Assembly (NCBI GenBank): GCA_963749355.1
Contig: CAVVMM010000012.1
Span: 154,683-218,682, forward strand
Origin: an uncultured Acidimicrobiaceae bacterium
Lineage (GTDB): Bacteria; Actinomycetota; Acidimicrobiia; Acidimicrobiales; RAAP-2
DNA length: 64,000 nt
Reading direction: 5' to 3'
Shown piece by piece: positions 1-64,000 of the stretch. The notes beneath the pieces are model-generated. The model had not been told where the DNA came from, ran no database searches, and saw only the letters and a list, made by a program, of their open reading frames with translations. Within the stretch, counting starts at the first letter, position 1, and every line of letters begins with the position of its first letter. The translations under genes were made by a program, and so were the position numbers.

Positions 1-1
1 G

Positions 2-1768
2 GACACCAACATGTACGAGCGCCAGCACGGGGGCGACATCGAGGTCGGCTCCTACGCGCACCGGGCGATCATCGTCAACCCCGAGGACATCCCCTCCATT
101 GAGGCCTCCGCGCTCACGCCGACGGAGATGCCCTTCACCCAGGACGACTTCGACCCGCAGCTCCAGGACGCCCTCGAGCTGATGCCCGAGCTGCTCGGCG
201 ACGAGAGCGTTGGCGTGCGCTACGCCATCAACGGGCTCATCTCGATGACCCCCGACGGCCATCCCGTGCTCGGCGAGACGCCCGAAGTGAAGGGCCTCTG
301 GTCGGTCGCGGCGAGTTGGATCAAGGAGGGTCCGGGCATCGCGCGGGCGGTCGCCGAGTGGATGGATGGCCGGGCGCCCGGCGTTGACCTGCACGAAGCT
401 GACGTGGCGCGCTTCTACGATCACCAGCGCACGCGGTCCCACGTGACCGCTCGGGCCCGCGAGGGCTACAACAAGATGTACGGCATCGTGCACCCGGCCG
501 AACAGTGGGAGTCCGAGCGTCCGACGAGGCTCAGTCCCGTCTACGAGCGAGAGCGCGAGCTCGGCGCCTTCTTCTACGAGGCCATGGGCTGGGAGCGGCC
601 CTTCTGGTACGAGAGCAACAAGCACCTGCTGAAGAAGTACCACGGGCGCCTGATGGAACGAGAGGCCGAGTGGGAGTCGCGCTGGTGGAGCCCGATCATC
701 AACGCCGAGCACCTGGCGCTGCGCGAGACCTGCGGGCTCGTCGACCTCTCGGCCTTCGCGGTCTTTGACGTGACTGGACCGGGGGCGCTCGCGGCGCTGC
801 AGCACCTCGCGGTCGCCCAGATGGACGTGCCGATCGGGCGGGTTGTCTACACTTCATTCCTCGACGAGCGCGGCGGCTTCAAGTCCGACCTCACGATCAT
901 GCGGCTAGGGATTGACGCCTTTCGCGTCGTGACGGGCGCCTTCACCGGCATGACCGAGAAGAAGTGGATCGTCGACCGCCTTCCCGCAGATGGCTCGGCA
1001 CAGCTGAGCGACGTCACGTCGTCCTGGGCGACCTTCGGCCTCTGGGGTCCGCGGGCCCGTGACGTGCTCGCACAGTGCACCGACGACGACGTCAGCCACG
1101 CCGGCTTTCCCTTTGCGACCTGCCGGGTGATCGAGCTCGGGGGCATCAAGGTGCGGGCCTCTCGCATCTCGTACATCGGCGAACTGGGCTGGGAGATCTA
1201 CGTGCCGATCGAGGAAGGTGCTCGCGCGTGGGACACAATTTTCACGGCCGGCGAGGAACACGGGCTGGTGCCGGTCGGCATCGGCGTCTACGGCACGACC
1301 GGGCGGCTGGAGAAGGGCTACCGGGCGCTCGGCAACGAGCTGACGGCGGACTACTCCATCGTCGAGGCCGGCATGGCTCGCCCGAGTGTGAAGAAGGAGG
1401 AGTTCATCGGACGCTCGGCGTACGTGGCTCAGCGCGACGAGGTACCGGTGGCGCACCTCTGTACGTTCACCGTTGACGATCACCGGTCGGCCCACGGCGT
1501 CAAGCGCTACATGCTCGGCGGCGAGCCGATCCTCAGCCTCGAGGGGGAGCGGCTCGTCGACGAGAAGGACCGGCCCTCGTACGTGACGAGCGCGGGGTCG
1601 GGCCCGTCGGTCGGCAAGCACATCCTGCTTGCCTATCTGCCCGCCGCTGACGCCGCCGTGGGCAACAAGCTGCTCGTCGAGTACCTGAGTGAGACTTATC
1701 CGGTCACCGTCGAGGTGGTCGGCTCGACGCCGCTGTTCGACCCCGACAACGCTCGAGTGAGAAGTTGA
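2..1768 (+). CDS. GcvT-family FAD-dependent oxidoreductase (dimethylglycine/sarcosine dehydrogenase-like), 5' truncated by window edge
   Basis: Frame is open to the window start; motifs TPDGHPVLG, GWERPFWY, DLSAF, ISYIGELGWEIY and a C-terminal aminomethyltransferase domain; translationally coupled to ETF genes. Confidence 0.9.
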   Translation, partial: DTNMYERQHGGDIEVGSYAHRAIIVNPEDIPSIEASALTPTEMPFTQDDFDPQLQDALELMPELLGDESVGVRYAINGLISMTPDGHPVLGETPEVKGLWSVAASWIKEGPGIARAVAEWMDGRAPGVDLHEADVARFYDHQRTRSHVTARAREGYNKMYGIVHPAEQWESERPTRLSPVYERERELGAFFYEAMGWERPFWYESNKHLLKKYHGRLMEREAEWESRWWSPIINAEHLALRETCGLVDLSAFAVFDVTGPGALAALQHLAVAQMDVPIGRVVYTSFLDERGGFKSDLTIMRLGIDAFRVVTGAFTGMTEKKWIVDRLPADGSAQLSDVTSSWATFGLWGPRARDVLAQCTDDDVSHAGFPFATCRVIELGGIKVRASRISYIGELGWEIYVPIEEGARAWDTIFTAGEEHGLVPVGIGVYGTTGRLEKGYRALGNELTADYSIVEAGMARPSVKKEEFIGRSAYVAQRDEVPVAHLCTFTVDDHRSAHGVKRYMLGGEPILSLEGERLVDEKDRPSYVTSAGSGPSVGKHILLAYLPAADAAVGNKLLVEYLSETYPVTVEVVGSTPLFDPDNARVRS

Positions 1769-2532
1769 ACGTACTCGTCTGCGTGAAGCGCGTCCCCATG
1801 GTGGGCGCGAGGATCGTCCTCACGCCCGACCAGATGGAGGTCGACGTGCGCCAGTTGGGCTTCACCGTCAGCCCGCACGAGGAGTGCGCCGTCGAAGAGG
1901 CGGTGCGGATCGTTGAACGGGACGGCGGCACCGTTACGGTCCTCACCCTCGGGCCACCGGAGGCGGCCGATCAGCTGCGCGACGCCGCCGCCATTGGCGC
2001 GAACCGGCTGGTGCATCTTGTGACCGATGGCCGAGAGTGGGATGCAATTGCCACGGCTGAAGCCATCGTCGAGGCGATCCGTCGCGACGAAGCCGAGCAA
2101 GGACCCTACGCCCTCATCCTCCTTGGCAGTGAGGCCGCCGATACCGGCGACTATCAGGTCGGCGTGCGGGTAGCGCACGCGCTTGGTCGCCCCACGGTGA
2201 GTGGGATCAAGCACCTTGATATCGGTGACGAGGTTCTCGTCGCCAAGCGCGAGTTCCGAGGCGGCGACGAGCTCTACGAGCTCGCGCTGCCCTGCGTGAT
2301 CGCGGTGAAGGAAGGCATCAACCTGCCTCGTTACCCCTCGCTGCCGGGTCGAATACGCGCGAAGAAGATGCCAATTGAAGCGACCGAGATTGTGTGGCGC
2401 GAAGGACCGGTGCGCACGGAGCGGCTTCGCGTGCCCGAGGAGCCGCGCGAACGCGCCGAGATCCTTGGGGCGGGCGTCGACGGGGTGCCGGCGCTCGTCG
2501 CGTTGCTCGGGCAGTGGGGGCTCCTGGCGTGA
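1765..2532 (+). CDS. etfB: Electron transfer flavoprotein beta subunit
   Basis: MNVLVCVKRVP N-terminus, AVEEAVRI, INLPRYPSL; start overlaps the upstream stop. Confidence 0.92.
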   Translation: MNVLVCVKRVPMVGARIVLTPDQMEVDVRQLGFTVSPHEECAVEEAVRIVERDGGTVTVLTLGPPEAADQLRDAAAIGANRLVHLVTDGREWDAIATAEAIVEAIRRDEAEQGPYALILLGSEAADTGDYQVGVRVAHALGRPTVSGIKHLDIGDEVLVAKREFRGGDELYELALPCVIAVKEGINLPRYPSLPGRIRAKKMPIEATEIVWREGPVRTERLRVPEEPRERAEILGAGVDGVPALVALLGQWGLLA

Positions 2533-3545
2533 GCGTGGTCCGATCCCAAACTGCGCCGATGGTGGCGCGAGGCGGCGTGGTCTGTTTTCTCGAGCACGAC
2601 GTCGACGGCGTGCTCGACGCGTCGCTGCGCGCGCTGACCCTGGCCCGAAGCCTTAGTGAATCGTCTGGGCGAGTGCTCGTCGCTGCGATGATGGGCATGG
2701 TCCCGCCTTCGGATCTTGAAGCGCTCGCTGGCTACGGGGTGAGCGACGTCTTTCAGGTAGTCGTGGAGGGCGTCGAAGGTTACGCGCCGATGGGCTGGGC
2801 CCGCGCGCTGCTCGATCTCGTGGAGACGTGGGGCGCCGACGCGCTCGTGGCTGCAGGAACGGACCGAGGCAACGAGGTCATGGCCCACGTCGGCGCGACC
2901 ACCTGGCTCCCGATGGTGGCAAATTGCCTTGCCGCTTCGTGGCTGGACGCGCGCTCGCTTCGACTTAGTCGCCAGCGCTGGGCGGGCAGTCTCGTCGAAG
3001 ACGCGGTTGTCGAAGGGGTGCCGGTGCTGCTCACCGTCGCGCCCGACGGCGTCGCGGCCGAACCGGCGGCAACACCCATCGCCACGGCAGGGCACGAACA
3101 TCGTCTTGCCGCCAGTGAAAATGATCGCCGCGTCGTGGTCACCGAGTGGATCGGTCGAGGGGGGGGCGTCGCGCTCGCCGATGCTCGAGTCGTCGTGGGC
3201 GGCGGACGCGGCGTCGGCAGCGAGGAGGGTTTCGCCGCCCTGGATGAGTTGGCGGGCCTGCTCGGGGCGGCGGTCGGTGTGTCGAGGGCCGTCACCAGCG
3301 CCGGCTGGCGACCGCACGCACAGCAGGTCGGTCAAACGGGCACCAAGATCTCGCCCGAGCTCTACCTTGCGTGCGGGATCAGCGGCGCCACGCAGCACTT
3401 GGCGGGTTGTCGCAGCGCCAAGCACGTGGTGACGATCAACACCGATCCTGACGCACCAATCCTTTCGCGCGCCGACTACGCAATCGTGGGCGACGTCGCA
3501 GTGATCGTCCCGGCGTTAGTGGCCGCGATTCGCGAGCGAACGTAG
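2529..3545 (+). CDS. etfA: Electron transfer flavoprotein alpha subunit
   Basis: VVVGGGRG, QVGQTG, ACGISGATQHLAG, INTDPDAPI motifs; GTG at 2529 overlaps the etfB TGA. Confidence 0.92.
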   Translation: MSVVRSQTAPMVARGGVVCFLEHDVDGVLDASLRALTLARSLSESSGRVLVAAMMGMVPPSDLEALAGYGVSDVFQVVVEGVEGYAPMGWARALLDLVETWGADALVAAGTDRGNEVMAHVGATTWLPMVANCLAASWLDARSLRLSRQRWAGSLVEDAVVEGVPVLLTVAPDGVAAEPAATPIATAGHEHRLAASENDRRVVVTEWIGRGGGVALADARVVVGGGRGVGSEEGFAALDELAGLLGAAVGVSRAVTSAGWRPHAQQVGQTGTKISPELYLACGISGATQHLAGCRSAKHVVTINTDPDAPILSRADYAIVGDVAVIVPALVAAIRERT

Positions 3546-3585
3546 CGGCCAATGGGCCAGACGTGTTGCTTATCTCTCGGAAGCG

Positions 3586-5280
3586 TCAGTCGTTGGTCCG
3601 TGATTTCGACCGGTCGTCGGACCGAGGTCCATTGGCCCGGACGCGGCGGTAGAAGGGAGCCGTGGAGGGAGCGAGGGGCGAGTTGCCGAGGATGAGGTCG
3701 GCCGCCTTTTCTGCAACCATCATCACTGGCGCATAGATGTTGGCGTTGGTGACGTAGGGCATCACCGAGGCGTCCACGACGCGCAGTCCCTCGAGACCGT
3801 GCACCCTCATCGATGAGGGATCCACGACGGACATCTCGTCGGTGCCCATCTTGCAGGTGCACGAGGGGTGCAGCGCCGTCTCGGCGTCACGGCGCACCCA
3901 GTCGAGGACCTCGTCGTCGGAAGCGACCTTTCTCCCGGGGGAGAGCTCGCCGCCGCTGTAGGGGGCGAAGGCCGGTTGGCTGAGGATGTTGCGGGCCACT
4001 TGTACTGCCTCGACCCATTCGCGTCGGTCGTCGTCGGTGGAAAGGTAGTTGAATCGAAGTGCAGGATGCACGGCGGGATCGGGTGAGGTGAGCTTGACCG
4101 ACCCGCGCGAGTTGGAATACATCGGGCCGATGTGCACCTGGTAGCCGTGGTCGCTCGCCGGAGCCGAGCCGTCGTAGCGGATCGCGATCGGCAGGAAGTG
4201 GAACATCAAGTTGGGGTAGGCGACGTCATCGTTGCTCCGAGCGAAACCTCCTCCCTCGAAGTGATTCGTGGCGCCGGGTCCCGCGCGAAGGAACAGCCAC
4301 TGCGCGCCGATCCAGGGGCGGTTGCGCCACTTGAGGGCCGGTGCCATCGAGACCGGTTGCGTGCAGGAGTGCTGGATGTAGACCTCGAGGTGGTCCTGCA
4401 GGTTCTCACCGACGCCGGGCAGGTTCGACACAACGTCGACCCCGAGCGCCGCGAGCTCGTTAGCGTTGCCAACCCCCGAGAGCTGAAGCAGGTGCGGCGA
4501 ATTGAACGCGCCCCCACAGAGGATCACTTCGCCCGCGTCGATCCTGCGGTGGCCCCCACGGTGGGTCACCTCGACGCCAACGGCGCGCTCGCCGTCGAAG
4601 CGAATCTTCGTCACGAAAGCGCCGCAGGTCACCTCGAGGTTCGGCCGGTTCATGACCGGGTGCAGGTAGGCCCGAGCGGCACTTAGTCGCCGGCCGCGGT
4701 GGATCGTGCGATCAAAGGGCGCGAAGCCCTCCTGCCGGTAGCCGTTCACGTCCTTCGTGAGCGAGTAGCCCGCCTCCTGTACCGCACGAAAGAACGCTTG
4801 AAAGAGGGGACTCGTCGCCGGTCCGCGCTCGAGGATCAAGGGACCGGTCGTTCCCCGGTACTCGTCACCCCCCGCGAGGCAGTTCTCCATCTTCTTGAAG
4901 TACGGCAGGCAGTGGGCGTAGTCCCACTCGTCCATCCCGGGATCACCGGCCCAGCGCTCGTAGTCCATCGCGTTGCCGCGCTGGAAGATCATGCCGTTGA
5001 TGCTGCTGGAGCCGCCGAGGACCTTTCCCCTCGCGTGGTAGATCTTGCGCCCGCCCATGTGGGGTTCGGGTTCGGACTCGTACTTCCAGTCGTAGAAGCG
5101 GTTACCGATAGGAATCGTGAGGGCGGCTGGCATGTGGATGAAGACGTCCCAGCGGTAGTCCAGGCGGCCGGCCTCAATGACCAGGACCTGGGTGGACCGG
5201 TCCGCCGAGAAGCGATTCGCGAGGGCACTGCCCGCCGAGCCCCCGCCAACGATGACGAAGTCGTATCGGTCTCGCTTCAT
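3586..5280 (-). CDS. betA: Choline dehydrogenase (GMC oxidoreductase)
   Basis: [50 protein letters not shown]; ATG at 5280 preceded by GAGGAG. Confidence 0.93.
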
Positions 5281-5492
5281 GAGCTCCTCTGCCAGTCGAG
5301 CCACCATAGTGGGCGGGCGATGGATGGAAGGAATTTTGGCCCACAGGTCTAGGCGAGATTCCTGGTCGCGTCAAATGTCGCCGCCTCCGTTGTCGCGCGT
5401 CCGCACTCGGGGCGAGCATTCGAAGACTCCTATGATTTCGCCGTAGTGATGCCATCGGCACTGAAGGTTTGCCTTAGAAATGGGTCTCGATC

Positions 5493-7277
5493 GTGACGCC
5501 CACGCCTGTTCCAAGTGTTCGATTCGACAACATGCGAGAGCGAACTTCCTCGATCCTCTCGGGTTTTGAGACCGAGCTTCGCGCCGAGACGCTTGAAGAG
5601 GTCGTCAGTGTCGTCGAAGGGGCCGACGAAGCCGCTCGTCGGGGACTCTGGGCAGCGGGTTTCGTCTCGTACGAGTGCGCGCCGGCCTTCGATGGCGGCT
5701 TGGCGGTGCATTCGCGCGACCCGGATGTGAGTGGGAACGTTCCGCTCGCGTGGTTCGGCCTCTACCGAGGGTGCGCTACAACGCCACTTCGGCTGCCCAG
5801 GAGAGCTGGCAGAGTTCCGCCCGCGAAGTGGCGACCCCTGATCCCCGAAATGGATTACCTCGCAAAGGTTGAATCTATTCTCGACGAGATCGCCGTGGGC
5901 AACGTCTACCAGGTCAATTTCACTAACCCGGTAGAGAGCTCACAGCCCGTCAACTCGAAGGTCCTCTATCGGCAGTTGCTGATCGCGCAGCAACCGGCCT
6001 ACGGGGCGCTGATCGAACTCGACGACGTGGCGGTCGTCAGTGCGTCGCCGGAACTATTCATCGAGTGGGATGGGGTGGTGCTGCGCAGCCGGCCGATGAA
6101 GGGCACCATGCGCCGGGGACGCTGGGCCGAAGAGGACGCCGAGCTCGCACGTCAACTGGCGACCTCGGAGAAGGAGACGGCTGAAAACGTCATGATTGTG
6201 GACCTCATACGAAACGACATGGGCAAGGTGGCGAAGGTCGGTTCTGTCAATGTCCCGAAGCTGCGCGAGCTTGAGCCGTACCCGAACGTGTGGCAGCTCG
6301 TTTCAGAGGTGCGGTGCGAGACGAAGGAGAACTCACGTCTTCTCGACGTGCTCGTCGCCATGTTTCCCTGCGGATCGGTGACGGGAGCACCCAAGCAGAG
6401 CGCCATGGGCATCATCGCCTCCCTCGAGGTCGCCGAACGGGGGATCTACTGCGGCGCCATTGGGCTGCTCGAACCGAGTCCCCAGGGAGTCCGAGCGCGC
6501 TTTAGCGTCGCTATACGCACGGCGGTCGTCGACGAACGCGGCGGGGCGGCTCGCTTCGGCAGTGGCGGAGGCGTCGTCGCCGATTCGCGGCCCGAAACCG
6601 AGTATCGCGAGATGGTCCTAAAGAGCGAGGTCTTGCGCGCAGTGCCGACGAGACCCTTTCGCCTGCTGGAGACGTTTCGCTACGTGCCCGGTCGGCCCTC
6701 GGACCATCTGGCTCGACATTTGGCCCGACTCACGAGCTCAGCTGCGCTCTTTGGCTTTCCAATCCGCCCCGATCTTGAAACCTGGGTGGCGCGTCGACTG
6801 GCAAAGATTGACTATGAGGCCCGGGTGCGGTTGCTGCTCTCTCGTAACGGCGGCCTCGAACTGCTCGCGGCAGCCGCCCCCACGCCCAGATCAACGCCCG
6901 TCCGTTTGGCGATTGACGCAGAGCCTGTCTGCAGCGAGTCGACGATGCTCTTTCACAAGACCACCCAGCGCGAGGTATACCAGCGTCGGCGCCGGAGGCA
7001 CCCCGAGGCGGACGATGTTGTCATGGTGAACGATCGCGGCGAGTGTACCGAGGTGACGACAGCAAACCTCGCCGTCCGAATCGGGTCCGTTTGGCAGACT
7101 CCGCCACTAGCCGCGGGATGCTTGCCGGGGATCGAGCGGGCTCGCCTGATCGAGCGGGGTGTGCTGGTTGAGACAACGATGCGGCCGGAAGATATTCGCT
7201 CGGCCGAGAGGTTGGCGATCGTCAACTCGCTGCGCGGTTGGCAAGACGCCGAACTTTTGGTCGCCGAGCGTCAATAG
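5493..7277 (+). CDS. pabB: Aminodeoxychorismate synthase component I fused to class IV aminotransferase/ADC lyase (PabB-PabC)
   Basis: YQVN, SPELF, PMKGT, KETAENVMIVDLIRND, FPCGSVTGAPK; C-terminal LLET..HLARL, HKTT.R, GCLPGI.R. Confidence 0.88.
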   Translation: MTPTPVPSVRFDNMRERTSSILSGFETELRAETLEEVVSVVEGADEAARRGLWAAGFVSYECAPAFDGGLAVHSRDPDVSGNVPLAWFGLYRGCATTPLRLPRRAGRVPPAKWRPLIPEMDYLAKVESILDEIAVGNVYQVNFTNPVESSQPVNSKVLYRQLLIAQQPAYGALIELDDVAVVSASPELFIEWDGVVLRSRPMKGTMRRGRWAEEDAELARQLATSEKETAENVMIVDLIRNDMGKVAKVGSVNVPKLRELEPYPNVWQLVSEVRCETKENSRLLDVLVAMFPCGSVTGAPKQSAMGIIASLEVAERGIYCGAIGLLEPSPQGVRARFSVAIRTAVVDERGGAARFGSGGGVVADSRPETEYREMVLKSEVLRAVPTRPFRLLETFRYVPGRPSDHLARHLARLTSSAALFGFPIRPDLETWVARRLAKIDYEARVRLLLSRNGGLELLAAAAPTPRSTPVRLAIDAEPVCSESTMLFHKTTQREVYQRRRRRHPEADDVVMVNDRGECTEVTTANLAVRIGSVWQTPPLAAGCLPGIERARLIERGVLVETTMRPEDIRSAERLAIVNSLRGWQDAELLVAERQ

Positions 7278-7348
7278 CATCTCCGGCCGCAGCGACGTCG
7301 TGAGTCTCATGGCGACCTCGCCGTGAGAGACGCCCGCAGGCTTCGGCT

Positions 7349-8653
7349 ATGAAGGTAGAGAGTGACTTCGCCAAGGAGAATCCCATGCCCATCAACGTGA
7401 CACGCGTGCCGGGACTGAGCCCCGAGATCAACGACATCCGGCTTCGAACGGCCCGGTTCATCAACGAGGAGATCCTGCCCATCGAGGAGTCGCTCTGGCG
7501 CTCTTCGAAGATGCTCGGGGCCGACGAAGACGAACAAGATGCCCTACGCCGAGAGAGCATCTTGCTGCGCGAAGCGGTGAAGGCCAAGGTCTTCCAGGCC
7601 GGGCTCTGGGCGCCCCATCTGCCCAAGGAGTACGGGGGAGCGGGGCTCGACTTCCTCGCCCTCGCCTACATGTATGAGATCCTCGCCTACGTCGTGGGCG
7701 GGCCGGCGCTCTTTGGCATCGCGGCGCCGAATTCAGGCAACGCCAGCATCCTCGCCAAATACGGCACCGAGGAGCAGAAGCGCAAGTGGCTCCTGCCCCT
7801 CATCGCGGGCGACATGGAGTCGGGCTTCTCGATGACCGAGCCGGAGAACGCCGGGTCCGACCCGCGCTCCATCAAGACCGAGGCCGTACGCGACGGCGGC
7901 CACTGGGTCATCAACGGCCACAAGTGGTTCACCTCCAACGGCATCGACGCCAATTTCTTCATCGTCATGTGCCGGGCAGTCGATCCCTCCGGCGAGTACG
8001 GGGCTTCGGGCCGCATGACCCAGATCATCGTGCCCACCGATACGGCCGGGGTGAACATCATCCGCGGTATTGGCATCTTCGGCCATTCGACGTCGGACCA
8101 CTGCGAAATCCGCTACGAGAACGTGCGCGTCCCCATCGAGAACACGCTCGGCGCCGTCGGCGAGGGCCACCAGGCGGCCCAGGACCGGCTCGGCGCCGGG
8201 CGGGTGTACCACTGCATGAATTCGATCGGCCAAATGTGGCGGGCCTTTGACCTCATGGTCGAGCGCACGCTGACGCGCGAAGTCCACGGGGGGCTATTGA
8301 AAGAGAAGCAGTTCATCCAGGGCTTCATTGCCGAGAGCTACATGGACCTGCAGTCGGCCCGGCTCATGACCATCAACGCCGCCGAGAAGGTGGCGAAGAA
8401 CGACCCTGACGCAAGGACCGCGATCTCATCAATCAAGGTCTTCGTGCCGGCCGCCTACCACCGCGTCGTCGACCGGGCCATTCAGGTCTGGGGCGGGGCT
8501 GGCGTGAGCAACGACCTTCCGCTTGCTCAGATGTACCTGACGGCGAGAGTGTTGCGTCTAGCCGACGGGCCTGACGAGGTCCACAAGATACTGATGGCGA
8601 AGAACATCCTCCATCAGTACGAGGGCGGGAGCGGCTGGAACTTCGGGGCTTGA
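7349..8653 (+). CDS. Acyl-CoA dehydrogenase (ACAD10/11-like clade)
   Basis: APNSGN, FSMTEP..AGSDP, INGHKWF, RLGAGR..HCM, RLADGPDEVH. Confidence 0.92.
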   Translation: MKVESDFAKENPMPINVTRVPGLSPEINDIRLRTARFINEEILPIEESLWRSSKMLGADEDEQDALRRESILLREAVKAKVFQAGLWAPHLPKEYGGAGLDFLALAYMYEILAYVVGGPALFGIAAPNSGNASILAKYGTEEQKRKWLLPLIAGDMESGFSMTEPENAGSDPRSIKTEAVRDGGHWVINGHKWFTSNGIDANFFIVMCRAVDPSGEYGASGRMTQIIVPTDTAGVNIIRGIGIFGHSTSDHCEIRYENVRVPIENTLGAVGEGHQAAQDRLGAGRVYHCMNSIGQMWRAFDLMVERTLTREVHGGLLKEKQFIQGFIAESYMDLQSARLMTINAAEKVAKNDPDARTAISSIKVFVPAAYHRVVDRAIQVWGGAGVSNDLPLAQMYLTARVLRLADGPDEVHKILMAKNILHQYEGGSGWNFGA

Positions 8654-8822
8654 TGCCACGGACCGAGTAGCCGAATGAGCGTTTGGATTGAGACGTCACG
8701 GGAGGTGTTCCATTCACACGGCCGTCAGACGTCGTGAAAGTGAGGCAAATGGTGGGAGAAATCGTCCGACCGACCTGAGAGTTGGTGATGGTAGGGCGTC
8801 GAGCGGCCGTTACGCTTCAGTG

Positions 8823-9170
8823 GTGTTCGTGGTATCCAATGAACGATTCGAGGAGTTGGCGGGAGAGGCCCTCGCGACGCTGCCCGAGGAGCTCGCCCGT
8901 CAGATCGAGAACCTGGCGATCATCGTCGAGGACCAGGCCCCGGGGCGCTCCCTCTTTGGGCTCTACGAGGGCATCCCGCTCACGAAGCGCAGCCCCATGA
9001 GCTACAGCGGCGTCATGCCCGATCGGATCACCCTGTACCAGTCGACGATCTGCCGGTACTGCACCAGCGAGGAAGAGGTGAAGGCCATGATTCGCAAGAC
9101 CGTCCTCCACGAAGTCGCGCACCACTTTGGCATCAGCGATCCCCGCCTCGAGGAGCTGGGATGGGCGTAG
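8823..9170 (+). CDS. Zincin-like metallopeptidase (DUF1025-type)
   Basis: GLYEGIPL, PDRITLY, HEVAHHFG; GTG 6 nt after TACGCT suggests a leaderless start. Confidence 0.85.
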   Translation: MFVVSNERFEELAGEALATLPEELARQIENLAIIVEDQAPGRSLFGLYEGIPLTKRSPMSYSGVMPDRITLYQSTICRYCTSEEEVKAMIRKTVLHEVAHHFGISDPRLEELGWA

Positions 9171-9189
9171 CGCATCGACAGCGAGGGTC

Positions 9190-9645
9190 GTGACTGAGCG
9201 AAGCCAGCTGGAGTTTTCCACCGACCTGACGGCAGCTCTCAAGGCCATTGATTCGATCGCCGAGGGGAGAGGGTGGTGCAACGTGGTTTCGCGAGTCGTC
9301 GAGGACGTGCCGGACCACAAGATCAACTTTGGCGGACTCTGGGTGAACAAGGGCGTCGTCGAAACTTCGTTCGTGACCGCTCCTCCCCGCCACGGGGAAG
9401 CACAGCCCTCCACTCTTGGCGTGCTGCATACGCGAGGGAAGCTCGGCCGTGAACGAATCGCCTCGCTTCTTGAGGGCGCTCCGTTCAGGGTCACGCAAGA
9501 CCACAATCAGCGCGGACTCCTGCTCGAGGTCCCCGTCGGTACACCGGCAAAGCAGGTGCTCGACGTGATGATCTCGATGGCTTCCTCGTTGTGCGACTAC
9601 GAGATGACCGGCATTTGGCGAATGGACCTCTACATACGGCAGTAA
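9190..9645 (+). CDS. Hypothetical protein
   Basis: GTG after GAGGG, 20 nt downstream of the previous stop; coding-like codon bias; no recognised motif. Confidence 0.7.
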   Translation: MTERSQLEFSTDLTAALKAIDSIAEGRGWCNVVSRVVEDVPDHKINFGGLWVNKGVVETSFVTAPPRHGEAQPSTLGVLHTRGKLGRERIASLLEGAPFRVTQDHNQRGLLLEVPVGTPAKQVLDVMISMASSLCDYEMTGIWRMDLYIRQ

Positions 9646-9809
9646 TTGCAGTAAGTAGTGATGAGCCAAGTTGCCCTGCCTTTGGCGGATCGTGAACATG
9701 GCTTCTCTTCTGATCTACCGCGACTCTCCAAGCCACCTAAGCCTTTGGCCGAAAGATTCCGAGGAAGACTCCGAAAGTTCCGTAGTAGATGCAGGGTTAG
9801 TCTTGCCTC

Positions 9810-11696
9810 GTGCTTGCGTACCTGGCAACAAAAGATCAATTCCTAGCAGACGCTCCGGAGATAGAAGAGCTAGTTCGCGAGGCGGTTGGTGCGCGTCTTG
9901 GCATTCACATATTGAGGACCTCGGCCGAATACCAGAGTTGGAGAAATTCGCTTGGCAATGCCATGTATCACATCATTCATGACGCGAATCTGCCTTCTAA
10001 CGCAGGCGTTGCGATTGAATATCGACTCCACGGTCGGCAACAGCGAATTGATTTCATCGTTTCCGGGATGAACGGAAGCGGCGTGTCGCAACTGGTTCTC
10101 ATTGAACTGAAACAATGGACTGAGGTCTTACCCTCGCCCCTGGACGATCACGTTCGTACCTTTCTGGGCGGCTCAGTGAGGGACGTGAGACATCCTTCAT
10201 ACCAGTCGTGGTCGTACGCTCGCTTGCTGGAGGACTTCTATTCGGTGGTGCACGATGAGCCGATCGTGGTTGCATCGTGTGCGTATTTGCATAACTGTCT
10301 AAGTGGATCCGTGCTCAAGTCTGACGCCGAGTCCGAACTGGTGGAACGCGCCCCCATTTTTCTTGGGAACGAGCGAGAGCAACTTCAGCACTTTCTGGAA
10401 GAGAGGGTTGAAATTGGTGACGACAGCGCAGTGATTCAACGAGTTGAGGAAAGCCGGATTCGGCCGTCGAAGCAACTGATCGAAGTTCTCGGTTCGATAC
10501 TCGAGGGGAATGAAGAGTTCGTACTCATTGATGAGCAAAAGACCGCCTTTGAAACCATTCGCGCAAGGGTGGGTTCCGTGGTTCCGGGCGAGCGATTGGC
10601 TCTCATCATCAAGGGCGGTCCTGGTACTGGAAAGTCTGTAATCGCTGTCAACGCGCTCGTGTCGCTCCTCACGTCTGGTTTCAATGTTCGCTACGTAACC
10701 AAGAATGCAGCGCCACGAGCCGTGTTCAAGGAGAAGCTCAAAGGTCGAAGCAGAGGTGTGGCACTTTCAAACCTCTTCTTAAGCTCTGACTCCTTTCACG
10801 GGACCGAGCCCAATTCGTACGATGTCCTTCTTGTTGATGAAGCTCACCGGCTCGTTGAGAAGTCGGGTTTCTACAAGAATCTCGGAGAGAATCAGATTGG
10901 CGAGATCGTCATGAGCAGTCCGGTTACGGTCTTCTTTGTCGACGAGAGTCAACTCGTAACGTGGCGAGACATTGGCACGGTCGAAGAGATTCGCGCCTGG
11001 TCGACGCGGCACGGCGCATCCATTGAGGAGTTTCAGCTGGAAGCGCAGTTTCGCTGCGCTGGATCGACGGAGTACCTGAACTGGCTGGATACAACGCTAG
11101 GTATAGGGGCCGGCGAGTCGTCCGACATGTCGAACTGCGAGTACGAAATCGCCATCATCGACTCACCATCGCTGCTTCGCGACATGATATTCGAACGAAA
11201 CCGGTCAACTAATCGGTCGCGACTCCTTGCCGGATACTGCTGGCAGTGGGTAAGCAGGAACGGCGGCCAGGCCCGTGATATCGAATTTCCGGGGACCGAT
11301 TTCGCCATGAGATGGAACTTGGCCTCAGATGGCTCCGGATGGCTGATCGCGCCGCACTCGGTGCGAGAGGTCGGCTGCATTCACACGTGTCAGGGTCTCG
11401 AAGGCGACTACATGGGTGTCATCGTAGGACCCGATCTTGCGGTTGCCGATGGTCGTCTTATAGGAAGGCCGGAGTTCCGCGCGAAACACGACAAATCTTT
11501 GCAGGGTTACGCGTCCGCCATGAAGAGCGGTGAGCTCGGCGTTCAAGAGAAAGCCGACCGATTGATACGTAACACATATCGCACGTTGATGACCCGAGGC
11601 ATGAGGGGAACCTTCGTCTACTGCACGGATCCCGAAGTCGCCAATTTCTTGCACGCTGCACTAAAGAACGCTGGATACGACGCCGCCAAGTATTGA
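9810..11696 (+). CDS. DUF2075-type protein: N-terminal PD-(D/E)xK/NERD-like nuclease plus SF1/Schlafen-group-3-like helicase
   Basis: EY..RID..IELKQW nuclease motif; Walker A GGPGTGKS; VDEAHRL; QFRCAG; GCIHTCQGLE; YRTLMTRG. Confidence 0.85.
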   Translation: MLAYLATKDQFLADAPEIEELVREAVGARLGIHILRTSAEYQSWRNSLGNAMYHIIHDANLPSNAGVAIEYRLHGRQQRIDFIVSGMNGSGVSQLVLIELKQWTEVLPSPLDDHVRTFLGGSVRDVRHPSYQSWSYARLLEDFYSVVHDEPIVVASCAYLHNCLSGSVLKSDAESELVERAPIFLGNEREQLQHFLEERVEIGDDSAVIQRVEESRIRPSKQLIEVLGSILEGNEEFVLIDEQKTAFETIRARVGSVVPGERLALIIKGGPGTGKSVIAVNALVSLLTSGFNVRYVTKNAAPRAVFKEKLKGRSRGVALSNLFLSSDSFHGTEPNSYDVLLVDEAHRLVEKSGFYKNLGENQIGEIVMSSPVTVFFVDESQLVTWRDIGTVEEIRAWSTRHGASIEEFQLEAQFRCAGSTEYLNWLDTTLGIGAGESSDMSNCEYEIAIIDSPSLLRDMIFERNRSTNRSRLLAGYCWQWVSRNGGQARDIEFPGTDFAMRWNLASDGSGWLIAPHSVREVGCIHTCQGLEGDYMGVIVGPDLAVADGRLIGRPEFRAKHDKSLQGYASAMKSGELGVQEKADRLIRNTYRTLMTRGMRGTFVYCTDPEVANFLHAALKNAGYDAAKY

Positions 11697-11772
11697 TTGA
11701 ACCTGGAGATCAACCCGGTCGAACAAGGCACGCTCCTCTCCCGTTGATCTAGTGCCCAATCGTCTTGGGGGG

Positions 11773-12699
11773 TCACCGAAAGACCTTCTGAAGGTGCCAT
11801 GAAAGGAACTCGGTGGAAGGTCGATTCCTCGTCGCGGTCGGCAACGTTATGATCTGCCCTTCCTTTGAATAGAACTCGTCGCCGTTCCCAAACTCAGAAC
11901 GAAGCCTCGGACTCACCATTAGCCGATACTCTTCGTCAACTCCGAGGTATCCGCGATCGAACATCGTGTGCACGTCGGATCGCAGGAGCAGTCCGTTGTC
12001 GATACGGTGTTGGCCACCTTCTGCCACGGGAAGTATGTGGGCTGCTTGGAGGGTCGGCAGAATCTGGTGGTGGGTGACGGCGCACTGGCGAGCGTAGGCC
12101 TCCTGCACGAATGCCTTGAACCCGCCTTGGCCGAGGCGCGGCGCGACCATTCGCGGAGTTCCATGGGTCGGACCCTGGTTCTCAATTGCCGGGAGTAATT
12201 GGGTGGACCAATCTTCTTGTTCAAGAACTCGTAGAGCGACGGCGTCGACGACGGCGTCTCCACCCGGGTAGAGGAACGACTTGCCCTGAACGATGTTCGT
12301 TGAAAATGACTCGGGAGCAGGCCACTGCTCGTCTTCTGGGAAGAAGAGAAGGTCGCGAAGTAGCACGCATCCAATCTCGCGATCTCCAATCTGGCCCAGA
12401 GTTTCGCCGGTGATCCTTCGAATTCGTTGTACGAGCGCCTCGGTCGACGAGACGCCGTTGCCCTCCCCGAAGAACTCCCACGCTTGGGAAATTTTCAGTG
12501 TGACGAAGCCCTCGTAAATAGCACCGCCAACGACCCGGTTCAGCGGAGCTTTAATCTTGAAAATGAAGGGATCGCCAGGTTGAAGGACTTTGAAAGGTCT
12601 TGCACCACGTGGACGCCAGAAGTTTCCCTCACGGATTGACGGGCGAGACGAAAGGTAGCTATACCATTCGAAGTCCGTCACTGCGACGTACGCCTTCAT
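11773..12699 (-). CDS. HNH endonuclease with putative PUA-superfamily N-terminal reader domain
   Basis: R.GQG.F, CAVT, AAHI.P, NGLLLRSDVHTMFDRG; N-terminal VTD..W..NFW.P...PGD.F.F. Confidence 0.85.
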   Translation of the reverse strand: MKAYVAVTDFEWYSYLSSRPSIREGNFWRPRGARPFKVLQPGDPFIFKIKAPLNRVVGGAIYEGFVTLKISQAWEFFGEGNGVSSTEALVQRIRRITGETLGQIGDREIGCVLLRDLLFFPEDEQWPAPESFSTNIVQGKSFLYPGGDAVVDAVALRVLEQEDWSTQLLPAIENQGPTHGTPRMVAPRLGQGGFKAFVQEAYARQCAVTHHQILPTLQAAHILPVAEGGQHRIDNGLLLRSDVHTMFDRGYLGVDEEYRLMVSPRLRSEFGNGDEFYSKEGQIITLPTATRNRPSTEFLSWHLQKVFR

Positions 12700-12991
12700 G
12701 CGATGAAAACTAACGCATTAGGCAGGTCGGTGGAAGTAGTCACTTAGCTTGTAACGAAGGACGAGAAGAAACCTCATGCGTGGACGCCGAAAATGGTTGT
12801 CACGCGGCGCGTCAGATGACGGGCACTACTACATGAGTTGGTACAAGGTGATCCGCCTAGGGCTTGGTAGAGAGCGTGCTCAGTTGTCCTGAGGTGAACC
12901 AGGTTCTCTCCGCGGTAATTAGAGAGCCGAGAGAGGCAGCCGACAGTCGGCTAAGAGTTTTGTCGCGGTTGTCAGCGGAGATAGTGCCTCG

Positions 12992-13927
12992 CTAATTCTT
13001 AAATATGGCGTCTCGGTGGTACTCCAGATAGACCTCCTGGCGGCGAGTGAATCCCCCGACTCCTTGGTCTAAGTGGAGCGCCCAATGCTTGATTATGTTG
13101 CTGCCGAGAGCGGCGCTTTGCAGAATCGTTCCGTTTTTTCGAAAGGATATATACCCCCGGTCAAAGAGATGGTCGACGTGGGGCGAGAGAAGTAAGCCGT
13201 TCGCTCCGTCCAAGCGCTCGATGTCGCTGGCCTGACTCCATGGCTTGACATGGCTGGCTCTTAGATGGCGTAATTCGGTTATTCCAGTTAGACGGCAACC
13301 TCGTTCGAAGTGGGCGACCTCTTTCTTGAAGAGTCCTTGTCCACGGCGAGCGAGTGAGAGGGCGCGAATTTCGGTCGGACCGATATCCGATCTGTTGCGT
13401 ATGCGCGCTTCCTCCTCGTCCTCGAACACATCGCTTAGCTCGATGTCCCGTTCAGCAAGCCCGTCGGCCTCAATCCCGCTCAAGTCCTCTTTACATGCTG
13501 CGGCGTACAGGGCACCAAGATTTTCGGGCACCGCATAGAGATATTCCATATTGGCTCGACCGGTTGTGTTAATCGGACCGTGCGTTGCCGGGCCGAACTG
13601 TCGGTATTCCTCCAACATCTCCTTTGGATCAAAAGCAGACGCAAGTTCTCGAAACTCAACATCGACCAGCCACCCGTCGTCGTTCCAGAACTGGTTAGCG
13701 AATTGGAAGTCTGGACGACTACAACTGCGTGCTCGATGCATTACAACGCCGATCGCCCGAATTGAGCTATTGAAGTATGACAACACGCAGTCACCTGGCT
13801 CGATTATCAGCATCGAGTCGTAGGCGAGGCGGTGACGCCCAACTTTGTCGAGCTTGGGAGCCCAAAGATACCCGCCGGGAATCTCATGGTCGTGTGTTTG
13901 GCCCTGGTTAACCCACCAGTAGTTCAT
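12992..13927 (-). CDS. EVE-HNH endonuclease (VcaM4I-like, candidate type IV restriction enzyme)
   Basis: N-terminus YWWVNQ..GGYLWAPK..PGD.V; C-terminus RRGQGLF, CRLTG, ASHVKPW, NGLLLSPHVDHLFDRG; start placed at ATG 13927 (311 aa). Confidence 0.8.
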   Translation of the reverse strand: MNYWWVNQGQTHDHEIPGGYLWAPKLDKVGRHRLAYDSMLIIEPGDCVLSYFNSSIRAIGVVMHRARSCSRPDFQFANQFWNDDGWLVDVEFRELASAFDPKEMLEEYRQFGPATHGPINTTGRANMEYLYAVPENLGALYAAACKEDLSGIEADGLAERDIELSDVFEDEEEARIRNRSDIGPTEIRALSLARRGQGLFKKEVAHFERGCRLTGITELRHLRASHVKPWSQASDIERLDGANGLLLSPHVDHLFDRGYISFRKNGTILQSAALGSNIIKHWALHLDQGVGGFTRRQEVYLEYHRDAIFKN

Positions 13928-14159
13928 AGCTTCATCATCTAGCGAATGCCGTGCGACGCGAAGCACCATCTTGCGGCGAAAATGCACTTATGAGTCCCAG
14001 CGTGCGGCAGTATTGCTGTCACTCGGCGGAGTTTAGAACGGGGAAGAAGTCTCCGCTGGGCGATCATCAGGAGGCTTGCAGCGGTTTGCCGTGATGAATG
14101 CAACACGGCCTATCGAGCACCGTTCCTTTCCGTGCTGCAGGTTTTCTTGCTCGTAGAAA

Positions 14160-16472
<2,313 letters not shown>

Positions 16473-16624
16473 TCAGACGTTCGCGTCTGTCACTTGACCA
16501 GGGAGTTCTTGTCGGCCCGAATTTCCATCCTGGAACCCTGGAATTCGGGTCGCCCCTTATCCGACGGCCAACGAAGGGCGCACGGTCAATTCAGTCAAAG
16601 TTGCGCGCCGCTGACCGGCGGGCC

Positions 16625-16741
16625 TCACTCGCCAAGGAGACCCTTCTTCGATTCCTTCTTCGCGTGCTTTTCGTTGCGCTTCTCTTTCAGCGATTTACCA
16701 ACCTTCTTGGCATTGTGTTGCTTCGGTGATTTATCGGCCAT
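16625..16741 (-). CDS. 38-aa Lys-rich small protein (MADKSPKQHNAKKVGKSLKEKRNEKHAKKESKKGLLGE)
   Basis: Hand translation; AGAGGAG RBS upstream of ATG; below the ORF-track length cutoff. Confidence 0.75.
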   Translation of the reverse strand: MADKSPKQHNAKKVGKSLKEKRNEKHAKKESKKGLLGE

Positions 16742-16816
16742 CGTGACTCCTCTAGCAGGCGACGTCGTTGTTGGCGGCGTAGGGATAACAATAACTCCGG
16801 GTCAAGTGAGTGATTG

Positions 16817-17653
16817 TCAGAATTCTTCGTACACAGCGGGATCTTGGCCAGCGAGACGACCATCGGAGCGAGCAAGCTTGCCGATCAGGTCAACGTCGTC
16901 TTTCGTGAGTGATATGTCGAAAATATTGAGGTTTTCTCGTTGCCTTTCAACTGAAGTTGACTTGGGCAACGGAAGTACCCCATTGTGGGCGTGCCACGCA
17001 AGGACTGCCTGCGCTGGGGTGACGCCGTGCTTGGCGGCGACACTGATGATGGTTGGGTTGGCGAGAAGGTCACTGCCCCGGCCCAACGGGCTCCACGCTT
17101 CGGTGATGATGCCGTTTTCACCGTTGTAGGCCACCAGGTCGGCTTGAGGAAAATAGGGGTGCAGTTCGATCTGGTTTACCGAAGGCAGTTCGCCGGTCTC
17201 ATGGCCGAGCCGCTCGATGTGCTCGGGCAGGAAGTTGCTGACGCCGATGTGACGCACCAGCCCCCGATTGCGTGCCTCGATGAGCGCGCCCCACGCCTCG
17301 ACGTAGAGGTCTTCGAGGGGATTTGGCCAGTGGATCAGATAGAGGTCGATGGCGTCGAGACCCATTCGCAGGACGCTTTCCTCGACGGTGGTCAGTGCGT
17401 CATGAAAGCGGTGGTCGCGCCCCGGAAGCTTTGACGTGACGATCAGCTCGTCGCGAGGTACCCCCGAGCGACGAACGGCGGCGCCCACGGCACCCTCATT
17501 TTCGTAGTTGACAGCTGAGTCGAGCAGTCGATAGCCGAGACGAATTGCTTCGGCGATGGTCTTGGCCCCGTCGTCGCCGTTGATGGAGTAGGTACCGAGG
17601 CCGATCGCGGGTAAGGAAAAGCCCGAACCGCTCTCAAGAGTGCGGACATCCAT
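16817..17653 (-). CDS. Aldo/keto reductase (2,5-DKG reductase-like)
   Basis: GYRLLDSAVNYENE, DLYLIHWP, IGVSNF, NQIELHP, AWSPLGRG. Confidence 0.93.
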   Translation of the reverse strand: MDVRTLESGSGFSLPAIGLGTYSINGDDGAKTIAEAIRLGYRLLDSAVNYENEGAVGAAVRRSGVPRDELIVTSKLPGRDHRFHDALTTVEESVLRMGLDAIDLYLIHWPNPLEDLYVEAWGALIEARNRGLVRHIGVSNFLPEHIERLGHETGELPSVNQIELHPYFPQADLVAYNGENGIITEAWSPLGRGSDLLANPTIISVAAKHGVTPAQAVLAWHAHNGVLPLPKSTSVERQRENLNIFDISLTKDDVDLIGKLARSDGRLAGQDPAVYEEF

Positions 17654-17725
17654 GGTTCCTCCCGAAGTCTTGAGCTCGGCCGAGCCTACCCTTAGCGGTT
17701 ACCGCTTCCCGCAAGCCGTTACAGC

Positions 17726-17953
17726 GTGACCGATCACTCGATGCTGAATTGGGCGTCTTCAAAGGGTGAACGCAACACCTGGTCCTTCAGCGTTGACCTG
17801 CTGACAGACGAAGGAGACTCTGCAGTCACCGGATGGACCGGTGAACAACTGCGACTCGTGAAGCGCGCGCACCATCGGAATGAGCTTGACGGCCATGAGT
17901 GGCTCATCGAGATCGGCGTATACGAACCCGTGGAGCTTTCAGCGCGGCACTAG
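17726..17953 (+). CDS. Hypothetical small protein
   Basis: 75-aa ORF filling the intergenic gap; no motif. Confidence 0.35.
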   Translation: MTDHSMLNWASSKGERNTWSFSVDLLTDEGDSAVTGWTGEQLRLVKRAHHRNELDGHEWLIEIGVYEPVELSARH

Positions 17954-18011
17954 GCTTAGATCACTGCCAGTCGAGAGGATCGTCTGACGGCTTATTAAGG
18001 TCCGGCACTTC

Positions 18012-19460
18012 ATGGAGACCAATTCTCGACGAGCGGGAAGCGTTCCCTGGCTAATTCAGGGCGGCATGGGCATCGCGATATCGAGTTGGCCCCTCGCCAG
18101 AGCCGTCTCGAGTGCAGGTCAGCTGGGCGTGGTGTCCGGGACGGCCATTGACAATGTCTTCGTTCGCCGACTTCAAGACCAGGGGATTGACGCCAGGCTG
18201 CAAGAGGCGCTCGATCGCTTTCCCCTGCGGCGCGTCGTCGACGAGGTCGTTCACAAATTCGGTGCCGCTCGGCGAAAGGCGTCGGCACCGTATCTCAGTC
18301 TCCCGGCGTTGACCCAGCGAAGCCGAGGGCGTTCCATTGACGTGATCGTTCTGGCGTCATTCATCGAAGTGACGCTCGCCAAAATGGGCCATCGCGGCAT
18401 CGTCGGCATCAATCTGCTGACCAAGGTACAAATTCCCACCGCCGCGGCGCTCTGTGGTGCGATTCTCGCCGGCGTCGATTATGTGTTGATGGGTGCGGGG
18501 GTGCCCACACATATTCCCGGTGTCCTCGAGCGGCTCGCGCTGGGTGAACCCGTCGTCCTCCCGCTCAGCGTGACGGGCGCCTCGAGCGATGATCCGGCGA
18601 CCTCGCTTCACTTCGATCCCTCGCCGTACCTACCGTCGCACCCGCTCACGCGACCAAAGTTCCTCGGAATCGTTTCGTCGCACGTGCTGGCGACGGCCCT
18701 CGCGAAGCGCAGCAACGGCCCGGTCGATGGCTTCGTCGTGGAGCGCCCGACCGCCGGCGGGCACAACGCTCCACCTCGAGGCACCTTTCCTGTTGATGAC
18801 GAAGGCAACCCCCAGTACGGCGAGCGGGACGTCGTCGACTTCGACGTGCTCGCCAATCTCGGCCTGCCGTTTTGGATCGGCGGCGGGATCACGACGGCCC
18901 AGCACGTGCGTGAGGCGCTCTCCTTAGGGGCCACTGGTGTGCAGGTCGGCACGCTCTTCGCTTACTGCAACGAGTCGGGGATGGATTCCGAGCTGCGCCG
19001 TCGGGTGCTTCACGAGGTGAAGACCGGCTCCGTGGCCGTGAAAACGTCGCTGCGCGCATCATCGACCGGTTACCCCTTCAAAGTGGCGTCGGTGAGCGGG
19101 ACGATCTCCGATCCCCTTGTCTACGAAGAGCGAGAGCGCAAGTGCGACTTGGGCTACCTCCGTGAGGCGTACGTTATGCGAAATGGCTCAATCGGCTATC
19201 GCTGCGCCGCCGAACCGGTTTCCGCTTATCTACGAAAGGGAGGATTGGCCGAAGCTACCGAGGGATCCACTTGTCTTTGCAACGGCTTGATGTCGACGTG
19301 CGGTCTGGGTCAGTTTCGCTCCGACGGGCGACAGGAGCCCCCGATCGTGACGAGCGGCGACTGCATCAATGACGTTCGCCAACTCCTCACCGACCGAGAG
19401 AGCTACAGCGCGCGCGACGTACTGGACCACCTTGACGTCGGCATCGCCGCGTCGCGTTGA
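18012..19460 (+). CDS. Nitronate monooxygenase / 2-nitropropane dioxygenase family flavoprotein
   Basis: IQGGMG, GVVSGT, MGAG.P, AGGHN, GVQVGT.F. Confidence 0.85.
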   Translation: METNSRRAGSVPWLIQGGMGIAISSWPLARAVSSAGQLGVVSGTAIDNVFVRRLQDQGIDARLQEALDRFPLRRVVDEVVHKFGAARRKASAPYLSLPALTQRSRGRSIDVIVLASFIEVTLAKMGHRGIVGINLLTKVQIPTAAALCGAILAGVDYVLMGAGVPTHIPGVLERLALGEPVVLPLSVTGASSDDPATSLHFDPSPYLPSHPLTRPKFLGIVSSHVLATALAKRSNGPVDGFVVERPTAGGHNAPPRGTFPVDDEGNPQYGERDVVDFDVLANLGLPFWIGGGITTAQHVREALSLGATGVQVGTLFAYCNESGMDSELRRRVLHEVKTGSVAVKTSLRASSTGYPFKVASVSGTISDPLVYEERERKCDLGYLREAYVMRNGSIGYRCAAEPVSAYLRKGGLAEATEGSTCLCNGLMSTCGLGQFRSDGRQEPPIVTSGDCINDVRQLLTDRESYSARDVLDHLDVGIAASR

Positions 19461-19599
19461 CACTGCTCAGCGCCGTGTTGACGAGGTTGACCAGACCGTT
19501 GCCGACGCCCTGGTACGCAGTATGCGTGACGTCGCTTAGCGTGTAGCGGGACTCTAGAGGCGCGCTCGCGTGGTCACGATCCGCGTTTAGCATTGCAGC

Positions 19600-20103
19600 G
19601 TGCCTGCTGAGAGCGGTCCCGCGGTCCAGGACTTCTACCCTGAGCACCTCGCGCTGTGCTACGGCTGCGGGCGGCTTAACGAGTGGGGCTACCGACTCAA
19701 GACGCGGTGGGACGGCGACGAAACGGTCACGCGATTTACGCCCGAGCCGTACCACACCGCGGTCCCCGGCGTTGTGTACGGCGGCCTCCTCGCGAGTCTC
19801 GTCGACTGCCACAGCACGGCGACCGCGGCGGCGGCGCTCTACCGCGCCGAGGGGCGCGAGATGGACGACGGCGGCCCGCCCCACCGATGCGTCACTGGGA
19901 CGCTGACCGTGCGCTTCGTGCGTCCGACACCGCTGGGCGTTGAACTCGAGGTTCGGGGCCGTGTGATTTCGGTTGAGGGCCGCCGTATCACCGTTACCTC
20001 GCGCCTCGTCGCCGCGGGCGAGGTGACGGTCGAGGCCGACGCGGTCGCTTTCGAGGTCCCCGAGGACTTCGGGGTGCTTCGCACGGACCGAGCAAATGAA
20101 TGA
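19600..20103 (+). CDS. PaaI-family thioesterase
   Basis: CYGCG..N..G, YGGLLASLVDCH hot-dog motif. Confidence 0.85.
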   Translation: MPAESGPAVQDFYPEHLALCYGCGRLNEWGYRLKTRWDGDETVTRFTPEPYHTAVPGVVYGGLLASLVDCHSTATAAAALYRAEGREMDDGGPPHRCVTGTLTVRFVRPTPLGVELEVRGRVISVEGRRITVTSRLVAAGEVTVEADAVAFEVPEDFGVLRTDRANE

Positions 20104-20338
20104 ATCGACTGAAGTTGGGACTGACTCATCCCTAATTGACCGTGGAAAGAAGGACTGCCGACAATTTGCGATGGTGCAGAGCCGAAGAAGCAACAGTTTG
20201 GCGACGTAGTCTTGACGCTCTTCAGACGACGAGGGTATTCGGGCCGAGTCAGCTTTTTGGTGCAGGGAACAGGAAGCCTTAGGTGTAAGAGTCAGAGCCC
20301 TCGGTAGTATCTTCTCGGAATTTGGAACGCGAAATGAG

Positions 20339-21505
20339 GTGACGGACACCGTGGATTCCAAAGATCTGGACGAAGTACTCAACGTCGTCCGAAGCTTCGT
20401 TCGAGGAACCGTCGTTCCCCTGGAGAACGAGATCGACGAAAGAGACGAGATTCCTTCGCACGTTCGTCAGACCTCAAAGGAGATGGGGCTCTTCGGATTC
20501 GCAATACCCGAGCAGTACGGGGGCCTCGGCTTGACAATGGAGGAGGAGGTCCGGCTCGTATTCGAGCTGGGGTACACCACACCCGCATTTCGTTCGATGT
20601 TCGGAACCAATAACGGAATAGCCGGACACGTGATCATCGAAGGAGGTTCGGAGGAGCAGAAACTGGACTGGCTCTCGCGCATCGCGTCCGGGGAAGTTAC
20701 TGCAGCGTTTGCGCTTACCGAAGCGGAAGCAGGTTCGGACCCCTCCGGGATGCTGACGACGGCTCGCCGCGAGGGCGATGTCTGGGTTCTGAATGGTGTC
20801 AAGCGCTACATCACCAACGCGCCCTTGGCTGACGTCTTTATGGTCTTTGCCAGAACGGCTGAAGCGTCGCACCCTACGCGGTCTATCTCCACCTTTCTTG
20901 TTCCGAGAGGTACGCCCGGCCTCAGCGTTGGGCCTCGCGACAAGAAAATGGGTCAGTTCGGCGCCTGGACTGCGGAGGTCGTTCTCGATGAAGTGAAGGT
21001 GTCGCCCGATTTACTGGTCGGCGGCGCCGCGGGGCTAAATGGTGGGTGGCTGACGGCCATGCGCTGCTTGGCTCATGGACGTATTCACATTGCCGCACTG
21101 TGCGTGGGGATGGCGCAACGCCTCGTCGATGAGTCCGTCGAGTACGCCTGCAATCGAATGCAGTCCGGGAGACCGATCGCTACCTTCCAGCTCGTCCAAG
21201 GACTAGTTGCGGACTCGGTGACGGATCTCTACGCCGGGCGAAGCATCGTGCTGGAAGTGGCTCGAGCCTTTGACAGTGGCGAGGACCGAAAAGTAGGCCC
21301 CGCAGCGGCTAAGTATTTCTGCAGTGAAATGGTGGGCCGGGTCGCGGACCGAGCGGTGCAGATTCATGGCGGGGCCGGTTACATGCGTGGCGTGGCGGTG
21401 GAGCGGTTCTACCGGGACGCCCGATTGTTTCGCATCTACGAGGGAACCAGCCAGATTCAGCAACTCATCATCGCCCGGAACGTGCTCGGAGAGGCCTCCG
21501 GCTGA
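20339..21505 (+). CDS. Acyl-CoA dehydrogenase
   Basis: FALTEAEAGSD, NGVKRYITN, QIHGGAGY, RIYEGTSQIQ. Confidence 0.93.
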   Translation: MTDTVDSKDLDEVLNVVRSFVRGTVVPLENEIDERDEIPSHVRQTSKEMGLFGFAIPEQYGGLGLTMEEEVRLVFELGYTTPAFRSMFGTNNGIAGHVIIEGGSEEQKLDWLSRIASGEVTAAFALTEAEAGSDPSGMLTTARREGDVWVLNGVKRYITNAPLADVFMVFARTAEASHPTRSISTFLVPRGTPGLSVGPRDKKMGQFGAWTAEVVLDEVKVSPDLLVGGAAGLNGGWLTAMRCLAHGRIHIAALCVGMAQRLVDESVEYACNRMQSGRPIATFQLVQGLVADSVTDLYAGRSIVLEVARAFDSGEDRKVGPAAAKYFCSEMVGRVADRAVQIHGGAGYMRGVAVERFYRDARLFRIYEGTSQIQQLIIARNVLGEASG

Positions 21506-21867
21506 CCCCTTGAGGCCGCCGCGGCAAGCCGCCTAGGCCAATTCCCCGCGTCGTTATCCTTGAGAATTTTGGGAAGTCCGCATTCGGGCTTCAGCAAAAT
21601 GCGACGCCTTTGTCGGTGTTTTCGCGATGGTCGAGTCTGGCCCTCTAAGCATCGGCAAAGATCGGATCCGCCCCTATTCCCTATAGGAAGTAGTTTATGA
21701 GTGAACGCGGTGTGATTGTCGTAAGAGGGGGGATCGGTGGGCAGACGAAGGCCGGAAAGGTACCCTGAGGCGCAGATTTATCAGCGGCGCTCCGCGACCC
21801 ATACCAAGGAATCGCTTGCTCGCGTGCGAATGACTCCGGGACACGTTGGCGAGACGGGAGCCAGTTC

Positions 21868-22851
21868 TTGAAGGCGTGGTGCGTGTCCGAACTTGGCTGG
21901 CCTCATGAGGTCCTGCGCTTGGAGGATGTCGCGGTACCGCAACCTGGCCCTGGCCAGCTGCTGGTTCGTGTGTTCGGCGCGGCGGCCAACTTTCCCGACA
22001 TACTCATGTGTCGCGGAATGTACCAAGTGAAGCCGCCGCTGCCGTTCACCCCCGGAATCGAGTTGTGCGGTGAGGTTGTCTCGCTCGGACCTGGGGCCAT
22101 CGGATTCTCAGTCGGCGATCGGGTGATTGGCTCATCGGCGTTGCCTGCGGGCGCGTTCGCGGAGTTTGCCTTGATGGACATTTCGCGGACCTTCAGTGCT
22201 CCGGACGTGCTCGACGATGCCGAGGCGGCTTCGTTCTACATTGGTTACCAAACCGGCTGGTTCGGACTACACCGGCGCGCGCACCTTCAACCCGGAGAGA
22301 CCTTGCTCGTGCACGCCGCGGCCGGTGGAGTCGGTAGCGGCGCAGTCCAGCTCGGCAAGGCAGCCGGCGCCCGCGTCATCGGTGTGGTCGGTGGACCAGA
22401 GAAGGTCCGCGTAGCGAAAGAGCTCGGCGCCGACATCGTGGTCGATCGGTTCAGCGAAGACTTCGTAGAGGTCGTCAACGACGTCACCGAAAGCCGCGGT
22501 GCGGACGTGGTGTACGACCCGGTTGGGGGAGACGCCTACCAGCGTTCAACCAAATGCATTGCCTTTGAGGGCCGGATCCTCGTCGTGGGCTTTGCGGGAG
22601 GGGACATCCAATCTGCCGCGCTCAATCATGTTCTCGTCAAGAACTACTCGATCGTGGGTCTGCACTGGGGCCTCTACGCGAAGAAGAATCCAGCGTTGAT
22701 GCGTTTCTGTCACGAGGAGCTGTGCCGGCTCGCTACCGAGGGACTCATCAGGCCTCTAGTCAGCGAGCGACTCGCACTTGACGCGGTCGCGGACGGGTTG
22801 CAACGGCTCGCTGAGGGAAAGACGGTGGGCAGGGTGGTCTACGTCGCATGA
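21868..22851 (+). CDS. NADPH:quinone oxidoreductase (MDR, zeta-crystallin-like)
   Basis: NFPD..G.YQ.KPPLPFTPG.E, AAAGGVG, YDPVGG. Confidence 0.9.
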   Translation: MKAWCVSELGWPHEVLRLEDVAVPQPGPGQLLVRVFGAAANFPDILMCRGMYQVKPPLPFTPGIELCGEVVSLGPGAIGFSVGDRVIGSSALPAGAFAEFALMDISRTFSAPDVLDDAEAASFYIGYQTGWFGLHRRAHLQPGETLLVHAAAGGVGSGAVQLGKAAGARVIGVVGGPEKVRVAKELGADIVVDRFSEDFVEVVNDVTESRGADVVYDPVGGDAYQRSTKCIAFEGRILVVGFAGGDIQSAALNHVLVKNYSIVGLHWGLYAKKNPALMRFCHEELCRLATEGLIRPLVSERLALDAVADGLQRLAEGKTVGRVVYVA

Positions 22852-23028
22852 TGAAAATCGCGCAGGCTCGCCGAGCCCAGGGGTGTGGGGTGAGGGCGAC
22901 TGATGCGCAGCACTGGTCGACATCGTTGCTCTCGACGACGACCTCTCACATCGGCTCGACGCACTTCGGAAACCGTCACGTCTCGTGCCGGCACTCGCAA
23001 TCCCCATTACACAACATAAGGAGAACTC

Positions 23029-23787
23029 GTGACTGATCAACGCCGTACTGCCATTGTTACCGGAGCTGCTCGCGGCATTGGAGCGGCTATCGCCCGACGA
23101 TTGAGTAATGACGGCTTCGCCGTCGCGGTCCTCGACCTCGAGCAAGCTGCCTGCGCGGGTGTCGTCGACGAGATAAGAGCGTCGGGGGGCGAGGCGCTCG
23201 CTGTCGGCGCCGACGTGGCCGACGAAGAAGCGGTCGCCCACGCCGTCGACCACGTGGCGGATGCGCTTGGTGCGCCCACCGTGCTGGTCAATAACGCCGG
23301 CATCACCCGGGACAATCTGCTCTTCAAAATGACCGTCGGCGAGTGGGATGCCGTCATGAACGTGCATCTTCGCGGTTCGTTTCTGATGAGCCGAGCCACA
23401 CAGAAGTACATGACCGAAGCCAAATGGGGACGGATAATCAACATCTCCAGCGTTTCCGCCCTCGGTAATCGCGGGCAGGTCAACTACTCCGCGGCCAAGG
23501 CGGGCCTCCAGGGATTTACCAAGACCTTGGCGATTGAGCTCGGCAAGTTCGGCGTGACCGCGAACGCCATCGCACCGGGATTCGTTGAGTCCGAGATGAC
23601 CATTGAGACCGCCAGGCGCACGGGCGTGCCCTTTGAGGACTTCAAGGCCGCCGCCGTGCAGAGAATCGCGGTTGCCCGGGTGGGCCAACCCGACGACATC
23701 GCCGCGGTGGCGTCATTCTTCGCGCGCGACGATGCCTCGTTCGTGTCAGGTCAGGTGATCTACGTGGCAGGGGGTCCCCGTGGCTGA
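23029..23787 (+). CDS. fabG: 3-oxoacyl-ACP/CoA reductase (SDR)
   Basis: TGAARGIG, NNAGITRD, YSAAK; AAGGAG RBS. Confidence 0.88.
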   Translation: MTDQRRTAIVTGAARGIGAAIARRLSNDGFAVAVLDLEQAACAGVVDEIRASGGEALAVGADVADEEAVAHAVDHVADALGAPTVLVNNAGITRDNLLFKMTVGEWDAVMNVHLRGSFLMSRATQKYMTEAKWGRIINISSVSALGNRGQVNYSAAKAGLQGFTKTLAIELGKFGVTANAIAPGFVESEMTIETARRTGVPFEDFKAAAVQRIAVARVGQPDDIAAVASFFARDDASFVSGQVIYVAGGPRG

Positions 23788-23832
23788 GCTGTCGCGTGCG
23801 CGCGGGACGAGTTTCATAGAGGAGACAGCGAC

Positions 23833-24288
23833 ATGAGGACCTTTAGCGGTCTTGACGAGTTCGAGAAGGAGGTTGGCACTCACCTTGGCCATAGTGACTG
23901 GCACGTCATCACCCAAGAGCAGGTCGACCTCTTTGCCGAGGCAACCGGTGACCATCAGTGGATACACACGGATCCCGAGAGAGCGGCCTCCGGTCCGTTC
24001 GGCACGACCATCGCGCACGGCTACCTGACCTTGTCCCTGGTGCCGACGCTGGTTCGAGAGATCTACAGGATCGAGAGCCTGCGGATGGGCGTCAACTACG
24101 GATCCAACAAGGTTCGCTTCCCCTCCCCGGTGCCGGTGGGGTCGAAAATTCGGGCTGGTGCGGAGCTACTCGAGCTGAAAAGGAATCCTCAAGGAGCGCA
24201 GTCCACGATCCGGGTCACTATCGAACGCGAAGCGGGCGACAAGCCGGCCTGCATCGCCGAGATCGTCTCAGTGTTGGTTGTGGACTGA
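23833..24288 (+). CDS. MaoC-family dehydratase
   Basis: FAEATGDHQWIH.D, IAHGYLTLS. Confidence 0.9.
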   Translation: MRTFSGLDEFEKEVGTHLGHSDWHVITQEQVDLFAEATGDHQWIHTDPERAASGPFGTTIAHGYLTLSLVPTLVREIYRIESLRMGVNYGSNKVRFPSPVPVGSKIRAGAELLELKRNPQGAQSTIRVTIEREAGDKPACIAEIVSVLVVD

Positions 24289-24387
24289 TGCAACTGAGAC
24301 TGTGGGAAGCAAGTGGAGCGACAATGGCGAACGCGTTCTCGTTAGTCCTCTTCTCGTTGCCGCCGAGGCTGGAAGGGGACAGGTTTC

Positions 24388-26211
24388 GTGCTCTCTGAAC
24401 TGCGCCTCAATCTTGAGTTTCTCCTCGCCGATTGGCTGAAGATAGACGAGTTGTTCGAGCGGCCTCGCTACGCCGACCATTCGTGGGAGTCGATAGCCGA
24501 CTTGCTTGCTACGGCGGAGCGCATTGCGGCGGAAAAGTACGAGCCGTACAACCGGCTCATTGACACCGAGGTGCCACTGTTCGATGGCGAACACGTCATC
24601 TTGCCAAAAGCCACGTACGCCGCCTGGGCCAGCATCGTTGACCTCGGCATCATTCAGGCGGCCCAGGATTACGAGAACGGTGGCATGCAGCTGCCGCGGG
24701 TGGCCGAATTCGCCGTGACCACGCTCTTCTCGGCGTCGGCGCCCGGCATGGGACCTAGTGGTCTTACGGCGGCGAACGCTTCGCTCCTGGTCGCGCATGG
24801 ATCTGACGTGCAGCGGAGAGTCTTTGCCATCCGAGAGTTCGAAGGTCAGTGGGCGGGCACCATGTGCCTGTCGGAGCCGCAGGCCGGATCGTCACTTTCG
24901 GACATCACGACCAAGGCGGTGCCCGACGGCGATGACTTCGATCGGGACCCGATGGGAGCGCGCTACCGCCTTACGGGTAGCAAGATGTGGATCAGCGGCG
25001 GTGATCACGAGCTCACCGAAAACATCGTTCACCTGGTTCTCGCGAAGACGCCGAACGCCGACGGCACGGTTGATCCGGGCACCCGCGGGATTTCCCTCTT
25101 CATTGTGCCTAAGTTCCTGGTCGATCTGAATGGCACGCTCGCCGAGCGCAACGACGTGTCGTTGATTGGACTGAATCACAAGATCGGCTACCGCGGCATA
25201 CCTAACGCTTCGCTCAGCTTCGGCGGCGGAAGTTACTCGCCCATGGCCAAGAGCGGAGCGATTGGGTATCTCGTGGGCGAAACTGGCCAGGGTCTACGCC
25301 AGATGTTCCACATGATGAACGCCTATCGGATCAGAGTGGGCACCGCGGCCGGCGCGATTGGGTACGCGGGTTACGCCGCATCGCTCGAATACGCGCGAGT
25401 GCGGATTCAGGGCCGGATCCGGTCGCCCAAGGGAGCAGACGCAGTCGCTGGTCCCGTGCCGATCATCGAACACGCGGACGTCAAGCGAATGCTGCTCGCC
25501 CAGAAGGCGTACTGCGAAGGGGCAATTGCGCTGTCACTGTACTGCGCGAGGCTCCTCGACGAGCAGAAGACTGGCGGGGCCGAGGCCGCGCAGAAGGCGT
25601 CCGTGCTTCTCGATACCCTTACCCCGATTGTCAAGAGTTGGCCGAGCGAGTGGTGCTTGGAAGCCAACAACCTGGCGATCCAAGTGCACGGCGGCGTCGG
25701 CTACACGCCCGAATTTCCAGTCGAGCAGTTCTGGCGCGACAACCGACTGAACATGATCCATGAAGGAACGCACGGTATACAGGCGCTTGACCTACTTGGA
25801 CGCAAGGTGGTCATTGATGACGGAGCTGGCCTAACGCTGCTGCTCAACGAAATAGGCGCAACAGTTGAGCGTGCTCGAACGAACCCTGAACTTTCGAAGT
25901 ACGCCGACCAGTTGCTGACGGCCGCACAGAAGATTCGCGAGGCGACGGGCGAAGCTTGGAAGACCGGCGATGCCGACGAAGCACTCGCCAATGCGACGCC
26001 CTACATGGAGGGTTTCGGACACGTCGTCATTGCCTGGATATGGCTCGACATTGTGACGACCACGTGGCGGTGCGACAAGCCCATAACCGACGGAAAACGA
26101 GCGGCGATGAGATACTTCTTTGCCTATGAGCTGCCAAAGGTGGACGCGTGGTTGGCCGTTGCCCGCGACCGGGTACTCGTGTGCGCAGAAATGCAGGACC
26201 GGTGGTTCTAG
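24388..26211 (+). CDS. Long acyl-CoA dehydrogenase (FadE/DmdC-like)
   Basis: TMCLSEPQAGSSL, MFHMMN, IHEGTHGIQALDLLGRK. Confidence 0.9.
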   Translation: MLSELRLNLEFLLADWLKIDELFERPRYADHSWESIADLLATAERIAAEKYEPYNRLIDTEVPLFDGEHVILPKATYAAWASIVDLGIIQAAQDYENGGMQLPRVAEFAVTTLFSASAPGMGPSGLTAANASLLVAHGSDVQRRVFAIREFEGQWAGTMCLSEPQAGSSLSDITTKAVPDGDDFDRDPMGARYRLTGSKMWISGGDHELTENIVHLVLAKTPNADGTVDPGTRGISLFIVPKFLVDLNGTLAERNDVSLIGLNHKIGYRGIPNASLSFGGGSYSPMAKSGAIGYLVGETGQGLRQMFHMMNAYRIRVGTAAGAIGYAGYAASLEYARVRIQGRIRSPKGADAVAGPVPIIEHADVKRMLLAQKAYCEGAIALSLYCARLLDEQKTGGAEAAQKASVLLDTLTPIVKSWPSEWCLEANNLAIQVHGGVGYTPEFPVEQFWRDNRLNMIHEGTHGIQALDLLGRKVVIDDGAGLTLLLNEIGATVERARTNPELSKYADQLLTAAQKIREATGEAWKTGDADEALANATPYMEGFGHVVIAWIWLDIVTTTWRCDKPITDGKRAAMRYFFAYELPKVDAWLAVARDRVLVCAEMQDRWF

Positions 26212-26291
26212 ACGAATAACGGGGAATCGTCGCATGAATGAACAGATGACCAGGAAGCTTGAAACGATTCGTGGATAAGGAGGGTTATCCC

Positions 26292-27218
26292 GTGACGAGT
26301 CAAACTGAAACGACGATAGTGGGGCAGGTTCGTACGCCCCGGAACCGCTTCGCGCACTTAAGCGGGAGCATCCACAACGACGAGACGGCAGTGGGATTGG
26401 GCTTCAGAGGCGGGACCGTTGCCGGGAGCGTTCACATGGACCAGTTTCCGCCGCTGCTGCTCGAAGCATTCGGGCCGAGCTGGTTCGAAACAGGAAGCCT
26501 GTCGCTGTACTTTCGCCAGGCGACCACGGATGGGGATCCGGTCCAAGCGATGGTTGAGAGGCCCACGGCATATGGCGCTGACCTTCAAGTCCGAGCTTGG
26601 ATGATTGAACCTAGTGGGACCCTCCTGGCCGAGGGCACGGCGTCGATTGGGAATCCGTCCGAGCCCACCGCTCTTTACGCGCGGGACCTGCGGCCCGTTG
26701 ATCCAGATCAGCTGCGCATGCTCAAACACATTCATCCCGGAGATCACTTGGGCGACTTGGAGCTTCAGGTGGACGGCGACGAGCAGCGTCGTCTGATCGA
26801 CGAGCAACTGATGACCGAGCCACTTGGTTGGTACTCCGAGTCGTCGCCGTGGGGAGGGCCAATTGCGGCGCCATCGGCGGTCGTGAGGTTGCTCTACAGC
26901 GAACTGCTGGAATCGCTCAAAGCTTCAATCGGGCAACGCGTCGGTCTCTTTGGTGCGATCGAAATTCGATTCCTGGCCGGACCGATTCATCTTGACTCGA
27001 CGTATCACGTGTCCGGCGAGATCGTGGCGGTTGGCGAAACGCCGAAGACCGAGGTGCTGTGGTTTGACAGTTGGGGGAGCGCACCGGAAGGCCGCCAACT
27101 CGTAAAGATGCGAATGATGCTCCGACAGATGAAGGCGGCCTCGCCTCTCTACCCTGAGTTGGCGGGCGCGGGAGAGACGTCCTCGCCGCCAGCCACATCG
27201 CAATCAACCGCAGAGTAA
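26292..27218 (+). CDS. Putative double hot-dog fold (MaoC-like) protein
   Basis: SIHNDE.A..GFRGG.V.G resembles the hydratase motif; GTG after AGGAGG. Confidence 0.6.
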   Translation: MTSQTETTIVGQVRTPRNRFAHLSGSIHNDETAVGLGFRGGTVAGSVHMDQFPPLLLEAFGPSWFETGSLSLYFRQATTDGDPVQAMVERPTAYGADLQVRAWMIEPSGTLLAEGTASIGNPSEPTALYARDLRPVDPDQLRMLKHIHPGDHLGDLELQVDGDEQRRLIDEQLMTEPLGWYSESSPWGGPIAAPSAVVRLLYSELLESLKASIGQRVGLFGAIEIRFLAGPIHLDSTYHVSGEIVAVGETPKTEVLWFDSWGSAPEGRQLVKMRMMLRQMKAASPLYPELAGAGETSSPPATSQSTAE

Positions 27219-27231
27219 GGAAGAAGGCAAG

Positions 27232-28455
27232 ATGGAACTTGATCTGGGCCTAGAAGTAAATGTGTTTCGGCACGAGATCCGAGAGTGGATCGATCAAAAC
27301 GTTCCCGCGGGCCTGGTTGAGCTCGCTCCATGGGGATTTCCCGTAGTGAGCAGTGTGAATCTGAGCAATGACCGCGAAAGGGCGACGGCCAGTCCCTTGT
27401 ACAAGCAGTGGGAGCAGAGTCTCATGGGGGCCGGACTTCTCTGCCCGAACTGGCCCAAGGAGTACGGTGGGCGCGGGCTTAGCCCGATTGAAATGGTGGT
27501 TTTCGAAGAGGAGTGCCAGCGGGCGGGAGTTCCCAGGATTGAACGAGGCATGGGCGAGCGGCTGGTCGGGCCCGCGGTGCTCGTTCACGGAACGCCGGAG
27601 CAGAAGGCGTACTTTCTGCCCCGCATCGTGTCCGGCGAGGACATCTACTGCCAGGGATACTCCGAACCGGATCACGGTTCTGATCTTGCGGCCATCGAAA
27701 CAAAGGGCGTCGTCGACGGGGACGAGATAGTGATAAGTGGGCACAAGACGTGGACCTCGGGAGCCCGGCGCGCGAACATGATCTTCATCCTGTGCCGCAC
27801 GGACCCTGCAGCGCCACGGCATCGGGGGATTAGCTACGTACTTGCCCCATTTACACCGGAGAATGGAATCGAACTTCGGCCCGTCAAACAGATGAATGGC
27901 TCGTCACAATTTTGCGAGGAGTTCTTCGAAGGGACGCGGGCCCCACTCTTCAACATCATCGGCGGTTTGAACAATGGCTGGCGACCGGCTATGAGCACGT
28001 TGGGCTTCGAACGAGGGGGCAAGGCGACCACTGTCCACCTGGGCTTTGAGATTCAGTTCTGGGAGCTCTTGCGCCATGTGCAAGCCGCTGGTCAAAGCGC
28101 CGATCCCCTGGTGAGGCAACGTCTTGCCTGGGCTTTCACTCAGGTTTCACTGATGCGATTTGCCGGCCTGCGTTTGACGGCCCAAATCGCCAAGGGTCAG
28201 GCGCCGGGTCCGGAAGCTTCGATTGCCAAGGTGTTTCGCACGGAGTACCATCGGCGCTTCGGTGAGATTGCCGTCGACCTCACCGGCTCCAACGGCATGA
28301 TCCGACCCGATGGTGGCGGCTACCCCCTCAACTATTGGCAGGACGTATTCCTATCCAGCCGGGGCGCCACCATTTACTCCGGGACCAGCGAGATCCAGCG
28401 CAACATCATTGGCGAGCGGGCACTCGGGTTGCCGAAAGAACTGAGCCTTGTCTAA
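27232..28455 (+). CDS. Acyl-CoA dehydrogenase, FadE26/29/30-like subunit
   Basis: CQGYSEP..GSDLA, L..ERG, TIYSGTSEIQRNIIGERALGLPKE. Confidence 0.9.
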   Translation: MELDLGLEVNVFRHEIREWIDQNVPAGLVELAPWGFPVVSSVNLSNDRERATASPLYKQWEQSLMGAGLLCPNWPKEYGGRGLSPIEMVVFEEECQRAGVPRIERGMGERLVGPAVLVHGTPEQKAYFLPRIVSGEDIYCQGYSEPDHGSDLAAIETKGVVDGDEIVISGHKTWTSGARRANMIFILCRTDPAAPRHRGISYVLAPFTPENGIELRPVKQMNGSSQFCEEFFEGTRAPLFNIIGGLNNGWRPAMSTLGFERGGKATTVHLGFEIQFWELLRHVQAAGQSADPLVRQRLAWAFTQVSLMRFAGLRLTAQIAKGQAPGPEASIAKVFRTEYHRRFGEIAVDLTGSNGMIRPDGGGYPLNYWQDVFLSSRGATIYSGTSEIQRNIIGERALGLPKELSLV

Positions 28456-28599
28456 CGAGAGGGCGCATCAACTCGAGACGACCGCGTCTCCGGCAACAAG
28501 GCGTGTCGTTTCGGAAACGCAAGCATCGGTGCTGCTCGACGTGGATCATCTGGCGGTATCGATCCATTCGTAACGGCCTCTCGGGTTAGGAGACTTGGC

Positions 28600-30915
28600 A
28601 TGGCGCTTCGCGAACTGAGGGTGTTGGAGATGAGCGGCGGCATAGCCGGGCCCGCTGCGGGAATGCTCCTGGCCGATCATGGAGCCGACGTCATCAAGGT
28701 GGAGGCCGGAGCCGGAGACCCGGCGAGATCCACCGCCGGCTTCTGTGTCTGGAATCGGAACAAGCGTGGCATTCTGCTGGACGTTTCTTCCCACCAGGAT
28801 CGCCTCCGGCTGGAGGAGCTGCTCGCAGGGGCGGACGTTTGTATCGATTCGTCAACTCCGGCGGATGTTGAAGGGAGCCTCCTCGACCACGATCGCTTGG
28901 TGTCGCGCTATCCCGCTCTCGTTGTCGTCTCTACCCCTCCGACCCCGGGTCGCAGCACGCCTTGGTGGGGCGGTCAAGAGGCCAATGGTCTCCTCGAAGC
29001 CTATAGCGGCGCGGCAGTAAAGCAGGCGTCGTACGAGGGCGGCCCCATTGACTCTGTTTTGCCGGCGCTGCTGTATATGCAGGGCGCGTGGGCGGCGGCG
29101 TGCACGGTGGCCTCTTTACTTGAGCGCCGACGATCGGGCAGGGGACAAGTGGTGAGCGTTACCGGTATGCATGGCGCCCTAGTGACGTCAATGCTCGGCT
29201 ACACGTTCCGTGAGGGAGTGTCGACGGCAGCTCAGCCCGGAGCCCCGAGAGGGCGCAGCCCTTTTTACCGGATCTACCAATGCGGTGACGGGGAGTGGCT
29301 CGTGATGGCCGCGCTTACCGATAAGTTTCATCGCCGTGCTTTCGAAGTCCTGGGACTTCAGGCCTTGCTGGACGATCCGCGCATCTATAACAAGCCCGGC
29401 GTGGTCCTCACCCAGGAAGCCGACCGGCGTTGGTTGATCGATATTTTCGAGGCTGCATTCCGTGCCAAGCCCCTGAAGGAGTGGCTTCGCATCCTGGGGT
29501 TGGCGGGGATTCCGGCAGCGCAGATCAGGACGAACGACGGATGGCTTGACGATGAAATAATTCGGCAAGCCGGGTTGCGCGCCGAACTGGATGATCCCCA
29601 ACACGGCAGAGTTACCATGCCCGGCCTGTTCGTTGACCTGCACGACTCGCCGGGATTGATTTGCGGCCCCGCACCGCAATTCGGCCAGCACAGCGAGAGC
29701 CTTGCGTGGCATCCGCAGAGTGTTGTCCCGCGTGGCGACGCGCCGGAAACGGTGAGCCACGCTGGCGGTCCCCTCAGTAACTACCGCGTCGCCAATTCCG
29801 GAACAATGGTGGCTGGACCAATGACCGGGAGCCTGCTGGCCGAGTTAGGCGCGGACGTCGTGAAGGTCGAGTCGCTCGAAGGCGATCCGTTTCGCGTTAT
29901 GGGCTATCCCTATAACCGGGGCATGCGCTCGCTGAGCGTTCATTTGGATCGCACGGAAGGCAGGGAGGTGCTCGCCAAACTGGCGGCGAGTTGTGACGTG
30001 TTCATATCGTCAAACCGCCCGCTCACTGCCGCGAAGTTGTGCCTCGACTATGAGTCCGTTCGACGATGGAACAAAGAGGTCGTCTACTACGGCATAACGG
30101 CGTTCGGTGAAGTAGGTCCCTACGAAATGTTCCGGGGTTCGATCCAGTGCTCCAGGCCCTGTCGGGAATGATGCGGGGACGAGGGGGCCCGGAAGAGCCC
30201 GTCATGCTTACCTCCGCCTTGAACGACGTCGCGACGGCAGCGCTTGGCGCCTTCGGAGTAGCTGTCGCGCTATGGCATCGACACGAACTGGCCAGTGGCT
30301 CGGCGTGGACCACTGCGCAGGCGTCAACATTCATGCAGTCTGGCGAGTTGGTGTCGTACCCCGGTCGACCACCGCGGCTAAGCGGCGCGCGGGACCGACG
30401 TGGATCGGGCCCGGCTGATCAGTACTACAAGGTCGCCGACGGCTGGGTACGCGTCGCACCTCGTGGGGCGCGTCGGCCCACTGGTGGCATCGTCGAGCAG
30501 ATGCTGCAGGGAGACGTTGCGCACCACGTTGCCGAGATCGACGCCGATCTAGCTCTCCGGTTGAGGGATACGCCGTCGGCCGAGGTCCTGCAATTCTTGT
30601 GGCGCGAGGGGATACCTGCGGTTAAAGCCCGATCGGCGAACGGAATGGTGGGTGACCAAGACCTGATGGCTGAGGGTGTTCTACATCTCCACCATGCCGA
30701 CAGGGGAGGAGCGGAGGTGTATATGGCGGGACACTGGCGCGCTTCCGTCGCACCGAGGAAAGCCGGTCACTGGCACCGCCGGGGCTCGGCGAGCACTCGG
30801 TTGACGTCCTAAAGGGGCTGGGCGCGTCGGAGGACGGATCGCGGCGCTCGTCGCCAGTGGGATCGTTCGGGCCGGCGAGGCATTCCATTTCGACGATGTC
30901 GTTCAGTATCGCTAA
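28600..30915 (+). pseudogene. Double-domain family III CoA-transferase (CaiB/BaiF), frameshifted
   Basis: Two AGP..LA..GADV.KVE repeats; reading continues across frame changes near 30130 (GFDPVLQALSGMM), 30735 (PPGLGEHS) and 30835 (IAALVASGIV) to TAA at 30915. May be intact with sequence errors. Confidence 0.75.
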
Positions 30916-31079
30916 TGGTGCGCTGGGGGTGGGGCATACGCCATTCCATTGCCAAAGGCGAGAATGCGGCAGCCGGCCATCCGCCTCTGATCAAGCTTTG
31001 TAACGTTCCTCATAGTTCGGCTGGTTCCGGACCGACTGACTCAGAAGATGCTATTAATTGAGTAACCTGAGGAGACGAT

Positions 31080-32290
31080 ATGCCCGAAGCTGTAATTGTC
31101 GCAACCGGCCGAACACCCATTGGTCGAGCGTCGAAGGGATCGCTCGTCGAGCTGCGGGCCGATGACCTCGCGGCGCTCGTGGTCAGGGAGGTAATGGCCA
31201 GGATTCCTCAGCTTGATCCTCACGGCGTGGAAGACGTGATTCTCGGCTGCGGCTTCCCAATGGGCGAGGCGGGTTTCAACATTGGCCGCGTGGTGGCAGT
31301 ACTCGCTGGTCTCAGCGACGTACGGGCGTCACGGTCAACCGATACTGCTCATCGTCCTTGCAGACAAATTCGCATGGCCGCTCACGCAATCCGAGCCGGG
31401 GAAGGCGATGTTTTCGTCGCCGCGGGCGTCGATCAGTGTCGCGCACGTACGTGCTGCCAGCCGAAAGAGAAAGGGCCCTCAACCCGCTCTACTCAGCGAC
31501 GCCATCCAAAGATCGGCGGCAAGGTCCGAACGTATAGGTGAGCCGTGGATTCCACCATCGGGGCTTCCGGACGTCTATTGCCATGGGCCAAACGGCCGAA
31601 AACGTCGCCGAGATTGAGAACATCGCACGTGAGGAGATGGACGAGTTTGCCATGCTCTCGCAGCATCGCGCGGTGGCGAGTCAGGCGAACAGGTTCTTCG
31701 AACGTGAAATCATCCCTGTGACCCTGCCCCGGGACGGGACCGTTGTTGCCAGGGATGACGGACCGCGGCCCGGCACCACCATGGAAAAGCTTTCGCAACT
31801 AAACCCGGTCTTTCGCCAGGGCGGCACGATCACGGCCGGGAACGCCTGTCCGTTGAACGACGGCGCCGCGGCTGTCGTCGTGATGAGTTCCACCAGGGCG
31901 AAGGAGTTGGGCGTCACGCCTCTTGCCCGAATCGTTTCCAGTGGCGTCAGCGGACTCAACCCCGAAATCATGGGACTCGGACCCATTGAGGCCTGCCGGC
32001 AGGCAATCAGCCGGGCGGGCATGACCATCGATGACATCGATCTCATCGAAATCAACGAAGCCTTTGCCGCACAGGTCATTCCAAGCGCTCGTCACCTAGG
32101 CGTGACGTGGGACAAGCTGAACGTCAAGGGTGGGGCCATAGCCCTTGGTCATCCCTTCGGAATGACGGGTGCTCGCATCATGACAACGTTGCTCAACGCG
32201 CTGGAAGACGAGAACAAGATGGTTGGGATGGAATCCATGTGCGTTGGTGGCGGCCAAGGCATGGCAATGATTGTGGAGCGACTTAGCTAA
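31080..32290 (+). pseudogene. Acetyl-CoA acyltransferase (thiolase), frameshifted
   Basis: RTPIG N-terminus; TVNRYCSSSLQT lies in another frame (~31330); NEAFA, GHPFG and CVGGG intact in the 31538-32290 frame. Confidence 0.8.
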
Positions 32291-32369
32291 ACCGACGACG
32301 CTCGGTTCTCGGCCAGACCCTAAGGATCCCGGCCCGTCTGGTCCATTCCCAGCTCACAACGGGGTTGGC

Positions 32370-33449
32370 TTAGGTCAATTCTTCTGGAGGCTCGATAGGT
32401 TCGGCCGCCGGGATTCCTTGAACCATGGGAGGAGCTAGAGCCGGACTGTCCAGCGCAGCCGGCGGCCCTCCCTCAAGTCTGGCTGCAATGATCTCCCATC
32501 GGTGACAGGCGACTTGATGGTGACCTGCTCGCGCTTGGTCGTCGCGGAGGACGGGCTCCTCGTTCGCGCAGCGCTCAATCGCGTACGCGCATCGGGTTCG
32601 AAAGTGGCACCCCGAGGGTGGATGACGGAGGTCGGGCGGTTCTCCCTGGATCACGAACACACGTCGACCACCCCGCACGACTATTCGTGGCACCGCGGCG
32701 ACAAGTGCCTGGGTGTAGGGATGACGGGGATGGGAGAGCACATTGTCCGTGTCGCCCAACTCGACCAGCTTTGAGGCGTACATGACGCCCACTCGGTCTG
32801 CCGTTCTCGCCACGGCTGCGACATTGTGGGAGACGATCACGTACGTGAGCGCTCGCTCTTTGCGTAGTCGTTCCAGTAGCCGAAGCAGGACGGCTTGTAG
32901 CGAGACGTCTTGACCGGACAGAGGTTCGTCAAACAAGACCAGAGGGACCTGAGACGATAAGGCGCGGGCCATCGTTACTCGTTGGCGCTGCCCTCCGGAT
33001 AGCTGATGGGGCCGCCGGTCGGCCAGCTCGGCGTCGAGGCCAACGAGCCTCAAGAGCGCCACGGCCTCATCGCGCAACTCCGGTGGAATGCGGATCCGTT
33101 GCGGAGCGAGTGGCTCAACGATGCTTTTCCAGACTGGCACCCTGGGGTTTAATGCAAGGTCCGGATCCTGAAACACGACCTGTGGATAGGGCGGCGGCGT
33201 GCTGCTTCGCCTCGCGCCGTTGTCGCGGTAGTGGGTCTCAATCGTGCCAGAGGTTGGCTTGACGAGACCAGCGATGGCCTTGAGCAGCGTCGTTTTGCCA
33301 GATCCCGACTCGCCGATAATTGCGAACGTTTCGCCATCTCGAACGTCGAAAGTGACGTTGGAAACGGCCTGCAGGGGATGCTTTCGCCCGCCGTAGGTCA
33401 CGCCGAGAGCGCGCACTGACACCAAGACTTGGGCGTCACTCGGGGTCAC
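32370..33449 (-). CDS. Opp/Dpp-family ABC transporter ATPase (OppF-like)
   Basis: GESGSGKT, LSGGQRQR, HPYT..L, C.F..RC; GTG overlaps the upstream TGA. Confidence 0.92.
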   Translation of the reverse strand: MTPSDAQVLVSVRALGVTYGGRKHPLQAVSNVTFDVRDGETFAIIGESGSGKTTLLKAIAGLVKPTSGTIETHYRDNGARRSSTPPPYPQVVFQDPDLALNPRVPVWKSIVEPLAPQRIRIPPELRDEAVALLRLVGLDAELADRRPHQLSGGQRQRVTMARALSSQVPLVLFDEPLSGQDVSLQAVLLRLLERLRKERALTYVIVSHNVAAVARTADRVGVMYASKLVELGDTDNVLSHPRHPYTQALVAAVPRIVVRGGRRVFVIQGEPPDLRHPPSGCHFRTRCAYAIERCANEEPVLRDDQARAGHHQVACHRWEIIAARLEGGPPAALDSPALAPPMVQGIPAAEPIEPPEELT

Positions 33450-34510
33450 TGCGCCCTCACTCGGAGGTCTAATTCGCCGTATCGAAGACAGCGCGTCTGT
33501 CCGCCGTTGTCGACCGTGACGAGTTTCGGAACAGTCAACGAGCACCTCGGTTCGGCGAAGGGGCAGCGAGGGTGGTATCGGCAACCAGAGGGCGGATCCG
33601 TTGGACTAGCGGGTTGCCCTTCGAGTTGCGCTTGTTGATCTTCATCGCCAGTGATCGCGAGTTCATCACTGGCCGCCATAACCAAGGCTCGCGTATAGGG
33701 ATGGGTCGGCACGGTGACAACGCGCTCGGTTGAGCCCGCATTGATCACCTGCCCGCAGTACATCGTGACGACCCGGTCGCACATGTCGCTCACCACGGCC
33801 AGGTTGTGCGATATCAGCAGAATCGATAGGTCGTGCTCGTCGGAGATGGAGCGAAGCAATGCGATTATCTGTGCTTGCACGGTGACGTCGAGAGCCGTCG
33901 TTGGTTCGTCGGCAATGAGTAGCGCCGGATTCCCAGAAAGCGCCATTGCGATCATCACCCGTTGGCACATGCCGCCCGAGAGCTCGTGCGGATACGATCC
34001 AAATGAAGTTCGTGGACTTGGGATTCCCACTTGGCCCAGGAGCGACAGCGCATTCTTTTGAGCGTCGTCTTTGGAGAGCGTTGGGCTGTGAACACGGATG
34101 ACGTCGACGATCTGGCGTCCGATGGTTATCGCGGGGTTCAGTGAGGCGCGGGGCTCTTGGAAGATCATGCTCATCCGACGACCGCGAAGCGTCCTCAGCT
34201 CCTTCTGCGTGGCACCTAGCAACTCGAGGTTTGCAAATCGTATGCTTCCGGTCAGCCTGGTCCCGACCGGCGTCAAGCCCATGATGCTTAGCCCGGTGAG
34301 GGTCTTTCCGCTCCCGCTTTCGCCAACCAGGCCGACCAACTCGCTGCGGCCCACTGAGAACGTCACGTCATCGAGCAGCATCTGTTGTCCGAGCGCCAGG
34401 CGGAGCCCGCTGACCGAGACGAGTGGGTTCTCTTCGTCGTGGTCGCGCCAGACCGCATCGCCCAGACCTGCCGGGACTGTCTTCGACTTCACGGTCCTGC
34501 GCGTTTGCAA
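33446..34510 (-). CDS. Opp/Dpp-family ABC transporter ATPase (OppD-like)
   Basis: GESGSGKT, YPHELSGGM, ADEPTTALD, GCRYHPRC. Confidence 0.93.
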   Translation of the reverse strand: MQTRRTVKSKTVPAGLGDAVWRDHDEENPLVSVSGLRLALGQQMLLDDVTFSVGRSELVGLVGESGSGKTLTGLSIMGLTPVGTRLTGSIRFANLELLGATQKELRTLRGRRMSMIFQEPRASLNPAITIGRQIVDVIRVHSPTLSKDDAQKNALSLLGQVGIPSPRTSFGSYPHELSGGMCQRVMIAMALSGNPALLIADEPTTALDVTVQAQIIALLRSISDEHDLSILLISHNLAVVSDMCDRVVTMYCGQVINAGSTERVVTVPTHPYTRALVMAASDELAITGDEDQQAQLEGQPASPTDPPSGCRYHPRCPFAEPRCSLTVPKLVTVDNGGQTRCLRYGELDLRVRAQ

Positions 34511-34549
34511 AGTGCCCTCGTTCGCTGAGCTCTGAGCTCTACAGCGGCG

Positions 34550-35368
34550 CTAGTCCCCACTCAGCAATCCCTGGCTGAACATCTCCAGCGCCCCCCGTAC
34601 CCCCACTTCTTTGATGGCTCTTGATGTTGGTGCTCCGGTCTGAGCGTAGTGGTGCATCGCATCCATCTCGATTCCAATTGTCGCAGCCGTCCAGAAGCCC
34701 TGTAAAGCCGTTACTCGATTCAACGAGGCCTTCTGGCCCAACAGGACGTCGAGGGGGGAGCGGGAGATTCGTAGCGCGAGAGCGGTGACTTCGGCGGTCA
34801 ACTGATCGGAGGGCACGCAGAAGTTCGCCCAGCCCCAATTCACTGCGGTCTCTCCGTCAAGCGTGGAGCCGATGTCAAAGGCAATCTGTTTGGCGCGCCT
34901 GACCCCGACGGTGAGGGCGAGCAGCGGGGGAGTGAGACCAGCTCCCATGGGAAGTCTGGGTAGGCCGATTTGAACGTCAGAGCTCACTACGACGAGGTCG
35001 CAACACTCGCACAGCTGCGTGGCGGCGCCGAAGCAATAACCGTGAACACTGGCGATGACAACCTTCGGGAGCTCCCAGATCCGGCGAAAGGTTTCAAAGG
35101 GGCGGTTCATCCGTCCAAGCACCGAGGAGACCTCATCGGAGCCCCGTTCGCGGCCGAGCTCGTGACCCGACGAGAAGCCTTTCCCGCTGCCCTGAAAAAT
35201 CAGCACTTTGATCGACCGATCGGTAGCCAGATCAGCGAGAACATGGTCGATCTCTTCGAAGACCTGGGGGTTGAACGCGTTGCTCTTCGAGGGTCGATCG
35301 AGGAAGAGCCAGCACAGCGGACCCTCTTGCCGGACCCGAATTGTCTCGAACGATGTCTCTGTTAGCAC
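34550..35368 (-). CDS. Crotonase-superfamily protein (non-canonical active site)
   Basis: LDRPSKSNAF, FSSGHEL, PKVVIASVHG; GTG start inside the duplicated promoter/leader cassette. Confidence 0.85.
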   Translation of the reverse strand: MLTETSFETIRVRQEGPLCWLFLDRPSKSNAFNPQVFEEIDHVLADLATDRSIKVLIFQGSGKGFSSGHELGRERGSDEVSSVLGRMNRPFETFRRIWELPKVVIASVHGYCFGAATQLCECCDLVVVSSDVQIGLPRLPMGAGLTPPLLALTVGVRRAKQIAFDIGSTLDGETAVNWGWANFCVPSDQLTAEVTALALRISRSPLDVLLGQKASLNRVTALQGFWTAATIGIEMDAMHHYAQTGAPTSRAIKEVGVRGALEMFSQGLLSGD

Positions 35369-35455
35369 TATTCCCCCCAGCGGACGGCTCGCTCCCAACC
35401 GGCTGAATCAGTCGACTGAGGAGACTCTATCTAGCCCTGTCACCTCTGTCAAGCC
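35357..35455 (-). repeat. Copy A of ~100-bp promoter-operator-RBS cassette (inverted relative to copy B)
   Basis: About 90% identical by eye to 35787-35886; -35 TTGACA 35447-35452, -10 TAGAGT 35424-35429, palindrome 35408-35419. Confidence 0.92.
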
Positions 35456-35786
35456 CATACCAGGTCTCAATACGTGCGTGTCGGACACCGAACTATCTGG
35501 TAGCGAACAGTTCGAGAGTCACTCGACCCGTCAGGACGTGAGCGCCGGGCGTCGAAGGGCGCTCCTTGTCGATTTTCGTCACGGGCATTGTCGAGAAATA
35601 TTGGCTTCTCGCTGTCCCATCAACCCCTCAGCTTGAGGGGCCGGCGGGGGATGTCTTCTGACTCACCCGTTCAGCCCGCGTCGCCGACACTTGGATGGCT
35701 TGGAGGCCAACTCCTTCACGACGTCACGCAACGTGGGCCGAACTTTGGCTTCGCGAATGGGCCCATGGCGACGTGAGACCCGGTTT

Positions 35787-35886
35787 GGCTTGACAGCGGT
35801 ATCAGGGCTAGATAGAGTCTCCTCAGTCGACTGATTCAGCCGGTTTGAAGCGGGCCGCCCGCCTGGGGGGAATGGTGCTAACAGAG
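35787..35886 (+). repeat. Copy B of promoter-operator-RBS cassette
   Basis: TTGACA 35790-35795, 17-bp spacer, TAGAGT 35813-35818, TCAGTCGACTGA 35823-35834, then GGGGGGAATGGTGCTAACAGAG. Confidence 0.92.
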
Positions 35887-38439
35887 CAGCGCGACACTTT
35901 ACCGGCGGCCCTCGACGGATTGCGAGTTCTCGATCTGAGCGGGGGTGTTGCTGGTCAGTACTGCGCCAAACTCCTCGCCAGTTTTGGGGCAAGCACGGTG
36001 CTGATCGAACCCCCCGAGGGCGCATTCACTCGCACGATGGGACCAACCTTGTCCTCTGGCGAACTTTCCACACGATCGACGATGTTTCGGCACCTCAACC
36101 AAGGCAAGACGAGTGTCGTGGCGGATATGTCAACGCGAGAAGGCAAGGAGCGCGTGTCATTCTTCGCCAAGCGAGCGGACGTCGTAATTCGTGACGACAC
36201 GACGATCTTGGATTTCGATCTTGACCCGTCGACTATCGAGTGTGTGATCGGGGAGTTTCCTGACGTCGGTCCGTATAGGAGCTGGCGGGGCAGCGAGATG
36301 ATCCATCAGGCGATGTCAGGCACCATGTTCATGACGGGCCATTCCGGCCGCAAACCGCTCTACGGTCTTGGGCGCCGGGCCTACTTCGCGTGCGGGACCA
36401 CGGCTTGCGCGAGTGTGCTGGCAGCGCTCCACGAGCGAGACGCGTCGCGACTCGGTCAGGTTGTCAGAGCCACCGTGTTCGAGTCAGCCGCGGCGATCGG
36501 GCAGAACCTCGTTAGTCAGTACAGCTACTCAAAGACGTACGAGACCCGGCAACGATACCCCGGCTTTCTCGCTCTACTTAAGTGTCGAGACCAGTGGATG
36601 GTCTTGTTCGCCATCCGTCACTGGGAAGAATTGTGCCAGGTATTCGGACTCGAGCACTTTCTCGGCGACGACCGGTTCGCCACCCAGGCCGGACGCCTCG
36701 AGCACTGGCCCGAAGTGACTGATCTGCTTCAGGAACGGGCGGGGTCGCGCTCGGCCGCGGAGTTGGTTGATGCCCTACAACGAGCCCGGATCAGCGCCGA
36801 GGTCGTAGCTCCACTCGCAGAACTGGCTAAGTCGGCGCAGTGGGAGGCGAGGCGGATTCTGAGGGCGACCAGCGATCGAGGGGACCGAGTGGAAACGGCG
36901 CTCGGGCCTCCGTTCACGGTGGGCAGTACCGAGTACGTGGGCGCGAGGACAAGTCCGCGGCTGCTGAGAGGGTCGGATGCCGAGCGCGCGGCGAACAAGG
37001 TCGCGGCCGAGTGGGCGCAAGCGTCAGCGGGCAACGGACCTACTGCGAAAGTCCGCGATGTTGCACGTGACGTGAACCGCACGCCCGCAACCGATGCCGG
37101 ACCATTGGCCGGCTTGCGTGTGATCGACTTCACAACCGCATGGTCAGGTCCCTTCGCGGCCCGAAGCCTCGCGTACCTTGGCGCACAGGTCATCAAAATT
37201 GACGCGCCGAGTCACATGGATTCCTGGCGGGGCGCTCTCGACGGAGGTCGACGTGACTGGTACCCCGACCGAGAACCCGGGATCCACCCCTGGAATCGAT
37301 GCGTTCTCTTTAATACGCAGGGTCAAGGCAAGTGGTCACTTGGCCTCGACCTCAAGATCGCCGGAGCTCGGGATGTGCTGCTCAAGTTGGCCCAGGTCTC
37401 GGACGTCGTTATTGCCAACTTCACCCCCGGTGTTCTCGAGCGGCTCGGCATTGGCTACGACTCACTGAGCGAGCTGAACCCTGGCGTTATCGTCGTTGAG
37501 ATGCCGGCCTTCGGCCCGAACGGTCCCGATAGCGGTCACCAGGGGATGGGTAAGACGATGGAAGCGGCCAGCGGTATGGCCGCTCACATGGGCTACGGCG
37601 ACGGAACGCCGGTCCTTACGGGCCCGGCGTACCTCGATCCCATTGGCGGGCTGAACGCGGTGGCCGCCACACTGATGGCGCTTCACTATCGAAATCAAAC
37701 GGGTCGCGGTTGCCGGGTCGAGGTGCCACAGGTTGAGGCGAGTCTGCACTGGATTGGCGAACACGTCCTCCACCAGGCCGAAGCCGTCGACGCCTGGGTG
37801 CCCGATGGCAATGCGGTGCCGTACGCGGCGCCCCACGACGCTTACCCGTCGGCCGGTGAAGATGAGTGGATCGCCATTGCCGTGGGGGACGACGATGAAT
37901 GGCTGTCCCTGTGCAAGCAGATGGACCGCCTGGATCTGGCTGAGTTGCCGAAGTACTCCGACCTCGATGGCCGGAAAGATCATCGTGAGGAATTGGACGC
38001 GATCATCAGCCAGTGGACCAGTCAATTCAAGAAGCAGGAACTAGCGGCGAGCTTGCAACTCGTCGGCGTTGCAGCCGCACCCGTGGCCAACGGTGCGGAT
38101 GTGGCCGCTGACGAGGCTCTGCTGGCCACACACTTCATCGAACAGCTCTCTCATCGCGAAGCGGGCTCTCACCGCTATCCCACCCTTTCGTACCTCTTGA
38201 CTCGCACCCCCGGTGGTGTGCCTCGCGCTGCTCCGTGCTTTGGCGAACAGAACGATGCCGTCCTGCGAGATGTGCTGAGTCTTCCCGACGCGCTGATCGG
38301 GGAGTTGAGGCGCTCAGGTGCCGTCGCCGAAGGCCCCATCATGGCGTCTCCCCAAGGAGCGTCAGCCCAAGAGAAGCGATTGGATCCACCAAGTTCCGGC
38401 GTTTCAGACTCAACGTCCGTAGCCGCGGAAACGACGTAA
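35872..38439 (+). CDS. Double-domain family III CoA-transferase
   Basis: Two L.GLRV.D domains; the second has NFTPGV.ERLG and the catalytic-Asp motif YLDPIGG. Confidence 0.9.
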   Translation: MVLTEQRDTLPAALDGLRVLDLSGGVAGQYCAKLLASFGASTVLIEPPEGAFTRTMGPTLSSGELSTRSTMFRHLNQGKTSVVADMSTREGKERVSFFAKRADVVIRDDTTILDFDLDPSTIECVIGEFPDVGPYRSWRGSEMIHQAMSGTMFMTGHSGRKPLYGLGRRAYFACGTTACASVLAALHERDASRLGQVVRATVFESAAAIGQNLVSQYSYSKTYETRQRYPGFLALLKCRDQWMVLFAIRHWEELCQVFGLEHFLGDDRFATQAGRLEHWPEVTDLLQERAGSRSAAELVDALQRARISAEVVAPLAELAKSAQWEARRILRATSDRGDRVETALGPPFTVGSTEYVGARTSPRLLRGSDAERAANKVAAEWAQASAGNGPTAKVRDVARDVNRTPATDAGPLAGLRVIDFTTAWSGPFAARSLAYLGAQVIKIDAPSHMDSWRGALDGGRRDWYPDREPGIHPWNRCVLFNTQGQGKWSLGLDLKIAGARDVLLKLAQVSDVVIANFTPGVLERLGIGYDSLSELNPGVIVVEMPAFGPNGPDSGHQGMGKTMEAASGMAAHMGYGDGTPVLTGPAYLDPIGGLNAVAATLMALHYRNQTGRGCRVEVPQVEASLHWIGEHVLHQAEAVDAWVPDGNAVPYAAPHDAYPSAGEDEWIAIAVGDDDEWLSLCKQMDRLDLAELPKYSDLDGRKDHREELDAIISQWTSQFKKQELAASLQLVGVAAAPVANGADVAADEALLATHFIEQLSHREAGSHRYPTLSYLLTRTPGGVPRAAPCFGEQNDAVLRDVLSLPDALIGELRRSGAVAEGPIMASPQGASAQEKRLDPPSSGVSDSTSVAAETT

Positions 38440-38458
38440 CCATGCGAAGGAGATTGCC

Positions 38459-39298
38459 ATGAAAGTACCCGACTATGAATCGATTGCCCTAGCCATTGAC
38501 GGACCGGTCGTCACGGTAACGCTCAATAGACCAGAGCAAATGAATGCTTGGGACTGGCAAATGCACCGCGAACTGCGCCACGCCTACGCCTTGCTCGACG
38601 CCGATGACGAAGTACGCGCCATCGTTCTCACGGGTGCGGGCCGAGCGTTTTGCGCCGGCGCGGCGCTTGCTCCGAAGGGGACGACTTTTGACGGATCGCA
38701 AGATAGATCAGCGTGGGACGAGCGCTACCCGGGCGAGGTCCGTGACGCGCCCGAACTCCTGACTCCTGTCATTGCGGCGATCAATGGCGCGGCCGTAGGG
38801 GCCGGCGCCACGATGGCCGTAAGTTGCGACATCCGCATTGCCGCCTCCGACGCCAAGATCGGCTTCGTCTTCAATCGACGCGGAGTCATGCCGGACGCGG
38901 ATCTCATTTGGTACCTTCCTCGCCTGATCGGGTACTCCCGCGCGATGGACGTGCTGCTCACGGGCCGGATCTTCACCGGCCTGGAGGCTGAAGAGATGGG
39001 TCTTGTTTCGAAGGCGGTGGCGCGCGAGGACGTCCTAACAACTGCGCAAGCGCTGGCCCACGACATCGCGGACAACGTTGCACCGGTCTCCGCGGCGATC
39101 ACCAAACAGCTCGGGCGGCAGTTCCTCGTCGAGAACGATCGCGGACGCGCCCTCGAACGCGAGCGGGATCTCTTTCGATGGACGGGTCAGCGAGCCGACG
39201 CCCGAGAAGGTGTCGAGGCGTTCTTGGAGAAGCGGCCGGCTAGGTGGACCCTGTCGAAGAACAGGGATCTGCCTGAGGAACTCGGCGTACAGCGATGA
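38459..39298 (+). CDS. Enoyl-CoA hydratase/isomerase
   Basis: LNRPEQMNA, AFCAGA, PVIAAINGAAVG, EGVEAFLEKR. Confidence 0.9.
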   Translation: MKVPDYESIALAIDGPVVTVTLNRPEQMNAWDWQMHRELRHAYALLDADDEVRAIVLTGAGRAFCAGAALAPKGTTFDGSQDRSAWDERYPGEVRDAPELLTPVIAAINGAAVGAGATMAVSCDIRIAASDAKIGFVFNRRGVMPDADLIWYLPRLIGYSRAMDVLLTGRIFTGLEAEEMGLVSKAVAREDVLTTAQALAHDIADNVAPVSAAITKQLGRQFLVENDRGRALERERDLFRWTGQRADAREGVEAFLEKRPARWTLSKNRDLPEELGVQR

Positions 39299-40327
39299 GG
39301 CTTGGCGTCCCGATCGGTCGAGGCACGCCGGAAAATCTGGCGAAGAGAGCCAGCGACCTCGAACACCTCGGGGCCGACATCCTGTGGGTGTCTGAGCTTT
39401 ATGGTTTCGACGGCGTCAGTCTCATGGGTTTCCTGGCCTGCGCCACCAAACGAGTCCTCATTGGCTCGAACATTCTGCCGTTCTACTCGAGGACACCGTC
39501 ACTGCTCGCGATGAGCGCCGCGGGCGTCGATGCCCTATCGGGCGGGCGGTGCATCTTGGGCATTGGAGCATCGGGTCCACAAGTGATCGAAGGCTTCCAT
39601 GGGGTGCCGTTTGACGGCCCGGTGGGCCGGGTCGAAGAGATCATTGAGATCTGCCACACGATCTGGCGGCGGGATCCTCTTATGCACCAAGGGAGGTATT
39701 ACGAGATGCCGCTGGTCGCGAACGACGGTCCTTCGCTCGGGAAGCCGCTCAAGATGATTGACCATCCGGTTCGTGATCGGATTCCGATCTTCCTTGCCGC
39801 ACTCGGAGCGCGAAACGTTGAAACCGCTGCTCGATACGCCGACGGCTGGCTGCCAATCTTCTTCTGGCCCGAGCGATGGGCCCGAGTGTGGTCAGAGCCG
39901 CTCGATGCCGGTCTGGCATCGAGAGCAGCAGGGTTAGGGCCGCTGGAGGTGGTGGCGAGCACGACCATCGCGGTCGGCGAAAAGCTCGATGATCTTCGAG
40001 AGGCGGTACGTCCGCAGCTCGCCCTCTACATCGGTGGGATGGGCGCCAAAGAGAAGAATTTCTACAACGACCTGGCCTGTCGTTATGGCCTGGGGGGTCC
40101 CGCTGGCTGAGATCCAGGATCACTACTTAGCGGGCCGGCGAGACGAAGCCGCTCGCGCGGTGCCCGACGAGCTCGTCGACGGTACGACGGTTATTGGATC
40201 GCCGGGATTCGTCAAAGAGCGGCTGGCGGCATACAAGGAGGCCGGCGTCACCGTACTGAACGTGAGAGCCGTTGGCCCGGATCCGATGAGAGATCTGGAG
40301 TTTGTGCGGGAGTGGATCGATGGTTAG
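39295..40327 (+). CDS. LLM-class, probably F420-dependent, oxidoreductase with one frameshift near 40100
   Basis: E.YGFD, GASGPQVIEGFHG, ALYIGGMG..NFYN; C-terminus AEIQDHYLAG.. continues in the +1 frame next to a G-run. Confidence 0.85.
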
Positions 40328-40398
40328 CCCGGCCGCGCTGAGTGGCGCGCGGGTTGACGGACTAGGCCGAGAAGGCAGCGCGTGAAAGGAAGGACAGC

Positions 40399-41514
40399 AT
40401 GATTTTTGGCTTTAGCGAGGAACAAGAGGAGTTACGACGCGTTGTACGTCGATTCATCGAGAACAAGTCTCCCTCCACCGAGGTCCGTCGTCTGATGGAG
40501 ACCGTAGAGGGCTACGACCCTGCCGTTTGGTTACAGATGGCGAACGAACTGGGCTTGCAGGCCCTGATAGTTCCGGAGAAGTTCGGGGGCGCCGGGTTCG
40601 GCTACGTGGAGTTGATCGTGGTACTCGAGGAGATGGGCCGAGGTCTTCTGTGCGCTCCCTACTTCGCCACGGTGGCTCTGGCGACGAACGCGCTCCTGCA
40701 GTCGGAGGACGAATTAGCCAAGTCCGACTACCTGCCGGGAATAGCGAGCGGACAGACGATTGCGACGCTCGCGATCACCGAACCCAGCGGACGCTGGGAT
40801 CTCGGCGGTACCGAGTTCATGGCGGTGCAGTCGGGCGAGGGATGGCTCTTGTCAGGCGTCAAGTCGTTCGTGCTCGATGGCTGCACGGCATCGTTGATTC
40901 TTGTAACGGCGCGGACGCAAGAGGGTCTATCGCTCTTCGCGGTTGATGGCAACTCGGCGGGGCTCACGCGAACTTCGTTATCGACCTTGGACCAGACTCG
41001 CAAGCAAGCCAAGCTGGAGTTCGAACGAGTGCCGGGACGACTGATCGGGGGCGATGGCGCCGCCGGACCGGGCTTGACCAAGACCCTCGATTTTGCTGCG
41101 GTCGCGTTAGCGGCCGAGCAGGTCGGCGGTGCGCAGCGCGTGCTGGAAATGAGTGTCGAGTATGCCAAGCTCCGCGAACAGTTTGGCCGACCTATCGGCT
41201 CGTTCCAGGCCATCAAGCACAAATGTGCTGACATGTTGCTCGAAGTTGAATCCGCGAAGTCCGCTGCCTACTACGCGGGGTGGGTCGCCGCGGAGGACAC
41301 TGACGAACTCCCAGCGACGGCCAGTTTGGCGAAGGCCTACTGCTCGGAAGCCTTCTTTCACGCGGCGGCGGAGAACATCCAGATTCACGGAGGCATCGGG
41401 TTCACCTGGGAGCACGACGCTCACCTGTACTTCAAGCGAGCGAAGTCGTCGGAGTTGTTCCTGGGCACGCCGGACTATCATCGGGAACTTCTCGCCCAAC
41501 GTATCGGCATCTGA
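40399..41514 (+). CDS. Acyl-CoA dehydrogenase, FadE27/28/32-like partner subunit
   Basis: REQFGRPIGSFQAIKH, IQIHGGIGFTWEHDAHLY. Confidence 0.9.
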   Translation: MIFGFSEEQEELRRVVRRFIENKSPSTEVRRLMETVEGYDPAVWLQMANELGLQALIVPEKFGGAGFGYVELIVVLEEMGRGLLCAPYFATVALATNALLQSEDELAKSDYLPGIASGQTIATLAITEPSGRWDLGGTEFMAVQSGEGWLLSGVKSFVLDGCTASLILVTARTQEGLSLFAVDGNSAGLTRTSLSTLDQTRKQAKLEFERVPGRLIGGDGAAGPGLTKTLDFAAVALAAEQVGGAQRVLEMSVEYAKLREQFGRPIGSFQAIKHKCADMLLEVESAKSAAYYAGWVAAEDTDELPATASLAKAYCSEAFFHAAAENIQIHGGIGFTWEHDAHLYFKRAKSSELFLGTPDYHRELLAQRIGI

Positions 41515-41550
41515 TCCCTGCGACCTTGCCCTATGAGCGGAGTGTGGTAA

Positions 41551-42771
41551 ATGGCTGAGGCATTCCTCGTTGGAGGCGTTCGTACGGCGCAGGGACGCTA
41601 CGGAGGGGTTCTGGCTTCGGTGCGTCCAGACGACTTGGCTGCGTTGATGGTGCGAGAAGTGGTCGGCCGCACCGGCATCCCCGCAGAAATGATTGACGAG
41701 GTAGTGCTTGGTGCGGCGAACCAAGCCGGGGAGGACAACCGTGACGTCGCGCGGATGGCCGTCCTCTTGGCTGGTCTGCCCGATACGGTTCCGGGCTACA
41801 CGGTGAACCGGCTTTGCGCCAGCGGTCTGACGGCCGTTGCCTGCGCGGCGCAGGCCATCCGCTCAAACGAAGCGGAGCTCGTGATAGCCGGTGGCGTGGA
41901 GTCGATGACGAGAGCGCCTTGGGTCATCGTGAAGCCGGGCACACCCTGGTCTCGTCCCGGCGAGCTGGCCGATACGTCACTGGGGTGGCGATTCATCAAT
42001 CCGGCCTTCGCTTCACACGACGCGGCCATCCCTGTCGGGTCAACTCCGGAAACTCGAAAGATGACCTTATCGATGGGCGAAACGGCTGAGGAGGTCGCCG
42101 TACTGGACGGCGTCACGCGCGAAGAGAGTGACGAATTTGCGTTGCGCAGCCACGAGCGGGCGATCGCGGCGATGGACGCTGGACACTTCGCGAGCGAGAT
42201 CGTGCCGGTACCGACTAAGAGCGGTGAGGTGGTACTCGATGAGGGACCTCGGCGAGACACGACACTCGAGAAGTTAGGGACCCTGCGTCCGGTATTCCGC
42301 CCGAATGGCGTCGTAACGGCTGGCTCCTCGTCTCCACTGTCTGATGGTGCGGCTGCGGTGTTGGTGGCGAGCGAACGAGCGCTGGAACGCTACGGTCTGG
42401 TGCCGCGAGCACGCGTCGTCGCTAGTGCTAGTGCGGGAGTTCCACCGAACCTCATGGGGCTGGGTCCAGTACCTGCGACCGAGAAGGCGATGTCAATGGC
42501 TGGTTGGACGATCGGCGACATCGGCTCGGTGGAACTCAACGAAGCGTTCGCTGTTCAAAGTCTTGCGGTGATGAGGCGACTCAAACTCGACGGCGAAGTC
42601 GTAAATGCTGACGGCGGTGCCATCGCGCTGGGTCATCCACTTGGCTGCTCCGGGGCCAGGTTGCTAGTGACGCTGCTAGGTCGCCTAGAACGCGAAGGTA
42701 CCCGCCGCGGGCTGGCAACCCTCTGCGTTGGGGTGGGCCAAGGCGTCGCGATGCTGGTCGAGCGGGTATGA
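41551..42771 (+). CDS. Thiolase, 3-oxoadipyl-CoA (PcaF/PaaJ)-like
   Basis: ANQAGEDNR, TVNRLCASG, DTSLGWRFINP, NEAFA, CVGVGQG. Confidence 0.88.
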   Translation: MAEAFLVGGVRTAQGRYGGVLASVRPDDLAALMVREVVGRTGIPAEMIDEVVLGAANQAGEDNRDVARMAVLLAGLPDTVPGYTVNRLCASGLTAVACAAQAIRSNEAELVIAGGVESMTRAPWVIVKPGTPWSRPGELADTSLGWRFINPAFASHDAAIPVGSTPETRKMTLSMGETAEEVAVLDGVTREESDEFALRSHERAIAAMDAGHFASEIVPVPTKSGEVVLDEGPRRDTTLEKLGTLRPVFRPNGVVTAGSSSPLSDGAAAVLVASERALERYGLVPRARVVASASAGVPPNLMGLGPVPATEKAMSMAGWTIGDIGSVELNEAFAVQSLAVMRRLKLDGEVVNADGGAIALGHPLGCSGARLLVTLLGRLEREGTRRGLATLCVGVGQGVAMLVERV

Positions 42772-42817
42772 GAAGCCATACGCCAAAGGCCTTGCCAGTT
42801 GATCGAAGGAGGGTCTC

Positions 42818-43663
42818 GTGAGCGGAGCTATTGGTGTCGTGGGCGGCGGGCGGATGGGAGCGGGCATTGCGCAAGTCTTTGGCGTCATTGGCTATGACGT
42901 CGTTGTCAGTGAAAGTAGCGAGGAAGAGGTTCTCGCCGCCCAGCGACGAGTTCGCGATGGTCTGCAGCGAGCGATTGAACATGGCGCGTCGGGCTTCGAT
43001 CCCGAAGTTGTGCTGGGGCGCGTGGAGGTTGTCGCCGACGTCGCAGAGTTGCCAACTGACGCCCAGCTCGTTGTGGAGGCCGTTCCTGAAGATATGGCCC
43101 TCAAGATCGAAGTGCTGAGGGCGATCGAACAAGCGGTGTCGGCGACTTGCGTGATAGCCAGTAATACGAGTTCGCTGTCCATCAACCAGCTGGCGACTTC
43201 GCTCAACAAGCCCGAGCGTTTCGCCGGCATGCACTTCTTCAATCCGGTTCCCTCCTCGCTGCTCGTCGAGCTCGTGGTCGGCGGGCAGACATCGCCCGAG
43301 ATCGTTTCGAGGCTGTCCGCTTGGGTTCAAGAGCTTGGAAAGAGTTCGATCACCGTCAAGGATTCGCCGGGTTTCGCCACGAGTCGACTCGGTGTTCTGC
43401 TTGGTCTTGAGGCCATGCGCATGCTTGAGGAGGGGGTAGCCAGCGCTGAAGACATTGACCGGGCAATGGAACTTGGCTATCGACACCCAATGGGTCCATT
43501 GCGTTCGACCGATCTAGTCGGTCTTGATGTGAGGTTGGCGATTGCCGAGTACCTCAGTCGAACGCTGGGCGAGCGATTCAGTCCGCCGCAGCTACTTCGA
43601 GAAAAGGTCAGACGAGGCGAACTTGGACGAAAGACCGGTCAGGGATTCTTTCGATGGGAGTGA
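42818..43663 (+). CDS. 3-hydroxyacyl-CoA dehydrogenase
   Basis: GGGRMG.GIA, EAVPE, SNTSS, GMHFFNP, HPMGP. Confidence 0.92.
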   Translation: MSGAIGVVGGGRMGAGIAQVFGVIGYDVVVSESSEEEVLAAQRRVRDGLQRAIEHGASGFDPEVVLGRVEVVADVAELPTDAQLVVEAVPEDMALKIEVLRAIEQAVSATCVIASNTSSLSINQLATSLNKPERFAGMHFFNPVPSSLLVELVVGGQTSPEIVSRLSAWVQELGKSSITVKDSPGFATSRLGVLLGLEAMRMLEEGVASAEDIDRAMELGYRHPMGPLRSTDLVGLDVRLAIAEYLSRTLGERFSPPQLLREKVRRGELGRKTGQGFFRWE

Positions 43664-43788
43664 GCGGGATCGTTGGCGGTGTGAATGCGAGATCGATCAA
43701 GGGTGCGCTGGAACAGTTCGGCAACGAATGTAGTGCCTCGCGCTTGCAATCACGACGCGCGCTTGGCGTTGGCGAATACTGAACGTTC

Positions 43789-44463
43789 ATGATCAATAAA
43801 CAAGTTCCGAGCCTCGCCGATGCCGTCCAGGGAATCGAATCCGGCGCCACCATCCTGGTCGGCGGATTCGGTGGCGCAGGTTTACCGGTCGAACTGCTTG
43901 AGGCACTCTTGGAGACCGACGTTCGAGACCTTACGATCGTGGCGAACAATACGGGTGCGGGTGAGCGAGGGCTGGCGGCGTTATTCCGCGAAGGCCGGGT
44001 AAGGAAGGTCATCTCTTCCTATCCTCGATCGAAGGGGTCAATCTGGTTCGAACACAGGTACCACTCGAACGAGATCATTCTGGAAGTCGTGCCTCAAGGG
44101 ACGCTCACGGAACGGATACGTGCTGCCGGCGCCGGAATCGGGGGCTTCTACACGACCACCGGTGCCGGGACTGATCTCGCTGTCGGCAAGGAAACTCGCG
44201 TCATCGATGGTCGCGAATATCTTCTGGAGTCGCCGCTCTTTGGGGACGTGGCACTGATCAAGGCCAAGAGAGCCGACCGCTGGGGCAATCTCACCTACCA
44301 CGCCACGGGTCGCAACTATGGCCCGACGATGGCGGCTGCCGCTCAGCTGACCGTCGTGCAGGTGAGCGAAATCGTGCCGCTAGGTGCGATCGACCCCGAA
44401 GTAGTGATTACGCCGGGCGTACTTGTCGATCGCGTCGTCGAAGTGACTGAGGCTGTGTCATGA
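43789..44463 (+). CDS. pcaI: 3-oxoacid (3-oxoadipate-like) CoA-transferase subunit A
   Basis: MINK, GGFGGAG.P, PQGTL.ERIRA.GAGI, DPE.V.TPG. Confidence 0.8.
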   Translation: MINKQVPSLADAVQGIESGATILVGGFGGAGLPVELLEALLETDVRDLTIVANNTGAGERGLAALFREGRVRKVISSYPRSKGSIWFEHRYHSNEIILEVVPQGTLTERIRAAGAGIGGFYTTTGAGTDLAVGKETRVIDGREYLLESPLFGDVALIKAKRADRWGNLTYHATGRNYGPTMAAAAQLTVVQVSEIVPLGAIDPEVVITPGVLVDRVVEVTEAVS

Positions 44464-45203
44464 CTCGTCGAATCCCAGATACTGACGAATTCCTGGTTCG
44501 AACGGCAAAGGTCCGAAGGAACACCCGGCAGCTCGCCGCCCGGCTTGCCGCCGACATTCCCGAAGGATGGTTCGTCAACCTTGGCATCGGAAAGCCGACT
44601 GTTGTTGCCGACGTGGTCGACGCCGAGCGCGAAATCATCTTTCACAGCGAGAACGGGGTGATTGGCGTTGGCCCATTTCCCGATGATGCAGACAGAGACG
44701 ATGAATTGATCAATGCGGGCAAGGAGCCCATCACCACTGTCATCGGAGCGTCGTTTGTTCACCATAGTGACTCGTTTGCCCTTGTTCGTGGCGGACACCT
44801 CGACCTCGCAGTGATGGGAGCGTTTCAGGTGGCAGAGAACGGTGACTTCGCTAACTGGATCGTTCCCGGCGCGAAGACCCCGGCCATCGGTGGGGCGATG
44901 GATCTGGCTATCGGTGCCCAGCGCGTGTGGATCATCATGGATCTCTTCGATCGTCATGGTAAGTCGAAGATCTGCGGGCGCTGTTCGTATCCGTTGACGG
45001 CTCGTGGCGCGGTCGAGCGGGTCTACACGGACCTCGCCGTTTTCAACGTGGCACCGAGTGGATTCGTCATTCGCGAACTCGTCGAGGGCGTGAGCTTCGA
45101 CGAGCTCCAACGTCATGTGCCAGTCGAACTCGGCTTGGAGGTTCCCGACTTACCGGCGAGCGGCGAAGACAACGTGGCAAGGTCAGTTGATGGTCGGCGG
45201 TGA
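44460..45203 (+). CDS. pcaJ: 3-oxoacid CoA-transferase subunit B
   Basis: VNLGIG.PT, HSENG, RGGHLD, GGAMDLA. Confidence 0.8.
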   Translation: MTRRIPDTDEFLVRTAKVRRNTRQLAARLAADIPEGWFVNLGIGKPTVVADVVDAEREIIFHSENGVIGVGPFPDDADRDDELINAGKEPITTVIGASFVHHSDSFALVRGGHLDLAVMGAFQVAENGDFANWIVPGAKTPAIGGAMDLAIGAQRVWIIMDLFDRHGKSKICGRCSYPLTARGAVERVYTDLAVFNVAPSGFVIRELVEGVSFDELQRHVPVELGLEVPDLPASGEDNVARSVDGRR

Positions 45204-45338
45204 GCCTGAAGGCACGAGCGGAGCTCGGCTCGAACCGTTGGCTCAATCGTCGAACCACCTGCGCCGAAGCGAACCGGCGAGTTTCTGCGTGGGCGGAGCG
45301 TCCATCGAAGGTTGTGTGTCACGAAAGGTGAGGGACTG

Positions 45339-46559
45339 ATGCCATACGAATATTCCCAGCAGGGCATTGAAGTGCAGGAGTCGGTGCGGCGCTTCATGGA
45401 GCACGTCATCTACCCGGCCGAGGCGACCTACTACGAGCAGCTAGACCAGGTCGGTCCGGACGGCTACCCACCGGTACTCGACAAGCTCAAGTCAGCCGCG
45501 CTCGAACGCGGGCTGTGGAACCTGTTCCTGCCCCACCTCCAGCCCGGCAGCCCCGGTACGCCGCTGTCGAATCTCGACTACGCGCCGGTCTCGGAGGAGC
45601 TTGGGCGGGTCGGTTTCGCCTCCGAAGTGCTGAACTGCAACGCCCCGGACACCGGGAACATGGAGATTCTGCACCTCTTCGGCTCGGATCGCGTGAAGGC
45701 GGAGTGGCTCGAGCCCCTGCTCGCCGGCGAGATCCGCAGCGCCTTCTCGATGACCGAGCCGGACGTCGCCTCCTCTGACGCCACCAACATTGGACTGTCG
45801 ATCGAGCGCGACGGCGACGAGTACGTGCTCAACGGGCGCAAGTGGTTCAGTTCGGGCGCCCGAGCCGAGCGGTGCAAGGTTGTCATCGTCATGGGTAAGA
45901 CGAACCCTGAAGCTCGTCGCCACCTGCAGCAGTCGATGGTCGTCGTGCCGAAGAACAGCCCGGGGGTTGAGCTTGGCCTCGATCCCCACGTCTTTGGTTA
46001 CAGCCAGCGCGGGGGCCATCCCGAGGTGATCTACCGGAACGTCCGGGTGCCGGTGGGCAACCTGCTGGGCGAGGAGGGGAGCGGCTTCGCCATCTCCCAG
46101 GCCCGGTTAGGCCCCGGCAGGATACATCACTGCATGCGCACGATTGGCGTCGCCGAACGAGCTCTGGAGTTGATGGTCATTCGCTCGCTCGAGCGCAGCA
46201 CGTTCGGCACCAGCCTCGCGCATAAGGGGCTGATCCAGGATTGGATTGCCGAGTCGCGCATTGAGATCGATATGGCTCGTGAGTACGTGTTGCGAACCGC
46301 GCACCTCATGGACACGGTGGGCAATAAGGCCGCGGCAGCCGAGATCTCCGGCATCAAGGTCGCCGTGCCCAACATGGCCCTCAAGGTGATCGACCGGGCT
46401 ATACAGGTTCACGGGGCGGCCGGGGTCACTCAGTTCTTCCCTCTAGCCCATATGTACGCGAGCGTCCGCACGTTGCGCATCGCCGACGGGCCGGATGAGG
46501 TGCACAAGATGACGATCGCCCGACGCGAGATTCGGAAGCATCAATCGGATTTCAGTTGA
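45339..46559 (+). CDS. Acyl-CoA dehydrogenase (ACAD10/11, LvaC-like clade)
   Basis: NCNAPDTGNME, SMTEPDVASSDATN, RLGPGRIHHCMR, RIADGPDEVH. Confidence 0.92.
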   Translation: MPYEYSQQGIEVQESVRRFMEHVIYPAEATYYEQLDQVGPDGYPPVLDKLKSAALERGLWNLFLPHLQPGSPGTPLSNLDYAPVSEELGRVGFASEVLNCNAPDTGNMEILHLFGSDRVKAEWLEPLLAGEIRSAFSMTEPDVASSDATNIGLSIERDGDEYVLNGRKWFSSGARAERCKVVIVMGKTNPEARRHLQQSMVVVPKNSPGVELGLDPHVFGYSQRGGHPEVIYRNVRVPVGNLLGEEGSGFAISQARLGPGRIHHCMRTIGVAERALELMVIRSLERSTFGTSLAHKGLIQDWIAESRIEIDMAREYVLRTAHLMDTVGNKAAAAEISGIKVAVPNMALKVIDRAIQVHGAAGVTQFFPLAHMYASVRTLRIADGPDEVHKMTIARREIRKHQSDFS

Positions 46560-46695
46560 ATCTCTTGGTCGGCGAGGACTCACGTTGACTTTCGAACGTT
46601 TGTGTCAGCGCGATTGTCGTAAACCAAAGCGAGGCGCACTGCATCGTTGGTCTTCGGCACTGGCACGAGAGTGCTCGCTGTTAGCATGCGCTTCG

Positions 46696-47739
46696 ATGAC
46701 GAGCTCGGTCGTGGGCATCGACGATGCCTCAGTAACCGCTTGGATGGTGAATGAACTGGGGGCCGCAGCACCGATTGTGTTCAACCTGATCGCTGCCGGG
46801 CGGTCCAACCTCACTTATCGCCTCGTTGACGCTGCCGGAAACGAATTCGTCCTTCGGCGACCCCCTGAGAGCCATGTCTTGCCAACCGCGCACGATATGG
46901 TTCGCGAATACACCGTCCTTTCGGCGCTGTACCCGCAGGGAGTTCCCGTTCCAAAGCCACTGGGGCTCTGTGTTGACAAGGGGATCAGTGACGTTCCCTT
47001 CTACGTTATGGAGTGCGTGAATGGCGTCATTTTGCGCGATCGCGCGCAGGCTGAAGCAGCCTTCGATGTAGGCACACGAGCTTTGATTGGCGCGCACCTC
47101 GCGGCGACATTGGCCAATCTTCACCAGGTCGACATTGTTGACGCGGGACTAGAAGGTCTCGCTCGTCACGACGGCTACATCGAACGGCAGCTGCGCCGTT
47201 GGCAAGGGCAGTTCGAGCAGACATTGGTAGAGGGCGATGATTACGGCGGACTCATCGAAGCTGTGGCCGATCTGCTGTCCGCGTCGATTCCGAGCCAGCA
47301 ACGCGTATCGGTCGTGCACGGCGACTATCGCCTGGACAATACCGTGCTCGATTCACGGGGCCGTGTGTGTGCGATTCTCGATTGGGAGATCTGTACTCTC
47401 GGGGATCCAATGGCTGATCTAGGTCTCTTGCTCGTGTACTGGACCCAACCCGGGGACGTCGCACTCCGTCCGAACGACAGCACGGCTCCCACGACGGCCG
47501 AAGGCTTCTGTTCGCGTGAAGAGATTCTGACTGCCTACGCCGACCGTTCGACTCTTGACGTCAGTCAAGTGAAGTTCTACCAGGCCTTTGGGTACTGGAA
47601 ACTTGCGTGCATCATGCAGGGAGTCTTTGCGCGCTACAGCGTCGGGGCCATCGCCGGTGATCAGAGCAGCGTCAGCGAATATCCAACTTGCATTGGTCGT
47701 CTCGCGGAGGCGGCCAAAGAGACGCTGGAGGATCTCTAG
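46696..47739 (+). CDS. APH-family phosphotransferase (ACAD10/11 kinase, LvaA-like)
   Basis: GRSNLTY, VLRRPP, AHDM.RE, HGDYRLDN, LDWE..TLGDP. Confidence 0.9.
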   Translation: MTSSVVGIDDASVTAWMVNELGAAAPIVFNLIAAGRSNLTYRLVDAAGNEFVLRRPPESHVLPTAHDMVREYTVLSALYPQGVPVPKPLGLCVDKGISDVPFYVMECVNGVILRDRAQAEAAFDVGTRALIGAHLAATLANLHQVDIVDAGLEGLARHDGYIERQLRRWQGQFEQTLVEGDDYGGLIEAVADLLSASIPSQQRVSVVHGDYRLDNTVLDSRGRVCAILDWEICTLGDPMADLGLLLVYWTQPGDVALRPNDSTAPTTAEGFCSREEILTAYADRSTLDVSQVKFYQAFGYWKLACIMQGVFARYSVGAIAGDQSSVSEYPTCIGRLAEAAKETLEDL

Positions 47740-47900
47740 CGATCAACCGTTGATATCGCCGGTGATTTTGCCGACCGTCTCACAGGAATGCCAGCGGGGG
47801 CACCCCGTCAAGGAATGAACGATTGAAGGACCACGCTGGGCCAGTTCTGCGGGCGCGGAGACCAAAATCGGCCCTGAGGATTGCCAGAACTCGAGGTGAC

Positions 47901-47947
47901 TTGACAGGGATGGTCTTGCTAGATAGAGTCTCCTCAGTCGACTGATT
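47901..47947 (+). promoter_or_regulatory. Copy C of sigma70-type promoter with TCAGTCGACTGA operator
   Basis: TTGACA 47901-47906, 17-bp spacer, TAGAGT 47924-47929, palindrome 47934-47945; core GCTAGATAGAGTCTCCTCAGTCGACTGATT identical to copies A and B. Confidence 0.88.
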
Positions 47948-48333
47948 AAGTCGGCGCACAGAGAATTTCTCGTCGGGGGGAATGGTGGCAAAACAGTCGT
48001 CATTGGAGGCAATTCGACCCCAATGCAAAGGTCGACAGATCCCGCTCTTGCTGGACCGACCCCCGAAAAGCAGCGCACTGAGGGCCCCCGCACCGGCCAA
48101 TATTGACCGCGCTGGTTGTTTGACAGCAACTGATCGGCCGTGGGAGAGCCAACCACTCGAAACCTCCCTTTCGGATTGGCTCTCCCTCGACCGGGACCTG
48201 AAGAACATCCCGGCTCCCGCCGCTTTATCGCCGCTAGGTAACCCAACTACCGAACGGTTCAAGCCTCCAAAAGAGGAAATGACCCATGCTCACTTCCCCC
48301 GGAAGCTGGAGTCATATGAGGAAAGGAAAGCCA

Positions 48334-49944
48334 ATGATGAGTAACGAGCCAGGTGGACCGATAGTTTCCGGCCACGAACGAACGCTAATTGCGTCGCATA
48401 AGGGGAGGATCAGGACGTTCTTGTCGTTGCTGGTTGTCGCCCTCCTCTGTGTGGTGCTCTTCCCGGTCATGCGTAGCTCCGCGGCCACCCCGACTACTAC
48501 GCTCAACGCCGCCACGCCCCAGGGTCCAAACTCGTTTGACCCTTGCGCGAACGGTGGTGGCGCGTCACTGCCGTACCTGCAGCTGCTCTACGCGCCGCTT
48601 ATCTTCTCCGTTCCGTCCACCGGGCAGCTGGTACCGGGTCTCGCCTCGTCGTGGAGTTATAGCGGCACCAACAAGGACATCTTCACGGTCAATATCAAGC
48701 CCGGGTACACGTTCCAGGACGGAACCCCGGTGAACGCCCAGGCGGCGGTCACGAGCCTTAACTACTGCTTGGCCGAGAAGGTCCAAACACTGCCCACGGT
48801 CACGAGTATCACCGCGACGGGTCCCTACACGCTTCAGTTCCAGCTCTCGGCGCCGACGGCCTCGTTGCCCTCGGAGCTATCGGAGAACCTCGGGATGCTG
48901 ATCTCGCCGGCCGCCATCACCAAATACGGGGTGAGCGGCCTTGGGAACAACCCGGTCGGAGCGGGCCCCTTCGAGCTCAAGAGCTACGTCCCGAACAGCG
49001 CGGTCGATTTCACCGCGTGGTCGGGCTACGTGGTAGCCGGCGCGCCGGCGCCGCAGGTGGGCAATATTGACGTCCAGATCATTACCGACCAGACCTCGCT
49101 CGTCAGCGCCCTCGAAACCGGTACCGTTCAATACGCCTTCGCCACTGATGCGTCGATCATTCCCGAGGTGAAGGGCGACTCGAGCCTGCACGTTCACGTC
49201 AACTATGCGTCCCTGGCTGTCACGTCGATGTTCATCAACTTCAAGGTTGCACCCATGAACAAACTCGACGTGCGCTTGGCGCTCGAATACGCACTCAACC
49301 GGACGGCCCTCTCCAAGGCGGCGTCGGACGGCGTCATGGTTTCACCCGCCTACGGCATCTACAGCTCCTCTAGTCCCTTCTACGACCCCTCGACCAAGAA
49401 TGCCTGGCCGTACAGCATTAAGAAGGCGAAGGCGCTGTTGAAGGCCGCCGGCTACAAGCACGGCATCACCATCAAGGGTGCCATCGCTATCGCCGCACCT
49501 CCCTTTGAGCAGGACGCGATCATCGCGACCGCCCAGTGGAAGGCGGCCGGAATAACGGTCGACTTCGCCGAAGACCAGCCCACCACTGCACTTACGCAGT
49601 TCGCGCTGCCACGGGGCGGAACAATGTTCAGTGTCGGTTGGGACGGTACGACCACGGTCGCTTCGACGTACGCGGGCGTGTTCTCGCAGGACTCCTTCGC
49701 GAACCCGTCCCACACCGCCAACGCCGCGATTCAAAGTGATCTGACCGCGCTCAACAACACCTACACCACGGGTGGGGTTGCCAGCATCGAAAAGGCCATG
49801 GACAAGGTCATCGACTCGCAGGCGTTGTGGATCCCGTTGTGGTACAACCCGTTCCCCGAGGTTTACAGCAGCAGTGTTAGCGGCGCGCTGCAAGCCTCTT
49901 CAGTTATCGCCGAGCCCAACATGGACTACTTGTCGCTGAGCTAA
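48334..49944 (+). CDS. ABC transporter substrate-binding protein, family 5
   Basis: Signal-like hydrophobic stretch, PGLA.SW, FQDGTP, PVGAGPF, VR.AL.YA.NR. Confidence 0.88.
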   Translation: MMSNEPGGPIVSGHERTLIASHKGRIRTFLSLLVVALLCVVLFPVMRSSAATPTTTLNAATPQGPNSFDPCANGGGASLPYLQLLYAPLIFSVPSTGQLVPGLASSWSYSGTNKDIFTVNIKPGYTFQDGTPVNAQAAVTSLNYCLAEKVQTLPTVTSITATGPYTLQFQLSAPTASLPSELSENLGMLISPAAITKYGVSGLGNNPVGAGPFELKSYVPNSAVDFTAWSGYVVAGAPAPQVGNIDVQIITDQTSLVSALETGTVQYAFATDASIIPEVKGDSSLHVHVNYASLAVTSMFINFKVAPMNKLDVRLALEYALNRTALSKAASDGVMVSPAYGIYSSSSPFYDPSTKNAWPYSIKKAKALLKAAGYKHGITIKGAIAIAAPPFEQDAIIATAQWKAAGITVDFAEDQPTTALTQFALPRGGTMFSVGWDGTTTVASTYAGVFSQDSFANPSHTANAAIQSDLTALNNTYTTGGVASIEKAMDKVIDSQALWIPLWYNPFPEVYSSSVSGALQASSVIAEPNMDYLSLS

Positions 49945-51053
49945 TGGCGATGCGGCCCGGCCCGACTCCTTTGGGTCGGGGTGTTCCCAACGGCGTGGAC
50001 ACCCTGACCCCGATCAACTTGGGGCGCCCCGACCCAAAGGAGTCGACCGAGGCGGTGGCGGGCACGGCGCCGATTTCTGAGGGCTGGCGACTATTCTCGC
50101 CCGCCATGCGATGGTTCGTTGTGAGACGAGCGCTGGTCATGATTCCCACAGCAATCCTCGCCAGTATCGGCATCTTCGTCTTGATCCGACTGGTGCCGGG
50201 GGGCCCCGCCATCGGGATCCTGGGAATTCACGCGTCGCGACAGTCCATCGCGGCGCTTAACCGAGTGCTGGGTCTCTACCATCCCCTGGTGTACCAGTAT
50301 TGGCACTGGCTCCTGGGCGCCCTGCACGGCAACTTCGGGAACTCACTGCAGACTGAGCAGGCCGTGACGCACATGGTGGCGCAGAGTTTTCCGGTGAGTG
50401 CGGAGTTGGTCGGACTCGCGGTGGTCTTCACCCTGGTCGTTGGGTTCCCAATCGGGATCCTGGTTGCGTGGCGTGCGGGAAGTCGCGTCGACCGAGTTCT
50501 GAGCAATGCCTCCGGTATCGGCCTCGCCATTCCCGACTTCTTCATGGCCATCATCCTGATCGCGATCTTTGGTATCTTCGCTCACCTGTTGCCAGAGCTT
50601 GGCTTCGTGCCCTTCGTACAGAATCCGGCGCAGAATCTCGTCCACATGGTGTTGCCGAGCGTCACCATGGGCCTGGGGGCCAGTGTCATTGTGGTGCGCC
50701 AAGTGAGGGCCACCATGATCGATTCTCTCAACGGGCCGTACATCCGCACCGCTCGAGCCATGGGTCTGTCGGAGCGCACGATCGTCTGGCGCTACGCGTT
50801 GCGCAACACGCTGCCAACCATGATCAACGTCTACGGGCTCCTAATTACCGGCATGTTTGGCGCGACGCTTATTCTCGAGGAGGTCTTTGTCCTTCCCGGC
50901 ATGGGCAATGCTCTGGTGAATGGGATTCAGGTGCGCGACTACACCCTCATTCAAGGCATCACGATGGTGTACGTCGCCCTGGTGCTGGTCGTGAATTTCC
51001 TTGTTGACATTCTCGTCGCCCTGGTAAGCCCGCGATTGGCGGACCAGCGGTGA
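49944..51053 (+). CDS. ABC permease (DppB-like)
   Basis: PGGPA, QY..W...L.G.FG.S, YIRTARAMGL, EEVF..PG.G; exact start uncertain. Confidence 0.9.
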   Translation: MAMRPGPTPLGRGVPNGVDTLTPINLGRPDPKESTEAVAGTAPISEGWRLFSPAMRWFVVRRALVMIPTAILASIGIFVLIRLVPGGPAIGILGIHASRQSIAALNRVLGLYHPLVYQYWHWLLGALHGNFGNSLQTEQAVTHMVAQSFPVSAELVGLAVVFTLVVGFPIGILVAWRAGSRVDRVLSNASGIGLAIPDFFMAIILIAIFGIFAHLLPELGFVPFVQNPAQNLVHMVLPSVTMGLGASVIVVRQVRATMIDSLNGPYIRTARAMGLSERTIVWRYALRNTLPTMINVYGLLITGMFGATLILEEVFVLPGMGNALVNGIQVRDYTLIQGITMVYVALVLVVNFLVDILVALVSPRLADQR

Positions 51054-51991
51054 GCACCTTTGAGGACAACGTCTTGGTGGAGGACGAAGAGTACGACCTG
51101 CTCGTTGACGACCAAGCGGCGAAGAAACTTACCGAACCGGGGTCGAGGAGGCGACGACCCATCGGCCTCGTGGTAAGCGCCGTCGTACTCGGGGGCTTGA
51201 TCTTAACGTCGATCTTCGCGCCGCTCGTTGCCCCCAACAACCCGCTCTCGATCGACCTGAACCACACGATGGCCAAGCCCTCGTGGAGCCATCTCCTTGG
51301 TACGGACTTCTACGGACGTGACGTGCTGAGCCGACTGATCTGGGGTGGGCGTTCGGCGTTTCTCGGGGTCGTCATCAGCCTCGTCGTCGGACTTGGAGTG
51401 GGCATTCCATGGGGCTTGGCCGCCGGCTTCTGGTCAAGGTGGGCCGGTTCAATCCTCATGCGATTCGCCGACGCGCTGCTTGCGTTTCCCGCGCTGGTGC
51501 TCGCGGTGATCATCACCGGAATACTCGGTCCAAATCTGTACACCTCGATGACGGCCGTCGGCATTGTCTTTGCTCCGGTGTTCGCGCGACTCATGCGCGT
51601 GGGCGTCCTCGAGGTACGCGAGCGGGAGTTCGTCCTGAGCGCCCGTCTCTCGGGCTGTCGAAGAAGAGTCATCCTGATCCGCCACCTCCTTCCGGCAGCC
51701 CTCGGGCCGGTGATCGTCCAAGCGACGATCTTTGCCGGCATCGGATTCATCATCGAAGGGGCACTGAGCTTCCTTGGCTTGGGCGTGCAACCACCTGCTC
51801 CCAGCTGGGGTGGCGATCTCTCGACGGCCTACCAGTACATCCTCAGTGCGCCCGGTCAGATCATCGCCCCCGGCGCACTCATTGCTGTCGTGGTGCTTTG
51901 CGTGTACAGGATTGGCGATTCGCTGCGGGCTCGCTTCGCTGTTCAGGCGGTGACCGAGCGCGCGACCGAAGCCACCGGGATCATGTCATGA
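51050..51991 (+). CDS. ABC permease (DppC-like)
   Basis: HLLGTD..GRDVLSR, EFV.SAR..G, LSFLGLG..PP.PSWG. Confidence 0.92.
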   Translation: MSTFEDNVLVEDEEYDLLVDDQAAKKLTEPGSRRRRPIGLVVSAVVLGGLILTSIFAPLVAPNNPLSIDLNHTMAKPSWSHLLGTDFYGRDVLSRLIWGGRSAFLGVVISLVVGLGVGIPWGLAAGFWSRWAGSILMRFADALLAFPALVLAVIITGILGPNLYTSMTAVGIVFAPVFARLMRVGVLEVREREFVLSARLSGCRRRVILIRHLLPAALGPVIVQATIFAGIGFIIEGALSFLGLGVQPPAPSWGGDLSTAYQYILSAPGQIIAPGALIAVVVLCVYRIGDSLRARFAVQAVTERATEATGIMS

Positions 51992-52037
51992 GGCGAGTTT
52001 CTTGTGCGGTAAATGGTGTAGTCGAGGAGGCTTGCAG

Positions 52038-53252
52038 ATGACGACGTACGCAGCGACGGGAATTGACTATGGAACGGCGGCCGAACGTCTTCGCGACGAG
52101 GTTCGCCAGTGGCTGGAAGCTAACGGACCCGAGAGCCTGAGGGGAGTGGCCATTCCTCGGCGGGCCGAGGGGCAGGTGGCTCTCGATCTCAGAGAGTGGA
52201 GCAAGCAACTCGCCAAGGCTGGACTCTTTTGCGTGTCGTGGCCGAAGGAGTTTGGCGGGCGAGGCTGTTCTGCCGCCGAGGTTGCGGTCATCCAGGAGGA
52301 GTTTGCCCGGGCCGACCTGCCGCGGCTGACCCGCGGCATGGGCGAGAGTCTTGTCGGTCCTTCGATCATCATGCATGGCACGGACGAGCAACGCGCCTAC
52401 TTCCTTCCCAGGATCATCAACGGCGTTGACAAATACTGCCAAGGCTTCTCCGAGCCGGGAGCTGGATCGGACCTCGCGAGCCTTACCACGCGTGGGGTGG
52501 TTGACGGTGACGAAATTATTGTCAACGGGCAGAAGGTGTGGACCTCCTGGTACTGGGACGCAACGATGCTGTTCTGCCTGTGTCGCACCGACCCGACCGC
52601 GCCAAAACATCGAGGAATTTCGTACGTCCTCATTCCGGTTACGCAGGGCAGTGGCGCGAGCAATGGCGTTGAGTTCCGGCCCGTTCGCCAGCTCACGGGC
52701 CAGTCACATTTTGCTGAAACCTTCCTCACCGACGCCCGGGCACCTCTCTTTAACGTCATTGGGGGGCTCAATCAAGGCTGGCGTGTTGCGATGACGACGC
52801 TCGGCAGCGAAAGAGGTGGCACGGCGACAACGCGTCATCTGGTGTTCCGAGACCAGTTCTGGGATGTGGTGGACGAACTTACGAAGCGGGGGCAGCTATC
52901 GGATCCCCTGGTCCGTCAGTTGTTGGCGTGGTCCTACACCCACGTCGAGCTCCTGCGATACCAAGGTTTGCAGCTCCTGTCCTCAATCCAGGCCGGAGCA
53001 GATCCAAGTGCCGGCCCACCGAGTTCGCTTCACAAGATCCTCTGGTCCGAATATCAGCAGGCGTTCCTGGAGCGAGTCATGAACTTGCTAGGCCCGGATG
53101 CACTGATTGTTGGCAACGACTACGGCCTAAGTGATTGGCAACAGGCCTTTCTAACCTCTCGCTCCGACACCATTTGGGGTGGGACAGCGGAGATCCAGCG
53201 CAATATTCTCGCCGAGCGCAACCTCGGTCTGCCCAAGGAGCCGGGAGGTTGA
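52038..53252 (+). CDS. Acyl-CoA dehydrogenase, FadE26/29/30-like subunit (paralog of 27232-28455)
   Basis: CQGFSEPGAGSDLA, TIWGGTAEIQRNILAER.LGLPKE. Confidence 0.9.
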   Translation: MTTYAATGIDYGTAAERLRDEVRQWLEANGPESLRGVAIPRRAEGQVALDLREWSKQLAKAGLFCVSWPKEFGGRGCSAAEVAVIQEEFARADLPRLTRGMGESLVGPSIIMHGTDEQRAYFLPRIINGVDKYCQGFSEPGAGSDLASLTTRGVVDGDEIIVNGQKVWTSWYWDATMLFCLCRTDPTAPKHRGISYVLIPVTQGSGASNGVEFRPVRQLTGQSHFAETFLTDARAPLFNVIGGLNQGWRVAMTTLGSERGGTATTRHLVFRDQFWDVVDELTKRGQLSDPLVRQLLAWSYTHVELLRYQGLQLLSSIQAGADPSAGPPSSLHKILWSEYQQAFLERVMNLLGPDALIVGNDYGLSDWQQAFLTSRSDTIWGGTAEIQRNILAERNLGLPKEPGG

Positions 53253-53374
53253 AATGATGATGCGCTGGGCTCATGGTGGCGTCGCTCGAGTGGTCGACGC
53301 GACGGTCGTGTCGGGGCGGCCCGGCTGCCGCTCGATCTCTTGGCTTTCGCCTGGGCGAACCTAGGATTGCGTTC

Positions 53375-54943
53375 ATGGACCGTTCCGAGCCGCTTGCCGA
53401 CGCAACGATCGGACCCGCGGCTCAGATTGGCTTGACGCCCTCACCCACCATCTGGCGGCCGGTACCGGGGCTGAGGGACCTCAAACTCGCCGAGAGAGTC
53501 GCCGCAACGATTGAGTCGGAGGTCGTCCGTGCTGGTTGGCCCGTGGGAAGTCACATCGGCACTGAGGAGCAGTTGCTAGCGCGATTTGGGGTTGGACGGG
53601 CCGTCCTGCGAGAAGCCTTCCGACTGCTCGAGCACCGGGGATTCGCGAGTATGCGCCTCGGGCGAAACGGAGGCTTGGTGGTCGCCGCGCCGACCGCGTC
53701 CGCGGTCCAGGAGTCACTCGCCATCTACCTTGAGTACGCGGGCGTCAGCGTCGACGATGTATTCGAAGTGCGAACGGTGGTCGAGGGCTTCTCGGTTGTG
53801 GCCGCTTCGGTGGGTCTTGAAGACGACCACTTGCACTCGCTGCGACAGTTCATTCGGAGCAAGAACTCCTCGGAGGGCGTGCCCACACCCCCTTCCGGGC
53901 GCCAATTCCACGAGACTGTCGCCGAGGCCACCGGTAACTCTGCGCTCTCGCTCTTCGTGCAGGTTTTGGATTTCCTGTCCGGTCGATGTTGCGAGCGGGC
54001 AGCGACGCTTGAGACGGCGTCAAAGACGTTGGAGGAGCGAATAGCGCAGGATCACTCGGAAATTGCCAAGGCGATCTTGGCTGGTGATGGTCTGACGGCG
54101 CGGAATCGGATGACCCAGCACATGGAAATGTTGCGCAAGGCGTTTACCGATTTTCGGATCGGTTCCCGACTCAACGTGGAGCTGGACCTCTCGAAAATGG
54201 CCGAAGCGGACACGACTCAAGGAAAGAGCTTGCAGCGGTCTTCCGCCGCGGTGGCCGCTCGAATCCGGCGAGACATCGTCGACCTGGGGTGGCCCGTTGG
54301 CCAAAGCCTTGGCTTTGAAGCTGACCTCATGGAGCGATACGGAGTCGGCCGAGCTCAGTTCCGAGAGGCGGTGCGCGTTCTCGAGAGCCACTCGGTAGTT
54401 GAGATGCGCCGTGGCGTAGGCGGGGGAATGGTCATTACGGCGCCTGACAGCCAGGCCATGATGCGCGCGGGATCCTTGTATCTGCGGCATCGAAATGTGA
54501 TGGCTACCAATATCCGTGATTTGCGCGAGGAGCTGGAGATCGCGTCGGTGCACCTGGCGATCGAGAATCTCTCCGCCGAGGGGATCGAGAGACTCAACGT
54601 CACGTTGGAGCGAGAACGGAACTGGACTGACAACGACTTTGCCGTCGTTTCGCACGACTTGCACGGCGTCATAGCTGATCTGAGTGGGAATGTGCCGATG
54701 GCGTTGTTGTTGTCAATCCTGATGCAAGTTACCGCTGAGCGACTCTACACGGGGGACCCTCAGAGGGTGACGGAGCCTCCAGAAGCGATTCGTGTGGCGC
54801 ATCGAGCCATTGTCGACGCCATTGTGGCTCGCGACGTGCCCCTAGCCACTCGCCGGATGAGGAAACACTTGCGCGCTGTTGCCAGCTACACCGGGACGGC
54901 CAACGAGCCAGCGCCCGATCGAATCGTCGCATCGCACAGTTGA
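53375..54943 (+). CDS. Tandem GntR/FadR-family regulator (two wHTH-FCD units)
   Basis: GWPVG..G.E..L..R.GVGRA..REA.R.LE occurs twice, each followed by FCD-like H..A...GN and H..I..AI motifs. Confidence 0.88.
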   Translation: MDRSEPLADATIGPAAQIGLTPSPTIWRPVPGLRDLKLAERVAATIESEVVRAGWPVGSHIGTEEQLLARFGVGRAVLREAFRLLEHRGFASMRLGRNGGLVVAAPTASAVQESLAIYLEYAGVSVDDVFEVRTVVEGFSVVAASVGLEDDHLHSLRQFIRSKNSSEGVPTPPSGRQFHETVAEATGNSALSLFVQVLDFLSGRCCERAATLETASKTLEERIAQDHSEIAKAILAGDGLTARNRMTQHMEMLRKAFTDFRIGSRLNVELDLSKMAEADTTQGKSLQRSSAAVAARIRRDIVDLGWPVGQSLGFEADLMERYGVGRAQFREAVRVLESHSVVEMRRGVGGGMVITAPDSQAMMRAGSLYLRHRNVMATNIRDLREELEIASVHLAIENLSAEGIERLNVTLERERNWTDNDFAVVSHDLHGVIADLSGNVPMALLLSILMQVTAERLYTGDPQRVTEPPEAIRVAHRAIVDAIVARDVPLATRRMRKHLRAVASYTGTANEPAPDRIVASHS

Positions 54944-54997
54944 TCGAGTGACTCATCGCCGCTTGCCCCAGTGAGCAGCGATTCGCGGCCAGCGTCT

Positions 54998-56263
54998 TCA
55001 GTGCGGACTGGGCTCGTCGGCAGACCGCACGACGCCCGCAGTGACGAGGGCGCTGATCTCGTCCGTGGTTAGTCCGATCGACGACAGGACCTCGACGGTG
55101 TGCTGGCCGATGCCGGGCGCCGCGCCGCGCGGGCGAACATTGGCATCCGCGATGCTCAGTGGCGCCGCCACTGTTCTAATTGGCTGTTCCGGGATCTCAA
55201 TGCTCGGGAAAAGGGCAATCGCGGCCGCCTGAGGGTCGTCGGCGAACTCGACCAAGGTCGCGGCGGGTCCCCATATCAACCGCGCGTCATCAAGTATCTG
55301 TGCCCATTGGTGGAGGGGCCGCACTGCGAAGAGCCTGTCGAGCGCGTCGATCAAGTCAGGCATGTTCTCATGGCGACTCTTGGAAGATTGGAACCGCGGG
55401 TCATCCAAAAGGCTGTCAAGATCGAGCGCGGCACAGAATTTGGACCACCAAGGTGCGTCAGGCATGTTGAGAAACAGCCATCGGCCATCCGCGCACTGGT
55501 AGCGATTGGCGAGCGCGGTGACACTGTGGCTTCGGTCTCGTTTTGTGGGAGCACGGCCGTCAGCCAGCACCGAGGAAAGATCCGTCGCCATCGTCCAGGC
55601 CGCCGCACCAATCAAGTTGACCTCGACTATTTGTCCGCGCCCGGTGCTCTCAACTAGGCGAAGTGCGGCGAGGATGCCCGACACCAGCGCGAGGCCAGCT
55701 ACATGATCACCCTGGCCGGGTCGCGGATACGGAGCTATCTGTCCGGGGTCGGTCATCGAATCGATCACCGACCCGCGACCGAAGAAGGCCGTCACGTCGA
55801 AGCCGGGTCGGCCGGCGTCCGGTCCCACCGTGCCGTAGCCTGTGAGCGTGGCGTGCACGACACGCGGGTTCGCTTTGAGAGCGCTCTTCGAGTCGAGGCC
55901 GAAGCGAGTCTGACGTTCCGGCAGCAAATTGGTGAGAAAGATGTCGGCGCCGGTTATGAGACGGCGAACCAACTGTGCGCCCTCGAGCTGATCGATCGCA
56001 ATTGCGATGGAGCGCTTGCCTCGATTATCGACATGAAAGGCTGCGTCGATCGTCGTTTTGCCGTCAGCTGAACGAGCCGGTCGGAACATGCCGCGCATGG
56101 CGTCACCACGAAGGGGCTCGATTTTGATTACATCTGCGCCCAGGTCCGCGAGAATGGCACCGGCGCTCGGGGCGGCAACCCAATTTCCGACTTCGATGAC
56201 TCGGACCTCGTCCAGGGGAGCGGGCACCTTTCCAGCCTTTCTGAAATGACCCAGAACGGCCAC
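54998..56263 (-). CDS. Family III CoA-transferase
   Basis: AAP.A..ILADLGADVIKIE, NRGKRS, PGFD, GD..AG. Confidence 0.92.
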   Translation of the reverse strand: MAVLGHFRKAGKVPAPLDEVRVIEVGNWVAAPSAGAILADLGADVIKIEPLRGDAMRGMFRPARSADGKTTIDAAFHVDNRGKRSIAIAIDQLEGAQLVRRLITGADIFLTNLLPERQTRFGLDSKSALKANPRVVHATLTGYGTVGPDAGRPGFDVTAFFGRGSVIDSMTDPGQIAPYPRPGQGDHVAGLALVSGILAALRLVESTGRGQIVEVNLIGAAAWTMATDLSSVLADGRAPTKRDRSHSVTALANRYQCADGRWLFLNMPDAPWWSKFCAALDLDSLLDDPRFQSSKSRHENMPDLIDALDRLFAVRPLHQWAQILDDARLIWGPAATLVEFADDPQAAAIALFPSIEIPEQPIRTVAAPLSIADANVRPRGAAPGIGQHTVEVLSSIGLTTDEISALVTAGVVRSADEPSPH

Positions 56264-56720
56264 GATTTTCTGATGTCCGCGATCGAAATTATAGCCGGTA
56301 AATCATTACCCTCAGTGCTCTAGATTACGGACGTCGGTTCGCAAGGGATCGTGGCATGAAAGGGGTTCAAAATATCAACTGTTCTGCGGGAGCGTAGGGG
56401 TCGCGTCGAGGTCGTAACGCTCAACCGTCCCGAGGTGCGCAACGCTCTTGATCCCGAGACGATCGGCGAGTTGTCGGATATCTTCCGTGAGATCGCCCAG
56501 GACGTCGAGGTCGGGGCGGCGATCCTCACCGGTGCTGGTGATCGCGCCTTCTGCGCCGGTATGGACCTCAAGGCTTTCGTTGCCCGTGGGGGAGGACGCT
56601 CGAAGCGATCGCCAAGTCTTCCCAGCTTTACCCGGACGTTGTGCCCGAAGCCGGTCATCGATGCCGCCTACGGTGCCGCCGTGGCTGGCGGGTTGGAACT
56701 GACGCGAAGATAGTGCTTCC

Positions 56721-57959
56721 CTAAGCAGCGGTCGGCTCAAGAGTCACTGCGTAGCCCAAGTTTCGAAGTTGGTCGATGGCACGCCGTTTTGCTTTCTCGG
56801 GACTGAGCTTGGTGTAAAAGTCACCGCCCGGTTCGTTGAAGGTCTCTCCGGTCTGCAACATGTTCCAAACGGTGACGAGCATGGCGTGTTCGAGGGCGAC
56901 CACGGCCTTGACCGGTCCTCGACGCGAGGCGATCCGCCGATACTTGGCTGCGTAGTACGTGTCGTGCGATCGCGACGCGCTCAAGGCGGCGATGCCGAGC
57001 GCGCCCTTTAGGTAGGGATTGCCCGGACGAGTGCGCGTTGACTTCACTCGGCCCGCCGATTCGTTGGAGCCCGGACAGACACCGGCCCACGAGGCCAGGT
57101 GACCGGCGGTAGGGAACCGGCTCATGTCGGCGCCGGTCTCGGCGATGATCACGTCAGCCACTTTCGTGGAGATCCCCGGGATCGTCGAGATCAGATCCCG
57201 GGCTGGGCGAAAAGGTGCCATCACCACCTCAATGCGGGCCGTGATCTCGTCGATCGCCTTGGCTCGTTGGTCAATGAGGTTCAATTGGATCTGGACCAAG
57301 AAAGCGTGGTGTTCGCTGAAGCGTCCGGTGAGTGCTTCGGTCAACTCGGGAATTTTGTTTCGCAGTCGCCCCTTGGCCATGTTGGCGAGAACCTCCGGGT
57401 CGCGCTCGCCGGCCACAAGAGCGTCGAGCATGATTCGAGCTGAGACACCGTGCATTTCCGTGGCGACCGACGAGAGCTTCACCCCGGTGTCCTCCATCAA
57501 CTTCTCCAGGCGCTGAATCTCACGAGTACGTTCCCGAATAATCGTGGTGCGCGTTCGAGTCAGGTCGCGCAACTGGCGAATCGGCTCGGGTGGCACGAAT
57601 GAACTGCGCACCAGACCGTGCGCGCCGAGTTGTGCCAACCACGCCGCGTCCGAGACGTCGGTCTTTCGTCCGGGCAAGTTCTTCACGTGTCGGGCGTTGA
57701 CGAGCATGATCTCGAAGGGTCCCTCTTCGAGCAGATAGTAGAAGGGCTTCCAGTAGTCACTGGTCGCCTCCATCACGACCAACGTCACCCGCTCGGTGAT
57801 GAGGTGCTCTCGCAGCGCCAGGATCTGGTTGGTCACCGCGACCCACGTCGTCACCGTGGAGCTCGCTCTGGCTCGACCAGGTTCTTGGGTTCGCACGCAG
57901 ACCTTGACGTCTCTCTTCGAGATGTCGAGACCCGCGCATCGGTAATGGACAATGTCCAC
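56721..57959 (-). CDS. IS110-family DEDD recombinase/transposase
   Basis: GLDISK (D), MEATS (E), KTDVSDA (DD), TIPGI, WAGVCPG..ESAG (catalytic Ser); GAAGGAG RBS; ORF intact. Confidence 0.96.
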   Translation of the reverse strand: MDIVHYRCAGLDISKRDVKVCVRTQEPGRARASSTVTTWVAVTNQILALREHLITERVTLVVMEATSDYWKPFYYLLEEGPFEIMLVNARHVKNLPGRKTDVSDAAWLAQLGAHGLVRSSFVPPEPIRQLRDLTRTRTTIIRERTREIQRLEKLMEDTGVKLSSVATEMHGVSARIMLDALVAGERDPEVLANMAKGRLRNKIPELTEALTGRFSEHHAFLVQIQLNLIDQRAKAIDEITARIEVVMAPFRPARDLISTIPGISTKVADVIIAETGADMSRFPTAGHLASWAGVCPGSNESAGRVKSTRTRPGNPYLKGALGIAALSASRSHDTYYAAKYRRIASRRGPVKAVVALEHAMLVTVWNMLQTGETFNEPGGDFYTKLSPEKAKRRAIDQLRNLGYAVTLEPTAA

Positions 57960-57990
57960 GATGTCTCCTTCTGTACGTTCACTTTTCAGA

Positions 57991-58141
57991 TGTCCGTTCC
58001 GGAGAGGGCGAGATACTTCAGAAGTCTGACGCTCGTGCTCTAAGGCAACAGTCCACGGTTCTCGTGGATGCCCTCCTCCACCATGCTGCTGTACAGGCTC
58101 ATGGCACTACAGTCCCTTCGGTGTCTAACCGGACCGAACAC
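57991..58141 (-). ncRNA. Predicted IS110 bridge/seek-type RNA
   Basis: 12-bp closing stem (58129-58140 with 57991-58002), two repeated GGACUG..UGCC..GAGC..NNNNCAG modules matching junction sequences, and an upstream -35/-10. Folded by eye only. Confidence 0.7.
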
Positions 58142-58146
58142 GTCGA

Positions 58147-58175
58147 ATAGTACTGAGTGAGCCGACTGCTGGCGA
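58147..58175 (-). promoter_or_regulatory. Putative promoter TCGCCA-N17-TACTAT for the IS110 non-coding RNA
   Basis: -10 at 58147-58152 and -35 at 58170-58175; predicted +1 falls at the first base of the closing stem (~58140-58141). Confidence 0.55.
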
Positions 58176-58790
58176 GTCGCAGATTAGGCGAACCGTACAC
58201 GCACTATCTTCCGTCCGCACGGCGAGCCCGCGACGGGCCCTACGTTGCTGCTGTTGACTTGCAACCTGGTTGTGGCGGCGGAGCACGCCACTTTCGCCAT
58301 TCCTGAGGTCAACCGGGGACTCATTGCCGCGGGGGGCGGCCTCGTGAGGTTGCCGCGCAGGCTGCCGCTGGCCGTCGCGCTCGAAATGGGTCTCACTGGT
58401 GACGCGATCGATGCCCGGCGAGCGCATCAAATTGGACTGGTCAACCGTGTCGTGTCGGGTCCGGAAGTTGTCGATGAGGCACTGGCGCTGGCGGAGCGAA
58501 TATGCCTGAACGCGCCCACCGCCGTGCGCGAGTAAGAGGCTCATGTATGCGGCCCTCGATGGTTCCGAAGACGACGCCTGGAATGCGTCGTCAACGGCCG
58601 CAGAAGAGATTTTTGGTAGTCCCGACGCGACCGGTGGAGCTCGAGCGTATCTCGAGAAGCGCGTTCCTTCATCGTCGAACGCGTGACGCCTGATTGCGCG
58701 ACCTCCTTGGGGGTACGTACGGCGAGCACCAGTGTTTGGGGCCGAGTAAGGACGCGAGTGATAGTGGCGTACGCGAGCGCATAGACGCGT

Positions 58791-59210
58791 TTACTGCCTG
58801 GCCGAGGCGTAACCCGCGAACACTGTCTCACCGTGCTGGTTTCGAGTCACCACCTCGAAGTCAACCGTGATGACTCCTTCGCACTGATCGAGGGCTGCCA
58901 CCGTGGCCGTCGCCGTGAGCGAGTCACCGGGCCACACCTGTGAGGTGAATCTTCCGCTAAATCGAATGAGACGCCCGTCGCCGACGTAGTCGGTCAGCAT
59001 TCGACCGGTCATGCCCATGACGAGCATCCCGTGGGCGAAGATGCTTGGGTAGCCCGCCGCCTGAGTGGCAAACACCTCGTCGGTATGCAGCGGGTTGTAA
59101 TCGCCGGAGGCACCGGCATACTGAACGATTTGGGTGCGGCTGAGGTTCTCGACGACCACCGCTTGGTGGACGGAACCAAGTTTGATGCCGGACCAATCAA
59201 TTGACATCAT
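58791..59210 (-). CDS. MaoC-family dehydratase
   Basis: YAGASGDYNPLHTD, AHGM. Confidence 0.9.
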   Translation of the reverse strand: MMSIDWSGIKLGSVHQAVVVENLSRTQIVQYAGASGDYNPLHTDEVFATQAAGYPSIFAHGMLVMGMTGRMLTDYVGDGRLIRFSGRFTSQVWPGDSLTATATVAALDQCEGVITVDFEVVTRNQHGETVFAGYASARQ

Positions 59211-59713
59211 TGGCGCTCAACCCTTTGGCTGGTGCGCACACCGATCGAGCGAGCGATGACCACCAGCTCGCCATCGCTGCCTCGAAACTCGGTGATGGTC
59301 TCGCGGAACTGCAGTTGACCTCCCCGACGACCCTCTTTGGTCCACGTCTCGCCGAGACGGGCGCTGAGGGTGAGAACTTCGCCGGACCGAATGGGGCGGT
59401 AGTACTCGTAGTGCTGCTCGGCGTGGAGGCCCGTGCCTCCGATTGCGACATTGCCGTCCCCATTCTCTCGGCGTGGCGGCTTGCCGCTCGCCGTGCGCCC
59501 GGAACCTATCCAGGGCTCGCCGGCGTGGGGCCGGAGCGGATAGTCGGGATCGTATTGCGCGCTCGCTTGGACGAAAGTGGGCGGAGCGATGATCCCGCCG
59601 ACGTCGGTGGTCGCGGCGTACGTCGGGTCAAAGTACACGGGATTGAAGTCGCCAATTGCTCGAGCGAAGACCATGATGTGGCCGGCTTCTATCGGGAAAC
59701 GCGGTGCGGTCAT
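59207..59713 (-). CDS. MaoC-N/FAS1-like dehydratase partner subunit
   Basis: FARAIGD.NP.Y, APPTF, LHAEQ.Y.Y.RP; AGGAGG RBS. Confidence 0.88.
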   Translation of the reverse strand: MTAPRFPIEAGHIMVFARAIGDFNPVYFDPTYAATTDVGGIIAPPTFVQASAQYDPDYPLRPHAGEPWIGSGRTASGKPPRRENGDGNVAIGGTGLHAEQHYEYYRPIRSGEVLTLSARLGETWTKEGRRGGQLQFRETITEFRGSDGELVVIARSIGVRTSQRVERQ

Positions 59714-59828
59714 TCCTCCTCCTTTGCGAGGTGCTCGTGGCGCCTCGGGGCCACTGGTCCTTCGTCCGTGTCCACGCCGCACCATGGCGTTGGCGCATTG
59801 CCCATCTTCGTTTTACGCTCAGCGTCGA

Positions 59829-60764
59829 TCAACTGGACGGCTGCTCCTCCGGGATCTGACCGTTCATCCCCGCGTTGGGTTTGGCGCGGGAGACGAGGTC
59901 AGTAATCACGGGTCCTAGTTCGGACGGATCCCACCGGCTCCCCTTATCGGCGAGGGGACCGGCGTGCCACCCCTCGGCGACGCTGATGCGCCCTCCCGCG
60001 ACGTTGAAGACGCGGCCCGTGACGCCAGCCGATTCGAGACTGGCCAACCAAGCCACGATGGGAGCCACGTTGTCGGGAGATCGAGCGTCGAACTCATCAC
60101 CTTTTGGGAGTTCAACGCCGCGGGCGCGCTGCAGGCTCTCGGTCATGCGCGTACGAGCCCCGGGTGCGATGGCGTTGACCGTGACGCCGTAGCGACCCAG
60201 CTCCTTTGACGCGATGATGGTGAAGGCGGCGATGCCGGCCTTGGCGGTGCCGTAGTTTGTCTGGCCAAAATTGCCGTAGATGCCCGACGAAGAACTCGTA
60301 TTAATGATTCGGGCGCTATTGGTCTCGCCCGCCTTCGAGCGGTCGCGCCAGTAACTAGCCGCCCACCGAGTCGGGGCGAAGGTGCCTCGGAGGTGAACCC
60401 GAATGACCTCGTCCCACTCCTCAATGGACATGTTGACGAGCATCCTGTCTCTAAGGATGCCAGCGTTATTGACCAGCACGTCGAGGCCCTCGAAGCTGTC
60501 AATCGCTGCGTGAATGAGTCGTCCGGCGCCGTCCCAATCCGACACGTCCTCGCCATTGGCGAGGGCTTCGCCCCCAAAGGCGTGGATCTCCTCAACGACG
60601 TCCCGGGCCGGCCCCGTTGAGCTCCCGACGCCGTCGACCCCGACTCCAAGGTCGTTGACGACGACCCGGGCGCCCTGACGAGCCAGCTCGATGGCCTGAC
60701 TCCGGCCAATGCCTCGACCGGCGCCAGTGACGATGGCTACTCGACCTTCGCAAATACGAGCCAT
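59829..60764 (-). CDS. SDR oxidoreductase (MFE-2 / HSD17B4-like dehydrogenase)
   Basis: TGAGRGIG, VVVNDLG, NNAGILRD, YGTAK. Confidence 0.92.
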   Translation of the reverse strand: MARICEGRVAIVTGAGRGIGRSQAIELARQGARVVVNDLGVGVDGVGSSTGPARDVVEEIHAFGGEALANGEDVSDWDGAGRLIHAAIDSFEGLDVLVNNAGILRDRMLVNMSIEEWDEVIRVHLRGTFAPTRWAASYWRDRSKAGETNSARIINTSSSSGIYGNFGQTNYGTAKAGIAAFTIIASKELGRYGVTVNAIAPGARTRMTESLQRARGVELPKGDEFDARSPDNVAPIVAWLASLESAGVTGRVFNVAGGRISVAEGWHAGPLADKGSRWDPSELGPVITDLVSRAKPNAGMNGQIPEEQPSS

Positions 60765-60902
60765 ATCACACCTCCCTCTTTGCGGCACGGTCCTCGATGA
60801 AGCCGCGGGGATGTCGCCACGAAGAGTCGATCGCGCAGAAGATCCCTTCACACCGACACCGCACCAGCGAGGATTCTGAGTTCCTCCGTCTGTTCTTCGT
60901 GG

Positions 60903-62063
60903 TCATACACCCGCCGCCGCGTCCGTGCCAAGAATCAGTGTGCCCGCGGCCGCGAACATCCCGCCGACTCCTTGGGCCAGGCTCACTTCGACCTTGGGCA
61001 CTTGGGCCGATGCCTCCTTGCGCAGCTGCCTAACCGACTCCTGGACAAGAAACATTCCGTACATCCCGGTGTGGGTGTAGGACAGTCCGCCTCCGTTGGT
61101 GTTCATAGGCAGGCTCCCGCCCGGCGAGGTGTGGCCCTCGGCGATGAACGCGCCGGCCTCTCCGCGACCAACGAAACCGAGGTCCTCAAGTCCGTAGATC
61201 GGCAAGTGAGCGAAAGCGTCATAGATCATCAGATGGTCGATGTCGGTGGGTCCGAGGCCAGCCTCGGCGAACGCCCTAGCTGAGGAGAGTCGAAACGCCT
61301 TGGACGTCGTGAAATCCTCCATCATTGAGATGATGGGAGTTTCGGCCGCCTCGCCGGTGCCAAGTACGTACACCGGCGGCTTAGGGCCAGGTTGCGCCAT
61401 CGCTCGCTCGATGGACGTGACAACGAGCGCCCCTCCGCCGTCTGTGACGAGGCAACATTCGAGGAGGTGCAGTGGGTATGCGACCATGCGAGAAGCCAGC
61501 ACGTCATCGACAGTTATCGGCTCTCTGAACATGGCCCGGGGGACACTGGCCGCCCAACGCCGTTGGGCGACGGCTACCGAGGCCAGTTGCTCGTGAGTGA
61601 GGCCAAAGTCCTTCATGTAGCGCAGCACGCCGATCGGAAACATGGTGGGCGGGCCGAAGGTCCCGTACGGCGCCTCGAACTGTCCCTGCGGCGAAGCCGG
61701 ATCCAGGGCCCGAGGCGGCGCGCCGACGCGCGACCGACCGGACTCGCCGTGAGTGATCAGCACGACGTTGGCCAGTCCGGCCGCGATGGCCGCCGCGGCG
61801 TGGCGAACGTGAAGGAGGAACGAGCAGCCGCCGACGGAGGTGGCGTCGACATAGGTGGGTGCGATGCCCAGGTACTGGGCGACAACGACCGGGGAGAGGC
61901 CCGCGGCAGCGACACCGTCGACGTCGGACATTCTCAGGCCGGCGTCGGCGACGGCCAACCGGGCCGATTCGGCGTGCATCTCGAGGGCGGAGATATCGGG
62001 AACGACACCGATGCACGTCGTTTCCGCAGCCCCGATGATGGCGGTTTTTCCTCGGAGGCTCAA
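60903..62063 (-). CDS. Thiolase-like (SCP-x/Ltp2-type) protein
   Basis: CC..TDGGGA, YDAF, NTNGGGLSYTH; TTG start overlaps the upstream TGA. Confidence 0.85.
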   Translation of the reverse strand: MSLRGKTAIIGAAETTCIGVVPDISALEMHAESARLAVADAGLRMSDVDGVAAAGLSPVVVAQYLGIAPTYVDATSVGGCSFLLHVRHAAAAIAAGLANVVLITHGESGRSRVGAPPRALDPASPQGQFEAPYGTFGPPTMFPIGVLRYMKDFGLTHEQLASVAVAQRRWAASVPRAMFREPITVDDVLASRMVAYPLHLLECCLVTDGGGALVVTSIERAMAQPGPKPPVYVLGTGEAAETPIISMMEDFTTSKAFRLSSARAFAEAGLGPTDIDHLMIYDAFAHLPIYGLEDLGFVGRGEAGAFIAEGHTSPGGSLPMNTNGGGLSYTHTGMYGMFLVQESVRQLRKEASAQVPKVEVSLAQGVGGMFAAAGTLILGTDAAAGV

Positions 62064-62494
62064 TGCGTCCTCATCTCGGGACGGAACACCGGCACACTCT
62101 GCTTGCCTCGAGGTTCGAAGGTGACTTCGAGAGCCATATCGAGCTCTAGAGCTTCCGGGGAATTTTCGACGCCGACGATGTTGGTCATCAGGCGGGGACC
62201 CTCCTCCAATTCGACGACGGCGATGGCATAAGGCGCCTGGTCCGCAAATCCCACCGCGGGGCGATGGCTGATCAAATAGGTGTGCAGCCGGGCTCGACCT
62301 GTTGCCTTGATCCATGACACGTCGGTCGACGAGCAGTAGGGGCAACCGGGACGCGGGTAAAAGTAAGCCTTACCGCAGGAACCGCATCGCTGAATTCGGA
62401 GTTCTCCTTTCGCCGTGCCCTCCCAGTAATACGTCGTCTCGGGAGTCGGTCTCGGAGAGGCCTTTGCAGGGAGGTCATTCGCGGGTGGGTTCAC
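62060..62494 (-). CDS. DUF35 Zn-ribbon/OB-fold protein
   Basis: YWEG...GEL.IQRC..C...YPR..CP.C, VELEEGPR; GTG overlaps the upstream TGA. Confidence 0.9.
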   Translation of the reverse strand: MNPPANDLPAKASPRPTPETTYYWEGTAKGELRIQRCGSCGKAYFYPRPGCPYCSSTDVSWIKATGRARLHTYLISHRPAVGFADQAPYAIAVVELEEGPRLMTNIVGVENSPEALELDMALEVTFEPRGKQSVPVFRPEMRTH

Positions 62495-63321
62495 GGGAGC
62501 GTCTCGGGGGGCACGGCGTCGCTGGATTCGGTCGCAAGCTCGCGCAGGAGGTCCTGGCTGTAGGCGATGCGTCCGGTCCGCGTCCTGGGCGCAACGCTGC
62601 ACAGCGCCAGGGCGGCTTCAGCCATGACTTCAGGCGATTCGACCTCTTGGTCGGGGTCCTGCGGACGGACGAGGTGGTGGTAGAGGGTGCCCGGCGTGGG
62701 AACCACACGGTTGGGCGACAGGGCGTTCACGGCAATGTTGTTGGCGTAAACCTCTGATGCGAGGCCAGTAGAGAAGCGTTCTATCGCCGCCTTGCACATC
62801 CCATAGACGGTCCCGCCGCCGCGGCGAGCGGGATCCGGCGGGACCGACGGGTGCCGGGCGGCGCCTGACGAGATATTGAGTATCCAGCCCTCACCTCTCG
62901 TGATCATGCCCGGGAGAACCAACTGCGCGAGATGGAATGGGGCGGTGACCTGGACCTCAAACATCAGCTGAAAACGCTTGGCCGTGAAGTCGCTGGTCGG
63001 GAGGAAGTAGGTGACGGCTGCATTGTTGACCAGGACGTCAATGGGACCCACATGAGTCCAGGCGTCAGCGACCAGGCGTTCCCGATCATCAGCGTGGGAG
63101 AGGTCAGCCGCCACCGCGAAGGCCGTGCCTCCGGCGCGGTCGATTCTTTCGACGGTCTCATTGATCGTCCCGGGGAACGAGCTCGACTTGGGATCGACTG
63201 TCCTGGCAGTCACGACAACCGTGGCTCCCTCCGCCGCGAAGCGTTCGGCGATGGCCGCTCCGATCCCTCTGCTCCCTCCGGTGACGAGGGCCACGCGACC
63301 GTCCAAAATGCCATCGCTCAA
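62491..63321 (-). CDS. SDR oxidoreductase
   Basis: TGGSRGIG, NNAA, YGMCK. Confidence 0.9.
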   Translation of the reverse strand: MSDGILDGRVALVTGGSRGIGAAIAERFAAEGATVVVTARTVDPKSSSFPGTINETVERIDRAGGTAFAVAADLSHADDRERLVADAWTHVGPIDVLVNNAAVTYFLPTSDFTAKRFQLMFEVQVTAPFHLAQLVLPGMITRGEGWILNISSGAARHPSVPPDPARRGGGTVYGMCKAAIERFSTGLASEVYANNIAVNALSPNRVVPTPGTLYHHLVRPQDPDQEVESPEVMAEAALALCSVAPRTRTGRIAYSQDLLRELATESSDAVPPETLP

Positions 63322-63600
63322 AATGACCCTCCTTCGCTGCGTTGCGCCATAACAGCTTCGAGTATGGCGGCGCTGACTTCTTCAGTTTGCCTCGAGTTCA
63401 CCACCAAGTTCTTAGTGCCAATCCGAAGATCACGTGAAGTGACGACGGTGATAGATGGCGACAACGCTAGAGAGCGACCTCCTTTCAAGGACCATGTGCC
63501 GATCCCGCCACTGCAACCTGATCTCCTGGCCAATTGAATTTGCCAGCCGCCAGGCAGCCACTACTGGTAATAGGTGTTTGACCAGGAACTTAGAGGGAGT

Positions 63601-63628
63601 TGGCAGCCCGTCCGGGTCTCGAACCCGG
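63601..63628 (-). other. tRNA-like 3' fragment (T-arm, acceptor 3' strand, CCA); possible att site
   Basis: Minus strand reads CCGGG-TTCGAGA-CCCGG-ACGGGCT-G-CCA; no D-arm or 5' acceptor strand upstream. Confidence 0.55.
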
Positions 63629-64000
63629 CGCCATGGAATAAGAGGAACGTTAAGAGCGTTGCGTGGTATTGGGCTGGGCGCCCGCGTTGCCGGTATTCAA
63701 AGCAACGCGCTATTGGAGGTCGGTCTGGTCTTGTGGTGTTGGGGAATATTTAGGCCCATCCCATGGCCCGTTCGGGGACTGCTGTGGGTGCCGAGCGGTG
63801 GCAAACGACATGCGATCTGTATCGGGGGGCCGCGGATATCGCTCTGCCCTGCCCGACGAGCCTCCAATCACCAACGGATGTGAAGCTCTCGGAGTCGCTG
63901 AAGCGTTCAACATTTCCGCGGAGAAATCGCCTGAGGAGTCTCGATCGGTGCATCCTGAAGCGACCTCACTATGGCCAATAGCCGCTGCTAGAGTCCGGGA

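What the first reader, a model, noticed from the sequence alone, without database searches (positions are those of the whole stretch)
57991..58175. IS110 non-coding end encodes a two-loop RNA whose guides match its own target and donor junctions (bridge-RNA-like, CAG core)
Seen: on the transposase strand the region reads GGGACUG-uagUGCCauGAGC-cugu-ACAGCAG, then UGGACUG-uUGCCuuaGAGC-acga-GCGUCAG, i.e. the same module twice. It is enclosed by a 12-bp stem (1 G-U pair, 1 mismatch) and has an inner GAGGGC/GCCCUC stem. The reconstructed empty target (minus strand) is acag-CAG-ttcc. ACAGCAG (58086-58092) matches it 7/7 (58248-58254), and GGGACUG (58110-58116) pairs with the other arm 6/7 plus a G-T wobble (56695-56701). 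GCGUCAG (58026-58032) matches the element end plus core 7/7 (56699-56705). A -35/-10 sits exactly at the RNA 5' end. Established: IS110 elements such as IS621 use a bridge RNA with target-binding and donor-binding loops. Inference: this is such an RNA with a core of up to 3 nt (CAG) and the antisense arm placed before the sense arm in each loop, which as I recall differs from IS621. It is a candidate new programmable recombinase subtype.
Basis: partly seen in the sequence, partly recalled or inferred. Interest (0 to 1): 0.9.

Follow-up and report, generated by a model that had tools for sequence, protein, structure and literature searches.

The report
Bridge RNA of an actinobacterial IS110
The non-coding left end of this intact jumping gene very probably encodes a real two-loop guide ("bridge") RNA that spells out its insertion site and its own right end, but it belongs to an already catalogued branch of RNA-guided IS110 elements and is not a new kind of system.

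Summary
A 1549-bp IS110-family element (56699-58250, minus strand) sits scarlessly in an enoyl-CoA hydratase gene. Its 288-nt left end carries a ~150-nt two-loop RNA (58140-57991). In 61 distinct relatives the stems covary: 95% of cells are paired and 17 pairs have changes on both sides.

Three of the four guide arms are real:
- The loop-1 3' arm equals left flank + AG. Its own 7-mer was found in 59 of 72 loci, against 2.3% for foreign 7-mers, across 17 distinct guides.
- The loop-2 3' arm equals right end + AG (53 of 67 loci).
- The loop-1 5' arm reads only the core plus about 4 nt of right flank.

The fourth "guide" (UGGACUG) is invariant and matches only the core.

The family-wide core is AG, not CAG. 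The arm order is reversed relative to IS621. This order was already published for IS1111 seekRNAs (Siddiquee 2024), and an AG core on the transposase strand is shown for ISPpu9. The nearest named relative, ISArsp3, is already listed by Durrant et al. with a left-end bridge RNA.

Expression is untested and the promoter is weak. This scan has noted the same family, and "flipped" bridge RNAs, on other DNA before.

Verdict: new member of a known kind, of moderate-to-low interest.

The parts
56699..58250 (-). IS110-family element with both core copies. It is 1549 bp counted with one core copy (56699-58247). The left end (LE) is 288 nt and the right end (RE) is 22 nt.
   Evidence: Junctions were read.
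56721..57959 (-). Intact transposase/recombinase gene, 412 aa. Putative catalytic residues are D12, E64, D101, D104 and S301, inferred from motifs.
   Evidence: ORF. Pfam DEDD_Tnp_IS110 (1.8e-27) plus Transposase_20 (5.2e-21). Motif positions.
57991..58140 (-). Bridge RNA body, from the 5' strand to the 3' strand of outer stem P1 (about 150 nt).
   Evidence: Architecture conserved in 23 distant and 61 closer relatives.
58129..58140 (-). Outer stem P1, 5' strand. It pairs with 57991-58002.
   Evidence: helix 1: 92.6% of cells paired; 8 of 12 pairs have changes on both sides.
57991..58002 (-). Outer stem P1, 3' strand.
   Evidence: helix 1.
58120..58123 (-). Target-loop lower stem, 5' strand (CACC). 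It pairs with GGUG at 58079-58082.
   Evidence: CG, GC/AU/GU and UA/CG covariation in distant relatives. helix 2.
58110..58116 (-). Target-loop 5' arm GGGACUG. It is antisense to core + right flank (CAGTTCC, 56695-56701).
   Evidence: Family-wide, complementarity exceeds shuffles only at right-flank positions +1 to +4.
58094..58109 (-). Target-loop upper hairpin (UAG-U-GC / GC-CUG).
   Evidence: GC/AU covariation. helix 3: 100% paired.
58084..58092 (-). Target-loop 3' arm ACAGCAG (58086-58092) equals left flank + core. It is followed by CA (58084-58085), which equals the first two bases of the LE and looks like a handshake guide.
   Evidence: In the 66-94% set the dinucleotide matches the LE start at 61/62 and 55/62 loci. 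In distant relatives it covaries (TC, TG, TT, AA, TA, CA).
58070..58076 (-). It pairs with 58003-58009 and encloses the donor loop.
   Evidence: helix 4: 98.3% paired; 4 of 7 pairs have changes on both sides.
58053..58067 (-). Conserved hairpin CCACG-agaac-CGUGG.
   Evidence: helix 5: 95.6% paired, with one compensatory G-C to A-U change. The sequence is nearly invariant while LE starts vary.
58034..58050 (-). Donor-loop upper hairpin (UGU-U-GC / GC-ACG). This is the second copy of the 'module'.
   Evidence: helix 6. Pair 108-121 is UA in 34 and GC in 27 sequences.
58026..58032 (-). Donor-loop 3' arm GCGUCAG equals RE end + core (56699-56705).
   Evidence: Seven distinct donor arms were seen; the own match is found in 53/67 loci and foreign arms in 7/402.
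58248..58250 (-). Core copy at the left junction (CAG here; AG family-wide).
56699..56701 (-). Core copy at the right junction.
58147..58175 (-). Weak sigma-70-like candidate promoter: TCGCCA (58170-58175), 17-nt spacer, TACTAT (58147-58152). It would place the start near 58140.
   Evidence: Read directly from the sequence. It falls below the scan threshold. An A/T-rich -10-like hexamer sits at the same place in relatives.
58201..58211 (.). Subterminal inverted repeat, LE copy (GAAGATAGTGC on the minus strand). It pairs with 56706-56716 next to the RE end.
   Evidence: repeat I12: 11 nt, 100% complementary. A CGCGAAGATTC-type copy lies about 35 nt inside the LE in 53 relatives.
56706..56716 (.). 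Subterminal inverted repeat, RE copy.
   Evidence: repeat I12.
58158..58171 (.). Second, inner inverted repeat. The LE copy pairs with 56726-56739, which lies in the last transposase codons.
   Evidence: repeat I5: 14 nt, 93% complementary. A counterpart with matching changes is visible in L002.
58224..58240 (-). Palindrome close to the left end (GGGCCCG-tcg-CGGGCUC).
   Evidence: A hairpin at the same place occurs in relatives. ISPpu9 has a comparable GCCC-N4-GGGC palindrome.
56435..56701 (+). Upstream half of the interrupted enoyl-CoA hydratase-like host gene.
58251..58535 (+). Downstream half of the interrupted host gene.

Best explanation
This is the bridge (seek) RNA gene of an intact IS110-family insertion sequence of the ISArsp3/ISPpu9-like clade.

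Shown:
- The element is inserted scarlessly at acag-CAG-ttcc in an enoyl-CoA hydratase gene.
- Its left end folds into a conserved, covarying structure: outer stem, then a target loop, then an inner stem enclosing a donor loop.
- In each loop, the 3' arm has the sense sequence of the DNA to the left of the crossover plus the AG core. In loop 1 that is left flank + AG plus two LE bases. In loop 2 it is right end + AG.
- The loop-1 5' arm is antisense to the core plus about 4 nt of right flank.

Inferred:
- The RNA is made from the transposase strand, because invariant U-G pairs would be A-C on the other strand. It probably comes from an internal promoter near 58147-58175.
- It binds a recombinase tetramer and aligns the circular form's RE-LE junction with the target. 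Recombination occurs at the AG core, as in IS621.
- Read on the strand opposite to the transposase gene, the logic becomes exactly that of IS621: a CT core, a 5' arm with the sense of left + core, and a 3' arm antisense to core + right followed by a 2-nt handshake guide. The recombination site therefore faces the opposite way relative to the genes.
- The donor loop's 5' side reads little more than the core.
For: - Pfam DEDD_Tnp_IS110 plus Transposase_20 on an intact 412-aa ORF.
- The host gene is restored without a gap using one CTG.
- The structure is conserved from 39% to 94% transposase identity.
- On 61 distinct sequences, 95% of cells are paired, against 91.0 +/- 0.3 in shuffles and 33-47% with the partners slid. 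Seventeen pairs have changes on both sides, against 6.6 +/- 1.2 in shuffles (0 of 500 shuffles reach this).
- The target arm tracks its own left flank: 59/72 own against 27/1152 foreign, with 17 distinct 7-mers.
- Two diverged copies in the same genome have a different loop 1 (GUGGCAG, UGAUCUG) and correspondingly different flanks.
- The donor arm tracks its own right end: 53/67 against 7/402, with 7 distinct arms.
- Right-flank positions +1 to +4 are complementary to the 5' arm at rates of 0.60, 0.63, 0.54 and 0.41, against 0.45, 0.42, 0.31 and 0.26 in shuffles.
- The handshake dinucleotide matches the LE start.
- Published rules used for comparison: Durrant 2024, Hiraizumi 2024, Siddiquee 2024, ISPpu9.
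Against: - There is no evidence that the RNA is made or bound. Only Logan contigs of relatives at 90-95% likeness were found in one metatranscriptome, without strand or end information.
- No Rfam 15 family matches.
- The candidate promoter scores 8 of 12 and is not called by the scan.
- The fourth arm does not match the LE start beyond the core.
- The right-flank match in this copy is only 4 of 7 positions beyond... in full, CAGTTCC against the guide-predicted CAGTCCC differs at one position (a G:T wobble), and family-wide the right-flank signal ends after +4.
- In the family statistics, left junctions were located using the arm itself. For the window copy the junction is independent, from the host gene.
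- Relatives are not independent samples.
Confidence: 0.88

Rival explanations
1. The structured left end is only a cis-acting 5' untranslated leader that controls transposase translation, as described for the ISPpu9 leader. On this view the 7-mer matches to the flanks are incidental.
For: - ISPpu9, a related element, has a long structured 5'-UTR that inhibits tnp translation and a native promoter.
- The structure here ends only about 30 nt before the ribosome-binding site.
- No expression or processing data exist for this element.
Against: - Loop sequences change together with the flanks across 17 target guides and 7 donor guides, while the stems stay fixed. A pure leader would not track insertion sites.
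- A regulatory role could coexist with guiding but cannot replace it.
Confidence: 0.04
2. It is a mechanistically distinct, undescribed bridge-RNA subtype. Its features would be a 3-nt CAG core, swapped arms, and a donor loop that reads only one side, so that the element's left end is recognised by something other than an RNA guide (for example the subterminal inverted repeats).
For: - The arm order is reversed relative to IS621.
- The 5' side of the donor loop is invariant and matches only the core.
- Nested LE/RE inverted repeats are conserved.
- I found no paper in the held library that describes this clade's guides in detail.
Against: - The core is AG in the family, not CAG.
- Flipping the DNA strand restores IS621 logic completely, including the position of the handshake guide.
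- The same arm order is published for IS1111 seekRNAs, and the AG core for ISPpu9.
- A left-end bridge RNA is already recorded for ISArsp3.
- In IS621 the right-donor pairing is also short and discontiguous, so a weak fourth arm is not unprecedented.
Confidence: 0.2
3. The matches between the loop 7-mers and the junctions are chance in a G+C-rich sequence.
For: A single 7-mer is expected several times in 64 kb on both strands (arithmetic, not a tool result).
Against: - The matches sit exactly at both junctions.
- They recur with different sequences in relatives: 82% for a locus's own 7-mer against 2.3% for foreign ones.
Confidence: 0.01

Closest known systems
ISArsp3 (ISfinder; Arthrobacter) and its clade, in the IS110 group as listed in Durrant et al. 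2024 Supplementary Tables 1 and 5
   Same: - The transposase shares long identical stretches with ISArsp3, seen by eye and not computed. Examples are VVMEATxDYWxPFYYLLE, PGRKTDVSDAAWLAxLGAHGLV, TREIQRLEKLxED and GSNESAGRVKST.
- The long non-coding end lies upstream.
- Durrant's covariance models detected a bridge RNA in the left end of ISArsp3.
   Different: - The window element is a different, unnamed member from an Acidimicrobiales-type metagenome genome. Its closest relative, L041, is 90% identical.
- The published table gives no guide details for ISArsp3, so arm order and core could not be compared.
ISPpu9 of Pseudomonas putida (IS110 group; PMC12288879)
   Same: - The transposase sequence motifs are related.
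- Recombination occurs at an AG dinucleotide at both ends, on the transposase strand.
- A native promoter drives a long structured leader that contains the bridge RNA.
- There is a palindrome close to the left end.
   Different: - ISPpu9 targets REP elements and carries Asr9/Ssr9 small RNAs and A/B boxes.
- None of these was sought here.
- Its guides are not spelled out in the text I read.
IS621 bridge RNA (Durrant 2024, PMC11208160; Hiraizumi 2024, PMC11208158)
   Same: - It is encoded in the left end on the recombinase strand.
- It has two internal loops, each with a lower stem, arm, hairpin and arm.
[quoted passage not shown]
- One long and one short arm per loop.
- A 2-nt handshake guide follows the 3' arm.
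- The right-donor pairing is weak or discontiguous.
   Different: [quoted passage not shown] Here the order is reversed.
- The core is CT in IS621 and AG here, which is the same site read on the other strand.
- The long arm is 5' in IS621 and 3' here.
- IS621 rebuilds its promoter at the RE-LE junction. Here the candidate promoter lies about 75-100 nt inside the LE.
- The two recombinases belong to different subgroups.
IS1111-family seekRNAs (ISEc11, ISKpn4, ISPa11; Siddiquee 2024, PMC11187229)
   Same: - The order of the target matches is the same: the complement of the top strand lies 5' of the bottom-strand match.
- Subterminal inverted repeats are present.
   Different: - In IS1111 elements the non-coding region and RNA lie downstream of the transposase gene. 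Here they lie upstream.
- The LE copy of the inverted repeat is about 36 nt inside the end rather than next to it.

Membership tests
IS110-family bridge/seek RNA | Encoded in the long non-coding end of an element whose recombinase has the DEDD (RuvC-like) and Tnp (serine) domains | tested here: met
   Pfam PF01548 and PF02371 on an intact ORF. The LE is 288 nt and the RE 22 nt.
IS110-family bridge/seek RNA | Conserved secondary structure with two guide-bearing internal loops, supported by covariation | tested here: met
   39 pairs, 95% of cells paired, 17 pairs with compensatory changes, and 0 of 500 shuffles reach the observed values. One search shows the same for distant relatives.
IS110-family bridge/seek RNA | Target-loop arms pair with both strands of the target and overlap at the core, and they covary with insertion sites across orthologues | tested here: met
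   The 3' arm matches its own flank in 59/72 loci, against 2.3% for foreign arms. The 5' arm shows signal at flank positions +1 to +4 only. The window copy matches 7/7 on one side and 6/7 plus a wobble on the other.
IS110-family bridge/seek RNA | Donor-loop arms pair with both sides of the RE-LE junction | tested here: inconclusive
   The left-donor (RE) arm is met: 53/67 own against 7/402 foreign. The right-donor (LE) side shows only a core match (CUG/UUG) and no covariation with LE starts.
IS110-family bridge/seek RNA | Scarless insertion at a short core shared by target and donor | tested here: met
   One CTG restores the host gene. AG is invariant at both junctions in relatives.
IS110-family bridge/seek RNA | The RNA is expressed and bound by the recombinase and is needed for recombination | not testable with these tools
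   Only contigs of relatives in soil and permafrost libraries were found, with no strand or end information.
IS621-type (Piv-like) bridge RNA specifically | [quoted passage not shown] | tested here: not met
   The arm order is reversed and the core is AG on the recombinase strand. The rule is met only if the DNA is read on the opposite strand.
IS1111 group | Long non-coding region and RNA downstream of the transposase gene | tested here: not met
   The RE is 22 nt and the structured RNA lies upstream.
IS1111 group | Subterminal inverted repeats of 7-17 bp | tested here: met
   An 11-nt perfect repeat at 58201-58211 / 56706-56716, conserved in 53 relatives. The LE copy, however, lies about 36 nt from the end.
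Any Rfam family | Match to a curated covariance model | tested here: not met
   The best hits have E-values of 1.5-8.5 and fall far below the gathering scores.

The most novel reading that the evidence does not exclude
The ISArsp3-like actinobacterial clade may represent a bridge-RNA architecture not yet described in print. The RNA gene is upstream as in the IS110 group, but the site polarity is mirrored: on the IS621 model the CT-bearing, first-cleaved strand would be antisense to the recombinase gene. The donor loop lacks a right-donor guide. The element's left end would then be read only through the core, the target loop's handshake dinucleotide, and perhaps the nested subterminal inverted repeats.
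Probability: 0.2. Interest if true: 0.5.

Novelty: new member of a known kind. Interest (0 to 1): 0.3.

Why it matters
It gives a clean, fully readable natural example of RNA-guided transposition in high-G+C Actinomycetota. One RNA scaffold carries at least 17 naturally reprogrammed target guides and 7 donor guides. This includes elements aimed at the right end of a sibling IS.

It also documents that, in this clade, the recombination site faces the opposite way relative to the genes compared with IS621. That is useful for annotating IS110 ends and targets correctly, and possibly for choosing orthologues for genome engineering in actinobacteria.

It does not open a new mechanism. The kind of system, the AG core, the reversed arm order and the presence of a left-end RNA in the nearest named element are all already in the literature.

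Tried and rejected
- **Rfam 15 scan of 56500-58500.** It returned only chance-level hits.
- **Single-sequence folding of the whole LE.** It was uninformative (z = +0.96). The structure emerged only from comparative data.
- **RNAalifold on the first MAFFT alignment of distant relatives.** It recovered only three helices, because the outer stems were misaligned. A manual structure on the closer set was used instead.
- **Promoter and terminator scan.** No site was found.
- **Public sequencing runs.** The stretch or relatives of it occur in soil, peat and permafrost metagenomes. In one metatranscriptome (X19), contigs 90-95% alike cover parts of the element, including 58078-58227. These are contigs of relatives, with no strand, ends or proof of transcription. 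They are no evidence either way.
It is rejected because the host gene fixes the junction at 58248-58250 and the internal site is not conserved in L002 or L003.
- **RNA made from the opposite strand.** This is rejected. Invariant U-G pairs (columns 37-53 and 106-123, 61 of 61 sequences) would become A-C, and the reverse RNA does not restore IS621 logic either.
- **Alternative pairing GAGA/UCUC** in place of the CCACG/CGUGG hairpin. It was considered but not resolved.
- **Plasmid protein search for a named relative.** It gave only generic 'IS110 family transposase' labels.
- **Literature search for actinobacterial bridge RNAs.** Nothing specific was found.
- **Vaysset et al. and CazIS110-1 preprints.** Both were read and add nothing on arm order in this clade.

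Full report
**The locus.** On the minus strand of the window lies a 412-aa ORF (56721-57959) with Pfam DEDD_Tnp_IS110 and Transposase_20 domains. It interrupts an enoyl-CoA hydratase-like gene on the plus strand. On the minus strand the junctions read ..caacagCAG|caacgtaggg.. (left) and ..cttcgcgtCAG|ttccaacc.. (right). Removing the element and keeping one CTG gives a host protein that aligns without a gap across the junction (AGGLELLLTCNLVVAAEHATF) to intact homologues in five related genomes. Keeping zero or two CTG copies changes the length by one residue. The element is therefore 1549 bp with one core copy, with a 288-nt left end (LE) and a 22-nt right end (RE). The insertion is scarless, as expected for the IS110 family.

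**Check of the observation.**
- The outer 12-position stem, the inner GAGGGC/GCCCUC stem and the twice-repeated module are present.
- The proposed -35/-10 exists (TCGCCA, 17 nt, TACTAT at 58147-58175) but scores 8 of 12, and the consensus scan calls nothing in the region.
- Rfam 15 has no matching family.
- The single-sequence fold is not better than shuffles, so the case rests on comparison with relatives.

**Relatives collected.**
- The same genome (a 2.17-Mb, 78%-complete metagenome assembly) holds two copies that are 77-78% identical, L002 and L003. Both have frameshifted transposase genes.
- A sample of 400 genomes of the phylum gave 30 loci at 39-74% protein identity.
- A scan of species-representative genomes gave 80 loci at 66-94%. 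They come from Acidimicrobiales metagenome genomes and from Micromonospora, Nocardioides, Arthrobacter, Cellulomonas, Nocardia, Mycobacterium and others.
- A Rhodococcus ruber plasmid carries a 67% relative.

**Structure.** Upstream regions align into one architecture over this whole range. In order, it consists of:
- outer stem P1;
- a target module made of a lower stem, a variable 5' arm, a conserved hairpin xG-U-GC/GC-Cx, a variable 3' arm ending in AG plus two bases, and the lower stem again;
- inner stem P2, which encloses a small hairpin, a second conserved hairpin GU-U-GC/GC-AC, a variable 3' arm ending in AG, and a tail.

The 'module seen twice' is this pair of conserved hairpins.

I counted pairs on 61 distinct sequences.
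- 95.0% of cells form standard pairs. Shuffles give 91.0 +/- 0.3, and sliding the partners gives 33-47%.
- 17 of 39 pairs have changes on both sides, against 6.6 +/- 1.2 in shuffles. None of 500 shuffles reaches this.
- P1 has 8 such pairs of 12, and P2 has 4 of 7.
- One donor-hairpin pair is UA in 34 sequences and GC in 27.
- Two U-G pairs are invariant in all 61 sequences. They would be A-C on the other strand, so the RNA is read from the transposase strand.

**Guides.**
- *Copies in the same genome.* In the window loop 1 reads GGGACUG...ACAGCAG. In L002 and L003 it reads UGAUCUG...GUGGCAG. Their flanks are GTGGCAG|ACTA and GTAGCAG|ATCG, against ACAGCAG|TTCC in the window. Loop 2 and the RE end are the same in all three.
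- *Target arm, 3' side.* In 72 loci, the locus's own loop-1 3' 7-mer occurs in its own upstream window in 59. Foreign 7-mers occur in 27 of 1152 trials. There are 17 distinct 7-mers.
- *Donor arm, 3' side.* The loop-2 3' 7-mer occurs just downstream of its own transposase gene in 53 of 67 loci, against 7 of 402 for foreign arms. There are 7 distinct arms, and the RE end changes with them (GCGTCAG, GCATCAG, GCACCAG, GACTCAG, GTGTCAG and others).
- *Handshake dinucleotide.* The two bases after AG in the loop-1 3' arm equal the first two LE bases. In the close set this holds at 61/62 and 55/62 loci. In the distant set the dinucleotide covaries (TC, TG, TT, AA, TA, CA). This matches the handshake guide of IS621.
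- *Target arm, 5' side.* The loop-1 5' arm is complementary to the right flank above shuffled pairings only at positions +1 to +4: rates of 0.60, 0.63, 0.54 and 0.41 against 0.45, 0.42, 0.31 and 0.26.
- *The fourth 7-mer.* UGGACUG is nearly invariant (UGGAUUG or UGGACUG) while LE starts vary (CAACG, CAGTC, CAAGA, CGACG, CTACG). Four of its bases lie in the conserved CCACG/CGUGG hairpin. Only CUG/UUG can pair, and only with the core. It is not a guide in the sense of the other three.
- *Core.* Target and donor share only AG in many relatives, for example GATAAG against CCTGAG in L009. The core is therefore AG, and CAG in this copy is just the overlap.

**Comparison with what is known.**
[quoted passage not shown] The core is CT, and handshake guides follow the 3' arms.
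- *The flipped reading.* Read on the strand opposite to the transposase gene, everything becomes IS621-like: a CT core, a 5' arm with the sense of left + core, and a 3' arm antisense to core + right followed by a handshake dinucleotide complementary to the last bases of the left donor. I therefore read the difference as an inverted orientation of the roughly 14-bp recombination site relative to the genes. The long and short arms are also exchanged. I do not read it as a different mechanism. This step is inference.
- *IS1111 seekRNAs.* The same order, with the top-strand complement first, was reported for IS1111 seekRNAs and contrasted with the IS110-type ISEc21.
- *ISPpu9.* Its transposase shares this clade's motifs. 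It recombines at an AG dinucleotide at both ends on the transposase strand, uses a native promoter for a long structured leader containing the bridge RNA, and has a palindrome near its left end.
- *ISArsp3.* This ISfinder element is the nearest named relative I could see. It is listed in Durrant's Supplementary Table 5 as 'LE, IS110', meaning a left-end bridge RNA was detected by their models.
- *IS1111-like trait.* The element also has nested LE/RE inverted repeats (11 nt perfect and 14 nt at 93%). The first is conserved about 35 nt inside the LE in 53 relatives. This occurs in an element whose RNA lies upstream.

**Expression.** The stretch, or relatives of it, occurs in soil, peat and permafrost metagenomes. 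One metatranscriptome holds contigs 90-95% alike over parts of the element. Contigs show neither strand nor ends, so I draw nothing from this.

**Earlier notes of this scan.** The same transposase family was noted in another genome as a bridge-RNA candidate (e1-4223584). Several follow-ups describe 'flipped' or 'mirrored' bridge RNAs elsewhere (e1-5228866, e1-5051369, e1-5396836). They agree with my reading but are not independent evidence. Note e1-5458761 on this window proposed an alternative internal core. The host-gene reconstruction and the lack of conservation in L002 and L003 argue against it. The inverted copy of the opposite end that it noticed is real.

**Verdict.** The bridge-RNA interpretation is supported at about 0.9. 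The claim of a new programmable recombinase subtype is not supported. This is a new, well-resolved member of a catalogued IS110 clade. Its mirrored site polarity and minimal fourth guide are worth recording but are only modestly novel.

Noticed in passing
L058:838-898 and L079:845-905 (left junctions), with a second transposase gene upstream: Elements whose donor arm is GACUCAG carry the target arm GCGUCAG, which equals the right end + core of the sister subfamily. In two unrelated metagenome genomes (Dermatophilaceae and Mycobacteriales), such an element sits directly behind the right end (..aatcttcgcgtcag) of a sibling IS. This is a natural case of an IS aimed at another IS's end.
   Followed up: partly
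window 58201-58211 / 56706-56716 and 58158-58171 / 56726-56739: Nested inverted repeats link the left end to the right end. The inner right arm lies in the last transposase codons. In the circular form they would bracket the donor junction. Their role is unknown. They resemble the subterminal repeats of IS1111 elements.
   Followed up: partly
L006, L007, L008, L053, L054, L065-L120 (left and right junctions): Forty of 72 family members carry the target arm AGGUCAG. They sit at ..(g/c)cAGGTCAG|AG(G/C).. in many unrelated actinobacterial genomes. In L008 the site lies about 15 nt after what looks like a tRNA 3' end. I did not establish what this recurrent target motif is.
   Followed up: no
L002:1789-3031 and L003:1790-3118 (same genome, contigs C1 and C2): Two diverged copies of the element (77-78% DNA identity) have frameshifted transposase genes but intact-looking bridge RNA regions with a different target loop. 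They may be decaying copies. Whether the intact window copy could mobilise them is not known, but their donor loop and ends are identical to the window's.
   Followed up: partly
window 58224-58240: A G+C-rich palindrome (GGGCCCG-tcg-CGGGCUC) lies 7 nt inside the left end. A hairpin at the equivalent place is present in distant relatives, and ISPpu9 has a GCCC-N4-GGGC palindrome near its left end. Its function is unknown.
   Followed up: no
G000 contig C2:233868-234035 (L004): A 168-bp fragment is 71% identical to the 3' part of the transposase gene. It is probably a remnant of a further copy.
   Followed up: no
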